Assembly: GCA_963740355.1 (NCBI GenBank)
Contig: CAVUDW010000002.1
Location: forward strand, 2,080,001-2,144,000
From: an uncultured Gemmatimonadaceae bacterium
GTDB taxonomy: Bacteria; Gemmatimonadota; Gemmatimonadetes; Gemmatimonadales; Gemmatimonadaceae
Length of the DNA stretch: 64,000 nucleotides
Direction: 5' to 3'
The translations under genes and the position numbers were made by a program. The notes beneath the pieces were generated by a model, which worked only from the letters and a program-made list of their open reading frames with translations, was not told where the DNA came from and made no database searches. Shown piece by piece: positions 1 to 64,000 of the stretch (the stretch's first letter is position 1; each line of letters begins with the position of its first letter).

Positions 1-477
1 CTCGCGGCCGACTATCGTCGTGATCGCGGCGCCATCCTGTCGCGCACCGTCACGCGCGCGGCGAGCAAGTATCTCGCGGCACGCGCGCTGGAAGCGGCGG
101 CGGAAGCCGCAGCGTCGAAGGGCGACGACTCGGGCGACAAGAAGAAGAAGTCGAAGAAGGACGACGACGCGAAACGCGCCGCGGGCATGATGGCGCGCCT
201 GTTTGCGAATGCGACCACCACGTTGCTGGAGCGCGCTGACACGCGCGGCTGGACGCTGCTGCCTGGGTCGGTGTCGGTGGTGCGTATGCGAATCCCCGCC
301 GGCACGCACGAATTGCTCGTGGATGCGGCGGGGACGCGTCAACTCAGCCTGCCGGGTGTCGTCGTTCGCGGTGGCGGGACGACGGTGGTTTCAGCACGGC
401 TCTGGCGTGAGCCCGGCGAGGGAGTCCGCTCGATGGTAGAGCGCACCGCCACCCACGAGCCCGCGCCACAGCGCTGA
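1..477 (+). CDS. 5'-truncated COG3014-like hypothetical (lipo)protein, C-terminal part
   Basis: Frame is open from base 1 to TGA at 475-477; contains ERADTRGWTLLP...IPAGTHEL, resembling the ADxRxWxxLP motif of COG3014 proteins. Confidence 0.6.
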   Translation, partial: LAADYRRDRGAILSRTVTRAASKYLAARALEAAAEAAASKGDDSGDKKKKSKKDDDAKRAAGMMARLFANATTTLLERADTRGWTLLPGSVSVVRMRIPAGTHELLVDAAGTRQLSLPGVVVRGGGTTVVSARLWREPGEGVRSMVERTATHEPAPQR

Positions 478-621
478 CTTGAAGGCCGGCAGCGCCGGCT
501 CGACGTCGATCAGCGCACGGAACAACGCCGCCGGCCCATCCAGCACCACGCCTTCGTCGGCGCAGTCGGCGCAGGCGTCGTCATCCACGGGAAGGTCAGC
601 GAGCATAGCGACCTCTGGCAC
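391..621 (-). CDS. possible small acidic protein with CxxC (CADC)
   Basis: 76-aa ORF with GC-rich third positions; overlaps the 3' end of the convergent gene; no recognisable family. Confidence 0.25.
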   Translation of the reverse strand: MPEVAMLADLPVDDDACADCADEGVVLDGPAALFRALIDVEPALPAFKSALWRGLVGGGALYHRADSLAGLTPEPC

Positions 622-968
622 GGGACGTGCTTGGATAGCTGATGCGGGCCGGTTTCGGTCGACGCCAATGCTGCATGAGAACTGCGGGGGCCATCATCGT
701 GACCAGCAGAACCACTGCAATCATCTGAGCCTCTGACGCAAAGAGTCTGGACGAGCCGGCACATCGGCGTGCCGGCACATCCCACTCCGCGCAAGTCTCG
801 GTCGCTGTCAGCCGGGCTTGAGCCCTCCTGTCGCGTCCGCTCCCTGCCGGGGCGCCGTACCCCCATCAGACGCCCCGATCCGCGGGAGGTAATGCGGTTC
901 GGTTCTCAGCCCACTCCGCTCCCTCGGGGCCACATCTCCCGTCCGCTGACGGCTGGCTGACGTCCGTT

Positions 969-1048
969 TGCATCGTGACGGAAGGGCAACAGCAATGGGG
1001 GGGAGGCCACGGAGCTCACTGAGTGCGACCAGCGCTACCAGCCGTGCT
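969..1048 (-). repeat. diverged inverted copy of the ~77-bp repeat unit, upstream of the GxxExxY gene
   Basis: 990-1026 CAGCAATGGGGGGGAGGCCACGGAGCTCACTGAGTGC matches the reverse complement of 1614-1650 at 33/37 positions; TGCATCG (969-975) and CGTGC (1043-1047) also match the unit ends in register. Confidence 0.85.
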
Positions 1049-1097
1049 TCGCCGCCATCGCTACGGCGGAGAAATCCATCATGGGGAGGCGGCGCCA

Positions 1098-1493
1098 ATG
1101 AGAGGTCTGTTCCGGTCACCAGAGGACGAGTTGGTCGAAACCGTGATTGGCTGTGCGATCGAGGTGCACCGGCACCTCGGACCTGGCCTTCTGGAGTCGA
1201 CATACGCCGCATGTCTTGCGTATGAGCTGCGACTGAAGGGGATTCCGTTTCAGACCGAGGTTCCGCTTCCCGTTCGATACAAGGACATGCAGCTCGAATG
1301 CGGTTATCGCACCGACATGATCGTCGACTCCCGCCTGATCATTGAGATCAAAAGCGTCGAGCGCCTGATTCGATTGCATTCCTCACAACTCATGACGTAC
1401 CTGCGCCTCTCCGGCATCCGCCTCGGATTTCTTTTCAACTTCAACGCCCCGCGTCTCGTCGACGGCATTCGTCGCATCAAGCTCTGGTTCTAA
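1098..1493 (+). CDS. GxxExxY protein (PD-(D/E)XK nuclease superfamily, PDDEXK_3-like)
   Basis: HRHLGPGLLESTY motif, then YRTDMIVD...IIEIKSV (D...ExK) and QLMTYL..GFLFNF; GGGGAGG RBS before ATG 1098; 131 aa. Confidence 0.93.
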   Translation: MRGLFRSPEDELVETVIGCAIEVHRHLGPGLLESTYAACLAYELRLKGIPFQTEVPLPVRYKDMQLECGYRTDMIVDSRLIIEIKSVERLIRLHSSQLMTYLRLSGIRLGFLFNFNAPRLVDGIRRIKLWF

Positions 1494-1513
1494 CAGCTGT
1501 AGTTGTCCTGCGG

Positions 1514-1698
1514 TGCACGATCGGCTGCCAATGGAGCACTCCGTGAGCTCCGTGTGCTCCCCCCCCCAATGCAGTTTGCGAAAGCACGCGATGCACGATC
1601 GGCTGCCAATGGAGCACTCCGTGAGCTCCGTGTGCTCCCCCCCAATGCTGTTTGCGAAGGCACGCGCTGCACGAACGCTGCGACTGGCACGCACTCCG
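1514..1698 (+). repeat. tandem array of ~77-bp units: two near-identical copies plus one degenerate partial copy
   Basis: Copy 1 1514-1591, copy 2 1592-1667 (TGCACGATCGGCTGCCAATGGAGCACTCCGTGAGCTCCGTGTGCT-C9/C7-AATGCWGTTTGCGAARGCACGCG); degenerate copy 3 from 1668 (TGCACGAACGCTGCGACTGGCACGCACTCCG). Confidence 0.93.
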
Positions 1699-1730
1699 GC
1701 TAGCTTGCTCGAGCCCTCACCGACTCGATC

Positions 1731-2024
1731 GTGCTCTCCTTTCTGCTGCTGACACTGATTGTCGCGATTCTCGCCGGCGCCCGAGCGACGGGGCCGGGGT
1801 GGGCGGCACGCCTCGGACGCGCGCTGCGGTGGGGCGGAATGGTGGGACTGGTGGGATTCCTCGGCGGATTTTTCGGGCCGATGCTCTTCGCCCCCAGCGC
1901 CAACCAGGGGCCGATGGTCGGGATCTTCCTCACGGGACCGCTCGGCTTCGTGCTGGGCTTCATCATCGGTGCCGTACGCGAGATCCGCGACAGCCGAAAG
2001 CCTCACGACCCGCTCGCACTGTGA
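1731..2024 (+). CDS. small membrane protein (about 3 TM segments)
   Basis: Hydrophobic Gly-rich 97-aa ORF (GFLGGFFGPM...NQGPMVGIFLTGPLG); GTGA overlap with next gene. Confidence 0.75.
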   Translation: MLSFLLLTLIVAILAGARATGPGWAARLGRALRWGGMVGLVGFLGGFFGPMLFAPSANQGPMVGIFLTGPLGFVLGFIIGAVREIRDSRKPHDPLAL

Positions 2025-3256
2025 AAGACGTCATCATCATCGGCGCCGGCGCCGCCGGCACCATGGCCGCCATCTTCGCCGCCCGCAGCGGCGCGAGGGT
2101 GCGCCTGCTCGAACGCACCAGGGACGGCGGGCGAAAGATCCTCATCAGTGGCGGTGGGCGATGCAATGTGCTGCCGTCGCGGGTCGATGAAGCGCGCTTC
2201 GTCACCGACTCGTCGCCGAATATCCTCCGCAAGATCATCCGCTCCTGGCCGCTCGCCGAGCAGATCGCATTCTTCGAGCAGGACCTCGGTATTCCACTCG
2301 AACACGAGGAAGAGTCGCTCAAGCTCTTTCCCGCCTCGCACAAGGCGCGCGATGTCCGAGATGGTCTCATCGACTGCGCCGTGCGCAACGGCGTGCAATT
2401 CCTGACCGAGGTCGCGGTCAACGACATCGTGCCAGATGGCGCACGCTGGCACGTGCACTGCGACGATGGTCGCGTACTCGATGCCGACGCCGTGATCGTG
2501 GCGACCGGTGGGTACTCGGTGCCGAACACCGGGAGCGATGGTCGCGGCCTGGCGATCCTGCGCAAGCTGGGCCACACCATACACCCCACCTATGCCGCGC
2601 TGACGCCGGTCACCGTGGAGCCCAACGCCTTCACGGAGCTCTCCGGCATCTCGCTGCCGGTCACGATCACCGCGAAGTCCGGCAAGGAATCGGCGCGTGC
2701 CACCGGCGGCTTCCTGTTCACGCACCGTGGATACAGCGGTCCATCGGTCCTGAACGTGTCGCACGTCGCCGTCCGATCGAAGGCGAGCCATGTCGAACGG
2801 GCCGCACTGTCGGTCAAATGGACGCCGCTCGATGACGACGCCTGGAACCAGCGGTTGGCCCCGCATGGCGCACGGACCGTCTCTGGTGCCGTCCGCGCCG
2901 AGCTACCGGAACGACTGGCCAGCGTGCTCATCGACAGGGCAGGGGTCGACCCGCTGCGCACGCTGAGCGAATTGCGGCGCGACGAACGGCTGCGCCTGAT
3001 CGAGACACTCGTGCGCGGCGACCTCCCGTGGGCGGGGGATGAGGGCTACAAGAAGGCGGAGGTCACTGGCGGCGGAGTGAGTCTCTCCGAGATCGACCAT
3101 CGGACGATGGAGAGTCGCCTGCACCCAGGCCTCTTCCTGTGTGGCGAGATTCTCGACGCCTTCGGCCCGATCGGCGGCTACAACTTCCTCTGGGCGTGGT
3201 GCACGGGACGTGCGGCCGGCATTGCGGCCGCTGTTCCGGCGGGCATGGACAAGTGA
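2021..3256 (+). CDS. HI0933/YhiN (BaiN-like) family FAD-dependent oxidoreductase
   Basis: GAGAAG, GRKILISGGGRCN, FTHRGYSGP, VTGGGV, GPIGGYNF motifs; GTG start at 2021. Confidence 0.93.
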   Translation: MKDVIIIGAGAAGTMAAIFAARSGARVRLLERTRDGGRKILISGGGRCNVLPSRVDEARFVTDSSPNILRKIIRSWPLAEQIAFFEQDLGIPLEHEEESLKLFPASHKARDVRDGLIDCAVRNGVQFLTEVAVNDIVPDGARWHVHCDDGRVLDADAVIVATGGYSVPNTGSDGRGLAILRKLGHTIHPTYAALTPVTVEPNAFTELSGISLPVTITAKSGKESARATGGFLFTHRGYSGPSVLNVSHVAVRSKASHVERAALSVKWTPLDDDAWNQRLAPHGARTVSGAVRAELPERLASVLIDRAGVDPLRTLSELRRDERLRLIETLVRGDLPWAGDEGYKKAEVTGGGVSLSEIDHRTMESRLHPGLFLCGEILDAFGPIGGYNFLWAWCTGRAAGIAAAVPAGMDK

Positions 3257-3510
3257 ACGGGACTCTGGTGTCTCTTGGTGTGTGAGCCGATGTTGTGCCG
3301 GTCGACACGAGCCGAAACTGCATCTGCAGCGGTCAGGGCAGGACACGGGAAGTAGCTGTCTGGGACCCTTGATCGTCTTCGAACACGCTGTGTGCAACAC
3401 CGGGACGGCGTCACCCGAGTGGGTGATGGCCCCCCATCAGTTCTTGCGGTAGAGTACGGTGTGACTTGCACCGACTAATTCGTCAGCAACACTCTCTCCC
3501 AGAGGTAGTA

Positions 3511-3954
3511 ATGTCCGTCATGCGCTCGCTCCGGTGGTTCGCAGTTGCCGCCGTGGCACTCGTGCTCGCAGGCCCAGTATCCGCTCAGTCGATGCGTGAG
3601 CGAATCACTGCCGAGCAGCTCACTGGCCTGCTCCGTGACAAGGGCATGGAAGGTCAGGTCAACGAACGCGGCAACGTCGTGGTGCAGGCCAACAACAGCA
3701 AGATCGTGTTCTTCATCTCCGGCCAGACGCTGCAGGCCTACTTCGGCCTTCGCGGCACCTCGGCGAACGTGAACACGATCAACGAGTGGAACAAGACGAA
3801 GCGCTTCGGCCGCGCCTACATCGATGCCGAAGGCGATCCGTGTGTGGAACTCGACTACGACCTCGAAGGTGGCGTGAGCGATGACTCGATCAAGGTCTGG
3901 TTCGACACCGTGACGGCGATCGTTCGCTCCTTCCGGACCCACGTGAGCAAGTAG
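3511..3954 (+). CDS. exported YbjN-domain protein
   Basis: Signal peptide then INEWNKTKRFGRAYIDAEGDPCVELD, typical of the YbjN family; AGAGG RBS. Confidence 0.8.
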   Translation: MSVMRSLRWFAVAAVALVLAGPVSAQSMRERITAEQLTGLLRDKGMEGQVNERGNVVVQANNSKIVFFISGQTLQAYFGLRGTSANVNTINEWNKTKRFGRAYIDAEGDPCVELDYDLEGGVSDDSIKVWFDTVTAIVRSFRTHVSK

Positions 3955-3979
3955 CTGCTCGCGACGTTGCAAGACACAT

Positions 3980-4022
3980 GACGGGCCGCGCACTCTCCCC
4001 AGTGCGCGGCCCGTCGTCTTTT
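3980..4022 (+). terminator. intrinsic terminator-like hairpin
   Basis: 15-bp perfect stem GACGGGCCGCGCACT/AGTGCGCGGCCCGTC followed by GTCTTTT, between convergent genes. Confidence 0.75.
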
Positions 4023-4110
4023 CCAGTGCGTCACACAGCACACATCGCGCCACGTACCGCGCCACAGATCGCGCGCGCGTCGAGCACTCCCTGCATCGCG
4101 CCAGGCGCCG

Positions 4111-7008
4111 CTAGGGACGCCACCCGATCATGAGATAGGCAGATCCCTTGTCCTGCAGCGGCCCGCGGATGATGCGCGCCACGCCGGCCAGAGCGCGCAG
4201 CCGCGGCAACCCCACCAATCCCAGGTAGTCGATGTCGAACCCCTGCTCGAGCCCAACGACCGCCGAATGCCGATCGACGTTCCAGGTCGTGCCAACGGAG
4301 TGCGCGTACACGGTCCCCGGGAGGAACGGCGTCGGTCGTTCGATGCGCAACTCATAGAGCGACGGACCGCGTGCGATTCCCACCGGCAACGCCGGAATCG
4401 ACACGCGCTGGGCGAGCGTCGCATTGTCGCTCAGCGGCGGCGCAAAGCCGCCGGCACTGAACTGCTCGAAGAGCGGCGTGGTGTTGGTGGACCGATGCAT
4501 CCGCGCATCGAGCCGGATGCGACGCGCGCTCAGATAAGCGCCAAGACTTCCGCGCACCGTCTCGCCGTCACCGAGCTTGCCCGCGGCGCCGCGCGCAGAG
4601 AGGCCAGCGCTGGCGCGCCAGCCGATCACGCCACCGATCGCATATTGCGCGCTGATCAACGTGCGCAGGAGACGATCGCGATCGCGCTCCTCGACGCCGC
4701 CGACGAACGCGCTCACGGAGAGGCGTCGTGACAGCGACGAACCCTGCATCGGCAATTCGATCGCCGCAGAAGCGCCAGCCAGGCGGACGTCCGTTGCTGA
4801 CACGTCAGCCGCATTGCGCTGGGCCGTGGCGCGTTGCTCGAGCCAGAACGTCTCGCCGCGCAGGCTCGGTCGGGAGCCGTACCACGCCGCACTGGCCGTA
4901 CCGCCCCGCCAGGCGGCCGTCGTGCCTCCCATCGCGGCGAGCGTCCAGACGAGGCGATTGGCGGGATCGGCGCTGGCGATCACACCGCTGTGCATCAGCC
5001 CATCGCGCGCCATCGCTGTCTGGGCCACGAACCGATAGGTGCGTGGACCGATGCCGTAATTGTGCGGCGCTGGTAGAGCCGCTGTGGCCAACGGAATCCC
5101 TGCCTCACGCGCGCGAGGCATGGCGGGGATCAACTGCGATGCGACACCCGCGAGGGGATCGGCGCCGGCATTCGTGCCGGCGTCGATTCGATGCAGGTCC
5201 ATGCCGCCAGCGTATTCGACGAGGAACAGCACGCCGCCGTCGGGCGTCGGCGCCGGTTCGTACACACTGCCGGTGACGCGTGTGCGCGTCGTCCGCGTGC
5301 CATCGCGCAGCAGCAGTGATTCGACATTCGGAATGCCACCCGCTTCGCTCACGTACACGAGTTGCGTGCCGGTGGCGTCGAAGCTCGCGGAGTGACGGTT
5401 CACATCATCGTCGGGCGTCACCAGTTGCTGCGCGCCCGTCGCCGGATCGACCAGCGCCAGTCGCCATAAACCATCCTGATCCTGCACCCCAGCCACGATG
5501 CGGCTGCCATCGGGCGACCAGCGCGGGTGACTGAACACCCTGGTCGGTGTTCCGTGCGCGAGCGTCGTCACCGCGCCAGTGGAGAGAGTGACGAGCACCA
5601 GGTCACACACCCCTCCAACACATCGCACGCCTGCAGCCCGTGACGCATCGGGTGACGGATCCGCATCCTGCACCGCGGCGCCATCGGTGAGGTATCGCAG
5701 TTCATCGGTGACGGTGTTCCAGACGGCAAGATCGGGGCGCTGCGTGCCATCGCTGCGCACGCTCCACGACTCGAACAGGACCCGGGTGCCTGCGCGATCG
5801 ATGAATCGTGGATTGGCGACGAATCGGCCGCGACGCGGTCGCAGCGTCGCCACTGGCTTCGCGAGGCGCGGGTACACTCGAATGGCCGGCACATCCTGCG
5901 GATCGCGCTTCAGCAGCCGCTCGACCTGTTGCCGCTCGAGCGTCGAGGTGGGCTGTGTGTCGGCGGCGCTGACGACGACGCGCGGCGGCGCGCCGCCAAG
6001 GCCGGGGAGCAGCATCGCCAGCCGCTTGCCATCAGCGCTCAACGCGGGGCCACCCACGGTCCCCGAGAAATGCGCGAGGCGCGTGCCGACCACCAATCCG
6101 GCCTGCCGCAACGCGGTGTCCGCCGCAAACGATTTCGCCGTCAGTTCGGCAGTGAATCGGCCGTACAGCACGGCGGGCGAATCGCCGTACACGCCGCGAA
6201 AGGCTTCGTCGAACGAGCGCGCCACGCGGGCCGTTTGCCGACGGAACACCAGCGTCATCGAAGTGTCGCCACGCTGGGCGGCCAGCCACTCCCAGAACGC
6301 GGAGCCGGCGAGGTAGGCCATGCTGCCGCCCTTGTAGCCGCCACCGCCGCTCATGGCGCCGTAAGTCGGAAGTCTGCCCTCCAGTGCCAGTTCACGGAGC
6401 AGGGCGGGGCGCCAGGCGCCGTGGGGCCGTCCGCTGCCGGTGACCTTGCCCTCGATCCACGTGGCGTACCCCTCGAGTGCCCAGCGCGGCGTCGTAGCCG
6501 CCAGTGGACTCACCTGCGCCGGTGCGAGGTGCCAGTACCACTGCGACCGGCGCGCCGGTCGCGAGAGGTGCGCGATGTGGCCGAATTCGTGCGCGGCGAG
6601 CTTGATGCCCCAGCCGCGATGGTTGGCGATCTGGTCGGTCGGTCCCGGCGGGGTGACCCACAGATGCACCAATGGGGCGCCGATCAGCGGCAGGGCCTTG
6701 CCGTTGGCCACGTTGTATGGGTCGTCGATCAGGATCGCCGTCCTGCCGGGCGGCGCATAGCCCACCAGGGCGGCCACCGCGTCGTGCATGGCGTCCAGCC
6801 GTGGTGCGAGGTCGAGGGCCCATGCGGCGTTGTCGAGGGGGTAGTGCACGTCGAACCACTTCGTGCTCAAGCTGCGCCACGGGCCGCTGCTCCGAACGAT
6901 GTCCTGTGCGCCGCCGGACTCCGGAACGCCAGTCAGGAGAACCAGAAGGAGGGAAAGCGCCAGAAGCCGTGCCGGTTTCGCGCCGTTGACGAAGTGAAAT
7001 GATCGCAT
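4111..7008 (-). CDS. large exported protein: HEXXH metallopeptidase-like domain, PD40/TolB-like propeller repeats, probable C-terminal beta-barrel
   Basis: Signal-like N-terminus, AHEFGH...WALEGYA, repeated P-x-WSPDG-type motifs, C-terminus rich in alternating beta-strands; start codon uncertain. Confidence 0.75.
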   Translation of the reverse strand: MRSFHFVNGAKPARLLALSLLLVLLTGVPESGGAQDIVRSSGPWRSLSTKWFDVHYPLDNAAWALDLAPRLDAMHDAVAALVGYAPPGRTAILIDDPYNVANGKALPLIGAPLVHLWVTPPGPTDQIANHRGWGIKLAAHEFGHIAHLSRPARRSQWYWHLAPAQVSPLAATTPRWALEGYATWIEGKVTGSGRPHGAWRPALLRELALEGRLPTYGAMSGGGGYKGGSMAYLAGSAFWEWLAAQRGDTSMTLVFRRQTARVARSFDEAFRGVYGDSPAVLYGRFTAELTAKSFAADTALRQAGLVVGTRLAHFSGTVGGPALSADGKRLAMLLPGLGGAPPRVVVSAADTQPTSTLERQQVERLLKRDPQDVPAIRVYPRLAKPVATLRPRRGRFVANPRFIDRAGTRVLFESWSVRSDGTQRPDLAVWNTVTDELRYLTDGAAVQDADPSPDASRAAGVRCVGGVCDLVLVTLSTGAVTTLAHGTPTRVFSHPRWSPDGSRIVAGVQDQDGLWRLALVDPATGAQQLVTPDDDVNRHSASFDATGTQLVYVSEAGGIPNVESLLLRDGTRTTRTRVTGSVYEPAPTPDGGVLFLVEYAGGMDLHRIDAGTNAGADPLAGVASQLIPAMPRAREAGIPLATAALPAPHNYGIGPRTYRFVAQTAMARDGLMHSGVIASADPANRLVWTLAAMGGTTAAWRGGTASAAWYGSRPSLRGETFWLEQRATAQRNAADVSATDVRLAGASAAIELPMQGSSLSRRLSVSAFVGGVEERDRDRLLRTLISAQYAIGGVIGWRASAGLSARGAAGKLGDGETVRGSLGAYLSARRIRLDARMHRSTNTTPLFEQFSAGGFAPPLSDNATLAQRVSIPALPVGIARGPSLYELRIERPTPFLPGTVYAHSVGTTWNVDRHSAVVGLEQGFDIDYLGLVGLPRLRALAGVARIIRGPLQDKGSAYLMIGWRP

Positions 7009-7261
7009 GCAATCAGTAGAAGAAGCCGTCGAGGCCGGGGAGCCGGCGCTGGTCGACAAGGATAGTCGCTCCGGCCGACCCCCTCGCCCTGCGGCCGCTG
7101 GTGCGGGAACTGCCGTTTTCCGTTCGGCGTCCTTCATCAGGGCTTCATCCGGCTCGCATAGCATTCCGAACCGGATATCGCCATCATGCGAGTGACCGCC
7201 GCCGACGAAGCCGGCCGACCCACGTCACCCTCATCCAGCGTCCAGGGGAACTGCGCCGACC

Positions 7262-7654
7262 ATGAAATTGATCACTGCGATCATTCGACCTGAGTGTCTA
7301 GCCGACGTGAAAGCTGCGCTGTTTCGCGCCGGCGTCACCGGCGTGACGTTTTCCCGTGTCTCTGGACATGGCGGCGAGCGCGAAGTGGTGCAGCAGTATC
7401 GCGCTGAGACTGTCGTGCTCGAGTTCCACGAGAAGGTGAAGGTCGAGATGGCGGTGTCGGAGCACTATGTCGAGCCGACGATCGCTGCGATCCTCGCCTC
7501 TGCGCGCACGGGCAACGTTGGTGACGGCAAGATCTTCGTGCAGCACCTCGATCGGGTGGTGCGCATCCGCACCGGTGAGGAAGACACCGCTGCGCTCACG
7601 CCGGTGACTGCGGATGCCGTGCAGCGATTGGCGCAACGTCAGGTGGCGTCATGA
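7262..7654 (+). CDS. glnK: PII nitrogen regulatory protein
   Basis: MKLITAIIRP...ARTGNVGDGKIFV...IRTGE; directly upstream of amtB. Confidence 0.95.
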   Translation: MKLITAIIRPECLADVKAALFRAGVTGVTFSRVSGHGGEREVVQQYRAETVVLEFHEKVKVEMAVSEHYVEPTIAAILASARTGNVGDGKIFVQHLDRVVRIRTGEEDTAALTPVTADAVQRLAQRQVAS

Positions 7655-8985
7655 CACCAGAATCGACGCTGGTGGCGGGCGACACGGCATGGGTGCTGAT
7701 GTCGACGGCCCTCGTGCTGATGATGGTGCCCGGCCTCGCCTGTTTCTACGGCGGGCTGACGCGCAATCGTGCGGTGCTGAACACGATGCTGATGAGTTTT
7801 GGCGCGCTCGCCGCGATGTCGGTGTTCTGGGTGGTGGCCGGCTACTCGCTCGCCTTTTCGCATGGTACGGCATGGCTGGGTGATCTGGCCTGGGTGGGAC
7901 TCAAGGGTGTGGACGGCTCACCGAATCCGACCTACAGCGCCGGGATTCCGCACGTCCTGTATGCGGCGTACCAGATGATGTTCGCGGGCATCACGGTGGC
8001 CTTGATCAGCGGTGCCGTCGTTGAGCGCATGCGCTTTCCGGCCTTCCTGTTGTTCGCGCTGTTCTGGGGCGCCCTGGTCTACGTGCCACTGGCACACTGG
8101 GTGTGGGCCGATGGTGGCTGGCTGCGTTCACTCGGTGCGCTCGACTTTGCCGGTGGCACCGTGGTGCACATCAGCGCAGGTGTTGCGGCGCTGATTCTGG
8201 CTCGGATGCTGGGCCGCCGACATGATGCGGGACGCACGGCGATTCTTCCGCACAACGTGCCGCTCACGTTGCTCGGTGCCGGCATCCTGTGGTTCGGTTG
8301 GTTCGGCTTCAATGCCGGATCTGCGCTGGCCGCCAATGGCCTGGCCGCCAATGCCGCGATCACCACGCACACAGCGGCCGCCGCTGGGCTGCTGGCGTGG
8401 ATCGGAGTCGAGTTCATTCGCACGCGGCACGCGACGGCCGTTGGTGCGGCCACTGGTGCCGTGGCGGGCCTCGTGGCCATCACGCCGGCCGCCGGTTTCG
8501 TGTCGCCGATGTCTGCGGTGGCGGTGGGTGCATTGGGCGCGGCATGTGCGTACGCGGCCATCCAGCTTCGCGCCAAGACGGCGATCGACGACGCCCTCGA
8601 CGTGTTTGCCTGTCACGGCGTCGCGGGTATCGTCGGCGCACTGGCCACCGGCGTGTTTGCCACCAAGGTGATCAACAAGGATGGTGGCGATGGCCTCATC
8701 ACCGGCAATCTGCACCTGCTCGGAGTGCAGGCGATCGCCGTGCTGGCCACGATCGCGTTCGTCGCGATCATGACGCCCGCCGTGGTGCTGCTGGTCAACG
8801 CCATCACCAAGATCCGCCTGACGCTTGCCGACGAACTCTCAGGGGTGGACACGAAGGAACACCGCGAAGAGGCCTATCATGCAGGCGGTCTCGCCGAGTT
8901 CGCGGGGCAGGCCTTCACACTCGGCCAGCGCGTCGTGTTGCCGGCACACGAGGTGTATGGTCAGGCACTCTCAGGCGGCGATTGA
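7651..8985 (+). CDS. amtB: ammonium transporter
   Basis: GDTAW, AYQMMFA, LDFAGGTVVH, WFGWFGFNAGS, DDALDVFACHG motifs; ATGA overlap with glnK. Confidence 0.96.
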   Translation: MTPESTLVAGDTAWVLMSTALVLMMVPGLACFYGGLTRNRAVLNTMLMSFGALAAMSVFWVVAGYSLAFSHGTAWLGDLAWVGLKGVDGSPNPTYSAGIPHVLYAAYQMMFAGITVALISGAVVERMRFPAFLLFALFWGALVYVPLAHWVWADGGWLRSLGALDFAGGTVVHISAGVAALILARMLGRRHDAGRTAILPHNVPLTLLGAGILWFGWFGFNAGSALAANGLAANAAITTHTAAAAGLLAWIGVEFIRTRHATAVGAATGAVAGLVAITPAAGFVSPMSAVAVGALGAACAYAAIQLRAKTAIDDALDVFACHGVAGIVGALATGVFATKVINKDGGDGLITGNLHLLGVQAIAVLATIAFVAIMTPAVVLLVNAITKIRLTLADELSGVDTKEHREEAYHAGGLAEFAGQAFTLGQRVVLPAHEVYGQALSGGD

Positions 8986-9016
8986 CGCCTGAGAGTGGCT
9001 CGGGGTGGAACGGAAA

Positions 9017-9047
9017 CGGGGCGCTCTTCTACATGAAGAGCGCCCCG
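9017..9047. terminator. hairpin, probable bidirectional terminator
   Basis: 13-bp perfect stem CGGGGCGCTCTTC/GAAGAGCGCCCCG between amtB and a convergent small ORF. Confidence 0.75.
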
Positions 9048-9077
9048 CGATGTTTCCTTCAGCCTGCGCGTGGCAGG

Positions 9078-9251
9078 TCAGCTGCGCTGATTGGGCTTGG
9101 CCACGATCTTGTCCTGCAGCCACGTCATCGGCACGATGAAGAGTGGGCTGAGGAATGAACCGAGCAGCACGTTGATCCAGGTCAGTGCCAGGAAGTACGC
9201 GCCAAGGCCGATTCCCATCCAAAGAGTGCCGAGAATGCCGTTCGTTTCCAC
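9078..9251 (-). CDS. 57-aa membrane microprotein (not in the ORF track)
   Basis: Hand translation METNGILGTLWMGIGLGAYFLALTWINVLLGSFLSPLFIVPMTWLQDKIVAKPNQRS*; GGAG RBS 5 nt before GTG; GC-rich third positions. Confidence 0.7.
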   Translation of the reverse strand: METNGILGTLWMGIGLGAYFLALTWINVLLGSFLSPLFIVPMTWLQDKIVAKPNQRS

Positions 9252-9321
9252 GCCAACTCCACCGGTTGAAGGTCAGGGCGGAATGGTAATGACGACGTCG
9301 CCTCGATGGGAGGGGTTGTCC

Positions 9322-10305
9322 GTGACGCTGGACCGCCGCGTGGTGCTCGCGGTGTCCGGTGGTGCCGATTCGATGGTGATGGCGTCGCTGCTCTGTGACA
9401 TGGCGCCGGCGCGTGTGGCGGCCGTGGCAACCTTCGATCATGGCACCGGGAGCGCGTCACGCGACGCGGCAGCGCTGGTGCGCGACTGGGCCACCGCAGT
9501 CGGTGTGCCGGTGCGAGTCGGTCAGGCGAGCGACCTGCCGCGGACCGAATCGGCATGGCGCCAGGCACGCTGGCGCTTCTTGCGGACGGTAGCGGCAGAA
9601 TTCGAGTCGCCGGTCGCGACCGCGCATACCGAGGACGACCAGGTCGAAACGGTGTTCATGCGTTTGCTGCGACACTCCGGCGTGCGCGGCCTCGCGGGGC
9701 TGCTGGCGCCGGGCCCGGTACTGCGACCGATGCTCGGCCTTACTCGCGAGCAGGTTCGGGCGGCGGCGGCCAGGGCGGGCGTCCCGTTTCTCGATGACCC
9801 GTCGAACACCGATGTGCGGCATCTGCGGAACAGGGTGCGGCGCGAGCTCCTGCCACGCCTCGAGCGCGAGTCGCCAGGGTTCCGCGCCTGGCTGCTCTCG
9901 CTCGGCGCTGCAGCCGCGACGTGGCGACGCGAGGTGTCGGAGGCCGTCGATACACATTGGGCCCCTATCCTGCAGGACGAGGGGATGGTGCTGGTGCCGC
10001 GGCCCCGCGGGCGAGTGCCGTCGGAGAGCGAGGCCGCACTGTTCTGGCCGGAAGTCGCGGGACGGGTGGGCGTGGCGCTCGACTGGCGAGGAACCGCCCG
10101 GCTGGCGTCGTTTACAACGAAGCGGATCAGCGGGAAGAAAATGCCGCTTTCGGGGGGCGTTCAGGTGAGCAGCAGCAGGGAAGGATGGCTTCTTGGACCC
10201 GGCCGGGTAGCGGCCGCGGCAGCGGCCCCCCCAAACGGCTGGCACCGCGGAACACCTGATCGAGCTTTATCTTCTGCAGAGAGCGGGAAGAGGACCGGTG
10301 GCTGA
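9322..10305 (+). CDS. tilS: tRNA(Ile)-lysidine synthetase
   Basis: AVSGGADS PP-loop, TAHTEDDQVET, DPSN...RNRVR; upstream of hpt-ftsH; GGAGGG RBS before GTG 9322. Confidence 0.92.
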   Translation: MTLDRRVVLAVSGGADSMVMASLLCDMAPARVAAVATFDHGTGSASRDAAALVRDWATAVGVPVRVGQASDLPRTESAWRQARWRFLRTVAAEFESPVATAHTEDDQVETVFMRLLRHSGVRGLAGLLAPGPVLRPMLGLTREQVRAAAARAGVPFLDDPSNTDVRHLRNRVRRELLPRLERESPGFRAWLLSLGAAAATWRREVSEAVDTHWAPILQDEGMVLVPRPRGRVPSESEAALFWPEVAGRVGVALDWRGTARLASFTTKRISGKKMPLSGGVQVSSSREGWLLGPGRVAAAAAAPPNGWHRGTPDRALSSAESGKRTGG

Positions 10306-10423
10306 CTGGCGCTTTCCCCGTAGCACTGGCAAGTAGCACTGGCAAAGTGATCGTCTGGGTACAGGGTGTGCCGCAACGACGCGCAACACGATGACCGGGT
10401 GTCATCGGGAGACGACTGACGCA

Positions 10424-10978
10424 GTGAGCGACGTGTCGACGGCGGACCCACGGTTGGAAGGACGCGCGGTGAAGCGCGTGGTGTACGATGAAGGGACGCT
10501 GGCAGCGAAGTGCAAGCAGCTTGGCGCGGAGATCACGGCCGCCTATCCGGACGGCGATCTCCTTGTGCTTGGCCTGCTGAAGGGCAGCTTCATCTTTGTG
10601 AGTGATCTGGTGCGGCAGGTGCACCGGCCGCTCGCGGTCGACTTTCTGGTTGCCTCGAGCTATGGCGATGCCACGGTCTCGAGCGGTGTCGTGCGCCTGC
10701 TGTATGATCCGGAGACGACGCTGGAAGGGAAGCACATCCTGCTGGTCGAGGATATCGTGGACTCGGGGCGCACGCTGGAGCGTCTCGTCACATTGCTGCG
10801 CGAGCGAAACCCGGCGTCGCTCGAGATCTGTGCCCTGTTGCACAAGCACATCGCGACCGAGTTGTCGCACCCGGTGCGGTTCGTTGGTTTTGATGCGCCG
10901 AACGAGTTCCTGGTCGGGTACGGCCTGGATCACGCTGAGCGCTTCCGTCACGTTCCTTACATTGCGAGTCTGCTGTAA
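10424..10978 (+). CDS. hpt: hypoxanthine phosphoribosyltransferase
   Basis: [29 protein letters not shown] loop, FLVGYGLD; start could be 10391. Confidence 0.95.
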
Positions 10979-12981
10979 TGCCCGTCATGCCGAACAACCC
11001 GAGCCCCAACAAGGGCGGTGGTTTCAACTGGGGCAAGTTCTCGAAGACGCTTGCCTTCTGGGTGCTGATCATCCTGATCCCCGTCACCTTCGTCACGTTG
11101 ACGTCGCGCGGGAACTCTGACGCGCCCGTCCTCACGTGGACGCAATACGACCGTGAATTGACGAAGGGCAACCTGAAGAAGGTCGTCGTCGTCGAGGGTC
11201 GTGAAGTCCAGGTGGAGACGAAGAACCCGATTTCCGTCGACGGCAAGGAAGTCACGCGCTTCTCGGCCGCGCTGGTCGGTGACATCACCGAAGAGGACAA
11301 GAAGGCGCTGCGCAATGCCGGCGTGGATGTCAGTGCCAAGCAGGCGCGCACCTCGATCGCCTCGGTGTTGATCAACATCCTGCCGTACGTGCTGCTGTTC
11401 GGCTTCTGGCTGTTCCTCTTCCGGCAGATGCAGGCCGGTGGCGCGAAGGCGTTCTCGTTCGGCAAGAGCAAGGCGAAGCTGCTCACCGGTGACACGCCGA
11501 AGGTCACCTTCGCCGATGTCGCAGGTGCCGATGAAGCGAAGGTCGAGTTGCAGGAAATCATCGAGTTCCTGAAGGACCCGCAGAAGTTCACCAAGCTCGG
11601 TGGCCGCCTGCCGAAGGGCGCGCTGCTGGTGGGACCGCCGGGCACCGGCAAGACGCTGCTGGCGCGCGCCGTTGCTGGTGAGGCCGGTCGTCCGTTCTTC
11701 AGCATGTCAGGCTCCGACTTCGTCGAGATGTTCGTCGGCGTTGGCGCCAGCCGCGTGCGCGACCTGTTCGAGCAGGGCAAGGCGAGCGCACCGTGCATCA
11801 TCTTCATCGACGAAATCGATGCCGTCGGCCGCCATCGCGGCTCGGGCATGGGCGGTGGGCATGATGAGCGTGAACAGACGCTCAACCAGCTGCTGGTCGA
11901 GATGGATGGTTTCGAGTCGAATGAAGGCGTGATCCTGATCGCCGCCACGAACCGTCCTGACGTGCTCGACCCGGCGTTGCTGCGTCCCGGCCGTTTCGAC
12001 CGCCAGATCGTGGTCGATGCGCCGGACCTGCGCGGTCGCGAAGGCATCCTGCGCGTGCACATCCGCAACAAGCCGATCGCCGATGATGTGGACGTCACCT
12101 CGCTGGCGAAGGGAACGCCGGGTATGGCCGGTGCCGACCTCGCCAACCTGGTCAACGAAGGCGCGCTGCTGGCGGCGCGTCGCGGGCACGACAAGATCTA
12201 CATGGTCGATCTCGAAGAGGCGAAGGACAAGGTGCAGCTTGGCGCAGAGCGGAAGTCGCTCGTAATGCGTGAGGAAGAGCGTCGCCTGACCGCCTACCAC
12301 GAGGCTGGCCACGCCGTCTGCGCGATCAAGATCAAGGGCAACGATCCGCTGCACAAAGTGACGATCGTGCCGCGCGGGCGCGCACTGGGTGTCGCCTTCA
12401 CGCTGCCGGAAGACGATCGCGTCAGCGTCACGCGCGAGCAGATCGAGGCACGCCTCGTCATGGCGTACGGTGGTCGGACGGCGGAAGAGCTGATCTTCGG
12501 CCGCGATCATGTGACCACGGGTGCCAGCAGCGACATCCAGCAGGCCACTGGCATTGCGCGACGCTATGTGTCGCAGTGGGGCTTGTCGGACGCCGTCGGC
12601 CCGATCCTCGTCGGTGACAACGAGCAGGAGATGTTCCTTGGGCGCGAACTGACCAGCCGTCGCGAAGTGAGCGAAAAGACGGCGCAGCTGGTGGACGCTG
12701 AAGTCAGCCGCGTGATCAAGGAAGCGTACAACCGTGCGCGCATGGCGCTGGAAGAGAACATCGACCTGCTGCACTCGCTTGCCAAGAACCTCCTCGAGCG
12801 CGAGACGTTGACGCGCGAGGACATCGGCATGCTGGTGCAGGGCATGATCCTGCCGCCGCGGGTCGATCCGCCGTCGAACCTCACGCCACCTGTGGTCACG
12901 CCACCCGTCGTGGCCGCGGTGCCGGAGCCGCGTCGCGTGTCGCCGCCACTGCTTGGCGGACCTGGCATCCAGCCGGCGTGA
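10978..12981 (+). CDS. ftsH: ATP-dependent zinc metalloprotease FtsH
   Basis: Two TM segments, [26 protein letters not shown]. Confidence 0.98.
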
Positions 12982-13012
12982 GTGCTGTACACCTGACCGT
13001 AGCGCGCGCCTG

Positions 13013-13900
13013 ATGGCGCTCGATGATCCACGTACGACGCAGACGCCACCGGCCGCCAACGCGGCGCGGTGGCGTTTGCGTGAGGGGTCACTCGATCTCG
13101 CAGTTCCGCACATCATGGCGATCTGCAACGTCACCCCTGACTCGTTCAGCGATGGCGGGCAGCACTACTCGGTCGACCTTGCGCTGCGGTTCGCTGAGTC
13201 GGCGCTGCGTGATGGCGCGACGATCCTGGATATCGGCGGCGAGTCGACTCGGCCGGGTGCGCAGCCAGTACCCGTCGAGCGCGAACTGGCACGGGTCATC
13301 CCGGTGGTCGTGGCGGTACGCGAACGCCTTCCCGAGCTGATCGTCTCGGTCGACACGGTGAAGGCGACAGTCGCGCAGGCAGCCCTCGACGCTGGCGCGC
13401 ACCTGGTCAACGATGTGTCAGGCGGCCGCCTCGATGACCGGATGTTCGATGTCGTGGCGCGCACCGGGGCAGGGATGGTGTTGATGCATTCGCGCGGTGG
13501 CGTGCCTGACATGGCATCGTACGCGATGGCGAGCTACGGTGCCGACGTCACCGGGGAAGTCTGCAAAACGTTGCAGGAGCGCGTCGTCGCGGCTCGTGCG
13601 GCCGGGATTTCCGACGATGCGCTGGTGCTCGATCCAGGGCTCGGGTTCTCCAAGACCTCAGAGCAATCCATCATCGTGTTGCACGAATTGGCACGCATCG
13701 TGGCACTTGGATTTCCGGTGCTGGTTGGCGCCTCGAGAAAGCGCTTCATCGGTGAGCTCACCGGTGTACAGGAGCCCTCGGCGCGAGCGCTTGGCAGTGC
13801 CGTGGCGCATGCGCTGGCGGTGATGCGCGGTGCGCGCATCGTGCGCACCCATGACGTTCGGCAAACGCGAGAGGCACTCGCCGTCGCCGCACGGTGCTGA
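13013..13900 (+). CDS. folP: dihydropteroate synthase
   Basis: NVTPDSFSDGG, DIGGESTRPG, DPGLGFSK, GASRKRF, VRTHDV. Confidence 0.96.
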   Translation: MALDDPRTTQTPPAANAARWRLREGSLDLAVPHIMAICNVTPDSFSDGGQHYSVDLALRFAESALRDGATILDIGGESTRPGAQPVPVERELARVIPVVVAVRERLPELIVSVDTVKATVAQAALDAGAHLVNDVSGGRLDDRMFDVVARTGAGMVLMHSRGGVPDMASYAMASYGADVTGEVCKTLQERVVAARAAGISDDALVLDPGLGFSKTSEQSIIVLHELARIVALGFPVLVGASRKRFIGELTGVQEPSARALGSAVAHALAVMRGARIVRTHDVRQTREALAVAARC

Positions 13901-13909
13901 GCCCCCTCG

Positions 13910-16204
13910 CTAGGCGAGCACCTTTCCAAGCACTTCCGCCAGTGCGGCCACGCTGATCGGCTTCTGCAGCACGGCGAGCACGTTGCGACCGCGCGGGCCG
14001 TCGGGTTGCACCTCTTCGCTGAAGCCCGTCATCAGCACGACCGGCAGGTCTGGATGCAGCACCTCGAGATCGCGTGCCATGCGATCGCCAGTGATGCCCG
14101 GCATCGCCACGTCGCTCAGCACCACATCGGGGCGCACTCGACCGGCCGCGATCAGTCGCAATGCCTCGGTGGCTGTGGCGCAGCTGGTGACGTTGTATCC
14201 GGCCTGTTCCAGCGCACGGGTGAGCGCCGTGGCGAGTTGCGGCTCGTCCTCGACCAGCAGGACCGTCCCCGTACCCGGTCCGCTGATCGCTGCGTGTGGC
14301 GCCGTGATCACGGTCGAGGCGCAGACCGGAAGGGTGATCACGAAGGTGGTTCCCGAACCCGGCGCCGTATCGACGTTGATGGTTCCGCCATGCGCCAGCA
14401 CGGTGCCATGCACCACGGCCAGCCCCATGCCCGTTCCGCCGCCGACCTGTCGGGTGGTGAAGAACGGCTCGAAGATGCGGTCCGCGATCGCGGGCGTCAT
14501 CCCGTGACCGTTGTCTCGAATCGTCAGTCGCGCCGTGGGAACACCCGCGTGCACTTCGTGGCGCAGGTCGATCTGGATCGCCGGCGCTTCGGTGTCACGC
14601 AACGCATGTTCTGCATTCACGCAGAGATTGACGATCACCTGCTGCAGGGCGGAGGCGTTGCCGAGTACGGTGATGGCCTTGTCGGGCGCGCGGACGTCGA
14701 GCGCGACATGCGCCGATACCGTCGCTCGAAGCAGCCGACCACTTTCCCGCGCCAGCGCGGCGAGGTCGACAGGAACATGCTCACCTTCCGTATGTCGACT
14801 GAACGTCAAAATCTGGCGGACGAGATCACGCGCGCGCAGGCTTGCAGTGCGAATCTCGTTGAGGTCAGTGCGCACCATCCCCGGCAGCGACTTGTCGGCC
14901 AGGCCGAGTTCCGCGTACCCGAGCACGATGCCAAGCATGTTGTTGAAATCGTGCGCGATACCGCCGGCGAGTGTGCCCAGTGATTCGAGGCGTTCGCGCT
15001 GCTTCGTGCGCTGTGCCATGGCCCGAGGCTCGGTTGCATCCTCCACACTGCCGACGTAGCCGGTGACACGGTCGCCCGATCGCAGGCACGACACCCAGGT
15101 GCGGATATGCCGAATTTCGTCATCTGCGAGCAGCAGGCGGAACTCGAGATAGAGGTCGCGCTGCTCATGCACGCCGCCGAACCACTCGGCCATCACGCGT
15201 GCCTTGTCTTCGGGATGAATGACCGTGGACGTGCCGAGTCCGAGCATCGCCTCGGTCGGCATCTGATAGATCGACCGCATGCGTTCGTTTACATAGACCA
15301 CATCGCCGTTGGCGTCGGCGAGGAAGATGCCGAGCGGCGATCCGGACGCGAGCGTGCGAAATCGGGTCTCGCTGGTGCGCAGTGCGTCTTCGGCGGCAAG
15401 TCGTTCGGTGACGTCGTGTGCTGTCACCGTCACGCCGAAGATGTGCCCCGACGAATCACGCATCGGCGTCAGGACATGATCATGGCGATGGGTGTGGCCG
15501 TCGGATGCATCCTCGGTGCTGACCGTGACTCGTTCTCCAGCGAACGCGCGCGAGTACAGCGCATCCCACCATTGCCGCGCCGCTTCGGGAAACTCCGGTG
15601 CCAGCACCGACTCGCCGATGTCGAGTCGGCGACCGCTGACGCGCCGCTGCGCGCGTTGGAATGCCTTGTTGCCGGCGATCAACGTGCGATGTTGATTCAC
15701 GGCCCACATCGGCGAACCGGTCGCGTCCAGCATCTCGCTCAAGCGCGCCCGTTCACTCACCAGTTGTCCCACCAGGCGCCGATAGAAATCTTCCGGCAGC
15801 GGCGTGGTGAAAGCGGTCGGTGCCTCGACCGGCGCCATGCGGCCGGCGATCGAGGTGAGTGAGAGATCCACCACGTAGCCCATCCAGTGATCCGGCTGGT
15901 CCGGCAGGATCGCACAGACCAGCAGGACGGGCACACGTGTGCCATCCTTTCGAATGAACTCCTTCTGGTACGGCTGCGTGAAGCCACCGGATTCGATGGC
16001 CTGGCGAATGCCCGCCTCGTCCAAATGCACCTGTTCCGGTGGCGTCATGTCGCGCCAATTGATGCGACCCGCTTCGAGATCCTCTCGCGTGTAGCGGAGG
16101 ATCGTCAGGTACGCATCATCGGCCATCGTGACGATGTCGCCAACCCCCCACATCACGCCGATCGATGTCGGTGCGGGGTATGGCGACGCGGCAGGGTGTG
16201 GCAT
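13910..16204 (-). CDS. cytoplasmic hybrid sensor histidine kinase (3 PAS + HisKA + HATPase + receiver)
   Basis: AGGIAHDFNN H-box, NLCVNA, DNGHG, FEPFFTT, GTGMGL, C-terminal LLVEDE...DVAMPG...QKP; start uncertain (16204 or 16249). Confidence 0.92.
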   Translation of the reverse strand: MPHPAASPYPAPTSIGVMWGVGDIVTMADDAYLTILRYTREDLEAGRINWRDMTPPEQVHLDEAGIRQAIESGGFTQPYQKEFIRKDGTRVPVLLVCAILPDQPDHWMGYVVDLSLTSIAGRMAPVEAPTAFTTPLPEDFYRRLVGQLVSERARLSEMLDATGSPMWAVNQHRTLIAGNKAFQRAQRRVSGRRLDIGESVLAPEFPEAARQWWDALYSRAFAGERVTVSTEDASDGHTHRHDHVLTPMRDSSGHIFGVTVTAHDVTERLAAEDALRTSETRFRTLASGSPLGIFLADANGDVVYVNERMRSIYQMPTEAMLGLGTSTVIHPEDKARVMAEWFGGVHEQRDLYLEFRLLLADDEIRHIRTWVSCLRSGDRVTGYVGSVEDATEPRAMAQRTKQRERLESLGTLAGGIAHDFNNMLGIVLGYAELGLADKSLPGMVRTDLNEIRTASLRARDLVRQILTFSRHTEGEHVPVDLAALARESGRLLRATVSAHVALDVRAPDKAITVLGNASALQQVIVNLCVNAEHALRDTEAPAIQIDLRHEVHAGVPTARLTIRDNGHGMTPAIADRIFEPFFTTRQVGGGTGMGLAVVHGTVLAHGGTINVDTAPGSGTTFVITLPVCASTVITAPHAAISGPGTGTVLLVEDEPQLATALTRALEQAGYNVTSCATATEALRLIAAGRVRPDVVLSDVAMPGITGDRMARDLEVLHPDLPVVLMTGFSEEVQPDGPRGRNVLAVLQKPISVAALAEVLGKVLA

Positions 16205-16407
16205 CGTGGAGGAGTCCAGAGATCGTGACGCAGTCCGGGGGACCGGCACACGAGTGTCGGCGCGAACGCCGCGCTCCTCAACGTTTGCTACGGCAACGCC
16301 TGCAACCTTCTATGCACCAGCTCGAGGCCCCGGCTTCACATGCGTCGAGTCGACGCTGATCGAACTCGAGTATTCCTCCTCTCGCCTCGAGCTGGCGAAG
16401 TCCAGCG

Positions 16408-16899
16408 TCAGGGCTTTCTGGCGGCCGCGGCGCTGGGAGCGTTCACGGTTGCCGTGATCACCTGATACATGCCTTTCGCGACGTGCGACCGACCGTCCGC
16501 CGCAGGAATCAGGCACGACAGGATATAGCGACCCGGCGGCATGCGGAACGCAATGAAGGCTTCGCCACCGCTGGGAATTGCCGATGTCTGCGCCACGTTG
16601 CGACTCCAGGCCGGCGCGCGGCCCGTCGCGCGCGTGGCATCGAAGAAGTCCTTCACTGACTTTCCGTCGGGAAGCTCCTGCACCGTGACGTGGTGGATGT
16701 CCACGCCCTGGTTGATCAGGTGAATCGTGGCGATCCCTGACTGAACGTTGGCGGGAGCGTCATAGACGTAGTCGCGAGCGACGACGCGAATGAACTGGGG
16801 CCGGTCGACGGTGCTGGCACCGGCTTGCGCGGCGAGCGGAAGGGCGAGCAGGGTCGTCGCCAGAAGTCCTGCAAATGCCGCGCGTGCTGTGGAGATCAT
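16408..16899 (-). CDS. exported cupredoxin-like protein
   Basis: Signal peptide; IHHV and C-terminal YILSCLIPAADGRSHVAKGM (Cys/His/Met copper-ligand pattern). Confidence 0.75.
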   Translation of the reverse strand: MISTARAAFAGLLATTLLALPLAAQAGASTVDRPQFIRVVARDYVYDAPANVQSGIATIHLINQGVDIHHVTVQELPDGKSVKDFFDATRATGRAPAWSRNVAQTSAIPSGGEAFIAFRMPPGRYILSCLIPAADGRSHVAKGMYQVITATVNAPSAAAARKP

Positions 16900-17104
16900 G
16901 TAATGCCTCCCATCGGGTGACGCTGAGCTTCAGGTGTTGGAAGAGAGACTGCGCCGCGGTACACGCCTCGTCAATGCGCTACTGCCCGGCGCGGCGAATT
17001 AGAGTCGTATTGCGGCAGGCTCGTCCGGGTTTTGACTGGCCCCGGAGGCAGCGCACCGACACTTTCCGGTTGAGTACGTTGGATCTGCCTCATCCGGAGC
17101 CCGC

Positions 17105-18823
17105 ATGGCCGCCGTTCGTCCTTCCGTTCATTCCGTGGCCATTGGTGCCGCCGCCCGCTCAGTGTGGACGCCCGTTCGCTGGCTGGGCTGTGGTCTGCTC
17201 GTCATCGGCTGCAGTCGCGGCCCTGGGGCCACGGCGCCATCGCCGCGGCCGCTGACCAGCGCGTCGGTGGAGCAACGATCGATGGGCACGGGTGACGCGC
17301 CCGTGCTGGTCGCGTCGTTTGACGGCCTTGGCAATGGATTTACCGGACCGCAGGGCCGCGCGGCGCTGCGCAATCCGTCCGACAACACCCTCGCCGTCGG
17401 CCGCGACCACATTGTGCAGATCGTGAACACGCGTCTGGCGATCTTCAGTCGGCAGGGCGCGCAGTTCGACAGCACCGGGCGCACTCTGTACGGGCCGGTG
17501 CCAACCAACACCGTGTTTCGTGGGGCCGGTGGCGCGTGCGAATCGCGCAACAGCGGGGATGCCGTGGTGCGATACGATCAACTCGCTGATCGCTGGCTGA
17601 TCGTGATGCCGGTGTTCCAGCGGAGCGCATGGCATGCTGACGATCCGCCACCGTTGCGTGCCGGTGCACCTGCCGTGGCGAGTCGCCCCTTCCGCGCCGC
17701 GCAGCCAGGGCCGGCCGTTACGCTCTATGTCCCACCACCGGTCCGCGACTCGGTCGCGCTCCGTCCGCCCGCGACGCGTGACTCGGGGATGTACGCGATG
17801 TGTTATGCGGTCAGCGCCTCCGAGGATCCACTCGGTGGATGGTATCGCTACGAATTCATCCGGCCGCTCTTTCCCGACTATCCGCGTCCTGCGGTCTGGC
17901 CTGACGGGTATTACATCCCGACCAGCACGGGTGACGACGTGATCGAGAAACACGCCTGCGTCGCCGATCGCACGCGGATGCTGCGTGGTGAGGCCGCGAC
18001 CGAGCAATGTGTGGTGATCGCGGACGTGAACTTCCTCAACAACGTCGATCTCGATGGCACCACGCTACCGCCCCCGGGAGCGCCCAACATCATGCTCGCC
18101 GCAGGTGGCACACAGCTGCGCGAGAAGCTGGCCGACAGCGTGTTGCTGGCGTGGTCGTTTCACGTCGATTGGGAGAACATTGCACTGACCCGCGTCGATG
18201 GCCCGACGTACATCCCGGTGGCACCGTACGCCTACATGTGTGGTGGACAACTCACCAACTGCGTCTCGCAACCTGGTACCGACCGCAAGCTCGACTCGCA
18301 GGGCGACAAGCTGATGCCGCGGGTGGTGTATCGCCGGATCGGTAACCGTGAGTCGATCGTGGCCGTTCACGCGATCAACGGTGCGATGTCCGGTGGCGGC
18401 ATTCGATGGTACGAGCTGCAGCCCGCTCGTGATCGTGCGCTCCGTGTGATCCAGCAAGGCACCTACCTGCCAGACAGCAGCTATCGCTGGCTCGGCAGCC
18501 CGGCCATGGATCGCTTCGGCAACATCGGCATCGGCTATTCGTTCGGCGGTGCGCCTGCCTACCCGGGGCAGCGTTTCGCGGGCCGACGACCGAAGGATCC
18601 GCCAGGGACACTTGGGCTGCGCGAGCAGGTGCTGGTCGAAGGCGCGGCCGCGCAGAGCACCACCCTCCGCTGGGAGGATTACACGCAGACCGCCGTCGAC
18701 CCGCGGGACGATTGCACCATCTGGTATGTGGGTGACTATCTGCAGGCCGGGGCCACGGCATATTCCACGAAGATCGGGGCGTTTCGCATGCCGGGCTGCA
18801 CTGGCCGGCAGGTACGTCGCTAG
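17105..18823 (+). CDS. exported, Cys-rich hypothetical protein (probably beta-rich)
   Basis: 572-aa ORF with coding-like codon usage, possible lipobox (VIGC), motifs PSDNTLAVG, DYPRPAVWPDGYY, RWEDY; family not recognised. Confidence 0.75.
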   Translation: MAAVRPSVHSVAIGAAARSVWTPVRWLGCGLLVIGCSRGPGATAPSPRPLTSASVEQRSMGTGDAPVLVASFDGLGNGFTGPQGRAALRNPSDNTLAVGRDHIVQIVNTRLAIFSRQGAQFDSTGRTLYGPVPTNTVFRGAGGACESRNSGDAVVRYDQLADRWLIVMPVFQRSAWHADDPPPLRAGAPAVASRPFRAAQPGPAVTLYVPPPVRDSVALRPPATRDSGMYAMCYAVSASEDPLGGWYRYEFIRPLFPDYPRPAVWPDGYYIPTSTGDDVIEKHACVADRTRMLRGEAATEQCVVIADVNFLNNVDLDGTTLPPPGAPNIMLAAGGTQLREKLADSVLLAWSFHVDWENIALTRVDGPTYIPVAPYAYMCGGQLTNCVSQPGTDRKLDSQGDKLMPRVVYRRIGNRESIVAVHAINGAMSGGGIRWYELQPARDRALRVIQQGTYLPDSSYRWLGSPAMDRFGNIGIGYSFGGAPAYPGQRFAGRRPKDPPGTLGLREQVLVEGAAAQSTTLRWEDYTQTAVDPRDDCTIWYVGDYLQAGATAYSTKIGAFRMPGCTGRQVRR

Positions 18824-18917
18824 CGGTACTCGTTCCATGCCCGCTGCGAGCAGCAGAGGCAGCGGGTCACATCCTCTGTTCCACACGTTTCACCGCTCAC
18901 ACCTCCTCAGTCTTTCG

Positions 18918-20234
18918 ATGCGAATTCGCCGCGTTGTACCAGCCGTTCTGGTGACACTCGTCGCCACATTGGCCGCGTTGCCGTTGACGGCACTGCCGTT
19001 GATGGCGCAGACGACCTACCCGACTTCATGGGATGCTGCGCTGCTGCGCCGTCCTGATGTGCGCGCGGCCCTGGCGTATGTCGAGCAGGGCATGCCGAAG
19101 CATGTGGACGAGTGGGTGACGATCGCCGAGATGCCGGGGAAGTCGCGCAGTGAGGCACAGCGCGGCGCGTACGTGAAAGGGGTGATGGAGGCGGAAGGAC
19201 TGCGCGTCAGCGTCGACTCCATCGGCAACGTGACCGGCGTACGGGCAGGAACGGGTGGTGGGCCGACGGTCGTCTTCGCTGCCCATCTCGACATCGTGCA
19301 CGCATTGGAAACGAACCTCAAGGTGCGGCGCGCAGGTGATTCGCTGCACGGGCCCGGCATCTTCGACAACAGCGCCAGCGTCGCCAACATGCTGGCCACG
19401 ATTCGTGCGTTGAATGCGGCAAAGATCCGCACGAAGGGCAACCTGGTCTTCGTCGCGACGGTGCAGGAAGAGCTCGGCCTTCGCGGCATGAATTACTGGT
19501 TCGAGCACAACCCCAAGCCAGACCTGCTGATCTCGATGGACGGTGGATTGGGCCCGATCAACTACGGCGCGCTCGGCATCTACTGGACGAAATACGTGTT
19601 CACCAGTCCAGGGTCGCACACCGTCACCTCGCGCGGCAAGCCGACTCCAGTGAAGGCGCTGGCCGATGCGATCCAGCGCATCTACGAGCTGCGCTATCCC
19701 GCGTTGCCCGAGGGCGCGGTGATCAACGTGGGGCAGGTCCACGGCGGCGTGATCTACAACGGCGTGCCGCAGGAGCTTTTCTTCACCGTCGACTTGCGGT
19801 CACCTGATCCGATTCTCCTCGATTCGCTGGATCGCACCATCGGTCGCATCGTGCAGGACGCCGCGACGAAGGAGAAGGTCGGCCTGCGGGTCGAGGTGGA
19901 GCAGAAGAATCAGGCTGGCGGCACCACCGCACAGCTGGAACCAGCGCGACGTCATCCGCTGGTGCAGACGGCGATCGACATCCAGACGCAGCTTGGGATC
20001 GTCGGCCTTCCCGGTGCGCCTGAAGCAATCGCCACAGGCAGCACCGATGGCAACGTCGGCGTCGTGCGCGGTGTGCCGAGCATTGCGATCGGCCGGTCAT
20101 ACGGCGGCAACCAGCATACGCTCACCGAGTGGGCCGATGCTCCGAGCGCCTTGCCAGCCACCAAACTCGTCCTGCTGCTGGCGGTCACGTTCGGCGATGG
20201 GATCAAGACCGTCACCCAGCATCCAATTCCATGA
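18918..20234 (+). CDS. exported M20/M25/M40 family metallo-hydrolase
   Basis: Signal peptide; AAHLD, GIFDN, VQEELG, GSTD, NQHTLTEW. Confidence 0.88.
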   Translation: MRIRRVVPAVLVTLVATLAALPLTALPLMAQTTYPTSWDAALLRRPDVRAALAYVEQGMPKHVDEWVTIAEMPGKSRSEAQRGAYVKGVMEAEGLRVSVDSIGNVTGVRAGTGGGPTVVFAAHLDIVHALETNLKVRRAGDSLHGPGIFDNSASVANMLATIRALNAAKIRTKGNLVFVATVQEELGLRGMNYWFEHNPKPDLLISMDGGLGPINYGALGIYWTKYVFTSPGSHTVTSRGKPTPVKALADAIQRIYELRYPALPEGAVINVGQVHGGVIYNGVPQELFFTVDLRSPDPILLDSLDRTIGRIVQDAATKEKVGLRVEVEQKNQAGGTTAQLEPARRHPLVQTAIDIQTQLGIVGLPGAPEAIATGSTDGNVGVVRGVPSIAIGRSYGGNQHTLTEWADAPSALPATKLVLLLAVTFGDGIKTVTQHPIP

Positions 20235-20242
20235 CCAATGTC

Positions 20243-20279
20243 ATCACGCGCGGATCATCATCGATGACCCGCGCGTGAT
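20243..20279. terminator. hairpin between convergent genes
   Basis: ATCACGCGCGGATCATC/GATGACCCGCGCGTGAT 17-bp stem with one mismatch. Confidence 0.65.
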
Positions 20280-20309
20280 TGCGTTCGAGCAGCGGGTTTG
20301 GTGCCGCTG

Positions 20310-21800
20310 TCAGAAGCTGACGATGGTACGCAGCGTCGTCACAGTGCCGCGGTGCATGCCTAGATCGGCCGTGCGCCGCGAGACGTGTTGCAGGTCCGCC
20401 ACCAACGAGAAGTGTGTGCTGAGCGGGAGCTGATAGAAGCTTTCGTGAATCAGCTCATGGCCGTCCAGCCAACGTGCCCGCGTTACGCCAAGGCCAAGTA
20501 CGTCGCCGGTACGATGGGGCAGGAGGCCTGCGAACGTGAGCCCGCCGCCGTCGTGCGATTGGATCGATTGCACATGCGGGTCGGAGCGACCGAGCTGCGC
20601 AAATCCCGCAATCGTCGGTCGCACCTCATCCGCCCCTGCGGCACCCTGCCACAGTGTCTGGTCGAGCGTCGCGTACCAGCCGTGGGTGCCCGCGACGGCT
20701 GGCTCCGCGTCCGCTGCGGCATCGGCGGCGAGGAAGATGCCGTTATGACGCCAGGCACCCACACCCAGCTTGCCGGCCAACTGTGCGCCGCCAAGTGACC
20801 ACTCCTGCCGGAGTTGGCCAATGTGAAAGAGCGACGCGTGCCCCACCTGGGCAGGCGCGCCATCGAGGCCGTCAAAGACACCGAAACTGACCGACGTCGA
20901 GCCGCGTGGGCTGACGACCAGGTTCGCGCCATTGCTCGGCAGCGGGAACGTTGGTGCGGCGGTGATGCTGGGTGAAAACCCCATCGACGCATTGAGGAAG
21001 CTCGCGCCGTTGTCGGTGCCGGCAAACTCGGTGTTGAAGTCGAGACGCCCGGCCTTGATGCGCACACGATCGGAGAACAGCCGCTGCTCGAGCCAGGCTT
21101 CCCCGAAGGCGCTGAAGTCGTCTGCATCGATGTTCGAGAAGTTCTGCGAGAACGACGCGGCTCCGGACCCGTTGCGACCGGTCTTGCTCTTGTATTGCGC
21201 GAAGCCCGACAAGCCGCGTACGCCAGCGATCGAATCGAAGTCCATCGCGATGGATGCCATGCTGTGGGTACGCAAGGCCCGTGCGGCCGACATCGCACCG
21301 GTGCCACCAGAGGCATCGGAGATCTCTGAGAACGACAAGCTCACGCCGGGATGCGAAATGATCGCGCGCCAATCGGCCATCGGTGCGCCGACCGCGACGC
21401 CGCCAATCGCACCAGCGATCGGGTTCGCCGTCAGCGGGTGGAGGCGGGCATGATTGGTTCGTAGAGCGACTGGCGCGGCGTCGACGTGTGAGATCGGCGG
21501 CAGTTCAGGAGTCGCAGTAATCGTGACTTCGCTGGCCATGTCGAGCGATGTCGTCGCGCTCGACCCGGTGCTGATCGACAACGGGCCATTCTGTGCCACG
21601 GTCGTGGCGGCAACTGCGCTCTTTTGCGCGCGCACCTCCTGCGGCAACACTTTCGACGACGGCGTTGGCGTCACGGCGTCTGCGACAAGGTTGGTATCTT
21701 CGAGATCACGCGTCGATGCCAGCGCAACGCGTGTGGCCGTGAATGTCAGGACACCGACACCGCTCACGAGGAGCAGCTTCAGTCGGTGCACGACGGACAT
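20310..21800 (-). CDS. OprB-family carbohydrate porin with low-complexity N-terminal extension
   Basis: EAWLEQRLFSDRVRIKAGRLDFNTEF, ESFYQ...ADLQ, terminal Phe; start uncertain. Confidence 0.8.
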   Translation of the reverse strand: MSVVHRLKLLLVSGVGVLTFTATRVALASTRDLEDTNLVADAVTPTPSSKVLPQEVRAQKSAVAATTVAQNGPLSISTGSSATTSLDMASEVTITATPELPPISHVDAAPVALRTNHARLHPLTANPIAGAIGGVAVGAPMADWRAIISHPGVSLSFSEISDASGGTGAMSAARALRTHSMASIAMDFDSIAGVRGLSGFAQYKSKTGRNGSGAASFSQNFSNIDADDFSAFGEAWLEQRLFSDRVRIKAGRLDFNTEFAGTDNGASFLNASMGFSPSITAAPTFPLPSNGANLVVSPRGSTSVSFGVFDGLDGAPAQVGHASLFHIGQLRQEWSLGGAQLAGKLGVGAWRHNGIFLAADAAADAEPAVAGTHGWYATLDQTLWQGAAGADEVRPTIAGFAQLGRSDPHVQSIQSHDGGGLTFAGLLPHRTGDVLGLGVTRARWLDGHELIHESFYQLPLSTHFSLVADLQHVSRRTADLGMHRGTVTTLRTIVSF

Positions 21801-22077
21801 GGCTGGGCGGCGCGTCGAATGCTGAGCTGAGCGATGGTCCATCGAAACGGGGAGCAGGGGTGGTGAGAGCGTGTCAGGCGACACACGACACCTCTACTCG
21901 AGCCCGGTGCCTGACAAGCAGTCTCGGCCATTCACTCCCACTTCATGAACCCCGGATATATCTGTCTCGCACACATCTGTTTTTTATCGCCACGCCGTCG
22001 ACAAGTGAACGTTTGGCGCCGCCATGCAAACGCTCGGGCGAAGCGTCGAGTGGGGGCCGTAAGCGATCGTCGTGGCG

Positions 22078-24798
22078 CTACTTCCCGATCCAGCGCGTGA
22101 ACTTCACCAGGAACACGTGCCGGCCAGGATCCGCGAAGGTGCGTGCTGCCTGACCCGCGATGCCGTCACGCACCTCGGCAAAATCCTGCTCGCGCTGCTG
22201 CGACCAGACGAGGAAGAGCGCGGAGCCCGGACGGTATTCCCAGCGCAGCACGGCATTGCCGCGCAGCGCACGCACGGTGAAATCCTGGTTCGGAATGTCG
22301 AAGGCTGCGGCCGGCCCGCTGCCATCGGGATCGACGTTGATCGCACCGCCGCCGAGCGGCGTGACCGTGCCTCGATCCACACCGTATTCTGCGAATTCGA
22401 AGCGGCGCGGCGTCGTGAACTCCTTGAAGCGAGAAAACTGTCCCGACGCGGCAAACGGCTGGAGGAAGAGTTGCAGCGACAGCCATGGCGAGAACGTCCA
22501 GTCGAGTCGTGTGTCGAGTCGCACGGAGCGCTGCTGCACATTGGCAAACACGTAGCGCGCACTCGCGAACGTTGCCAGCGCCAGCGGATCCAACACCGCC
22601 TGGATGTACTGCCCGGTCGTTCGCTGCGTTTCGTAGGATGGTCCAACACGAATTCGCGCTTGCGGGGCAGGGCGCCAATCGAGCGAGACGCTGGCGCCCG
22701 TCATCGACATGCCGGAGGCGTCGGTGCTGCGCACCAATTCCGTCTCCATGATCACCGACTTCCGACCGTCGCTGCTGAGACTGAAACGATTGACCAGGGC
22801 ACTCGGGCGCATTGCCATCGGTCCGCCACGCAGCAGTCGATCATTCTGCGTCTTTGGAGAGAACGACCCGAAGAATTCGACGCTCCAGAAATTCAGGAAC
22901 TGGGTCCCGACGGTCCATGCCATGCGCTCCTCGACGCGCTCACCGCCGAAGTTGTCGCTGATCGTGCTGAACACCCCGAGCTCGTATTCGCGGGCGAGCC
23001 TCGACTGCAGCGGATTCCGATAGGTGAGTGATGTCGAGACGGTGCGGAAGTCGGAGCGAAACTGGAACCCGACGTCATTGACCTCGAAGCCCGGACTCGT
23101 CTGCTCGTACGTGACCGAACCAAGCACCCGTTCCCCGCCACTCTTCGCGATGGTCAGCGCGCCGTAGTGGCCACCGAGCGAGGTGCGCGTGGGGTCGTAG
23201 GTGAGATGCGTCGCATCTGGACGCTGCAGGCTGCGATAGTTGGCGCGCTGCAGGCGCGTGATCGCGGCCTGATCACCCCGCACCGTGCTTCCGGCCAGCA
23301 CACCACTCACCGTCCACGTGCGTCGCTGCCAGGCCGATTCCCAATCCATGCCGAGGATGGTGGCGGACGAAGGCAAGCGAACGGCCAATGAGGTGTCCGC
23401 GATGTCGCGGCGTACATCAGAGATGAATCCGCCGATGCCCGCGTTGCCACCGCGGAGCAGCTTCCGGACGCGCGTCACGTGGTAGTTGGTCAGCGGTTCG
23501 GCTGACTCCTTTCGAATTCGACCAAGTGTGTCCAGCACATCGGCGTTCTCGCGCGCCGTGATCGCGTTCAGTGACCCGACCTGCCATCCGGAGGGTGTGG
23601 TGCCCGAAAGCTTCAGGGCGCCAAGAATGGGTGTCTGCGCGCCCACCCCAACGGCATCGATGTCGCCGCCGCCTGGGACTCGCTGCGGCGGCCGGCCGAT
23701 ACGGCGGGTGTAGAAGAATTTCGGCGCGTCGTTGTCGTTGAACGTCCGTGTGGCGCCGAACGCGAACCCGTCCGCATTCTCGAGGAAGAATGGTCGGCGC
23801 TCGGGAAAGAACAGCTCGAATGCGGACAGGTTGACGACCGCCGGGTCAGCCTCGACCTGCCCGAAGTCCGGATTGACCGACGCCGTGAGCGTGAGTGACT
23901 GCGGCAGCTTGAGGCGGATGTCGCCCCCGACGGCGACCGCCACGTCACGCGCAGGAACGAAGCGGTTTCGCGCGACCGTCGGTTGTGTCTCGAGTTGCGT
24001 GCGGATGTACGGGACCAACTCGATGCGCGACGCCGGTAGCAGCGAATCGAGCCCGACGAGATCGCCGAATCGCGACACGATACCTGGCGCATCCGGCGGT
24101 GTCGGCGACCAGTATGATTCCTCGCCGTGGCGCGCCAGTTCACGCGAAAAATTGATGCCCCAACGCCGCGTCGCGCCGCCAGCGTCGCTGGCGTTGTACC
24201 GGAGCTGCGACAGGGGGATGCGGAACTCGGCGGTCCAGCCACTGCTATCGGTCTTGGCGGCCACGTTCCACACGGCATCCCAGAGCGGGTCTTCCTGGTC
24301 GTCGTTGTAGAGGTAGCTATCGCGAAGGACGCCGCGTGGATTGACGCCGAACACGAATGCCGTGCGGCGATCGCCATAGCTGTCGAATCCGATGTTGAAC
24401 CAGTCCGAAAAGATGTCACTCGCGTCGCGCCGCCCGAGCTGCTGGGCGATCGAGTCGGGCGCGGTGTCGAAGTTTCGCACGCCGACATAGATCGCATCGC
24501 GGTCGTACGCGACGCGCACTTCCGAGCGCTGCGATCCTGCTGCGCCACCGCGTGGTGCCCGTTGTACGAACCCGCTTACGGGTGTCGCAGTGCGCCAGAT
24601 CGCTTCGTCCAACCGTCCATCGATGACTGGCGCGGACGCCACCCAGACGGCGGTCACCGTCTGACGTCCCGCTGCCGGCGCAGTGCGCGGTTCCGGAGCC
24701 GATGGTTGAGCGAACGCAGGCGAGAAAGGAACTCCAAGGACTGCAGCGAGCGCAGGAGCAGCGCACCGCGAAATTGCCGAACGAATACAGAAGGTCAT
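22078..24798 (-). CDS. exported DUF5916 protein with N-terminal CBM9-like domain
   Basis: PVIDGRLDEAIW, GWTAEFRIP, VNPDFGQVEAD, FFPERRPFFLE, RWEYRPGS motifs. Confidence 0.85.
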   Translation of the reverse strand: MTFCIRSAISRCAAPALAAVLGVPFSPAFAQPSAPEPRTAPAAGRQTVTAVWVASAPVIDGRLDEAIWRTATPVSGFVQRAPRGGAAGSQRSEVRVAYDRDAIYVGVRNFDTAPDSIAQQLGRRDASDIFSDWFNIGFDSYGDRRTAFVFGVNPRGVLRDSYLYNDDQEDPLWDAVWNVAAKTDSSGWTAEFRIPLSQLRYNASDAGGATRRWGINFSRELARHGEESYWSPTPPDAPGIVSRFGDLVGLDSLLPASRIELVPYIRTQLETQPTVARNRFVPARDVAVAVGGDIRLKLPQSLTLTASVNPDFGQVEADPAVVNLSAFELFFPERRPFFLENADGFAFGATRTFNDNDAPKFFYTRRIGRPPQRVPGGGDIDAVGVGAQTPILGALKLSGTTPSGWQVGSLNAITARENADVLDTLGRIRKESAEPLTNYHVTRVRKLLRGGNAGIGGFISDVRRDIADTSLAVRLPSSATILGMDWESAWQRRTWTVSGVLAGSTVRGDQAAITRLQRANYRSLQRPDATHLTYDPTRTSLGGHYGALTIAKSGGERVLGSVTYEQTSPGFEVNDVGFQFRSDFRTVSTSLTYRNPLQSRLAREYELGVFSTISDNFGGERVEERMAWTVGTQFLNFWSVEFFGSFSPKTQNDRLLRGGPMAMRPSALVNRFSLSSDGRKSVIMETELVRSTDASGMSMTGASVSLDWRPAPQARIRVGPSYETQRTTGQYIQAVLDPLALATFASARYVFANVQQRSVRLDTRLDWTFSPWLSLQLFLQPFAASGQFSRFKEFTTPRRFEFAEYGVDRGTVTPLGGGAINVDPDGSGPAAAFDIPNQDFTVRALRGNAVLRWEYRPGSALFLVWSQQREQDFAEVRDGIAGQAARTFADPGRHVFLVKFTRWIGK

Positions 24799-24930
24799 GA
24801 TGGGAAAGTTATCGACCGCTGGAACTGGATCTCGTCCGCGCTTTACTTCCCGTCGACAGCAAACGTTGGCCGCGTGTCGTTGAATTCGATCGGCGTCCGG
24901 CACTTTTCACCTCGCACCGAAAGCCACCAC

Positions 24931-25392
24931 ATGTTGAGCGACTCTGCCCTCAGGGCGCTGAAGGTGCTGCATGTGTTAGCCGCAATCCTTTTCGTCGGCA
25001 ATGTGATCGTGACCGGCGTCTGGAGCGCGCTGATGTATCGCGAACGGCGGCACGCCGACTTTCGCCTCGCCGCGCGTGCAATCGTCGTCACCGACTGGGT
25101 CTTCACGCTTGGCGGTGCGATCCTGCTCGTATCGACCGGCGTTGTGCTGGCAGTCGGGCGCGGCTTTCCGATGTGGGAAACCCGCTGGATTCGCGAAGCG
25201 ATGATCGGGTTGTTGCTCTCCACGGCGGTCTGGTTGGTGGTGCTGGTGCCGGCTCAGCGCCAGCTGCTGCGCATCGCCCCGGAGCAGGAGGTGCTGCTGC
25301 AGCGCACCTACCAGCGCTGGAATGGCGCCGGCTGGCTGGCGGCGGTGCCGCTGCTCTGGTCGCTCTGGTGCATGGTGTACAAGCCGGCCTGA
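24931..25392 (+). CDS. DUF2269-family membrane protein
   Basis: LKVLHVLAAILFVG, TDWVFT, C-terminal WCMVYKP. Confidence 0.8.
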   Translation: MLSDSALRALKVLHVLAAILFVGNVIVTGVWSALMYRERRHADFRLAARAIVVTDWVFTLGGAILLVSTGVVLAVGRGFPMWETRWIREAMIGLLLSTAVWLVVLVPAQRQLLRIAPEQEVLLQRTYQRWNGAGWLAAVPLLWSLWCMVYKPA

Positions 25393-25512
25393 CGCCGCGG
25401 CAGGCACAACGAAGCAGTCGCCGGGAGCGTTCTCCGGGCACAATCGCCGTGGCGCGTGGGCCGTCGGCCCGCCCCTGCGGGATGCCCGACCTCTTTCCCC
25501 ACGGATTTCCCC

Positions 25513-27654
25513 ATGAAGCACACCTGGTTGGCTGGTGTGGCATTGGCCGCAGCGGCCAGCGCCTCACTGCATGCGCAGGAGCGCGAGGACCGTACGCTCC
25601 TCACGCAGGCCGAGATGACCGCGATCATCAACGAAGTCTCCGGCGAGCGCGCCATGCATCACCTGCTCGAACTCGTTCCCTATCAGCGCGTGCGGCCGCC
25701 AGAGGAGTACAGCGGACCGTTTCGCGAGAGCCGCGTGATCGCTGACTTCGCGAAGGCCTACGGGTTCAGCAACGTCAAGACCGTCGTGTATCAACAGGGC
25801 CAGTCTGCGCCGCAGCCCTCACAGGGCGAGCTCTGGATGACCACACCGAAGAGTGTGAAGCTCTTCGACATCCATGACATCCCTCTCGCGCTTGTGTCCT
25901 TGAACGCCAATGGCGACATCAGCGGCGACTTGATCGACGTCGGGCCGGGCCGCCCGGCAGACTTCGAGGGCAAGGATGTGAAGGGCAAGTTCGTGCTCAC
26001 TTCGGGCGCCACCGCCTCCGTCTTCCAGACGGCGACGCAGCAGGGTGCACTCGGCGTGCTCGGCGTGAGCGCGATCGGCTACCAGCGCAGCGTCGACTTC
26101 CCGAACCAGATCGTGTCGTCCACCGCACTGGCACAGCCCGGAACCGTGGCCTGGTCGGTCACGCCCGAGGTTCGCAGCAATCTCTCGGCGCTGCTCGTGC
26201 GCGGCGAGAAGATCACGATCCGCTCGATCACCAAGAGCGCGATGGTGCCGACCAAGGCGGAGTATGTCGTGGCCGAAATTCCCGGCGACGGCAGCACCAC
26301 GCAGGAAGTGGCGATCAGCGGCCATCTGTACGAGGGGCTGATCAAGCAGGGCGCCAACGACGACAACTCCGGCTGCGCACTGATCCTCGAAATCGGCCGC
26401 GCCTACATCAAGTTGATCGCGGAGGGCAAGCTGCCGCGTCCGAAGCGCACCATCAACTTCCTCTTCGTGCCAGAGATTGCGGGTACCAGCGCGTACCTGG
26501 CGGCGAACCCGGACAAGAAGGCGAAGATCATCGGCACGCTGAACTTCGACATGGAAGGCATTCGCGTGTCGCAGAGCCGCTCGTTCTGGGTCCTGCAGCG
26601 CACGCCGGACACCTTCCCGAGTTACCTCAACGACATCGCGCAGAGCATGATGGAGTACGTCGCCGACATCTCGCGTGAGCGGGTGCGGTTCCGTCGTTCG
26701 CTGAGCGGCTATGCGCCGACGCAGCCAGTCGAGTCACCGCGCGGCAGCAAGGATGCTTTCTACATCAAGATCGACAAGCACTACGGGTCGAGCGATCACG
26801 TGGTGTACCTGGCCAATGGCATCCCGGCCGTGATGTTCATCACCTGGCCGGACATGTGGTACCACTCGTCGGAGGACACCCCGGACAAGCAGGACCCGAC
26901 GCAATACAAGCGTGCGGCCGCCGTCGGGCTGGGCAGCCTGGCCGTGATCTCGCGCGGCACCGACGACGTCGCGGCACGTGTCGTGAACGACAACCTGGGT
27001 CGCGGACTCTCGCGCATGGGTGAGTCGCACACGAAAGGACTCGGCTACATGGCGGATGCCTCCGATGCCACCTCGCTGATGACCGCGTACAAGGAAGCGC
27101 GCAATGCCATCCGTCATCAGGCGGAGATCGAGAAGGCGGTCGTGCGATCTGCCGGCGTGCTCTGGACCGATACGGCGCTTGGCCGACGTCGCACGGTGGC
27201 GTTCGAGCCGCTGATCGACTCGCGGGCCGGCGCGCTGGTGAACGAAGTGCGTGCGGCGTACCAGTTGCAGGCGATGCAGCGAAACATTCCGGCGGCCGAG
27301 CCGGTGGTGACGGCCGAGGAGCGTGAGGCCGCCACGCTGGTCGTCGAGCAGGTGGGCAGCACGGCACCTGCAGGTGTTCCAGGTGCGGGCGGCGGCGGCG
27401 GTGGCGGTGGTGGTCAGCGTCCGCCGGCACCGGCAGCCACGCCAGCGGGTGGTCGCGCCGCCGCGCCGGCTGGCTTCCCTGATGAGTTCAACGCTGAATT
27501 CACGATCCTGCTGCGCAAGAACATGACGGTGGCGCAGATCCGGGATTTCCTCTCCGGTGAATTCACGCCGCTGCCGCTGGCCGATGTTTTGGCCGTGCTG
27601 CGCAACCGCGAAGCTCGCGGTCAGATCAAGTTGGTCCCCAAGGCCAAGCGCTGA
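25513..27654 (+). CDS. exported M28 family peptidase (PA domain)
   Basis: Signal peptide; SGHLYE, GANDDNSG, PEIAG, NFDM, SSDH, WYHSSED. Confidence 0.87.
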   Translation: MKHTWLAGVALAAAASASLHAQEREDRTLLTQAEMTAIINEVSGERAMHHLLELVPYQRVRPPEEYSGPFRESRVIADFAKAYGFSNVKTVVYQQGQSAPQPSQGELWMTTPKSVKLFDIHDIPLALVSLNANGDISGDLIDVGPGRPADFEGKDVKGKFVLTSGATASVFQTATQQGALGVLGVSAIGYQRSVDFPNQIVSSTALAQPGTVAWSVTPEVRSNLSALLVRGEKITIRSITKSAMVPTKAEYVVAEIPGDGSTTQEVAISGHLYEGLIKQGANDDNSGCALILEIGRAYIKLIAEGKLPRPKRTINFLFVPEIAGTSAYLAANPDKKAKIIGTLNFDMEGIRVSQSRSFWVLQRTPDTFPSYLNDIAQSMMEYVADISRERVRFRRSLSGYAPTQPVESPRGSKDAFYIKIDKHYGSSDHVVYLANGIPAVMFITWPDMWYHSSEDTPDKQDPTQYKRAAAVGLGSLAVISRGTDDVAARVVNDNLGRGLSRMGESHTKGLGYMADASDATSLMTAYKEARNAIRHQAEIEKAVVRSAGVLWTDTALGRRRTVAFEPLIDSRAGALVNEVRAAYQLQAMQRNIPAAEPVVTAEEREAATLVVEQVGSTAPAGVPGAGGGGGGGGGQRPPAPAATPAGGRAAAPAGFPDEFNAEFTILLRKNMTVAQIRDFLSGEFTPLPLADVLAVLRNREARGQIKLVPKAKR

Positions 27655-27666
27655 GAAACGCCCGCG

Positions 27667-27698
27667 GCAGTGGGATGGGCCACGGCTCGTCCCACTGC
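27667..27698. terminator. hairpin between convergent genes
   Basis: GCAGTGGGATGGGCC/GGCTCGTCCCACTGC stem with G-U pairs. Confidence 0.6.
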
Positions 27699-27714
27699 TG
27701 CAGGCAAGTCTCGA

Positions 27715-29349
27715 TCAGTCCAGTTTCGCCCGGGTGTGGAGCGCTACGGCGCTCCGCCTCGTGAGCGAAATGCTGGCGGTGCCATCCGAGCCGACCACGA
27801 TCGCAGCACCTGTGCAACTGGCCGCCGTTCCCCCCGATGCTGGTGTGAACTGGAACTGTGCAACATTGCAGTAGCGACCAGCGGGCAGCCGCGTTGGCAG
27901 CACCGTCGTGCCCGCGGTGGCACTGGTGCTCATGGCAAGAAAGCCAGCACCGTCGCGGCATAGTGCAATGCGATCGGCGTCGGAGTCGATCTTCCAGTCA
28001 CCACGACCACAATCGGTGGTCGGCGTTCCCGCCGCGGCCTTCCTGAACGTCACCATGTTCGCGACCGCCGGTCGGCGGTGTTCGCAAATCCACTCTGCCA
28101 GCTGTTGCGCGCCGTAGGTCACGGTGCACTTGCTCGATCCATCAGGATTGAAGCTGCTGAGCGTCGTGCCGTTGGCGTCGGACGGTGGTCCGGCATCCTT
28201 CGCCAGCTGTGCCGATCGATCGAAGCCGTAGCTCGACATGAGGCTCGGATACCCCTGCCCAATGGCAAGCATCAGGATCTGCGCCAGTTCGTACGTCGAG
28301 TCGGCATAGAACAGGGCCGAAGAACGCTGGGTGTCGTGATTGTCAATGAACACCACACTCTTGTCCGACGGCAGCAACTGCGTCGCGATTGCATTGACGG
28401 CGCCCCACAACGTGAAGCTGTTGCGGCCGTAGAACGCGTCGCTGACCCGATTGCCGTACGTGAAATCGGTGATGTCGGTCGATCCGCCCGACGCATATCC
28501 GACACCGTAGTACTGCTGTGGTGTCACGGCATCACCGCTGCCCGCGATGATCTCGAGGAAGACATACGGCTTGGCCCGACCCGCCGCCGCGGCGGCGTTG
28601 TTCACGCGGGTGAAGATCGCCTCGAGGTCTGCGGGGGCGACGTGCTTGGCGGCATCGACACGAAATCCACGGATGCCGATCTCATTGAGCGAGATCAGGT
28701 ATCGAGCGATGCGCCCGCGTACGGTGTCCGACGATGTCTCGAGGTCGGCGAGCCCGACCAGCTCGCAATTCTGTACCTGCGAAGCCACCGCGTACGAGTC
28801 GATGTTGCAGGGCGCGTGAAAATCCAGCTGCGTGTAGGGCACCGAGGGATAGCTGTACTTCGTATAGACCGTGCCGGCGCTCCCGGTACCACTGCCGGCC
28901 GTCATGTGGTTGATCACGACGTCGGCGTAGATGTCCACTCCCACCGCCTTGCAACGGGCGACCATGTCGGACAGTTCAGCCGCCGTGCCGGAGCGCGACT
29001 GATCGAGCTTGTAGCTGACCGTCTGGTAGCGCTGCCACCACGGGAAGAAGGCGCCCGCGTTGCGGACGATTGCATGCTCCGACGGCGGCGAAATCTGGAC
29101 GCCCTTGAAGCCCTTGGGCCCGAGATACACCTCGCATTCCTTCGCAATGTCGGCCCATCGCCATTCGAAGAGGTGCACGAAGACATCGCCGGCTGCCGCC
29201 CTCCCGCTCGACACATAGGTCTGGCCGAGCACCGGCGGTTGCACCACCGGCGGGATTGGCGTTGGGACGATTGTCGGCTCGGAGCTGCCACCACAGGCGG
29301 CCAGCAGGACCATCAGGGCGACCAGGCCGCCGGAAGACACACGATTCAT
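27715..29349 (-). CDS. lipoprotein alpha-amylase (GH13, animal/actinomycete-like type)
   Basis: Lipobox LAAC; FVHLFEW, WWQRYQ, DVVINH, GFRVDAAKH, FLEI, FIDNHD. The N-terminal ~315 aa of the ORF-track entry is largely antisense to the nitrilase gene. Confidence 0.92.
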   Translation of the reverse strand: MNRVSSGGLVALMVLLAACGGSSEPTIVPTPIPPVVQPPVLGQTYVSSGRAAAGDVFVHLFEWRWADIAKECEVYLGPKGFKGVQISPPSEHAIVRNAGAFFPWWQRYQTVSYKLDQSRSGTAAELSDMVARCKAVGVDIYADVVINHMTAGSGTGSAGTVYTKYSYPSVPYTQLDFHAPCNIDSYAVASQVQNCELVGLADLETSSDTVRGRIARYLISLNEIGIRGFRVDAAKHVAPADLEAIFTRVNNAAAAAGRAKPYVFLEIIAGSGDAVTPQQYYGVGYASGGSTDITDFTYGNRVSDAFYGRNSFTLWGAVNAIATQLLPSDKSVVFIDNHDTQRSSALFYADSTYELAQILMLAIGQGYPSLMSSYGFDRSAQLAKDAGPPSDANGTTLSSFNPDGSSKCTVTYGAQQLAEWICEHRRPAVANMVTFRKAAAGTPTTDCGRGDWKIDSDADRIALCRDGAGFLAMSTSATAGTTVLPTRLPAGRYCNVAQFQFTPASGGTAASCTGAAIVVGSDGTASISLTRRSAVALHTRAKLD

Positions 29350-29436
29350 GACGCGAACGAACATCGTCCGCGCAGCGGGCGTCAAGGCAAGCCCGTCCAC
29401 TGGCGCGACCACCGCGGTGCTCGGTAGCCTTCTGGC

Positions 29437-30252
29437 ATGACGACGCTTGCGGCAATCCAGATGGTCTCGACCGGCGATGTGGCGGAGAACCTGGCCACGG
29501 CCGGTCGGCTGATCGGCGACGCCGCTGCTGCCGGCGCGGATTTTGTATCGCTCCCGGAATATTTCTGCCTGATCGGAAACGGCGACGCCGACCGCCTGCG
29601 CATCGGCGAAGCCGCGGGCGACGGGCCGATCCAGCAGTTCCTGTCGGATGCCGCACGTCAGCACGGGCTCTGGCTCCTCGGCGGCACGGTGCCGATTCGC
29701 ACGCCCTCCGGCACACGTGTCAGGAATGCGAGCTGTGTGTTTGCGCCGGATGGGTCGCTCGCGGCGCGATACGACAAGATCCATCTCTTCGCGTTCGACA
29801 ACGGCCGCGAGGCGTATGATGAAGGCACGGTCCTCGAGGCGGGTGATAGCCCCGTCTCCGTGCGCGCCGCAGGCCTGCGGGTCGGATTGAGTGTGTGCTA
29901 CGACATCCGGTTCCCGGAGCTGTATCGGGCGCTCACTTTCGAAGCCGGGGAAGCGCCGCTCGACCTGATCTGTGCGCCGTCGGCGTTCACGCACTCCACG
30001 GGTTCGAAGCACTGGGAACTCCTGTTGCGGGCGCGCGCGGTCGAGAACCAGTGTTACCTGATGGCGTCGGCCCAGGGCGGTGTGCACCCGAACGGCAAGC
30101 GCACGTGGGGCCACTCCATGGTGATCGATCCCTGGGGAGAAATCCTCGCCTGTGTGGATGAAGGGGAGGGCATTGCCATGGCCACCCTCGATGCTGACCG
30201 CCTCGCCGCCGTCCGGGCACAGCTCCCGGCCCTCGGCCACCGGAAGCTCTGA
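29437..30252 (+). CDS. carbon-nitrogen hydrolase, Nit1/deaminated glutathione amidase-like
   Basis: LPEYF, YDKIHLF, VCYDIRFPE (E-K-C triad), RARAVENQ, GHSM. Confidence 0.9.
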   Translation: MTTLAAIQMVSTGDVAENLATAGRLIGDAAAAGADFVSLPEYFCLIGNGDADRLRIGEAAGDGPIQQFLSDAARQHGLWLLGGTVPIRTPSGTRVRNASCVFAPDGSLAARYDKIHLFAFDNGREAYDEGTVLEAGDSPVSVRAAGLRVGLSVCYDIRFPELYRALTFEAGEAPLDLICAPSAFTHSTGSKHWELLLRARAVENQCYLMASAQGGVHPNGKRTWGHSMVIDPWGEILACVDEGEGIAMATLDADRLAAVRAQLPALGHRKL

Positions 30253-30315
30253 GCGCCTCCTGATGTTTCTGCGCCAGCCGCAGGTGCCGTTCAACTGGCC
30301 GCGTAGATTTGTCGG

Positions 30316-31890
30316 ATGCAGTCAAAGCTGAATTTCGACAACCGATTCGTCCGTGAGCTCCCCGGCGATCCCGACACCACTGATTCGCGCCGGCAAGTGC
30401 TGCACGCCTGTTGGAGCTGCGCCAGCCCGACGCCTGTAGCAGCACCACGGCTCATTGCACACGCCCGTGAAGTTGCGGCGCTGCTCGGCCTCTCCGATGA
30501 TGACGTGCGGTCGCCGGCCTTCGCGGAGGTGTTCGGGGGCAATGGCCTGATGGATGGCATGCAGCCCTACGCGGCCTGCTACGGCGGCCATCAGTTCGGA
30601 CACTGGGCGGGCCAGCTGGGTGACGGGCGCGCGATCACACTTGGCGAGACGGTGAACGCTGCCGGAGAGCGGTGGGAGTTGCAGCTGAAGGGCGCTGGCC
30701 CCACGCCGTATTCGCGCACGGCTGACGGGCGTGCGGTGCTGCGCTCCTCCATTCGCGAGTTTCTCTGCAGCGAAGCGATGTATCATCTCGGCGTGCCGAC
30801 CACACGAGCGCTGTCGCTGGTGGCCACGGGTGATGCGGTGCTTCGCGACATGTTCTACAACGGTGATGCGAAGCTCGAGCCAGGAGCCGTCGTCTGTCGC
30901 GTCGCACCGAGCTTTGTGCGTTTCGGGAACTTCGAGATCCTCACCGCCCGTGACGACAAGCCACTGCTCGAGAGGCTGGTGGACTTCACCATTGCGCGTG
31001 ACTTTCCGCACCTCGATGGACCACCGGCAGAACGGCGTACGCGGTGGTTCCACGAGGTATGCGAACGCACCGCGGTGATGATCGTCCACTGGATGCGCGT
31101 CGGCTTCGTGCATGGCGTGATGAATACCGACAACATGTCGATTCTCGGCCTCACGATCGACTACGGTCCGTACGGGTGGCTGGACAACTACGATCCGGAG
31201 TGGACTCCGAATACGACCGATGCTGGCGGACGCCGCTATCGATATGGACAACAGCCAGCCGTGGCGCAGTGGAACCTGGTGCAGCTCGCGACGGCGATCG
31301 CGCCGCTCTTCGACGGCACCGAGGAACTGCAGCAGGGGCTGAATCACTATGTCGCGGTCTACCGCCGTGAATTCGAGGCGATGACCTGCGCCAAGTTCGG
31401 ATTCGTGGCCAGCAATGACGCCGTGCAGGAACTGATGGCCGAGGCCTACGCCTTGCTGGTCGAATGTGAGTTGGACTACACGCGATTTTTCCGCGCACTC
31501 GGTGACTTGCCCGACTCACTGCCTGCCGATTCGCCGGTCGTGCCGCTCCTCGGTGACATCTACTACGATGACGCGCGCCTCGCGCTGCATGGCGCAGCAT
31601 TGGACGCGTGGATCCGTCGCTGGCATGCCTCGCTCGACCCCGCGACCGATACACATGCCGCCCGACGCGCGCGCATGCACGCCGTCAATCCGCGCTACGT
31701 CTTCCGCAACTATCTCGCGCAGCAGGCCATCGATCTGGCAGAGTCGGGCGACGACTCGATGATCCACGAACTGCTCGACGTCCTGCGCCGGCCGTACGAC
31801 GAACAACCTGGCCGCGATGCCTTTGCGGAACGCCGACCCGACTGGGCGCGCAACAAGGCCGGCTGCTCGATGCTGTCATGCAGCTCGTGA
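30316..31890 (+). CDS. selO: protein adenylyltransferase SelO (YdiU)
   Basis: YGGHQFG...[47 protein letters not shown]-terminal LSCSS. Confidence 0.96.
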
Positions 31891-31924
31891 CATTCGACTG
31901 ACGACCAGAGCGCTCGCCAGAAGC

Positions 31925-31960
31925 CAGAAGGGGCGCCACATCACTGCGGCGCCCCTTCTG
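31925..31960. terminator. hairpin between convergent genes
   Basis: CAGAAGGGGCGCC/GGCGCCCCTTCTG 13-bp perfect stem. Confidence 0.7.
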
Positions 31961-31982
31961 ACTTCGTACGGATGCGTCGTGG

Positions 31983-33434
31983 TCAGAGCTCGGCGTCGGC
32001 TTCGATCTCGACCAGGTAGCCCTCGCCGATCAGCTTGGCCTGCACCATCGTGTTCGCCGGCAGGATGGCACCAAACCGCTCGCCGAGGGCACGTGCGATC
32101 GGCTCCCAGAGTGAGATGTCATCCACGAAGACGCGCGTGCGAACCACGTCCGCGAGCGTGCCGCCCAGCGAGATCAACGAGCCTTCGATCTTGTCGAGCA
32201 CGAAATGTGTCTGGGCTGCCGCATCGTTCCGGCCGATCGGGAGCGAACCATGTGTTGCAGTGGTACCAGCGACATGGATGTGGTTATCGAAGCGCGTGGC
32301 GCGGCTGTATCCTGCCAGCGGTTCCCAGACAGTCCCGCTCAAGCAATACGAGCGTCGGTCACTCACCTTGTGCACGGCGTACGGTGCGGGAAATGCATCG
32401 ACGTGATGACTCAGGTCCCCTGACGCCGTGAGGTACGGGGGCCGTCGATATTCATCGCCGCAGTCGCCGGGAATCGGCGTCAGTGTTGCCAGCACGTCGC
32501 GCAGTGCGCGGCGATCGTCGTCGTCAAAACGGAGCGACGTGATGCGCGCATTGTCGTCGATGTGCGCGCGTTCGCCGAGTCGCGCGCCGATGATCACGCC
32601 GGCAACATGCGGGAAGTCGAGGATGTGGCGGCAGGCGACATTCGCCATCGACACATTGTGCTTGGCCGCAATCGCAGCGGTGACCTCGAGCACGCGTTGC
32701 AAGGCTGGCCAACCGCCAGCGGCTTGCATGAACCGACCGTACTTCATCAACGACCAGGTCTTCAGGTCGTCCTTCGGCGGCTCGGGCCGCGCCTGCCAGC
32801 GCGCCGTGAGGAGCCCGCCTGCCACGGTGCCGTACGCCAGCACCTTCACGCCGTATTGCTCGCAGACCGCGGCCATGCGACCGGCGGCACGTTGGTCGAG
32901 CAGCGAGAACGACACCTGGTTCGTCAGGATCTGGATGCCGCTGGCGACAGCGATCCGCAGGTGTGCGGCGTCGAAATTCGTCACCCCGATGTGGCGAATC
33001 AGTCCCTCGGCCTTCAACTCGCCGAGATAGCTCAAGGCATCGAGCCAGTGTGCATCGGCAAACGTCCACGCATGAAACTGCATCAGGTCGATCGGCTTGC
33101 CCTGCAGCCGGTCGGCGGCACGTTCGACGGCCGCGCGAACCTCGTCCTTCGAAATCGGGCCGGGTTTCGGCACCCACTTCGTGAACAGTTGCGTGGGAAT
33201 ATCCCGATGAGCGATGCGGTACTTTCCCGCAATCAGCTCGGCCGACCCGTAGTGATCCGCCATGTCGAACGTGGTGAAGCCGGCCGCAGCGTAGGGATGC
33301 ATCGCCTCGGCGGTCGCATCGAGGTCCAGCACCTGGCCATCGCGTTCCATGTCGGCGATCTGCCAGAGGCCGGTGACGATACGCGAGATCTCGAGGTCCG
33401 GAGCGAGAGACAATCGTTCGACGGATACAGTCAT
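31983..33434 (-). CDS. aldo/keto reductase fused to a C-terminal Rid (YjgF/YER057c/UK114) domain
   Basis: FDMADHYG, FTKW, MQFH, IRHIGVTNF; C-terminal WEPLAGYSRA...VAGTT...VVRTRVFV...LVEIEADA. Confidence 0.88.
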   Translation of the reverse strand: MTVSVERLSLAPDLEISRIVTGLWQIADMERDGQVLDLDATAEAMHPYAAAGFTTFDMADHYGSAELIAGKYRIAHRDIPTQLFTKWVPKPGPISKDEVRAAVERAADRLQGKPIDLMQFHAWTFADAHWLDALSYLGELKAEGLIRHIGVTNFDAAHLRIAVASGIQILTNQVSFSLLDQRAAGRMAAVCEQYGVKVLAYGTVAGGLLTARWQARPEPPKDDLKTWSLMKYGRFMQAAGGWPALQRVLEVTAAIAAKHNVSMANVACRHILDFPHVAGVIIGARLGERAHIDDNARITSLRFDDDDRRALRDVLATLTPIPGDCGDEYRRPPYLTASGDLSHHVDAFPAPYAVHKVSDRRSYCLSGTVWEPLAGYSRATRFDNHIHVAGTTATHGSLPIGRNDAAAQTHFVLDKIEGSLISLGGTLADVVRTRVFVDDISLWEPIARALGERFGAILPANTMVQAKLIGEGYLVEIEADAEL

Positions 33435-33452
33435 GTGTTGTGCACTCGGGAG

Positions 33453-34962
33453 TCAGTCAGCGGGCAGGGTCGCGAAGATGGCGTCCACATCCACGCCACG
33501 TCGGCGCAGTGCAGCCACTTCACGAAGGTAGATCAGCGTCGCAAGCGCCATCACCAGCACCCAGACGGGAGTCGAGCGGAAATACCATGCCGTGGCGGGC
33601 GCGGACAGATCCTTCCAGATGTGCATGGCCAGGAATGAGCCGATGACGATGATGCCGACGATTGACACCACCAACTGCGCACCCCGATTCGGCAGTACCC
33701 GCACGTCACGTGCGATGGCCGGGTTGCGGCCTGGCAGCGTCAGGACCGACAGGCACATGACCATGTAGTTCGCCAGCATCGCGGTGACGAGAATGTCGAC
33801 GCCGAGAAAGAAGTCGCCCGCCAGATGACAGCCGAGAATCGAGACGGTGGCCATCGAGGCACTGGCGAGGATCGCGACATGAGGCGTGCGGAAACGCGCA
33901 TGCAACGCTGCCACCGATTTCGGAAAGATCCCGTCCTCGGCCCACGCGAACATCAATCGCGACACCGAGAGAATCATCGCCGGCACATCCTTCGCCAGGG
34001 CGACTGCGCCGCCGGCGACGATCGCCACCGTCCATCCATTCGGCAGGACATAACCCAGCAATCCCGGGTGCGTTCACGTCCCGGATATTGGATTGTTCCG
34101 CCACATACTGCCACGGCACGGCGTGATAGACCGCCGCCGTGAACAGGATGTAGAACACACTCGAACAGAGGATCGCGAGGCCGATCGCGAGCGGCAGCGT
34201 GCGGTTCGGGTTCTTCGCCTCGCCTCCTGCCTGCGCGATGGCGTCAAAGCCGATGAAGCCGCTGAACAGCACCGTGGCCGCGGTGAAGAAGATGCGGGCC
34301 GTCATCGGCGTGTCGGCGCGTTGAGGCATCGCGCGCCCCTCCTTGGCCAACACGGCGCGAGCGAAATCGGCCTGGTCGAACATGAAGCCGGCCACGATCA
34401 CGACGCCACCGAGCACGAAGACGAGTCCAAGCAGCGGCACCAGAATCCGCTCGTACGACTTGATACCGAGGATGTTGACCGCCGTGAAGAACCAGAGCAC
34501 GGCCAGCGGAATGCCAAGCCGCATCGTACCGGTCTCGAGTGTGGCAGCGGCTGTCGTCCACTGGGCTGCGGTGGCCACGTCGCGAAGGAAGGGCACCAGC
34601 ACGTACGACACCACGCCGATCGCAACGCAGACGGCAAACCACTGCGAAAAGCTGGCGATGAAGCCGAGGTACGGGTGCAGTGCGCGGGTGGCATAGACGT
34701 AGCTGCCACCGGCGCGAGGCATCGCCGAGGCGAGGATCGCGTAAGCGAGCCCAGCAAAAAGCGCAGGCACGGCGCCAAACAGGAATGCGGGCAGTACCCA
34801 GGGGCCGATGCCCGGGACATTCCGCTGGATCATGAACGGGATGATGTTGATCCCGGCCCCAACCATCGAGGCGATGCCGGTCGCCGTCAGGGCGACCAAA
34901 CCCATCTCGCGGGCAAGTCCTTGGCGGCCCGCGAGCGGGGGTGGCGCAGTTGGCGAAGTCAT
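33453..34962 (-). pseudogene. APC-family amino acid permease split by a single-base frameshift near 34063-34068
   Basis: N-part (AMPRAGGSYVY, GFDAIAQAGGEAKNP) and C-part (SRLMFAWAEDGIFP...RFRTPHVA) are in different frames; removing one base from CCCGGG joins them as NAPGLLGYVLP. Confidence 0.85.
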
Positions 34963-35101
34963 CGGTCGACATTCTATCGGGCCGCCACGTTTCCTGCCCG
35001 CCCCTCACGGCGTCTGCTGCAACGGACGGTCAGGTTGCCTGATCTCGCTACCCCCGGTCCGGCCACTCCCGTACGCACCACCCTGCTCGCCGATCCATCA
35101 C

Positions 35102-36799
35102 ATGCGCACCACTTCCACCCGCCTGATTGCGGTCCTGATCCTCGCTGCCTGCTCGAAAGCGCCACAACCGACGCCAGAGAAGGCGCAGGTCGTCGAGTCG
35201 TTCCTGACCGCACCGCTGCCGATCGAAGTCGAGGCGGCGATCGATACCCATACCGTCATGCGGCACATCCGCGTGCTCGCGTCCGATTCGCTCGAAGGGC
35301 GGCTGCCCGGCTCGAACGGCGAGGCGCGCACGGTGGAGTATCTGGAAGCGCAGTTCGCTGCCCTCGGACTGAAGCCCGGCAACACCGATGGCAACTTCGT
35401 GCAGAAAGTGCCGCTGGTGGGAATCACGGTGCAGGGTGCACCCACGTTGACCATCTCCGGCAAGGGCGGATCGCGCGCACTCCGCTGGCGCACCGATTAC
35501 GTCGCCTGGACGAAGCACGTGGCCGAGTCGGCGTCGCTGGCCAACTCCGAACTGGTGTTCGTCGGCTACGGCGTCGAAGCGCCGGAATTCGGCTGGGACG
35601 ACTTCAAGGGTGTCGATGTCGCCGGCAAGACACTGGTCATGCTGGTGAACGATCCACCACTGGCCGACACCGCGCAGTTCGGCGGCCCGCGCATGACCTA
35701 CTACGGCCGCTGGACTTACAAGTACGAACAGGGCATGAAGCACAAGGCGGCCGGCGTGCTGCTGATCCACGAGACGGAGCGCGCGGGTTACCCGTTCGCT
35801 GTCGTGCAGGGGAAGACGGCCGAACAGTTCGACCTCGTGACGCCGGACCGGAACATGAAGCGCAGCAGTGTCGAGGGGTGGCTCACCCTCGAACAGGCGA
35901 CCGCGATTCTTGGTATGGCGGGACAGAACTTCGAAGAGTTGAAAGCCCGCGCGGCGACGCGTGCGTTTCGACCTGTGCCACTCGGTGTCACCGCCAGTGT
36001 GCAGCTGCGGAACCGCCTGCGGAAAGTCGATTCACACAACATTGCCGCGCGTCTCGACGGTAGCGAACCGACGTTGCGCGACCAGTTCGTGGTCTACACG
36101 GCGCACTGGGATCACTTCGGCATCGGCGAAAAGGTCAATGGCGACTCGATCTACAATGGGGCGGCTGACAACGCCAGCGGCGTCGCAGGCATGCTCGCCA
36201 TTGCGAAGGCCTTCGTGGCGCTGCAGGAAGCGCCGCAGCGATCGATCCTCTTCGTGGCCGTGACCGCGGAGGAGCAGGGCCTCCTCGGTTCGCAGTTCTA
36301 CGGCGTGACACCGATCTACCCGCTGGCGCGGACGCTGGCCAACATCAACATCGATGGGCTCAACACCTGGGGGCCAACCAAGGACCTGACGGTGATTGGA
36401 CTCGGCGCCTCGGAGCTGGATGACTACGCGAAGGCGGCAGCCGCGGAGCAATCACGCGTCCTCAAGCCGGATGCGGAGCCCGAAAAGGGATTCTACTACC
36501 GGTCCGACCACTTCAACTTCGCGCGTGTCGGCGTGCCGGCGTTCTTCGCCGAAGGTGGCACGGAGTATCTCGGCAAGCCCGCCGACTTCGGCCGGCAGAC
36601 GCGCGATGCGTACACCGCGAACGACTATCACAAGCCGTCCGACGAGATCAAGCCGAACTGGGACCTGAGCGGCGCGGTGCAGGATCTGAACCTGTTCTTC
36701 GCGATGGGTTATCGCATCGCGAATGCCCCCCGTTTCCCGCAGTGGCGACAGGGCAATGAATTCCGCGCCATTCGCGACGCGCAGCTCGGCACGCGCTGA
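35102..36799 (+). CDS. lipoprotein M28 family peptidase with PA domain
   Basis: Lipobox LAAC; TAHWDHFG, NGAADNASG, TAEEQGLLGS, RSDHFNF, YHKPSD. Confidence 0.92.
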   Translation: MRTTSTRLIAVLILAACSKAPQPTPEKAQVVESFLTAPLPIEVEAAIDTHTVMRHIRVLASDSLEGRLPGSNGEARTVEYLEAQFAALGLKPGNTDGNFVQKVPLVGITVQGAPTLTISGKGGSRALRWRTDYVAWTKHVAESASLANSELVFVGYGVEAPEFGWDDFKGVDVAGKTLVMLVNDPPLADTAQFGGPRMTYYGRWTYKYEQGMKHKAAGVLLIHETERAGYPFAVVQGKTAEQFDLVTPDRNMKRSSVEGWLTLEQATAILGMAGQNFEELKARAATRAFRPVPLGVTASVQLRNRLRKVDSHNIAARLDGSEPTLRDQFVVYTAHWDHFGIGEKVNGDSIYNGAADNASGVAGMLAIAKAFVALQEAPQRSILFVAVTAEEQGLLGSQFYGVTPIYPLARTLANINIDGLNTWGPTKDLTVIGLGASELDDYAKAAAAEQSRVLKPDAEPEKGFYYRSDHFNFARVGVPAFFAEGGTEYLGKPADFGRQTRDAYTANDYHKPSDEIKPNWDLSGAVQDLNLFFAMGYRIANAPRFPQWRQGNEFRAIRDAQLGTR

Positions 36800-36844
36800 G
36801 CGGCGTCGTCGGTCGTGCGTCGAAAGGTCCGCGACGAGGACCGT

Positions 36845-37564
36845 TTAGCGCAGCTCGGCGGGGTCTCGCTCGCGCATCCGCACCGGTTCGAACACCGGTG
36901 CGCCGGCGCCACCGACGTTCGCACGTGACACCGGATCGGTCATGGCCTGCGTGAGGAAGCGCTGGCCTTCGCCGATCCGCTCGACTTCGATGGCCACCGC
37001 CTCGAGCGCGTTTTCCATCTTGTCCATGCGTTCGCGCACCGCCGCTGCCTCCGCCTGCTGCTGGCGATCGAATCTCGCGCTCCGTGGCCCGAAGACCCGA
37101 CGCGCGAACTGAATGGCGAGTGGCATCAGCAACGCAAAGCTGAAGATCGTGATCAGGTTCGGGTTCACGCGGCCGAGAAAGCCGCGATCGCCGCCGCCGC
37201 CCTGCGCCGCCTGCGTGTAATCGCGCGACCGCGCCGGTGCATTGGCCAGCTCGGCCGAGTTGGTGGCCATGTCCTTCTCGATCTGGATCAGCCGCTCGTC
37301 AAGGACACGAAGCCGGCTCTCGAGCCCGGGACGCTCCGATGCCTGCGTCTCCGCGTCACGAAGCTGCTCAGCCACCTCGTCGCGGCGCCCTTGCACCGAT
37401 TCGAGCTGGTTGCTGAGCGCCGAGCGCTTCGCGCGAAGGAATTCGGCCTGCTCGGGCGAAATCGGCCCAATCGGCGCCGTCGGCGCCGTGGTGGCGACCG
37501 GTTGGCCGGGGGCGGGCGTCGCTGAGGCAGGAGCTTGGGCGTCCGCTGCTCTGGTCTGGGGCAT
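36845..37564 (-). CDS. hypothetical coiled-coil/TM protein
   Basis: Coiled coil, TM segment (LITIFSFALLMPLAI), then MENALEAVAIEVERIGEGQRFLT; start at 37564 inferred. Confidence 0.75.
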   Translation of the reverse strand: MPQTRAADAQAPASATPAPGQPVATTAPTAPIGPISPEQAEFLRAKRSALSNQLESVQGRRDEVAEQLRDAETQASERPGLESRLRVLDERLIQIEKDMATNSAELANAPARSRDYTQAAQGGGGDRGFLGRVNPNLITIFSFALLMPLAIQFARRVFGPRSARFDRQQQAEAAAVRERMDKMENALEAVAIEVERIGEGQRFLTQAMTDPVSRANVGGAGAPVFEPVRMRERDPAELR

Positions 37565-37775
37565 ATGCCAGATACGGTCGCCTGTACCGGCCGGTTTCGC
37601 CACCCTCCGGCCGAAACCGATGACCAAGGCGCCGCTGGATCGTCGTGAGCGTGGACGAACAGGGGTTTGCCGGTCGCGGCGTCCCCTTGGCATCCCGTGT
37701 TGCACCGCTGTCGCTGCACCGCCGCGCGTGTCCCACCCGACCGCATGGCATCGCTGCACCCCTCGCTTGGCCCAT

Positions 37776-38180
37776 ATGCAACGGCTTCCTCCACCCAGGC
37801 GCCGACGCGCCTTCACGCTGCTCGAGCTCCTCGTGGTGCTCGTGCTGCTCGGGCTGTCCGCTGCCTTTGTCCTTCCGTCGCTTCGACTGCCCGCCCGCTC
37901 CACCGAGCCGGCGAGTGCCATCGAGCGTGCGCGAGCCGTCGCCGTGCGTCGCGGCGAAGCCGTGCGCCTGCAGTTCGACAGCCGCGGGGCGTGGACGGTC
38001 CGCGCAACTGCCGACACTACCGGAGCGACCCTCCTCTCCGGAACCGTTCCCACGGCGTCCGGAGAGGCTGTCGCACAGTCCGTTGTGATCTCCGCGCTCG
38101 GGGCCTGCCTGCCCGAGGGCCAGTCCGTCGTCGGTGCCAGCGCGTGGGATCCCACGCGATGTGCCGCGGCCCGGCACTGA
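37776..38180 (+). CDS. gspH: T2SS minor pseudopilin GspH-like
   Basis: RRRA|FTLLELLVVLVLLG prepilin motif; first gene of the cluster. Confidence 0.7.
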   Translation: MQRLPPPRRRRAFTLLELLVVLVLLGLSAAFVLPSLRLPARSTEPASAIERARAVAVRRGEAVRLQFDSRGAWTVRATADTTGATLLSGTVPTASGEAVAQSVVISALGACLPEGQSVVGASAWDPTRCAAARH

Positions 38181-38508
38181 TCGTCGAAAACAGATGACGC
38201 TTCTCGAATCCATCGTCGCACTCGTGATCCTCGGCCTCGCCGCCGTTGGCTTCCTGGAGCTGTTCCAGCGAGCCAGCGTCGCCACGCGCGACACCGCGTC
38301 GTGGTCGCATGCCGTTGCGGTCGCCGAGCTGACGATGGAACGGGCCGTACTCCGCACCGAGGCGTCGCGCGACACGGTTGGCGGCCTGCAGCGTCGCGTC
38401 GAGATCCGTCCGTGGACGCTTGGCCTGCGCGAGATCGTCGTCACTGTCGATGTGCCGCCTCCCGCTGGCGCGACGGTCGTGTTGCATCGCTTGGTGGCGG
38501 CACAATGA
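38161..38508 (+). CDS. gspI: T2SS minor pseudopilin GspI-like
   Basis: MTLLESIVALVILG with Glu+5; located between H and J; start uncertain (38134, 38161 or 38194). Confidence 0.65.
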   Translation: MPRPGTDRRKQMTLLESIVALVILGLAAVGFLELFQRASVATRDTASWSHAVAVAELTMERAVLRTEASRDTVGGLQRRVEIRPWTLGLREIVVTVDVPPPAGATVVLHRLVAAQ

Positions 38509-39083
38509 GCCTGCGCCGTGGTTTCACGCTGGTCGAGATGATGATTGCGCTGCTGATCGGTAGCGTCGTCGTGCTGCTGGCGTACTCCACGCTTCGCGCC
38601 GGATTGGACGTGCAGGCGCGCGTGACCTCGGCACGCGAGGCGGATGAGACGTCCACCGAGATGCGTGCCATGCTCACCGACGCGCTGCGCCACGCGATCA
38701 CGGCCGACGCGCGCGACGCACGCGGGCTGCACACCGACAGCGATCCATCCGGGCGCGTCTCGCGGTTGGCCTTCGTATCCCGCGGCGTGACCGCGCCGCT
38801 CGGTGGCACGGCGCCATGGGCCGTCGGGCTCTCGTCCGACACGGCCGGCCTCACGCTGGCTGCGACGCCCCTCGATTCGAATCGAACGCCCCTCCGATTC
38901 AGCACGCACCACACCCGCACATTCGCCGTACGATTTCTCGCCCGCGATGATGCCGACTGGCGTGATGACTGGAATGATCCGACGCGGCTTCCGGTTGCCG
39001 TCGAAGTGCGATTCATGGATGGCGCTGGCAAGGAATCAATGCCGACGCTCGTCGCACGCACTGCTCCGGTGAGCGGCCTGTGA
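38505..39083 (+). CDS. gspJ: T2SS minor pseudopilin GspJ-like
   Basis: RRG|FTLVEMMIALLIG; C-terminal WRDDW...LPVAVEV; ATGA overlap. Confidence 0.75.
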   Translation: MSLRRGFTLVEMMIALLIGSVVVLLAYSTLRAGLDVQARVTSAREADETSTEMRAMLTDALRHAITADARDARGLHTDSDPSGRVSRLAFVSRGVTAPLGGTAPWAVGLSSDTAGLTLAATPLDSNRTPLRFSTHHTRTFAVRFLARDDADWRDDWNDPTRLPVAVEVRFMDGAGKESMPTLVARTAPVSGL

Positions 39084-39838
39084 CCATCAGGCCTACCGCC
39101 CGCCGCGGCGTGGCGCTGATTCTCGTCCTCTGGATCATCGTGATCCTCGGTGGCGTCGCTGCCGCGGTCACCGCCGGTTCGCGCACCACGGGTGACATCA
39201 CGGCTAACGCCCGCGCCCGCACGATCGCACGGTATGCCGCCGAGAGTGGCATCGTCGCCGCGGTGGCCTCCATGCAGCAGCGCATGGATTCCGCCGGTGA
39301 TGATATCGCGAAGCGCAGGCTGGTACTCAACGATGCCGAGCACGCGCTGGGAGCCGCGGCGAGTTTCGTCATGGGCGACGCCCGCGTGCAGGTCGTGATG
39401 ACGGATGTGAGCGCCCGCATCGACGTCAACTCGGCGCCGGAAGAAGCGCTCTCGGCACTCTTCGCTCGCGCGGGGCATGCGTCGGATGCCGCGACGGCCG
39501 CACGTTCCATTCGCCGATATATCGATGCGACGTCGGGACAAGCAAAACTCTTTCAGTCGCTCGACGACGTTGCGGCCATCCCAGGTGTGGGTGGTGACAT
39601 CATTGGCGACGCAGCGGCGTGGCTGACGGTGGACGGCGATGGCCAGGTCAATCGTGTCACCGCTCCGCCGGTCGTGCTTGGAGTGGCCCGCGGTAGTCTC
39701 ATCGACGAACCATCGCGGGTGCTGTTCATCGCACGCGGGTGGCAGGACGGTCACCCGCTGACGCATGAAGTGCAGGCGGTGTATGCGGTGCAGGGCAATC
39801 AGCTGGCGTTCGTGCGCTGGCGGGAGCGCGACCTGTGA
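39080..39838 (+). CDS. gspK: T2SS minor pseudopilin GspK (short)
   Basis: RRG|VALILVLW, AAESG, DVSARIDVN. Confidence 0.8.
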   Translation: MTIRPTARRGVALILVLWIIVILGGVAAAVTAGSRTTGDITANARARTIARYAAESGIVAAVASMQQRMDSAGDDIAKRRLVLNDAEHALGAAASFVMGDARVQVVMTDVSARIDVNSAPEEALSALFARAGHASDAATAARSIRRYIDATSGQAKLFQSLDDVAAIPGVGGDIIGDAAAWLTVDGDGQVNRVTAPPVVLGVARGSLIDEPSRVLFIARGWQDGHPLTHEVQAVYAVQGNQLAFVRWRERDL

Positions 39839-40989
39839 GCGGCCTCGTCGGAGTGGAGATTGGCGCGGAGCGAGTGCGGGCTGTCGTGCGCTCGCGTACC
39901 GGCACCCTGCGCACGTACGAGATGCCGTTCCTGCGTGATCGCCTCAGTGACATGGTGACACAGTTGTCACTGGCAGCCGGTGATGTCCGTGGAATCGGGC
40001 TCGCGATCGGGCTTGCGCACCTGCATGTGAAGCAGGTCAAGCTGCCACCGGTGGCGCACGGCGCGCGACGCCAGATGCTGGCCGTCGAGCCGGAGCGTTT
40101 CTTCGCGGTGCCGCAGGGCTCCCAGACGGCTGTGGCACTGACGGCGGAAGGCGACATCGCGCTCGGCGCCGATGGTGCGTTCGTCGATGCGCTGGTGAAG
40201 GCGTTCTCCACCTGGAGCGACGTCCGGCGCGTGGAAGCCGCACCGATGGCGCTCGCGCGCGCGTTGAAGGCCGCTGGCACCGGTGCTGCCATCGCTGCGT
40301 TGGACGCTGGCGCGACCGAAGTGGGCTCGATTGAAACGAAGAATGGCGTGTTGTGCAGCGTCCGCCGCGCGCGCGCCAATGACCTCGCCGCGTCGCCGGT
40401 GTCGCCGCCGCTGGCGAAGGATCTCGATGCCGAGTTCAACGTCGCCCTCGGTGCCGCGATCGGCTTCGATGGCGAGATCAGCACCATGCTGCTCACCCCC
40501 GCGCTCGAGCGGGCCTTCGTCGGAGCGCAGCGGCGTCGGTTGACCGTGTGGACGAGTGCGGCCTTGGTTGCCGCATGCGCGGCGGTGATGGCCGCTGGCA
40601 TCTCACGTGATCGCCTGCTGAATGCGATCGAGTCGGAATTGGATGCCGCGCGCAAGACGTCACGCACTGGCGCGACGCTCGCGTTGCAGGCGATGGCCAT
40701 CGATCGCGAACTGGCTGCGATCAGCACCACCACTGCATCGCGCGCTGACGTCGTGGCGGCGATGGCTGCACTCGGCGCACGACTGCCGGTGGACGCGGTG
40801 GCACAACGTGTGCGCGTGGTGGGCAAGGACTGGCAAGTGGAAGGCAATGCGAAGACCGCATCCGCGGTGCTTGCCGCCCTGGCAGCAGAGCCACAATTCG
40901 AGAAGGTGCGATTCCTCGCGCCGAGTAACCGGTTCCGTGATGGAGCCATCGATCGAGAGACCTTTGCCATCGCATTCGCACTCCGCTGA
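39835..40989 (+). CDS. gspL: T2SS GspL/PilM-PilN-like assembly protein
   Basis: VGVEIG actin-like start, single TM, C-terminal PilN-like ferredoxin region; position in operon. Confidence 0.65.
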   Translation: MSGLVGVEIGAERVRAVVRSRTGTLRTYEMPFLRDRLSDMVTQLSLAAGDVRGIGLAIGLAHLHVKQVKLPPVAHGARRQMLAVEPERFFAVPQGSQTAVALTAEGDIALGADGAFVDALVKAFSTWSDVRRVEAAPMALARALKAAGTGAAIAALDAGATEVGSIETKNGVLCSVRRARANDLAASPVSPPLAKDLDAEFNVALGAAIGFDGEISTMLLTPALERAFVGAQRRRLTVWTSAALVAACAAVMAAGISRDRLLNAIESELDAARKTSRTGATLALQAMAIDRELAAISTTTASRADVVAAMAALGARLPVDAVAQRVRVVGKDWQVEGNAKTASAVLAALAAEPQFEKVRFLAPSNRFRDGAIDRETFAIAFALR

Positions 40990-41554
40990 CGGCCTGTCGG
41001 CCCGTGATCGCCGCACCCTTGGTTGGGGTGCGGTGGCCGTGGCCTGCGTGTTGTTGATGTCAGCGGCGATCCCGGTGGCGCGCCAATGGATCGATCGCGA
41101 AGCGCTGATTACCGCGCGCCGCGGCGAACTGGCGCGACTGCACGGCGTGAAGGGCGCCGAGTCCATGTTGCGCACGGCGCTCGACACCCGTACTGCCCGC
41201 GCCGCCGAATATCCGCAACGCCCCGTAAGTGCCGCGACTGCCGCATTGGCGGCGGGCGTGCTGCAGGGTGTGCTGCAGCGGTACGCCGACGAGAGCCAAC
41301 TCAGCGTCAGCGAATTGAATGTGTCTGGTGAGCCGGATTCGACCGCGGTTCCACTGGCCGCCCTTCCTGCGACGCTGATCGCACTCGGCGATGTGTACGG
41401 TGTGGCCGACCTGCTCTCGCGTGTGCAGAACGGCAACACCCTGCTCGATGTGCGTGAGCTGACGGTGCAGGTCAATCCGTCGCGCCGTGCCGATGGTGGT
41501 GGTGAACTGCTGCAGGTCACGCTGGTCGTCCGCGCACCATTCGTGATCGAATGA
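40964..41554 (+). CDS. gspM: T2SS GspM-like protein
   Basis: LSARDRRTL plus N-terminal TM, coiled coil, ferredoxin-like C-terminus; start uncertain (40940 or 40964). Confidence 0.65.
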   Translation: MPSHSHSADGLSARDRRTLGWGAVAVACVLLMSAAIPVARQWIDREALITARRGELARLHGVKGAESMLRTALDTRTARAAEYPQRPVSAATAALAAGVLQGVLQRYADESQLSVSELNVSGEPDSTAVPLAALPATLIALGDVYGVADLLSRVQNGNTLLDVRELTVQVNPSRRADGGGELLQVTLVVRAPFVIE

Positions 41555-42102
41555 GCACGCCGCGTCGAGTGGTCCCCATGCTGCAAGTATTCACGGTCGT
41601 GGCCTTCGGGCTGGCGGCGGCGCTGTTGGTGTGGCCGCCCAACACCACGGTCGCTCCAATTGCACCGACGCTTCCGGCGCTGGCGGCCGCTGCGCCCGAG
41701 ATACCGTCTTCGTCGACGGCGCTCACCGACAGCATCGTCGATGGCAACATCTTCTCGCTCACTCGCGAGGCGCCGGTCGCACGCACCTTCGCTGCGGCAC
41801 CGGTCGACCCGACCGATGTCGGGCCGGCTTCCGGCGTCACCAGCGCCGACGGTGGCGTGGGCGATTCACTCGCCTCGTCCGACGCCGATCCGGTGCCGTC
41901 GCTGTATGGCGTCGTGAACGGTCCCCTGGGCCCTGCCGCCCTCCTGCGACTCGATAACGCGCGCCGCGGCTCTCGTCTCTTTCATCTCGGCGAAGGCAGT
42001 GGTGGATACAAGGTCCGCAGCATCGGCAAGGACAATGTCGAGCTGGATGGACCGTCCGGCGCTGTCGTTCTCACACTCACGAGCCACGGTGTCACACCAT
42101 GA
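41551..42102 (+). CDS. membrane-anchored protein, possible GspC-like component
   Basis: N-terminal TM, NIF motif, LYGVVNG...AALL...LGEGSGGYKVRSI resembling the GspC HR domain; directly precedes the secretin. Confidence 0.55.
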   Translation: MSTPRRVVPMLQVFTVVAFGLAAALLVWPPNTTVAPIAPTLPALAAAAPEIPSSSTALTDSIVDGNIFSLTREAPVARTFAAAPVDPTDVGPASGVTSADGGVGDSLASSDADPVPSLYGVVNGPLGPAALLRLDNARRGSRLFHLGEGSGGYKVRSIGKDNVELDGPSGAVVLTLTSHGVTP

Positions 42103-43886
42103 TGCGTCGTAATACAGCGCTGATCGCGCTTCTCGGCGCGCTCGGCGGCGCACTCTGCGCTCCCGCATCGGGGAAGGCGCAGGCGCCCGTCCGAACGCCG
42201 ACCAACACGCTCCGATTCGCCAATGCCCACCTCGAGGATGTGATCGTGGCGATGGGGCAGATGATCGGCCTCACCATCGTGGCCACCGATGTGCCCGACA
42301 AGCGAGTCACGCTCAATACCGCGAATCCCGTTCGTACGGCAGAATTGGGCGCCATCCTCGAGTCGTTGCTGGAGTCGCACGGCCTGGTGATGGTTCGCAA
42401 CGGGTCCGTCGCGCAGGTCGTGCCGGCGACACAGACGCCTGCCGGCAGCCAGCTGGGTGTTGGCTTCGACATGCCGGAGCCGATTCCTGTCGGCGTGATC
42501 TCGCGCCTCGTGCCACTCCAGCACATTCGCGCCGAGGAAGGTGTCTCTGCGCTGCGACCGATCGCCGGGCCGAATGCACGCATCGAGGCGATCTCGCGGT
42601 CGAACACGATCCTGATCACCGATCGCGGTACGAACATCGTACGCTACCTCGACCTGCTCAAGCGACTCGACCTCGCCACGCAGGGCGAGGATGGCCTTCG
42701 CACATACGTGGTGAAGCTGAAGTACGCGTCGTCGGACGACCTGGCCGGTGTGCTCGGGCAGCTGTACGGTGCCACCGTGGCCGGACCACGACGCTCGCTC
42801 GACGATCAGGCGCTCTCGCGCAGCACGACCGCGTTCCGCGAACGCGAGTCGGAAACCATGCGCCAGCGCCGCGATCTGCAGCCGCAGGCGACCGCGCCGT
42901 CACCGACGTACCGCGACTCCTCGCGTGGCCCGGGTTCTCTCGTCGGCCAGACGATCGTGGTGTCCAGCCCACCAAGCAACTCGCTCGTGATCCGCACCGC
43001 GCCGTCCAACATCGCGCTCCTGCGCGAGACCATCGACTCACTCGACCGTCGTCCAGTGCAGGTGCTGATGGAGGTCACGGTTGCGGAGGTGATCCTCGGT
43101 CGTGGCACCGAATTCGGCATCAATTGGGCCGCCGCCACCGGCGGCATCAACAACAATCGCGGCGCACAGTTCGGCCAGCCGATCGTGCCGGACTCCCTCG
43201 ACCCGATCCAGGACTTCGTGGGACGAGTCACGCGTCTCGGCAAGGTGGACGTCCGTGCAGTGCTCCGGACCCTCGCGTCGTCGTCCACCGTGAAGGTGCT
43301 CAGCACGCCGGAAGTGCTGGCGGTCAACAATCGCGAAGCGCGAATCCTCGTCGGCAGCAAGGTGCCATTCATTGCCTCGACGCGTCTCGGTAACGATGTC
43401 GCCATCGATCGTGCTGTGCAGTATCAGGACGTCGGGACGCAGCTCACGCTGATTCCCACCATCAACGACGACGGCTACGTCAGCGTGCAGCTGCTGCAAG
43501 AAGTGAGCAGCCTCTCCAACCAGACCGTGCAGGCTGCCCTCAACGCGCCGGTCATCACGACCCGCGAGGCTTCTACCCGCGCCATCGTGCGCGATGGACA
43601 GACGGTCGTGATCGGCGGACTGATTGGCACATCGACGGAGCTGATCAACAGCGGCGTCCCGCTGCTGAAGGACATTCCGTTGCTTGGCTACCTGTTCAAG
43701 CGACAGACGACCTCCAAGGCACGCACCGAACTGGCGATCTTCATCACGCCGTACATCGTGCGAACCGATGCTGAAGCGGATGCGCTCTACCAGCGCGCTC
43801 GCGAGCGGACGCGTGATCCGGAGCCCGGCGATGCACGCACGCTGAGCCGTCCGGCCACACCACCACCGGCGCGGAAGAAGCCGTGA
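42099..43886 (+). CDS. gspD: T2SS secretin GspD
   Basis: N-domains, QVLMEVTVAEV, VLSTPEV, DGQTVVIGGL, GVPLLKDIPLLGYLF, TELAIFITP. Confidence 0.93.
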   Translation: MMRRNTALIALLGALGGALCAPASGKAQAPVRTPTNTLRFANAHLEDVIVAMGQMIGLTIVATDVPDKRVTLNTANPVRTAELGAILESLLESHGLVMVRNGSVAQVVPATQTPAGSQLGVGFDMPEPIPVGVISRLVPLQHIRAEEGVSALRPIAGPNARIEAISRSNTILITDRGTNIVRYLDLLKRLDLATQGEDGLRTYVVKLKYASSDDLAGVLGQLYGATVAGPRRSLDDQALSRSTTAFRERESETMRQRRDLQPQATAPSPTYRDSSRGPGSLVGQTIVVSSPPSNSLVIRTAPSNIALLRETIDSLDRRPVQVLMEVTVAEVILGRGTEFGINWAAATGGINNNRGAQFGQPIVPDSLDPIQDFVGRVTRLGKVDVRAVLRTLASSSTVKVLSTPEVLAVNNREARILVGSKVPFIASTRLGNDVAIDRAVQYQDVGTQLTLIPTINDDGYVSVQLLQEVSSLSNQTVQAALNAPVITTREASTRAIVRDGQTVVIGGLIGTSTELINSGVPLLKDIPLLGYLFKRQTTSKARTELAIFITPYIVRTDAEADALYQRARERTRDPEPGDARTLSRPATPPPARKKP

Positions 43887-45394
43887 CGATCGTGCACGAC
43901 GAGGCACCACCACCAGCGAAGGACCTGCGCGATGCCGCAACCGGTGTGCTTGCACGCCGGTTATCGCCACGCTACCTGGAGGAGCACAGCCTGCTCCCGC
44001 TCGGCGTCGACGAGGATGGTGCCCTGGTACTGGCCGTTGGTGACACGCCGGATTCGACGGTGCTGGATGAACTCGGCCGACTCTTCGAGCGGTCGATCCG
44101 TCTTGTGTCGCATCCGATCGGCGAAATTCAGGCGGCATTGCTGACGGCAGAACGCGAGGCGCCATCCGATGACGCCACGTCGCTGTCGACCGTGGAGGGC
44201 GACGATGAACCGCTCGATGACCTGCGCGCGCTGGCGGAACAGGAACCGGTCATCCGGCTCGTCAATGTCACGCTGCTCGACGCCCTGCGCGCTGGCGCCA
44301 GTGATGTCCACTTCGAACCGTTGTCGGGCGAGCTGCGCATCCGCTATCGACTCGATGGTGTGTTGCGTGAGATGACTCGTGTCGGACGTCAGTACCAGGC
44401 CGCCGTGGTGAGCCGGATCAAGATCATGGCGGGCCTCGACATCGCCGAGCGACGCAAGCCGCAGGACGGCCGCATCCGGATTCGGTTGGCTGGTCGGGAA
44501 GTCGACCTCCGTGTGTCCACACTCCCGGGTCTGCATGGCGAAGGGATCGTGCTGCGATTGCTCGATCCCGGCGAGACGACGCCAGAGTTGACGGCGCTCG
44601 GCATGCCTGATGGCGTGCGCGTACAAGTCGAGAGCCTGATTGCACGCACCGGTGGCCTGATGCTCGTCACGGGACCGACCGGTTCCGGGAAGACGACCAC
44701 GTTGTACGCGGCACTCGCACGGCTCAACACACAGGCGGTGAAGATCGTCACCGTCGAGGATCCGATCGAATACCGGATCGATGGCGTGACGCAGGTGCCG
44801 GTGAACGTGCGTGCCGGGATGAGTTTCCCGGCGGCGCTGCGCTCGATCCTGCGCCACGATCCCGACATCATCATGGTGGGCGAATTGCGCGATGCCGAGA
44901 CGGCGACGATCGCGATTCAGGCGGCGCTGACGGGGCACCTCGTGCTCAGCACGCTCCACACCACGGATGCCGTCGGTGCGGTGACCCGATTGGTGGACAT
45001 GGGTGTCGAGCCGTATCTCGTGGCCGCGACCCTGCAGGGTGCGCTCGCGCAGCGTCTGGTGCGCGTGTTGTGTGAGGCGTGCGCCACGCCTCGCGACGTC
45101 ACCACACTGGAGCGGATGCGCTGGGGCAGCATGGCAGCACATCCACGTTCGGCGAATGGATGCGAGCAGTGCGCTGGAACCGGGTATCGCGGGCGTCGCG
45201 GCATCTACGAGCTGTTCGTACCGGATGAAATGATGCGCACCGACATCGTCGCCGGTGTGTCGCCCGACACGATGCGGACGCGTGCGGCGGCCAACGGTAC
45301 CGTGGCGCTGCGCGAGGAAGGCTGGCGACTGGTGCGCGAGGGGATCACCACGCCCGAAGAACTGGCCCGTGCCATCGGTGAGGTGGATGCATGA
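43883..45394 (+). CDS. gspE: T2SS ATPase GspE
   Basis: ASDVHFEP, GPTGSGKTTT, LRHDPDIIMVGE, TGHLVLSTLH, CxxC...CxxC. Confidence 0.95.
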   Translation: MTIVHDEAPPPAKDLRDAATGVLARRLSPRYLEEHSLLPLGVDEDGALVLAVGDTPDSTVLDELGRLFERSIRLVSHPIGEIQAALLTAEREAPSDDATSLSTVEGDDEPLDDLRALAEQEPVIRLVNVTLLDALRAGASDVHFEPLSGELRIRYRLDGVLREMTRVGRQYQAAVVSRIKIMAGLDIAERRKPQDGRIRIRLAGREVDLRVSTLPGLHGEGIVLRLLDPGETTPELTALGMPDGVRVQVESLIARTGGLMLVTGPTGSGKTTTLYAALARLNTQAVKIVTVEDPIEYRIDGVTQVPVNVRAGMSFPAALRSILRHDPDIIMVGELRDAETATIAIQAALTGHLVLSTLHTTDAVGAVTRLVDMGVEPYLVAATLQGALAQRLVRVLCEACATPRDVTTLERMRWGSMAAHPRSANGCEQCAGTGYRGRRGIYELFVPDEMMRTDIVAGVSPDTMRTRAAANGTVALREEGWRLVREGITTPEELARAIGEVDA

Positions 45395-46623
45395 CTGCCA
45401 CCGCAGCGCTGCCGGAGGCAGCAACGTCGTTTCGCTATCGTGCCTCGACCGACACGGGTTCGATGGTCGACGGCGTCTTGCGTGCCGCCACGCGCGACGC
45501 GGCCCTCCGCGAACTGCGTCGCCAGCAGTTGTGGCCAGTCACGGTGGAACCGGTTGCGGCGCGTGCGGCATCGACCTTCCGGCTGCCTGGTGGAGCGTCG
45601 TCGCGTCGGCGCGCTGTGTCGCACTGGACTCGAACCCTTGCGACGCTGCTCGATGCCGGTGCGCCGCTCGACCGTGCGCTCGCCGTCGCGCACGGGCAGT
45701 GCACGCAGCCGGATGTCGCAGAAGGCGCGCAGGCCATCCGCAAGGCGGTGCAGGGTGGCGCGTCGCTGGCCGAAGCGATGCGGCTGCAACCGCTGCTATT
45801 CAATTCGCTCCACACCGGCGTGGTGCGTTCCGGAGAGGCGGCAGGCTCGCTCGACAAGGCGCTCGACACTCTGGCCGGATATCTCGAGGAAGATGAATCG
45901 CTTCGTGCACAGCTGACATCCGCGCTGATCTATCCGGCGCTGATGGCCAGTGTTGCGTCGCTTGGCATTCTCGTGCTGCTGCTGTTCGTCGTGCCCCGTT
46001 TTGCCACGCTGCTGGCAGACCTCGGCGGCACCATGCCGATGTCGACGCGCATCCTCGTGTTCGTGGGCGAGGTGGTGACGAGAGGCTGGTGGGTGCTGGC
46101 GCTGGCGGGCGCCGCGGTCGTCGTTGGTGCGCGCGCCGTTCTCGCGTCGCCCGATGCGACACTGGCCTGGCACACCAAGCGGCTCACCTTGCCCATCACC
46201 GGCTCGATTGAGCGGACGCTTGCCACGGCACGCTTCTGCCGGGCGCTTGGATTGATGCTGCAGGGCGGATTGCCGCTGCTGCCAGCGCTCCGCCTGGCGC
46301 GTACCGGCGTCACCAATCGTGCCATGTCCGCCGAGTTGGATCGTGCAACGCAGAACGTCATGCGAGGCAACGGTCTGGCATCGTCATTGCTGGGAATTCT
46401 GTCGCCGATGGCGGTGCAGTTGCTGGCCGTTGGTGAGGAGAGTGGACGTCTCGATGCCCTGGCGCTGCGGGCTGCCGCGTCGCACGACGAAGAGGTTCGT
46501 CGTCGCCTGCGGACGCTCGCCTCGCTGCTCGAGCCTGCGCTCATCCTCGTTTTTGGTGCGGTGGTCGGTTTCGTCGCACTTGCCATGCTCCAGGCGATCT
46601 ACGCCGTCAACGCGGGAATGTGA
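45391..46623 (+). CDS. gspF: T2SS inner membrane platform protein GspF
   Basis: GEAAGSLD, ALIYP, GEESGRLD, LLEP; two T2SSF repeats. Confidence 0.93.
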   Translation: MTATAALPEAATSFRYRASTDTGSMVDGVLRAATRDAALRELRRQQLWPVTVEPVAARAASTFRLPGGASSRRRAVSHWTRTLATLLDAGAPLDRALAVAHGQCTQPDVAEGAQAIRKAVQGGASLAEAMRLQPLLFNSLHTGVVRSGEAAGSLDKALDTLAGYLEEDESLRAQLTSALIYPALMASVASLGILVLLLFVVPRFATLLADLGGTMPMSTRILVFVGEVVTRGWWVLALAGAAVVVGARAVLASPDATLAWHTKRLTLPITGSIERTLATARFCRALGLMLQGGLPLLPALRLARTGVTNRAMSAELDRATQNVMRGNGLASSLLGILSPMAVQLLAVGEESGRLDALALRAAASHDEEVRRRLRTLASLLEPALILVFGAVVGFVALAMLQAIYAVNAGM

Positions 46624-47081
46624 TGCGATCTGTTCGAATGCGGGCGATCCGGTCGGGCTTCACCTTGCTCGAGATGCTGGTGGTGCTGGTCGTGCTCGGC
46701 CTGTTGGCTGGCCTGATCGGACCGCAGCTCTTCGGGCGAGTCGGTGAAGCGAAGGCCACCACGGCCAAGACGCAGATGGAGCTTCTCGGCGTGGCACTCG
46801 ACAGCTACCGGCTCGACAACGGGAATTACCCCGTCACGGCACAGGGGCTGGAAGCGCTCTCCAACCGGCCAAGCCGTCAGCCAGCGCCGATGAACTGGCG
46901 CGGTCCCTATCTGCGGAAGGCAGTTCCCCTCGATCCCTGGGGCCGGCCCTATCTGTACCTGGCGCCCTCACGGGGCGGCGAGGGCTACGAACTCCGGTCG
47001 CTTGGACGCGACGGTGTCGAGGGCGGTGCGGGGGAAGACGCTGACCTTGGCGGGCCGCCAGTGGGGCCAAAGGGGAAATAG
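46623..47081 (+). CDS. gspG: T2SS major pseudopilin GspG
   Basis: SG|FTLLEMLVV, ALDSYRLDNGNYP, WRGPYL, DPWGRPY, SLGRDG. Confidence 0.95.
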   Translation: MRSVRMRAIRSGFTLLEMLVVLVVLGLLAGLIGPQLFGRVGEAKATTAKTQMELLGVALDSYRLDNGNYPVTAQGLEALSNRPSRQPAPMNWRGPYLRKAVPLDPWGRPYLYLAPSRGGEGYELRSLGRDGVEGGAGEDADLGGPPVGPKGK

Positions 47082-47237
47082 CCGGCCCCTTCATGAATCG
47101 GTGGTAAGAATCTTGCACCGAGCTCATCCAGTGTGACTTCTGCTGAGTTCGCTCGTACTAGGCTCACGGACAGTCAGCCGATCGCGTCAGCGCGCGCGCT
47201 ACCGAAGCGTGCCGCGCACAAAACGACTGGAGGATGG

Positions 47238-48827
47238 ATGGGAGTGACTCTCGAGCACGACGAAGTGCACGGGGCCAATCAGGTGCGCGCAGGAGCAGGG
47301 ACGTCCGCAGAACCCACGGTGTCGTCACGGCGGAAATTCTTCGTGACGGCGGCGGCCGCAGCCATGGTGCTGGGCACCAAGGAGGCAAAGGCGCAGGTTG
47401 TGCGCCGCGCCAAGCGCAAGCTGCCACAACCAGTGAAGGGAGTGTCGCTGGCGCTGGCCAGCGCCGCTGCGCCACCGGATGCACAACTCGCCGTCTGGCG
47501 CGATCCCGTCGGGCGCCTCGTGCGTCGCGTGACGCTCGGCATCACGAAGGATGAACTCGAGCGCGCGCAGAAGCTCGGCTTCAGCAAGTATCTCGAGGAG
47601 CAGCTGAAGCCGTCCGTGATCGATGATCGCGCGGTGGCTGCGTTCGTGAGCACGAACTACACCACGCTGCGCATGACGCCGGAAGAGCTCTACGGCGCCG
47701 ACCAAGGCAAGGTCATCAACGAGATCCAGGAGGCCACGATCTATCGTGCCGCCTTCTCGAAGCGCCAGCTGTACGAACGCATGGTCGAATTCTGGACCGA
47801 CCATTTCAGCATGGATCGCGACAAGGTGGGGTACCTCAAGACCACCGACGATCGTGACGTCGTGCGCCGGCATGCCCTCGGCAAGTTCCCCGAGATGCTG
47901 AAGGCCAGCGCGCACAGTGCCTCGATGATGACGTACCTCGACCAGCCCTCGAGCCGGCGTGGGAACATCAACGAGAACTACGCTCGCGAAATCATGGAGC
48001 TGCATTCGCTCGGCGTGGACGGCGGATACACCCAGCAGGATGTGAACGAGCTGGCCCGCGTGCTCACCGGGTGGACCGTGAGTGGTCGAGGCATCTTCAC
48101 CTACGATGCGCAGATCCACGACTTCGGCCCGAAGCGCGTGCTCGGTGTCACCATTCCCGCGACGGCGGCCGGGAAGGGACTCTCCGGCAAGGCAGAAGCC
48201 GATGCCGTGATCGACCGGCTGGCGCTGCATCCGAAGACGGCACTTTTCATCGCCGGCAAGCTGACCAGGTTCCTGCTCCAGTACGACCCCACCGACGCAC
48301 TCGTCCAGAGTGTCGCGGCGGAGTACACGAAGACGCGTGGCGACATCCCGTCGATGATCCGTGTGATCCTCACGGAAGCGAACGTCATGAACGCGCCAGC
48401 GAAGTACAAGCGGCCGTTCCACTGGGGCGTGTCGGCAATTCGTGCGCTGGGACCGACGGTGACGAACGTGTCGGTCGTGCGCGGCCTGCTCGACAACATG
48501 GGTCAGTCGTTGTTCAACTGGGAGACGCCAGACGGCTATCCAGACAAGATGGAGTTCTGGTCCGGCCTCGTCCTGGCGCGCTGGAATGCGGCGACGTCGA
48601 TCGTGGCGCAGACAGGCGCTGCCTTCAACTTCGATGTCACACCGTTCGTTGGTACGTCGGCGGAAACCGGGGCCGACCTGATCATCGCCCGACTCTTCGG
48701 CGGTGAAGTCCCGGAATCGTACCGCACACGGCTCGCCAACTACCTGCGCACCTCACCGACCAACACGGCGCGTGTCCGTGAAGCCGTCGGCCTTGCGCTC
48801 TCCTCCTCGCAGTTCCAGTGGTATTGA
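47238..48827 (+). CDS. DUF1800 family protein with twin-arginine signal
   Basis: SRRKFF; QLYERMVEFWTDHF, NENYAREIMELHSLG, YTQQDV, LTGW; GGAGG RBS. Confidence 0.9.
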   Translation: MGVTLEHDEVHGANQVRAGAGTSAEPTVSSRRKFFVTAAAAAMVLGTKEAKAQVVRRAKRKLPQPVKGVSLALASAAAPPDAQLAVWRDPVGRLVRRVTLGITKDELERAQKLGFSKYLEEQLKPSVIDDRAVAAFVSTNYTTLRMTPEELYGADQGKVINEIQEATIYRAAFSKRQLYERMVEFWTDHFSMDRDKVGYLKTTDDRDVVRRHALGKFPEMLKASAHSASMMTYLDQPSSRRGNINENYAREIMELHSLGVDGGYTQQDVNELARVLTGWTVSGRGIFTYDAQIHDFGPKRVLGVTIPATAAGKGLSGKAEADAVIDRLALHPKTALFIAGKLTRFLLQYDPTDALVQSVAAEYTKTRGDIPSMIRVILTEANVMNAPAKYKRPFHWGVSAIRALGPTVTNVSVVRGLLDNMGQSLFNWETPDGYPDKMEFWSGLVLARWNAATSIVAQTGAAFNFDVTPFVGTSAETGADLIIARLFGGEVPESYRTRLANYLRTSPTNTARVREAVGLALSSSQFQWY

Positions 48828-48861
48828 CGGGCGACGATGCCCTCGATCTCTGAGGTTTCTG

Positions 48862-50151
48862 ATGGCTGAGCACGTACATGACACAGGCTGCGCGGAATAC
48901 AATTCGCTGACGCGACGGGCGTTCGTTGGTGTGGCGGCCGGTGTGGCTGCCGCGGCCACGATGCCGGCATGGTTGCCGAAGGTGGTGCTGGCGCAAAGCG
49001 CCAGCAGTCGCGACATCATCGTCTCGGTCTTCCTGCGCGGTGGCGCAGACGGCCTCTCGATGGTGTATCCGTTCACCGACACGAACTACTACACCGGACG
49101 GCCGACGATCGCGATTCCGCGTCCGGACAGCACCGCTGCCAATCGCGGCACGGCGTTGAACGGCCAGTTCGCGATCTCGAACGCCATGAGTTCCCTGGTG
49201 CCTGCCTTCACGGCCGGCAACCTGCTGGTCGTGCATGGCACCGGCCTGGTGGACAACACCCGGTCGCACTTCGATGCGCAGCGCTTCATTGAAGTCGGCA
49301 AGGCGCGTGACCCGAACCTCGTCACCGGGTGGCTTGGCCGTCACCTCGCGACCTCCACACCGATGCGCAGCAATGCGCCGCTGCGTGCACTCGGCTTGTC
49401 GCAGGGCATGCCGCGCACCCTCGTTGGTGCGCCGAAGTCGCTGCCCATTCCAAACCCGGGTGGCTTCGGCCTTGGCGGCAGCACCACCACCCGCGCCGAA
49501 CGGTCGGCGTGGTTGCGGGCCGACTACGAAACCGTAGACACCTCCATCGGTGCGCCGGCTCTGGACGCGTTGAACACGGTGTCGCTGTTGAACGCGATCA
49601 ACTTCAACAGCTACGCGCCATCGGGTGGAGCAGTGTATCCGACGTCCAGCTTCGGTCGCGGCATGAAGTCGGCTGCGGCACTGATCAAAGCCGACATCGG
49701 CATCGAGGCGATCCAGCTCGACGTCGGTGGGTGGGACACCCACTCGGCGCAGCAGCCGCAGGCCGGCAGCATGGCGCGCACGATGCAGGATCTGGCGTTG
49801 TCGCTGGCCGCATTCCATGCCGATGCACTGACTGGCGGCGTGACGTACAACGTGACGGTGGTCGTGCTCTCCGAGTTCGGACGCAACGTGCGCGAAAACG
49901 GAAGCCAGGGCACCGACCATGGTCGTGGCTCCTGCATGTTCGTGATGGGCCCCGGTATCGCCGGTGGTCGCGTGCTCACCAACAACTGGGTGCCGCTGGC
50001 GCGCGAAAACCTCGAGTCGCAGCAGGATCTCAAGGTGACGATCGACCATCGCGACATCCTCTCCGAGATCGTCTCGCGACGGCTGGGCAACACCAACCTC
50101 GATGTGATCTTCCCGTCGTATGTGCCGACGGTGCGCGGAGTCACGCTATGA
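48862..50151 (+). CDS. DUF1501 family protein with twin-arginine signal
   Basis: TRRAFV; FLRGGADGL, RSHFDAQ, GGWDTH, SEFGR...NGSQGTDHG. Confidence 0.92.
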   Translation: MAEHVHDTGCAEYNSLTRRAFVGVAAGVAAAATMPAWLPKVVLAQSASSRDIIVSVFLRGGADGLSMVYPFTDTNYYTGRPTIAIPRPDSTAANRGTALNGQFAISNAMSSLVPAFTAGNLLVVHGTGLVDNTRSHFDAQRFIEVGKARDPNLVTGWLGRHLATSTPMRSNAPLRALGLSQGMPRTLVGAPKSLPIPNPGGFGLGGSTTTRAERSAWLRADYETVDTSIGAPALDALNTVSLLNAINFNSYAPSGGAVYPTSSFGRGMKSAAALIKADIGIEAIQLDVGGWDTHSAQQPQAGSMARTMQDLALSLAAFHADALTGGVTYNVTVVVLSEFGRNVRENGSQGTDHGRGSCMFVMGPGIAGGRVLTNNWVPLARENLESQQDLKVTIDHRDILSEIVSRRLGNTNLDVIFPSYVPTVRGVTL

Positions 50152-50762
50152 TCGCGCGGAAGCAGTTCAGCGCCGCGGCGCTCGGCGTGATGCTGCTGCT
50201 CGCCGGCTGCGGCGGTGATGCGGGCGACGGTGGGCCGACCGGCCTGCCGAAGCCCGCCAATGTGCGGATCATCGCGCCGGCCACCGAGTTGTTCGTCGGG
50301 CAGTCGGTGCAGATGTCAGCCACAGCCGTCGACGCGGGTGGCGCTGACCTCGCCGCCGGCGACCCGTCCTGGACGTCCACGAACTCCGCCGTCGCGCAGA
50401 TCAGCGAGACCGGCCTGCTGATTGCGATGGCGCCAGGGAGTGCAACGCTGCGCGCCACCATCGCCGGCAAGAGTGCCAGCATGGGTGTCACCGTTGAAGA
50501 CTTGCCTGGGTACGATGTGACCGTGAACGTGACCGGCCAGTTCGCGCCGGCAACGGTCTCGGTGCGTCAAGGTGGCACGGTTCGCTTCGTGTTCTCCGGC
50601 ATCAACCAGAATGTCACGTTCAGCACGGCGTTCCCTGGGGCACCGGCGAACATCCCGAATACCACCACCGGCACCGTGAATCGTCAGTTCGGTACGGTGG
50701 GCGACTTCCGGTATGAATCAACCGTCAGCGTCGGTCTGGCTGGGCTGGTGCGCGTCCGATAG
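50148..50762 (+). CDS. lipoprotein with Ig-like (Big_2) and cupredoxin-like domains
   Basis: Lipobox LAGC; WTSTNSAVAQI..G Big_2 pattern; FAPATVSVRQGGTVRF cupredoxin pattern; ATGA overlap with DUF1501. Confidence 0.75.
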   Translation: MIARKQFSAAALGVMLLLAGCGGDAGDGGPTGLPKPANVRIIAPATELFVGQSVQMSATAVDAGGADLAAGDPSWTSTNSAVAQISETGLLIAMAPGSATLRATIAGKSASMGVTVEDLPGYDVTVNVTGQFAPATVSVRQGGTVRFVFSGINQNVTFSTAFPGAPANIPNTTTGTVNRQFGTVGDFRYESTVSVGLAGLVRVR

Positions 50763-50972
50763 CCGTAGCGGGACGGCTGTCACCCATGAGGCAGTCGCAT
50801 TCGTTACGGTCGTACACTCTGTGTTCCTTGCGCGCGCAGGGGACACAGGGTGCGGTGCCGGTTCGGGAGGACCACTCAGTCGGCTGCCGATGTAGTGTCG
50901 ATGTTCACGCAGATTGTTGCGGCGGTATCGCCTCGCGCGATGGATAGCTCATCGTCGCTGAAACTGGATCAC

Positions 50973-51023
50973 AACGAAATCGCGCCGGCACCCCGAACAA
51001 TCGGAATGCCGGCGCGGTTCGTT
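50973..51023. terminator. hairpin between convergent operons
   Basis: AACGAAATCGCGCCGGCA...TGCCGGCGCGGTTCGTT. Confidence 0.65.
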
Positions 51024-51039
51024 TCTGGCGCGTCCAGTG

Positions 51040-51552
51040 TTACGGCGCGCGTGCCACCTGACCGCGGATTTCGCCGGCTGTGAACGTCGACGAATGCACG
51101 TCCACATACACCCGCCCGGCTCGCATCAGCGCCTTCACTGAGTCCATCGCCAGGCGCGGAGTCCCGCGCACCCACGTCGGCGAGATGTCGCCGATGCTGA
51201 TCACGCCGTCCAGCGCCACACTCGGCGCCTGCGCAGCATTGCCATTCACGGGCAGCAACCACACCAGTGTGGTGCCATTGGCGCCCGCCGCCGCCGAGTG
51301 CAGATGTGCCTGTGTCACGCCGGTCATGTTCGTCACCGACAGCGAGTAGCTGAGCGTCGAGTCGGTCATGGCCTCGAAGCTGATGCTGCCTGTCACTGTG
51401 GATGTGGTGGCCGGTACGACACTCGAACCCGCCAGCGTGGCCGTGAAGCGCTCAGGAGCCGGACCCAGTCCGCCGTCGGCAGCAGCGCCGCCGCCGCAAC
51501 CGGCGAGCGAGAGCAGGGCAAGGGCCGGCAGGGTCGTTCGCGAACGGAGCAT
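51040..51552 (-). CDS. CHRD-domain lipoprotein
   Basis: Lipobox LAGC; FTATLAG, QAHLH, YVDVHS...GEIRGQ; GAAGGAAGG RBS. Confidence 0.88.
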   Translation of the reverse strand: MLRSRTTLPALALLSLAGCGGGAAADGGLGPAPERFTATLAGSSVVPATTSTVTGSISFEAMTDSTLSYSLSVTNMTGVTQAHLHSAAAGANGTTLVWLLPVNGNAAQAPSVALDGVISIGDISPTWVRGTPRLAMDSVKALMRAGRVYVDVHSSTFTAGEIRGQVARAP

Positions 51553-51855
51553 GTCTGTCCTTCCTTCGTCGGAATGGCCGATGTGGTGACGGGTGGTCGC
51601 GCGTGAAGTCGCGCGGCGTCACCTCCGGAATCGTCGGGTCACGGTTCGCAGCTGCAATCCGCTACCACTCCCCGACGAGCATCACCCGGGCGCGTCACAC
51701 CGACGCGCCGTTGCATGGCTCAGGCTTGCACACTCCGTGCCCTACCAGCGCGATTTCTGCCGGTCGGTAGTACCAACACCGGCATTCTGCCGCAAGACTC
51801 GCCATCTTTCCTTTCCGTACTTCGCTCCGCCTCAACGCTCGCTCCCGACCATCGT

Positions 51856-52182
51856 ATGTGCCCCGCCCACGAGCAGTCCAATCCGATGCACGGCGTGACA
51901 CTCGAGCGCATCCTCACGGAGCTCGTCGCACACTACGGATTCTTTGCGATGAGCCAGCGGATCGACATCCGTTGCTTCAGCAGTGATCCGAGCATCGCGT
52001 CGAGCCTGAAGTTCCTGCGCCGGACGCCGTGGGCTCGCGAAAAGGTGGAGCGCATGTACCGCGACCTGCTGCGCGTGAAGGCGCGCGCGGCCGCGGCCGC
52101 GCCGGCGCCGGTGTCGTCGGCAGAGGCGGACGCCGGTCACGCTGAACTCGAGACGCCGCTCCCGCAGGAAGAAACGCCGTAG
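51856..52182 (+). CDS. VF530/DUF2132 family small DNA-binding protein
   Basis: NPMHGVTLE.IL..LV..YG, IRCF..DPSI.SSLKFLRRTPWAREKVE; start uncertain. Confidence 0.87.
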   Translation: MCPAHEQSNPMHGVTLERILTELVAHYGFFAMSQRIDIRCFSSDPSIASSLKFLRRTPWAREKVERMYRDLLRVKARAAAAAPAPVSSAEADAGHAELETPLPQEETP

Positions 52183-52214
52183 CGGATACCCGCGGACGGT
52201 CTCGATCGTCCGGA

Positions 52215-53276
52215 GTGTTGGTGCCTCCATGCATCGCTGCACTCACTCCAGCCCGTGTACTCGTGCTCCGCCTGCTCCGATCGAATCGCCTTCGCATCCT
52301 GGCCCTGGCGACCGCCGTGCCATCACTGCTGGCGGCGCAGACGATCGTGCGCTGGGCTGACCTCTCGTCAACGCAACTCGCGCGCCTCGATCGGGCGCAC
52401 ACCGCGGTCATCATTCCCGCCGGCATCGTGGAGGAGCACGGTGCATTGATGCCAAGTGGCGCCGAGTTGATCCACAACGAACGCCTCACGGCAGACCTGG
52501 CTGCGGCCATCGCGGCACGACCGGAATGGACCGTGCTGCTGCTGCCGACGATCCCACTCGGCAGCGGTGCCTTCGATCGGCGTGCAGGTCGTGTTGGCTA
52601 CGGCGGCACCTTGTCGGTCCGTGCATCGACCGTGCAGGCGGTGTTCACGGACCTGGCGGAAAATCTCGGACAACAGGGCTTCCGGAACATCTTCATCGTG
52701 AACGGTCATGCCGACGCCAACCACGATCGTGCGCTCGATCTGGCCGGCGATTTCTTCGCGGCGTCGTATCGCGGATTCATGGTGCACCTGCTTGGTCGGA
52801 ATGGGTGCCAGGCTGACGGCCTCGAGACGCCGCCGATTGCGCTCTTCAACGCCACCGCAATGACCGCCGATACCGATTCGCCGCACGCCGGTGCGCTCGA
52901 GACGTCGCGATTCTGGTGGCTGCGGCCGGATCTCGTCGACTCCAACGCGGTGCGCAGCGCGATCGACGCTCCTGCCAAGGGGTCGCCCGAGTGGGCGCGC
53001 ATCGCACAGCGCAGCGACTGGCCCGGCTATATCGGTGCCCCGCGTTTCGCGTCGCTCGAACTCGGCCAGTTCCTCTACGAATCCGAACGTCGCAACTGCA
53101 CTGAACTCGCCCTCCGCCTGCTGGACGGCCTCGATGAGCGCATGGTCGGGCGCCACGGTGACAAGATGCGCGCCTACCCCGACGTGAAGCTCCTGCTCGA
53201 CGCGCAGGAGAAGCAGGAGGCGGACGAGGCGTTGCGCCAGAAGCGCGCCCTCGCGCGGCTACCCATGCGGCCCTAG
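52215..53276 (+). CDS. creatininase-family amidohydrolase, possibly exported
   Basis: PAGIVEEHG, IVNGH, HAGALETS; hydrophobic N-terminus; start uncertain. Confidence 0.8.
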   Translation: MLVPPCIAALTPARVLVLRLLRSNRLRILALATAVPSLLAAQTIVRWADLSSTQLARLDRAHTAVIIPAGIVEEHGALMPSGAELIHNERLTADLAAAIAARPEWTVLLLPTIPLGSGAFDRRAGRVGYGGTLSVRASTVQAVFTDLAENLGQQGFRNIFIVNGHADANHDRALDLAGDFFAASYRGFMVHLLGRNGCQADGLETPPIALFNATAMTADTDSPHAGALETSRFWWLRPDLVDSNAVRSAIDAPAKGSPEWARIAQRSDWPGYIGAPRFASLELGQFLYESERRNCTELALRLLDGLDERMVGRHGDKMRAYPDVKLLLDAQEKQEADEALRQKRALARLPMRP

Positions 53277-53412
53277 GCGGCCCGCCGGCATCCTCGGGCG
53301 GTTCGGGGCTTTGGCAATGGACTAGCTTGCATCCTCGACGCGCACCGCCACTGGGGTGCGCCAAGCTGCCGCGTCCCAGGCCGGCCGCATCACCGAAGCG
53401 GAGGGTACGCGG

Positions 53413-53604
53413 TTGGCGAAGAAGCCCAATTACGATTTCGAAAAGCGCCGGAAGGAACTCGAGCGCAAGCAGAAGAAGGACGCCAAGCGCGATGAGCGTC
53501 TCCAGCGCAAGCGCAACGGTGGCCCGGATGAAGGCGACGGGGTCGACGGTGAGACTGCCGATGCCGATGCTGCCGACGACACCGAGCCGCCCGCAGTCGC
53601 CTGA
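53413..53604 (+). CDS. small protein with basic N-terminus and acidic tail
   Basis: MAKKPNYDFEKRRKELERKQKK...; GAGGG RBS before TTG. Confidence 0.75.
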   Translation: MAKKPNYDFEKRRKELERKQKKDAKRDERLQRKRNGGPDEGDGVDGETADADAADDTEPPAVA

Positions 53605-53719
53605 TCTGAGATTCCGCCGCGCGCACGACCGCGCGGCACCGCGCCGATGACACCAAACTGGCGGGGCAGGGAGTTCGCGCCGGTCCTGCGCCGTCTGAAC
53701 CCCCAACGCACGCCCCGTC

Positions 53720-54958
53720 ATGCCATCACGCTCGTGGGTTCGCTCGATTGGTTTCGCCGCGCTCGGCGCTGCGCTCTCTCTGCCGTCGGCAGCGACCGCG
53801 CAACGCGCCACGGCCACGCAGAAGCCGTATTTCCCCGACGCCGGCACCTGGGAGCACCGCAGCGCGTCGCAAGTCGGCATCGATTCGACTCGACTGGCGG
53901 CGGCCATCGCCTTCGCCGTCGCGAACGAGGTGAAGAACCCGCGCAGCATGGAGGAAAATCACTACCGCACCTTCGGTCGTGAGCCATACGGCGGCGGCGT
54001 CGGTCCGTTCAAGGATCGTGGCGACCCGACCGGCGTGATCCTGCGCCACGGCTACATCGTGGCCGAGTGGGGCGATCCAGATCGCGTCGACATGACGCAC
54101 AGTGTGACGAAGAGCTTCCTCTCGTCGGTGGTCGGCCTCGCATATGATCGCCGCATGATCCGGAGCCTGAACGACTCGGTGTTCCGCGCGGTCGGTCCGG
54201 TGCCCGCGCTTCCCGATGGCCCGGGGACTTCCAACGTCACGCTGCTCGACCTGTTCAACACGCCGCACAACCGCAGCATCACCTGGGACAGCATGCTCCG
54301 TCAGGTGAGCGACTGGGAAGGCACGTTGTGGGGGAAGCCGGAGTGGGCCGATCGCCCCACCGGTGATCCGAACACCTGGCGCACGCGCCCACGCAACGCT
54401 CCTGGCAGCGTGTACGAGTACAACGATGTGCGCGTCAATGCGCTGGCGCTGGCCACCATGGAAGTCTGGCGGCGTCCGCTTCCGACCGTCCTGCGTGAGT
54501 ACATCATGGAGCCCATCGGTGCATCCACCACCTGGCAGTGGATGGGGTATTCCACGTCATGGGTGCTGATGGATGGGCAGGCCGTGCAATCCGTGTCGGG
54601 CGGTGGGCACTGGGGTGGTGGCCTGTTCATCAATGCACACGACATGGCGCGCTTCGGCTACCTCACCCTGCGTCGCGGCAAGTGGAAGGATCGTCAGCTG
54701 CTGTCGGAGGACTGGGTGAAGATGGCGCTCACGCCGACACCGGCGCAGCCGACGTATGGCTTCATGAACTGGTTCCTCAACACCGATCGAAAGTTCGTGC
54801 CCTCCGCGCCGGCGTCGGTCTTCGTGCACGTCGGCAACGGCACGAACGTCATCATCGTCGATCCTGAGCACGATGTCGTCGCGGTCGTCCGCTGGATCGA
54901 GAACGGCGCGCTGGACGGATTCGTGCAGCGGCTGATGGCCGCACTGCCGGAGCGCTGA
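53720..54958 (+). CDS. exported serine hydrolase (beta-lactamase/S12 family)
   Basis: Signal peptide; HSVTKS (SxxK), YEYN, HDMARFG. Confidence 0.88.
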   Translation: MPSRSWVRSIGFAALGAALSLPSAATAQRATATQKPYFPDAGTWEHRSASQVGIDSTRLAAAIAFAVANEVKNPRSMEENHYRTFGREPYGGGVGPFKDRGDPTGVILRHGYIVAEWGDPDRVDMTHSVTKSFLSSVVGLAYDRRMIRSLNDSVFRAVGPVPALPDGPGTSNVTLLDLFNTPHNRSITWDSMLRQVSDWEGTLWGKPEWADRPTGDPNTWRTRPRNAPGSVYEYNDVRVNALALATMEVWRRPLPTVLREYIMEPIGASTTWQWMGYSTSWVLMDGQAVQSVSGGGHWGGGLFINAHDMARFGYLTLRRGKWKDRQLLSEDWVKMALTPTPAQPTYGFMNWFLNTDRKFVPSAPASVFVHVGNGTNVIIVDPEHDVVAVVRWIENGALDGFVQRLMAALPER

Positions 54959-54961
54959 ACA

Positions 54962-55399
54962 GTGGATGCGCGTATCCGAGAAGGGTTCGCGCGCCAGGCG
55001 TTCATGGCGACCCTCGGCGCCACGCTCGAACGTGCCGAGCCGGGTGAGGTCGAAATCCGGCTCCCCTGTACCGCCGCACTGACGCAGCACACCGGCGTCG
55101 TGCACGCGGGCGCCGTGACTGCGATCGTCGATTCCGCCTGCGGCTTCGCTGCCCTCACCATGATGACCGAGGGACGCGAGGTCGTGAGCGTCGAGTTCAA
55201 GCTCAACCTGCTCGCGCCGGCCGTCGGTGAATACCTCCGCGCCGTGGGCCGTGTGGTGCGCGCCGGCCGCACGCTGACGGTGTGCACTGGCGAGGTCTGG
55301 GCCGTCACTGGTGACACGTCCCGCATCGTGGCGCTCATGCAAGCGACCATGATGTCCGTTGAGGGAAGCGGACCGCCCGGACTGGCGACGAACCAATAG
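54962..55399 (+). CDS. PaaI family thioesterase
   Basis: QHTGVVHAG...DSACG, VEFKLNLL. Confidence 0.9.
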   Translation: MDARIREGFARQAFMATLGATLERAEPGEVEIRLPCTAALTQHTGVVHAGAVTAIVDSACGFAALTMMTEGREVVSVEFKLNLLAPAVGEYLRAVGRVVRAGRTLTVCTGEVWAVTGDTSRIVALMQATMMSVEGSGPPGLATNQ

Positions 55400-55472
55400 G
55401 ACTGTTCAGTCTATCCGTGCATTATTAGGGAGCATTAAGAAACCTGATTGGCGATTTCTACGCACTTGCCGC

Positions 55473-55502
55473 TTGCCTCGAATCACCAGTCGACGTTAGT
55501 GT
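55473..55502 (+). promoter_or_regulatory. putative sigma70-type promoter
   Basis: TTGCCT-N18-TAGTGT in an AT-rich patch, 6 nt before GTG 55509. Confidence 0.4.
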
Positions 55503-55508
55503 GACTGC

Positions 55509-55940
55509 GTGAATTCGCCCCAGCTGCACGCCGCTCCGATCACGTTCACCACCGATGCCGCCGCCCGACGTCGCCTCACGACGTTTCGCGGTGCCATTGG
55601 AGACCGCGACTTGCTCGATGCATACGAGTCGCTGCTGAGCGACCCGAATTACGATGCGTCGCTCGACGACCTGATCGATCTCTCCGGCGTCACGCACATG
55701 GGTGTCACCAGCGCCGGACTGCATCGCTTGATCGCGGCGTACGATGAACGCGAGTCGGATGGGTATCGCACCCGCGCGGCACTGGTCGCACCGACCGATG
55801 TGCTGTACGGAGTCTCGCGCATGTTCCAGACGCTGCGTGGCGACGACAAGCCAGACGAGATCGAGGTCTTTCGAAACTACGACGAAGCGCTGGCCTGGCT
55901 CGAGCGTCGAGATATCGCCGCGTCATCCTCGGCGGCCTGA
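55509..55940 (+). CDS. STAS/SEC14 (SpoIIAA-like) small protein
   Basis: LIDLSGV, ALVAP...YGVSRMF, VFRNYDEALAWL pattern. Confidence 0.7.
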   Translation: MNSPQLHAAPITFTTDAAARRRLTTFRGAIGDRDLLDAYESLLSDPNYDASLDDLIDLSGVTHMGVTSAGLHRLIAAYDERESDGYRTRAALVAPTDVLYGVSRMFQTLRGDDKPDEIEVFRNYDEALAWLERRDIAASSSAA

Positions 55941-55959
55941 GACACACGCGGCACCAGCG

Positions 55960-57231
55960 TCAGCTCGGACTCTCGCTGCGCTGTCGACGGAAATGCCGCG
56001 CTGCGAGGTACAACGACACCGACTGCAACGCAGCGCAGAAGTAGAACGGCGCGCCGATGCGCCAGTCACCCTTCGGCAGGTGTGACACCATGCCGAGCAG
56101 CGGTGCACCGAACATCGGCGCCAGCACCGCCATCAGGCTGCCAAGCGACGCCACTGCGCCAAGCGTGCGTCCCTGCGTGCTGGGGTCCGCCGCGGACGAG
56201 ATGAGGCTCTGGATCGAGGCACCGACCGTGAAGCCGAGGATGTTCACGAACACGATCGCGTACATCATCCAGCCCTCGGTGGCGAGCCCGTACATCAGGT
56301 TCGCGGCGGTCGCCGACACGAGGCCCCACACCACCAGCTTCTCGGCGCTGAATCGCTTCAGCAATCGGCCCAGCAGGAACCCCTGCACGATCACGGAAAC
56401 GACACCGACGGCCGCCAGTGACCAGCCGTTCTGCATCGGGCCCCAGCCGAACTTGAACGTCGTGTACAGCACCCACGACGAAAACAGGATGTACTGCGCC
56501 AATACCGTGCAGGCGACCACCGAGATCAGCGGGCCGACCTTTCCAAGGTTGGTGAGTGTGGCGAACGACGCGAACGGGCTGGTCGTGCGCCACGCGATGT
56601 CGCGACGCTTTTCAGGCGGCAATGACTCGGGCAGCACGAAGTAGCCGTACAACAGGTTGAGGACCGCCAACCCACCGGCCACGAAGAACGGCAGGCGCAG
56701 GTTGATGGCCCCGAGGAGTCCGCCTGCCACAGGGCCGATGATGAACCCGACGCCGAACATTGCCCCCAGCATCCCGAATCGTTTGGCCCGCTCTTCAGGC
56801 GGCGTGATATCCGCCACGTACGCGTTGCAGACCGCCGCATTCGCCTGCATCGCACCGCCGATCAGGCGCGCCACGATCAGCATCCAGAGCGCGGTGGCCA
56901 GCGCCGTGGCGAAGAACGTCACGGCCAGCCCGCAAAACCCCATCAGCAGCACCGGCCGACGGCCGTACTTGTCCGAGAGCGCCCCGATCACCGGCGCACC
57001 GAAGAAGTTCGCGAAGCCGAACGCCGTGCTCACCGCACCGTACCACCACGCCTGATCACTCTGCGAGGTGGTGAAGCTGCCGACGATCGATGGCAGCACG
57101 GGCACGATCAGGCCGATCGCCGCCATGTCGATCAGGACGGTCAGCATGATGAACGGCATCGCCGCCTTCCGATCCTGCCCCGCCGGTGGGGTGCTCTCGG
57201 AGACGACGTCCAGCACGGCGCCTTCACTCAT
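55960..57231 (-). CDS. TCR/Tet family MFS transporter
   Basis: GALSDKYGRRPVLL motif A, AYVADIT, GFIIGPVAGG motif C, LPES. Confidence 0.9.
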   Translation of the reverse strand: MSEGAVLDVVSESTPPAGQDRKAAMPFIMLTVLIDMAAIGLIVPVLPSIVGSFTTSQSDQAWWYGAVSTAFGFANFFGAPVIGALSDKYGRRPVLLMGFCGLAVTFFATALATALWMLIVARLIGGAMQANAAVCNAYVADITPPEERAKRFGMLGAMFGVGFIIGPVAGGLLGAINLRLPFFVAGGLAVLNLLYGYFVLPESLPPEKRRDIAWRTTSPFASFATLTNLGKVGPLISVVACTVLAQYILFSSWVLYTTFKFGWGPMQNGWSLAAVGVVSVIVQGFLLGRLLKRFSAEKLVVWGLVSATAANLMYGLATEGWMMYAIVFVNILGFTVGASIQSLISSAADPSTQGRTLGAVASLGSLMAVLAPMFGAPLLGMVSHLPKGDWRIGAPFYFCAALQSVSLYLAARHFRRQRSESPS

Positions 57232-57431
57232 ACGACGGGTGATCCGGAAACAGGGGTCGGCATGCAGGCACTCTACCGACCCCGGCACGGAAACCGAAGC
57301 CCGGGCGCCCGAACGTGGTGACTAGGACCGGCGGTCCGGTGGTGGGCATCTGTACCCGAACGCATTTTGCCTCCGCGCCGTACACAGCCGGGCCCACCAC
57401 CCGCCCGCCTGACCCCTCCACGCACCCGCCG

Positions 57432-60400
57432 ATGATCCGTCGCACGATCGTTCTTGCCTTCGCGCTTGGCCTCGCGCGTCCTGCCAGCGCGCAGGAAACG
57501 CTGCTGCTGCGCCAGCCCAGTGTCAGTGAGCGCCACATTGCGTTCGCCTATGCCAGCAACATCTGGATCGTTGATCGCGCCGGCGGCCAGGCACGCCGCC
57601 TCACCTCGTTCCAGGGCCAGTCGTCGCAGCCCAAGCTGTCACCTGATGGAAAGACCGTCGCCTTCACTGGCACCTATGCCGGGAATGCGGATGTCTACAC
57701 GGTGCCCGTCGATGGCGGTGAACCGACCCGACTCACCTGGCACCCGGGCGCCGATGCGGTCACCGGCTGGACTCCTGACGGTAAGCGCGTGGTCTTCGCC
57801 AGCACCCGCCAGTCGAGCGCGCCGTCGCCCACGCCGCGGTTCTGGACCATCTCGACCGACGGCGGCGCCGAAGAGCCGATGCCCATGCCTCGCGCCTTCC
57901 AGGGGCACATCAAGGCCACTGGCACCCATATCGCCTACCGCATGGCGAGTTCGTGGGACGACGAGCGTCGCAACTATCGCGGCGGCCAGAACAAGCCGAT
58001 CTGGGTCCTCGACCTGAAGTCGTTCGCGCTCGATACGATTCCGCGCCCGATCAACGCGAAGGAACTCGATCCGGCCTGGATCGGCGATGATGTGTTCTTC
58101 ATCTCCGATCGCGACGGCGTGCAGAACGTCTGGAAGTATGACGGTCGCACGAAGGCCGTCACGCAGATGACGAAGTTCACCGACTTCGATGTCAAGACGA
58201 TGGATGCGGGTGCCGGCGTCGTCGTCTTCGAGCAGGCGGGCAAGCTGCACCTGCTCGATCCGCGAACGGGCCGCGCCGCACCGGTGCCGATCACGGTGCG
58301 CGGCGATTTCCCGTGGATGATGCCGCAGTGGAAGGACGTGTCGACGCGCATCTCGGCGCTCGCGTTGTCGCCCACCGGCAAGCGTGCGCTGGTGGAGGCG
58401 CGCGGTGAAATCTTCACCATCCCCGCAGAGAAGGGCGATGTACGAAACCTCACGCACTCCAGTGGCAGTGCGGAACGTGCGCCGTCCTGGTCACCCGATG
58501 GCCGCTCGGTGAGCTGGTTCAGCGACGCATCAGGCGAATACAAGCTGATGATCGCGTCACAGGACGGACTCGGCGAGCCGCGTGCGATCGCATTGCCTGG
58601 CATGAGCTTTCCGTATACACCGGCCTGGTCGCCAGACTCGCGCAAGATCCTCTTCACGGACGTTGGACTCAAGCTGTGGGTCGTGGACGTCACGGCCGGC
58701 ACGGTGAAGAAGTACGATGGCGATCCATTCATGGTGCCGGCACGCACGATGGATCCCGTCTGGAGCCCCGATTCGAAGTGGATCGCGTTTGCGAAGCGCC
58801 TGCCGAGCTACTACCACGTCATCCAGGTGCTCAACACGGAGACGGGTGAGAGCAAGCAGCTCACCGACGGCCTGGCCGACGCGACGTCACCAGCGTGGGA
58901 TGCCAGTGGCAAGTACCTCTGGTTCCTTGCCAGCACCGACTTCGCGCTCCGTTCGCAGTGGCTCGACATGACGTCGTACGAGCGTCCGCGCACCAACGCG
59001 CTGTACGTCGCGGTGTTGAAGAACGGCGAACAGACGCCCTTCACGCCGGAAAGCGACGACGAGCCGTCGACACCGCCGACTCCAGTGCCGGCGGTCTTCG
59101 TGCCCAACAACGGCGCCACCCCTGCGACACCGACACCGGCGGTCACCACGCCGCGGACGCCGACCGTCAGCATCGATTTCGACGGCATTGCACGTCGCAT
59201 CATCGCCGTGCCAGGCGTCGCCGGCCGCGATTACGCACTGCTCAAGAGTGGCGCGAGTGGTACGGTGTTCTTCTGGGAGAACGTCGACGCCACCGGTCCG
59301 GCGGAACAGGCCGCGCCCGGTGGTCCGCTGTACCGCTACACGCTGAAGGATCGCAAGGCGGTACCGTTTGCGTCGGGTGTCGCAGCCTACACGCTCAGCG
59401 CCGATGGACGGAAGCTGCTCTATCGCACCGGTGGTCCGCAGGGCGCTCTGTTCCTTGTCGATGCTGCTGGCCCAACCGCACCGGCGCCGAACACTGGTCG
59501 ACTGGCGGCCACGCTGCGCATGTGGTGGGATCCGAAGCTCGAATACGCACAGATGTTCGAGGAAGCCCGCCGCAAGGTGCGCGACTATTTCTACGTGCCG
59601 AACCTCCATGGCACCGATTGGACGAAGGTCGTGTCGCAGTACCGTCAGTTCGTGCCGTTCGTCGCCAGCCGTGCCGACCTGAATTACCTGCTCGACTGGA
59701 TGGGCAGTGAACTGGCGATCGGTCACTCCTACGTCAACGGTGGCGACTTCCCCGATGTCCCTGCGGCCACCGGTGGCATGCTGGGCGCCGACATGATCGT
59801 GCGTGATGGACGCTACCAGTTCACGCGCATCTACGACGCCGAGAGCTGGAACCCCGATCTGCGTGCGCCGCTGGCAGCACCCGGCATCGACATCAAGCCG
59901 GGTGAATACCTCCTCGCCATCAATGGCGTCGAAGTGCGCGGCACCGACAACGTGTTCCGCTTCCTCGATGGCACCGCCAATCGACAGATCAACATCACCG
60001 TGAATTCGCGCCCCACGATGGAGGGGGCTCGTCGCTACACGATCGTGCCGGTCGCGAACGATCAAGGCCTCCGTACACGGGCGTGGGTCGAGGGGAATCG
60101 GCGCATCGTGGACTCGCTCTCGGGCGGCAAGCTGGCCTATGTGCACCTGCCGAACACAGGGCAGGGCGGCTACACGCAGTTCAATCGCTACTACTTCGCC
60201 CAGCAGAACAAGCAGGGCGCCGTGGTCGATGAGCGCTACAACGGCGGCGGGTCCGCAGCCGACTACATCATCGAGCTGCTCAGCCGTGACTTCGATGGCT
60301 ACTTCAACAACCCGGCCGGTGACCGTACGCCGTTCGCCAGCCCATCGGCTGGCATCTGGGGACCAAAGGTCATGATCATCAACGAGATGGCCGGATCGGG

Positions 60401-60746
60401 CGGTGACCTGATGCCGTACATGTTCCGCCGGCGCAAGATCGGACCGTTGGTGGGGGCACGCACCTGGGGAGGGCTGGTGGCGACGTCGGATCAGGCGCCG
60501 TTCGTGGACGGCGGCGGCATGGTCGCGCCGCGACTTGGCTTCTTCGATCGCGATGGCAAGTGGGCTGTCGAGAACGAAGGCGTCGGTCCAGACATCGATG
60601 TCGAAAACTTCCCGCGCGATGTCATTGCCGGTCGTGACCCGCAGCTCGAACGTGCGGTGCAGGAAGCGTTGCGTCTGCTCGCCGCCAACCCGGTGCGCCT
60701 GATGAAGGAGCCGCCCGGCGCGACGTGGGGCAAGCGCCCGCAGTAA
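57432..60746 (+). CDS. exported tricorn-like S41 protease (PD40 propellers, PDZ)
   Basis: Signal peptide; NYRGG, ELAIGH, DERYNGGG, AGSGGD, RTWGG, ENEGVGPD, DPQLERAV. Confidence 0.93.
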   Translation: MIRRTIVLAFALGLARPASAQETLLLRQPSVSERHIAFAYASNIWIVDRAGGQARRLTSFQGQSSQPKLSPDGKTVAFTGTYAGNADVYTVPVDGGEPTRLTWHPGADAVTGWTPDGKRVVFASTRQSSAPSPTPRFWTISTDGGAEEPMPMPRAFQGHIKATGTHIAYRMASSWDDERRNYRGGQNKPIWVLDLKSFALDTIPRPINAKELDPAWIGDDVFFISDRDGVQNVWKYDGRTKAVTQMTKFTDFDVKTMDAGAGVVVFEQAGKLHLLDPRTGRAAPVPITVRGDFPWMMPQWKDVSTRISALALSPTGKRALVEARGEIFTIPAEKGDVRNLTHSSGSAERAPSWSPDGRSVSWFSDASGEYKLMIASQDGLGEPRAIALPGMSFPYTPAWSPDSRKILFTDVGLKLWVVDVTAGTVKKYDGDPFMVPARTMDPVWSPDSKWIAFAKRLPSYYHVIQVLNTETGESKQLTDGLADATSPAWDASGKYLWFLASTDFALRSQWLDMTSYERPRTNALYVAVLKNGEQTPFTPESDDEPSTPPTPVPAVFVPNNGATPATPTPAVTTPRTPTVSIDFDGIARRIIAVPGVAGRDYALLKSGASGTVFFWENVDATGPAEQAAPGGPLYRYTLKDRKAVPFASGVAAYTLSADGRKLLYRTGGPQGALFLVDAAGPTAPAPNTGRLAATLRMWWDPKLEYAQMFEEARRKVRDYFYVPNLHGTDWTKVVSQYRQFVPFVASRADLNYLLDWMGSELAIGHSYVNGGDFPDVPAATGGMLGADMIVRDGRYQFTRIYDAESWNPDLRAPLAAPGIDIKPGEYLLAINGVEVRGTDNVFRFLDGTANRQINITVNSRPTMEGARRYTIVPVANDQGLRTRAWVEGNRRIVDSLSGGKLAYVHLPNTGQGGYTQFNRYYFAQQNKQGAVVDERYNGGGSAADYIIELLSRDFDGYFNNPAGDRTPFASPSAGIWGPKVMIINEMAGSGGDLMPYMFRRRKIGPLVGARTWGGLVATSDQAPFVDGGGMVAPRLGFFDRDGKWAVENEGVGPDIDVENFPRDVIAGRDPQLERAVQEALRLLAANPVRLMKEPPGATWGKRPQ

Positions 60747-60762
60747 TCAGCACGCAGACTGC

Positions 60763-60807
60763 AGACGCGCGGCGCATGGCCAACGACTGGTCATGCGCCG
60801 CGCGTCT
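60763..60807. terminator. long hairpin between convergent genes
   Basis: AGACGCGCGGCGCATGGCCA/TGGTCATGCGCCGCGCGTCT 20-bp stem. Confidence 0.75.
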
Positions 60808-60855
60808 CTGCGCACCCCGCGGTCACGCGATGGCGCACATCACTGCACTACCGCA

Positions 60856-61380
60856 TCACCGCCGCTGGTAGCGCACCTGCACCAGCCCGGTGGGATGACT
60901 CTCGGCGCCGGTCAGCAGCCATTGACTGCCCGGCAGGCCGCGGGTGAACAGCGGTCGCCCTGAGCCGAGCAACACCGGTACGATCGAAAGGGTCATGTCG
61001 TCGACAAGCGCCTCGTCGAGTCCCTGGCGGATGGTGGCGCCGCCGTCGAGGTACACTCGCTGCACGCCTTCACTGCCGAGGCGATCCATCAGCGGTGCCA
61101 GCGCGCCTGCGTACGCGGTTTCGCCGAACGCCGGTGTGAGCGGACGGTTCGTCAGCACGATCACTCGTTTGCCATCGAACGGCCAGGTGTCGAATGTTCG
61201 CACGGCGTCGTACGTCCCGCGGCCAAGCACCACGGTATCAACCGTGGCCATGAAGCCGCTGTAGCCATAGTCGCCGCCACCGGCGTCCTGCACGTCAGCG
61301 AGCCAATCGAGGCCCCCATCGTCAGCCGCAATGAAATTGTCGAGACTGGTGGCGATGTACACCGAGACGCGTGGACGCAC
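60856..61380 (-). CDS. dihydrofolate reductase-like (RibD C-terminal) protein
   Basis: YIATSLDNFIA, LGRGTY, YLDGG, PVLLGSGRPLF; AGGAG RBS before GTG. Confidence 0.88.
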   Translation of the reverse strand: MRPRVSVYIATSLDNFIAADDGGLDWLADVQDAGGGDYGYSGFMATVDTVVLGRGTYDAVRTFDTWPFDGKRVIVLTNRPLTPAFGETAYAGALAPLMDRLGSEGVQRVYLDGGATIRQGLDEALVDDMTLSIVPVLLGSGRPLFTRGLPGSQWLLTGAESHPTGLVQVRYQRR

Positions 61381-61538
61381 AGACTTCTCCTGACGAAACG
61401 ACCGCTGACGCAAGACGGTTTACGCGCCATCAAAGCTAATGCGATGTCACGCTCCATTCATCGCCGCTGGTGTGCCCCGGCGTGATGTTCCACCAGATTT
61501 GCAGTCACTTCACCCGTCACCCTCGAGCGTTTCTCCTC

Positions 61539-61892
61539 ATGCAGTTCCTTCTCATCGGGCTTGGCGCCGGCCTGCTCTCCGGCTTGTTCGGCATCGGCGG
61601 TGGCATCGTGATCGTGCCATTGCTCGTCTTCCTCGCACAGATGGCGCAGAAGACTGCCACCGGCACCTCGCTCGCCGCGCTCCTGCTGCCGGTCAGTGCG
61701 CTTGGCGCGTGGCAGTATTACAAGGCCGGTGCGATGGATACGCGAGCCGCACTGCTCATTGCACCGGGGCTCGCGATCGGCGCGCTGCTCGGCGCAAAAA
61801 TCGCGCTGCAACTGCCCTCGCGCGACTTGCAACGTGCCTTTGCCGTGTTCCTCTGCCTCGTGGCGGGCAGGATGTGGATGTCGGCGAAATGA
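61539..61892 (+). CDS. half-size TauE/SafE (TSUP) family membrane protein
   Basis: AGLLSGLFGIGGGIVIVP, ATGTSL, GALLGAKIA; 117 aa. Confidence 0.85.
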   Translation: MQFLLIGLGAGLLSGLFGIGGGIVIVPLLVFLAQMAQKTATGTSLAALLLPVSALGAWQYYKAGAMDTRAALLIAPGLAIGALLGAKIALQLPSRDLQRAFAVFLCLVAGRMWMSAK

Positions 61893-61947
61893 TCAGCGGC
61901 GATCGCACGGACCGCTGAGAGTCATCGTCGGACGCTGCGCGACCGCC

Positions 61948-63306
61948 TCAGCTGAGGCGGCGAAGTACTCGACGCACCTTCTCGACGATTTCACTCACCT
62001 GCGACTCGCTCACGATCAGTGGCGGTGACAGCGCAATGATCTCGCCGGTGATGCGCACCAGCAGGTCCTCGTTCCAGAAGCAGGCGTTCATGGCGTCCAT
62101 CGCACGCGCGCCCACCATCCCGTCGCGCGTCGTCATCTCGATCGCGCCGACGATGCCGATGTTGCGGATGTCGATCACGTGCGGTTCTCCCCTGAGGGAG
62201 TGCACCGCGTCTTGCCAGATGGGCGCCAGCGCAGCCGCGCGCTCGAAGATTCCCTCATCCCGATAGAGCTTCAAGGTTGCCAGTGCTGCGGCCGTGGCGA
62301 TCGGATGCCCAGAATACGTGTAGCCGTGGAACAACTCGATCCCACGCTCCGTCGCCGAGACCACCGTCTCGTAGATCTCGCGCCTGACGGCCGTGGCACC
62401 CATCGGAATGGTGGCGTTCGTGAGCCCCTTCGCCATCGTGAGGATGTCCGGTGCCACACCGAAATGCTGCGCCGCGAATGGCGCACCGAGGCGGCCAAAG
62501 CCGGTGATCACTTCATCGAAGATCAACAGGATGCCATGCTGGTCACAGATCGCGCGCAAGCGCTCGAGGTAGCCGACCGGTGGCACCAGCACGCCGGTTG
62601 ATCCTGCCATCGGCTCGATGATCACCGCGGCGATCGACGCCGCGCCAAACTCCGCGATGATCGGCAGCAACGCATCCGCCAGCTCCGCGCCAAACGCGGG
62701 CTGCCCCTGCGAGAACGCATTCCGTGCGAGGTCGTGCGTCGCCGGCATGTGGCTCACGTGTGGCAGTAGCTGCCCCGCGAATGCGTCCTTGTTCGGTGCG
62801 ATGCCGCCGACGGAAATGCCACCGAATCCAACGCCGTGATAGCCACGCATGCGCCCCACGAACCGTGTGCGCTCCGTCTGCCCGCGTGCACGCCAGTAGG
62901 CGAGGGCGATTTTCAGCGCGGTATCGACCGCTTCCGAGCCGGAATTCGAGAAGAAGACGCGATCCATCCCGCTCGGCAGCAACTGCGCGAGTTCGTTCGC
63001 CAGCGTGAAGGTCGCGGGATGCCCCATCTGGAAGGCCGGCGCGAAGTCGATCGTCGCCACCGACTTCTGCACCGCCTCGACGATCGGCGCCCGGCAGTGA
63101 CCTGCGTTCACGCACCAGAGCCCCGCCGCGCCGTCAAGGATCTGGCGGCCGTCATCGGCGGTGTAGTGCATGTCTTTTGCACTCACCAGCAACCGAGGCT
63201 TGGCCTTGAACGCCTTGTTGGCGGTGAAGGGCATCCACAGTGCGTCCAGTGCGTCATCGTGCGCTGGCGTGGTGGCAGCAGTCGGCAGCGGAGCGGTCGC
63301 GGTCAT
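61948..63306 (-). CDS. class III omega-amino acid:pyruvate aminotransferase
   Basis: WMPFTAN, GLWCVNAGH, SGSEAVDTALK, FDEVITGFGR, AKGLT, FHGYTYSGHP. Confidence 0.93.
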   Translation of the reverse strand: MTATAPLPTAATTPAHDDALDALWMPFTANKAFKAKPRLLVSAKDMHYTADDGRQILDGAAGLWCVNAGHCRAPIVEAVQKSVATIDFAPAFQMGHPATFTLANELAQLLPSGMDRVFFSNSGSEAVDTALKIALAYWRARGQTERTRFVGRMRGYHGVGFGGISVGGIAPNKDAFAGQLLPHVSHMPATHDLARNAFSQGQPAFGAELADALLPIIAEFGAASIAAVIIEPMAGSTGVLVPPVGYLERLRAICDQHGILLIFDEVITGFGRLGAPFAAQHFGVAPDILTMAKGLTNATIPMGATAVRREIYETVVSATERGIELFHGYTYSGHPIATAAALATLKLYRDEGIFERAAALAPIWQDAVHSLRGEPHVIDIRNIGIVGAIEMTTRDGMVGARAMDAMNACFWNEDLLVRITGEIIALSPPLIVSESQVSEIVEKVRRVLRRLS

Positions 63307-63431
63307 CGGCAAGTCCGGGAAGGGGAGGCCCCCAAAGATCACTCAGGTATCGCCGCACTGCTACCTGATCGACCACCTGCTGCCCAGGTGTCGACAGTCC
63401 GCCCCGCGCTCCCCGAGCTGCCTCGCCTGCG

Positions 63432-64000
63432 CTAGAGCTTCGTGACGCCGGCGCGACCCTGTTCGCATCGCCATGACGACGCCGTGACCTTCGGCGCCCC
63501 AGGTCGCGACACGTAGTCCACGATCTGGTAGTCAGCGCGCCACGCGTCCGGCGTCACGGTGCACGACACGTAGCCACGGCGGTTGTTGTGCCACCGGACC
63601 TCAGGCTTCTTCGCTGCGGCCGCTTCGCTGAAGTACGGTGAACGTTCGCTCCCGTCACCTTCTGACGAAATCGACGTGCCCACGAACTCGGTGGCGATCA
63701 CGGGACGGTCGGGCCGATCGAATCCCCGGCGGACATCCTGCACATAGTTGCTGTGAATGTCGCCCGTGATGACGACCGTGCGGCCGGCCGCGCGCTCCGC
63801 AATCGCCGTCAGCAGGCGGTCGCGTGCCTTCGGGTAGCCACTCCACACGTCCATGTAGACCGGATCGCCTTTCTTCGGTGCCGTCGTCTCCGGCGCGAAC
63901 ATGATCTGCTGAGCCAGCACCTGCCACTTCGCCCGTGACGCCGCGAGGCCATCCACCAGCCAGCGCTCCTGTGCACTGCCCAGCATCGTGGCCGTCGGTG
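63432..64000 (-). CDS. phoD: alkaline phosphatase D family protein, 5'-truncated by window end
   Basis: MLGSAQERWL, DVWSGY...R, TGDIH, EFVGTSISS, RGY. Confidence 0.9.
   Translation of the reverse strand, partial: PTATMLGSAQERWLVDGLAASRAKWQVLAQQIMFAPETTAPKKGDPVYMDVWSGYPKARDRLLTAIAERAAGRTVVITGDIHSNYVQDVRRGFDRPDRPVIATEFVGTSISSEGDGSERSPYFSEAAAAKKPEVRWHNNRRGYVSCTVTPDAWRADYQIVDYVSRPGAPKVTASSWRCEQGRAGVTKL

Follow-up and report, generated by a model that had tools for sequence, protein, structure and literature searches.

Does the small nuclease-like protein encoded at this locus act on the repeats that enclose its own gene? The question was raised by the window, a 64,000-nucleotide stretch of DNA from an uncultured Gemmatimonadaceae bacterium, in which an earlier note had read a GxxExxY gene and its flanks as a REP/RAYT-like element. 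The features of the locus, in window positions, are as follows.

895-1697, plus strand: insertion of about 800 bp relative to the empty sites of 13 same-genus genomes (extent approximate)
886-894 (GAGGTAATG) and 1698-1708 (GGCTAGCTTGC): conserved blocks bounding the insertion, from comparison with the empty sites
969-1052, minus strand: upstream unit of the family A repeat, inverted, with the conserved core at 988-1026
1008-1023, plus strand: doubled heptamer CACGGAG-CT-CACTGAG, proposed as protein-binding iterons from a reading of the sequence
1083-1089, plus strand: putative Shine-Dalgarno-like GGGGAGG, 8 nt ahead of the ATG, likewise a sequence reading
1098-1493, plus strand: gene of the GxxExxY protein, 131 aa, from profile matches, invariant columns, and a structure model
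1510-1698, plus strand: family A units of 78 bp arranged in tandem, from Tandem Repeats Finder
1539-1554, plus strand: doubled heptamer CTCCGTG-AG-CTCCGTG in the complementary sense, unit 1 (9-bp period over 1539-1560)
1617-1632, plus strand: doubled heptamer in the complementary sense, unit 2, pairing with the upstream arm in the single-strand fold

The boundaries of the insertion are approximate because the intergenic DNA has diverged. The placement of the gene between an inverted unit and a tandem array, as claimed in the earlier note, was confirmed. Arms of 30 nt (997-1026 and 1536-1565) were 90% complementary, and arms of 65 nt (988-1052 and 1588-1652) were 75% complementary. The upstream core was matched by blastn at C2:2080988-2081026 (minus strand, 90%), and the core identity, previously given as 33/37, was 35/39 when recounted in the alignment. 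In the case of the downstream array, Tandem Repeats Finder returned a period of 78 with 2.4 copies (89% matches, score 286), namely, two full units (1510-1587 and 1588-1665) followed by an incomplete third (1666-1698). The array begins 16 nt past the stop codon (TAA, 1491-1493), not 20 bp past it as first described. The doubled CACGGAG-type heptamer could be read directly on both sides of the gene, as had been reported: CACGGAG (1008-1014) and CACTGAG (1017-1023) upstream, in the orientation seen at the upstream arms of homologues, and CTCCGTG downstream at 1539-1545, 1548-1554, 1617-1623, and 1626-1632.

The cassette is intergenic, with a divergent small gene on one side and a flavoprotein operon on the other. 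Pfam was run on eight ORFs of the flanks, between -7 kb and +7 kb, one 384-aa ORF being left out; five were matched (glutamate dehydrogenase, RidA, LpoB-like, YbjN, and a PD40 protein), three were unmatched, and no transposase or integrase was found among the eight, in line with the earlier observation. A scan of positions 600-2100 detected no sigma-70-like promoter and two terminator-like sites, both within the ORF, and an Rfam E-value search of positions 1-2200 returned one chance-level match only (snoRNA sR38, E 0.47). An integron reading was also considered, by eye only. The end motifs of attC-type sites are RYYYAAC/GTTRRRY, and no such ends, cassette array, or neighbouring integrase was seen.

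The protein was assigned to its family by two profiles, PF13366 (PDDEXK_3; E 2e-41, 141.5 bits, above the cut-off of 22) and TIGR04256 (GxxExxY; E 5.2e-42, 142.9 bits, above the cut-off of 35), and PF13366 was its sole match in the Pfam scan. The G30xxE33xxY36 motif and the PD-(D/E)XK residues D73...E83-x-K85 were intact at every residue, and G30, E33, Y36, D73, E83, and K85 were invariant columns in an alignment of relatives. The predicted structure (pLDDT 92.5) has a restriction-endonuclease-like alpha/beta fold. The top structural matches of the model in VIA-align were solely PD-(D/E)XK nucleases, namely, the uncharacterised 3ijm from Spirosoma (Z 7.9), the BpuSI nuclease domain (7.5), Cas4 SSO0001 (7.3), and archaeal Hjc (6.1), all with Z < 8, a range labelled common by the tool. 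The model has the restriction-endonuclease-like core in common with these four proteins, and transfer of their functions to the 131-aa protein is unjustified. A sequence profile search of solved structures gave 0 matches at E <= 1, and Foldseek gave no match to the model at E <= 0.001. A homodimer prediction scored 0.00, which gives no answer either way. At 131 aa and with no other domain, the protein is unusually small as the sole protein of a mobile element, a point that counts against the main reading given below.

PF13366 and TIGR04256 describe a very large family, with at least 7,983 matches among 8,000 scored candidates. In the consulted part of a 2012 survey of PD-(D/E)XK proteins, the function of PF13366 is entered as 'Unknown' (PMC3424549). 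In the literature covered, which included parts of PMC8934634 and PMC3424549 and did not extend to subscription journals, no link between GxxExxY or PF13366 and flanking repeats was found.

Enriched inverted flanks at homologues had been proposed as a check in the earlier note. Accordingly, the upstream flank was compared with the reverse-complemented downstream flank by Smith-Waterman score, at loci drawn from the best 80 of about 600 or more relatives per collection, with 486 shifted windows and 156 other ORFs from the same loci as controls. The enrichment was present: 44/75 genome loci scored above the control 95th percentile (other-ORF control: 24.25; Mann-Whitney p 1.5e-11), as did 40/74 metagenome loci, while clear inverted flanks were absent from 31 and 34 loci, respectively. 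Inside the genus, 20/29 paralogues were positive. The framed genes come from many phyla; gene and arms recur jointly across them. Among the 40 best loci, 37 had arms made up of 2-4 copies of a 7-nt unit at a spacing of 8-11 nt. The heptamers included CACAGAG, CACGGAG, CACGAAG, CGCAAAG, and others of the general form CRYNNRG, all in one orientation, which is that of the window cassette; the reversed-pattern control for these heptamers was inflated by arrays with at least three of them. As the motif is kept across phyla, recognition by the protein fits better than mere complementarity of the strands.

Stand-alone copies of the repeat, also anticipated in the earlier note, were found elsewhere in this genome. 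The 78-bp family A unit gave 102 blastn matches at 33 loci, the cassette locus included, and nearly all of these loci were inverted arrays without a gene. Thus, the family A repeat is not restricted to the GxxExxY cassette. A gene-less inverted pair folded as a near-perfect hairpin (dG -66.6 vs -34.2 kcal/mol for shuffles, z -9.5), while single units showed no folding advantage over shuffles (z -0.39, -0.21, and +1.67) and are not palindromic. No transposase was found within the family A loci. The sole other locus with a long spacer, C2:1358665-1360465, was considered as a parent transposon; it carries an ORF of 266 aa whose N-terminus includes a hydrophobic stretch and in which no likeness to a transposase was seen by eye. 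Intergenic repeats abound in the genome, with at least five families piled up together. A third array family, CGCAGAG, forms 20 clusters, and no gene with matching arms was found for it. A second GxxExxY paralogue lies at C2:2026770-2027190, where a repeat cluster stands upstream only and does not surround the gene.

A gene between inverted repeats that also occur without a gene at 32 other loci suggests a type of selfish DNA not described before, run by this nuclease family. There is, in our judgement, an even chance that a partnership like that of REPINs and RAYTs is run here by an unrelated PD-(D/E)XK nuclease, its binding, cleavage, and mobilisation being what we infer from the sequences. 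In this reading, which could equally well hold or fail, positions 895-1697 would be the member that carries the gene within a family of elements built as inverted heptamer arrays, and would act as a very small selfish cassette. In the proposed mechanism, the nuclease would recognise the CACGGAG iterons, which face each other head-to-head across its own gene, and would cut at or between the arrays, its substrate being either duplex DNA or a hairpin or cruciform formed by both arms. The break would let the repair or replication machinery of the host copy, move, or delete the element. Since the gene-less pairs hold the same putative binding sites, they could be acted on in trans, much as a single-copy RAYT acts on REPINs. 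A like role for CGCGGRG-type families may fall to the second paralogue.

The comparison with REPINs and REP-associated tyrosine transposases of the Y1 HUH class was drawn from parts of PMC3337134, PMC8049555, PMC5581495, and PMC8266576. The shared logic claimed in the earlier note stands: a low-copy nuclease gene lies inside inverted copies of a dispersed repeat, hairpin-capable inverted doublets without the gene are spread through the genome (one gene among 33 family A loci), and separate paralogues are paired with separate repeat families. The cassette does not itself belong to that class, as the protein is a 131-aa PD-(D/E)XK nuclease and not a Y1 HUH protein (PF01797), and the repeat core consists of 7-nt iterons in direct array within a 78-bp unit, whereas a REP is a palindrome of 20-40 nt. 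Moreover, the cassette is patchy in the genus (4/17), unlike RAYTs, which are mostly vertically inherited according to the part of 10.1101/2022.05.22.493013 consulted. By this comparison, the GxxExxY cassette is to be placed outside REP/RAYT, with a likeness in logic only. This genome also holds two classical RAYT/repeat examples, in which the PF01797 genes, both away from the cassette, are flanked by repeats other than family A.

A likeness to insertion sequences and MITEs was also apparent in the inverted ends made of repeated binding-site-like units, the gene-less derivatives, and the insertions polymorphic among relatives; however, the cassette has no DDE, serine, tyrosine, or HUH transposase. 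The ends of Tn7- and Mu-type transposons carry several transposase-binding sites. To our knowledge, the only part that PD-(D/E)XK proteins play in transposition is that of the accessory TnsA.

Empty sites in related genomes, a further check proposed for the locus, were found. At one shared intergenic site, the cassette was present in 4/17 genus genomes, one copy being a pseudogene, and was missing from the other 13. The four genomes occupy three places on the flanking-gene tree, and their cassette proteins are 59.5% identical, while the adjoining flavoprotein is 80-82% identical. The three genomes with an intact cassette had 90, 17, and 18 family A matches; one match each was found in the pseudogene genome and in G015 and none in 15 others. 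Family A thus occurs in numbers solely in the three intact-cassette genomes, mostly at differing sites. Among the family A loci of G011 and G017, 1/10 was common to this genome, and two of those sites measure 57 and 74 bp here; conversely, two gene-less loci that span 395 and 272 bp here measure 33-47 and 77 bp in relatives. Cassette and gene-less copies alike come and go among close relatives. No target-site duplication was readable in the comparisons of filled and empty sites, whose flanks are too diverged. Among the sequencing runs listed, none contained more than 0.22 of the sampled words and none was of RNA; contigs from four runs were short, and not one crossed an empty or filled junction. 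The cassette arms of G011 and G017 carry CACCGAG or CGCTGAG, and their dispersed copies mostly carry CACGGAG (25 and 30 of 36 heptamers), so the local gene and the dispersed copies are imperfectly matched. This mismatch is counted against the main reading, as are the CGCAGAG family without a gene, the one-sided repeats of the second paralogue, and the homologue loci that lack clear inverted flanks. So is the finding that array excess per genome correlated only weakly with gene number (rho 0.44, p 0.053, n=20, kin not being independent).

Such turnover also resembles that of free-standing homing endonucleases, which the cassette recalls in its small nuclease ORF, patchy and horizontally similar across phyla, and in the intact, decayed, and empty states of one syntenic site. 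Gain, decay, and loss of homing endonucleases proceed in cycles that leave intact, decayed, and empty alleles at one site. The ORF could therefore be a homing-type parasite of arrays that spread or persist otherwise: it would cut the gene-less central spacer and be copied in by recombinational repair, with the arms as homology. The gene lies exactly midway between two full units that are otherwise ordinary (central spacer of 484 bp vs 65-110 bp at other family A loci), the proteins are strongly diverged, and array families without a matching gene exist, all of which would suit such a parasite. Nevertheless, just 1/33 family A loci is filled, and the abundance of family A solely beside an intact cassette is unexpected for self-spreading arrays. 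Homing endonucleases further differ in that the cassette has no intron, intein, or conserved protein-coding target, and its gene is framed by inverted iteron arrays with dozens of gene-less copies elsewhere. This explanation was considered unlikely.

A host role, to which we assign a similarly small probability, would make the protein a domesticated, sequence-specific DNA- or RNA-binding nuclease, the arms being its own operators or a long mRNA stem that controls expression or stability. The dispersed pairs would be REP-like elements with a structural or terminator role, bound or processed by the protein, and their turnover would be ordinary intergenic gain and loss. The arms of homologues often lie 0-25 nt from start or stop codons, and the heptamers appear to hold Shine-Dalgarno-like GGAG, GAAG, and AGAG and their complements, so that a transcript might sequester them. 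In the window, the cassette strand folds with the upstream arm paired to downstream unit 2 (z -3.85); the gene-less loci examined stand after stop codons and beside terminators, and the gene copy number is low (0-4 GxxExxY genes per genome). However, the protein is about 60% identical between phyla and patchy within the genus, a pattern more in keeping with horizontal movement than with a housekeeping role. The cassette is missing at its site in 13/17 relatives, and one genome of 96% completeness had no GxxExxY match at all.

Recognition of the arms by the protein, as the main reading proposes, would be expected to leave co-variation, which the earlier note had suggested examining. Accordingly, the residue-base association was computed over 127 genes, with the columns picked after viewing the data. 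When base 3 was C, Arg126 was found in 120/120 genes, and when it was T, Ser or Ala was found in 6/7. An A at base 5 was associated with Asn14, which, when the 50 new genes were taken by themselves, occurred in 11/20 with A5 vs 1/30 with G5 (Fisher p 4e-5). On the best tree, residue 14 was the top column, and 10 of 17 independent pairs changed in the same direction and 0 in the opposite one (p 0.002), a value that rests on unsupported branches and would fail correction over about 130 columns. The well-supported branches offered 1-4 independent contrasts only and gave no significant association. The window protein (E14, R126, L129) agrees with CACGGAG, and paralogue 2 (N129, G116) agrees with a CGC-type motif. 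Directional signs of co-variation were thus obtained and significance on well-supported branches was not; it is suggestive, not proven, that protein residues track heptamer bases (Asn14/A5 and Arg126/C3). Mere coincidence, in which a dispersed REP-like repeat moved by another agent came by chance to flank a small, unrelated gene, is very improbable: although at least five intergenic repeat families pile up in this genome and paralogue 2 merely adjoins a repeat cluster, the same architecture and motif class recur at homologues of many phyla, far above controls, and motif and protein co-vary in direction. As far as they were run, the checks proposed in the earlier note did not contradict its reading.

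A broader reading was also formulated, toward which we remain doubtful. GxxExxY, a PD-(D/E)XK nuclease of about 125 aa, might be the only protein in a very widespread class of prokaryotic selfish elements not recognised before. It would read the 7-nt iterons by a simple residue-base code (residue 14/base 5, Arg126/base 3, and residue 129/base 2) and would thereby found and maintain lineage-specific families of REP-like hairpin repeats. If this is true, many 'orphan' intergenic repeat families of bacteria would gain an identifiable cause, and the GxxExxY protein would be a minimal nuclease with predictable specificity. This genome is well suited as a natural experiment: a single gene can be set against 33 repeat loci, another paralogue goes with another family, the classical RAYT/REP pairs can serve as internal controls, and close relatives provide empty sites. 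The tie of PF13366 and TIGR04256 to a motif in their own flanks and to dispersed repeats gives the family a testable role, and an enzyme class unrelated to HUH nucleases would join the few known causes of interspersed repeats in bacteria.

In the window, the GxxExxY gene lies between an inverted upstream unit and a downstream tandem array. The earlier note had described this arrangement and the doubled heptamer in the core of the unit; both were borne out, with numbers slightly corrected. The note had also proposed searching for inverted repeats around homologues, stand-alone repeat copies in the same genome, empty sites in related genomes and protein-repeat co-variation. The features of the cassette were as follows:

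886-894 and 1698-1708, conserved blocks GAGGTAATG and GGCTAGCTTGC, bounding the cassette
988-1026, core of the single inverted 78-bp unit upstream of the gene
1008-1023, doubled heptamer CACGGAG-CT-CACTGAG of the upstream arm
1098-1493, plus strand, GxxExxY gene, 131 aa, matching the profiles PF13366 (PDDEXK_3) and TIGR04256
1510-1698, tandem array of the 78-bp unit, 2.4 copies, downstream of the gene
1539-1554 and 1617-1632, CTCCGTG-AG-CTCCGTG, complement of the doubled heptamer, in the downstream array

The core common to the upstream and downstream units was identical at 35 of 39 positions (alignment counted by hand), and in the fold of the whole cassette it was the second downstream unit that paired with the upstream arm. 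Gene and arms very probably form one evolutionary unit.

The protein matched PF13366 (E 2e-41) and TIGR04256 (E 5.2e-42) far over the curated cut-offs. In an alignment with 24 relatives, G30, E33 and Y36 of the GxxExxY motif and the triad D73...E83-x-K85 were invariant. A sequence search of solved structures returned no match. The AlphaFold2 model was confident (pLDDT 92.5), and its closest solved folds were all PD-(D/E)XK nucleases, namely, 3ijm (Z 7.9), BpuSI (Z 7.5), Cas4 SSO0001 (Z 7.3) and Hjc (Z 6.1), scores in the range that the structure-comparison tool rates as common. The function of the PF13366/GxxExxY family is given as 'Unknown' in a passage of PMC3424549. In the part of the literature covered (titles, abstracts and passages), no link between this family and flanking repeats was found.

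The family is very large, and its members resemble each other across phyla; among the matches listed, the best non-self match was 71% identical, many were 57-66% identical, and the source names included Lentisphaerae, Verrucomicrobia and Thiothrix. The flanks of the 80 most similar loci (contigs, one genome per species) were scored by the best local alignment of the 250 nt upstream with the reverse complement of the 250 nt downstream. On genome contigs with usable flanks, 44 of 75 loci exceeded the 95th percentile of 486 shifted control windows (medians 29 vs 17). Likewise, 44 of 75 lay above 24.25, the 95th percentile of 156 other ORFs from the same loci (Mann-Whitney p 1.5e-11), as did 40 of 74 metagenome loci and 20 of 29 paralogues in 19 same-genus genomes; 20 of the 75 also exceeded the 99th percentile of the ORF control. 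As the scored loci are the closest relatives of the window protein, the enrichment holds for its subfamily and not for the whole of PF13366. In 37 of the 40 top-scoring loci, the arms consisted of 2-4 copies of a 7-nt unit spaced 8-11 nt, with CACAGAG, CACGGAG, CACGAAG, CGCAAAG, CGCAGAG, CGCCGAG, CATGAAG and CATGTAG as the units found. These heptamers were frequently preceded by (TT)CACC and frequently lay 0-25 nt from the start codon and the stop codon. They read in the listed sense 5' of the gene, as does the CACGGAG pair of the window. The doubled heptamer is accordingly one local variant of a class of motifs retained across Acidobacteriota, Planctomycetota, Chloroflexota and Proteobacteria, a range that is hard to account for by a base-pairing requirement alone.

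The 78-bp unit (family A) also occurs throughout the source genome, G000 (5.45 Mb, 5 contigs; the window is G000:C2:2080001-2144000), where it gave 102 blastn matches (E <= 1e-3) in 33 loci, nearly all of them stand-alone copies without a gene. The usual plan was 1-3 CACGGAG-reading units, a spacer of ~65-110 bp, and 1-4 CTCCGTG-reading units; in a minority of loci the units were joined at the opposite end. The window locus was the only one with a gene inside a gene-sized spacer (484 bp between the arms). The other long locus comprised two clusters flanking an ORF of 266 aa whose N-terminus is hydrophobic over a stretch and in which inspection by eye found no transposase likeness. Single units had no folding advantage over shuffled sequence (z -0.39, -0.21 and +1.67), and a gene-less pair formed a near-perfect hairpin (dG -66.6 vs -34.2 kcal/mol shuffled, z -9.5).

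The source genome contains two GxxExxY genes only, and it also carries RAYT-like genes. The features outside the window were as follows:

G000:C2:2026270-2027190, second GxxExxY gene (paralogue 2) with its upstream repeats
C2:2026770-2027190, paralogue 2 itself, 41% identical to the window protein
G000:C2:1530613-1530939 and G000:C3:374781-375101, two Y1_Tnp (RAYT-like) genes

Upstream of paralogue 2, a family distinct from and more abundant than family A was represented by a tandem of three 89-bp units plus a single inverted unit; the core of this family consists of arrayed CGCGGAG / CGCGGGG units. Since its downstream flank is unique sequence, this gene adjoins a gene-less pair and is not enclosed by one.

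Genome-wide, doubled heptamers in both orientations formed 68 clusters, dominated by CACGGAG (31), CGCAGAG (20) or CGCGGAG (16), and 59 of the 68 had the order CACNGAG then CTCNGTG. No GxxExxY gene with CGCAGAG arms was found in the source genome for this third inverted array family; one is present in the same-genus genome G006 (L146). Around each Y1_Tnp gene, both flanks carried a dispersed repeat particular to that gene, GATCAAGGGGTCAGAGATCTTGATC (per flank segment, about 100-155 blast matches) or CCGGTGACAGTGCACTCAT (about 25), quite unlike family A. Both are classical REP/RAYT pairs; thus, the usual explanation of dispersed palindromes is present in this genome but is taken by other families. 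At L019:1240-1400 (G000:C3:~1187070-1187230), several repeat families are crowded into one expanded intergenic region, where CCGGTGACAGTGCAC, a RAYT-associated repeat, is present in four copies immediately beside a family A pair; it is also the neighbour of family A at three other loci.

The flavoprotein gene downstream of the cassette (2021-3256) has orthologues 74-84% identical in 18 same-genus genomes. Among 17 genomes with both flanks, G000 included, the cassette was intact in G000, G011 and G017, broken in G006 (frameshift and stop; arms CACCGAG / CACTGAG) and absent from 13; in the four empty sites measured, the conserved blocks stand about 35-45 nt apart. In G011 and G017 the protein was 59.5% identical to that of the window, and the arms read CACCGAG / CGCTGAG. 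A flavoprotein tree, from a single gene and with moderate support, placed the filled genomes at three places: G006, G011 with G017 (sister G007 empty), and G000 among empty genomes. Two readings fit the pattern: the cassette was gained more than once at one site, or it is old, evolves fast and has often been lost. Between cassette and flavoprotein gene, outside the arms and beyond the conserved block, a 97-aa hydrophobic ORF (1731-2024) was found by tblastn only in G000, G011 and G017 (about 50% identity); neither G006 nor any of the 13 empty sites has it. A non-coding block at ~700-895, ...CTGACGCAAAG...GGCACATCGGCGTGCC...CGCGCAAGT.TCGG...GAGGTAATG, upstream of a small hydrophobic minus-strand ORF, is kept across the genus and had no Rfam match.

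Unit A matches numbered 90 in G000, 17 in G011, 18 in G017, one each in G006 and G015, and none in the remaining 15 genomes of the genus; GxxExxY genes of other kinds occurred in 19 of the 20 genomes. Given kinship, this match between unit A and cassette amounts to two or three lineages. Of ten family A loci in G011/G017 that were mapped with 1.5-kb flanks, only one (C3:1400649) was common to G000; at two of these sites G000 has merely 74 and 57 bp, and at one the other family takes the place of family A. Conversely, two gene-less G000 loci measured 395 and 272 bp; in relatives, the first site spans 33-47 bp (in five genomes) and the second 77 bp. Gain and loss of the cassette, and of the gene-less elements related to it, occur within a short time scale. 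At the intergenic site G000:C3:1769152-1769578 (L191 in G017), G000 carries a CGCGGAG-family element and G017 a CACGGAG-family one, which suggests preferred landing sites or element replacement. In G011/G017, family A pairs at L184:1600-2120, L189:1340-1920 and L192:1400-1880 are nested within an outer inverted pair with a different doubled motif (CCGGAGAG / TCGGAGAG beside GATAGG), giving branched, nested palindromes. The dispersed copies of G011 and G017 are mostly CACGGAG (25 and 30 of 36 heptamers), whereas their cassette arms read CACCGAG, and doubled-heptamer count correlated weakly with gene number per genome (rho 0.44, p 0.053); both argue against a simple one-gene-one-family picture. 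The sole genome without a GxxExxY match had the lowest doubled-heptamer count (131 vs 92 for the control pattern).

For co-variation, the motif of each gene was its commonest flank heptamer with a count of at least 3; it could be assigned in 77 of 110 genes at first and in 127 of 190 in the enlarged set. In the raw associations, Arg126 was present in every gene with C at base 3 (120 of 120), and Ser or Ala in 6 of the 7 with T there. A at base 5 was associated with Asn14, and G with Glu, Gly or Asp. Leu129 accompanied A at base 2 (69 of 85), and Asn129 accompanied G (26 of 35). The columns had been chosen after data inspection. As a replication, among 50 later-added genes, Asn14 occurred in 11 of 20 with A5 vs 1 of 30 with G5 (Fisher p 4e-5, kinship uncorrected). 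Starred tree branches gave 1-4 independent pairs only, and no association was significant. On the best tree including unsupported branches, weak for a 125-aa protein, residue 14 was the top-ranked column of all for base 5, and Asn14 changed in the same direction in 10 of 17 pairs and the opposite in 0 (p 0.002); the later-added genes alone gave 4 and 0 of 9 (p 0.125). The co-variation is suggestive. The window protein (E14, R126, L129, N116) is consistent with CACGGAG, and paralogue 2 (Asn129, Gly116) with a CGC-type motif, the type of its adjoining family.

As the most economical mechanism, the nuclease would recognise the iterons, its cut may start copying, movement or deletion of the element, and gene-less pairs would be acted on in trans. 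Rivals to this mechanism are a homing-type invasion of arrays already present, and a role that is domesticated or autoregulatory, in which the arms would serve as operators or as an mRNA stem. The proposed mechanism resembles REPIN-RAYT systems in the logic of partnership; its parts are unrelated to theirs. What is new is a REPIN-like population of 33 loci centred on one gene, a dispersed family whose phyletic distribution within one genus matches that of the cassette, one site in filled, broken and empty states, and the internal contrast offered by the classical RAYT/REP pairs that this genome also carries.
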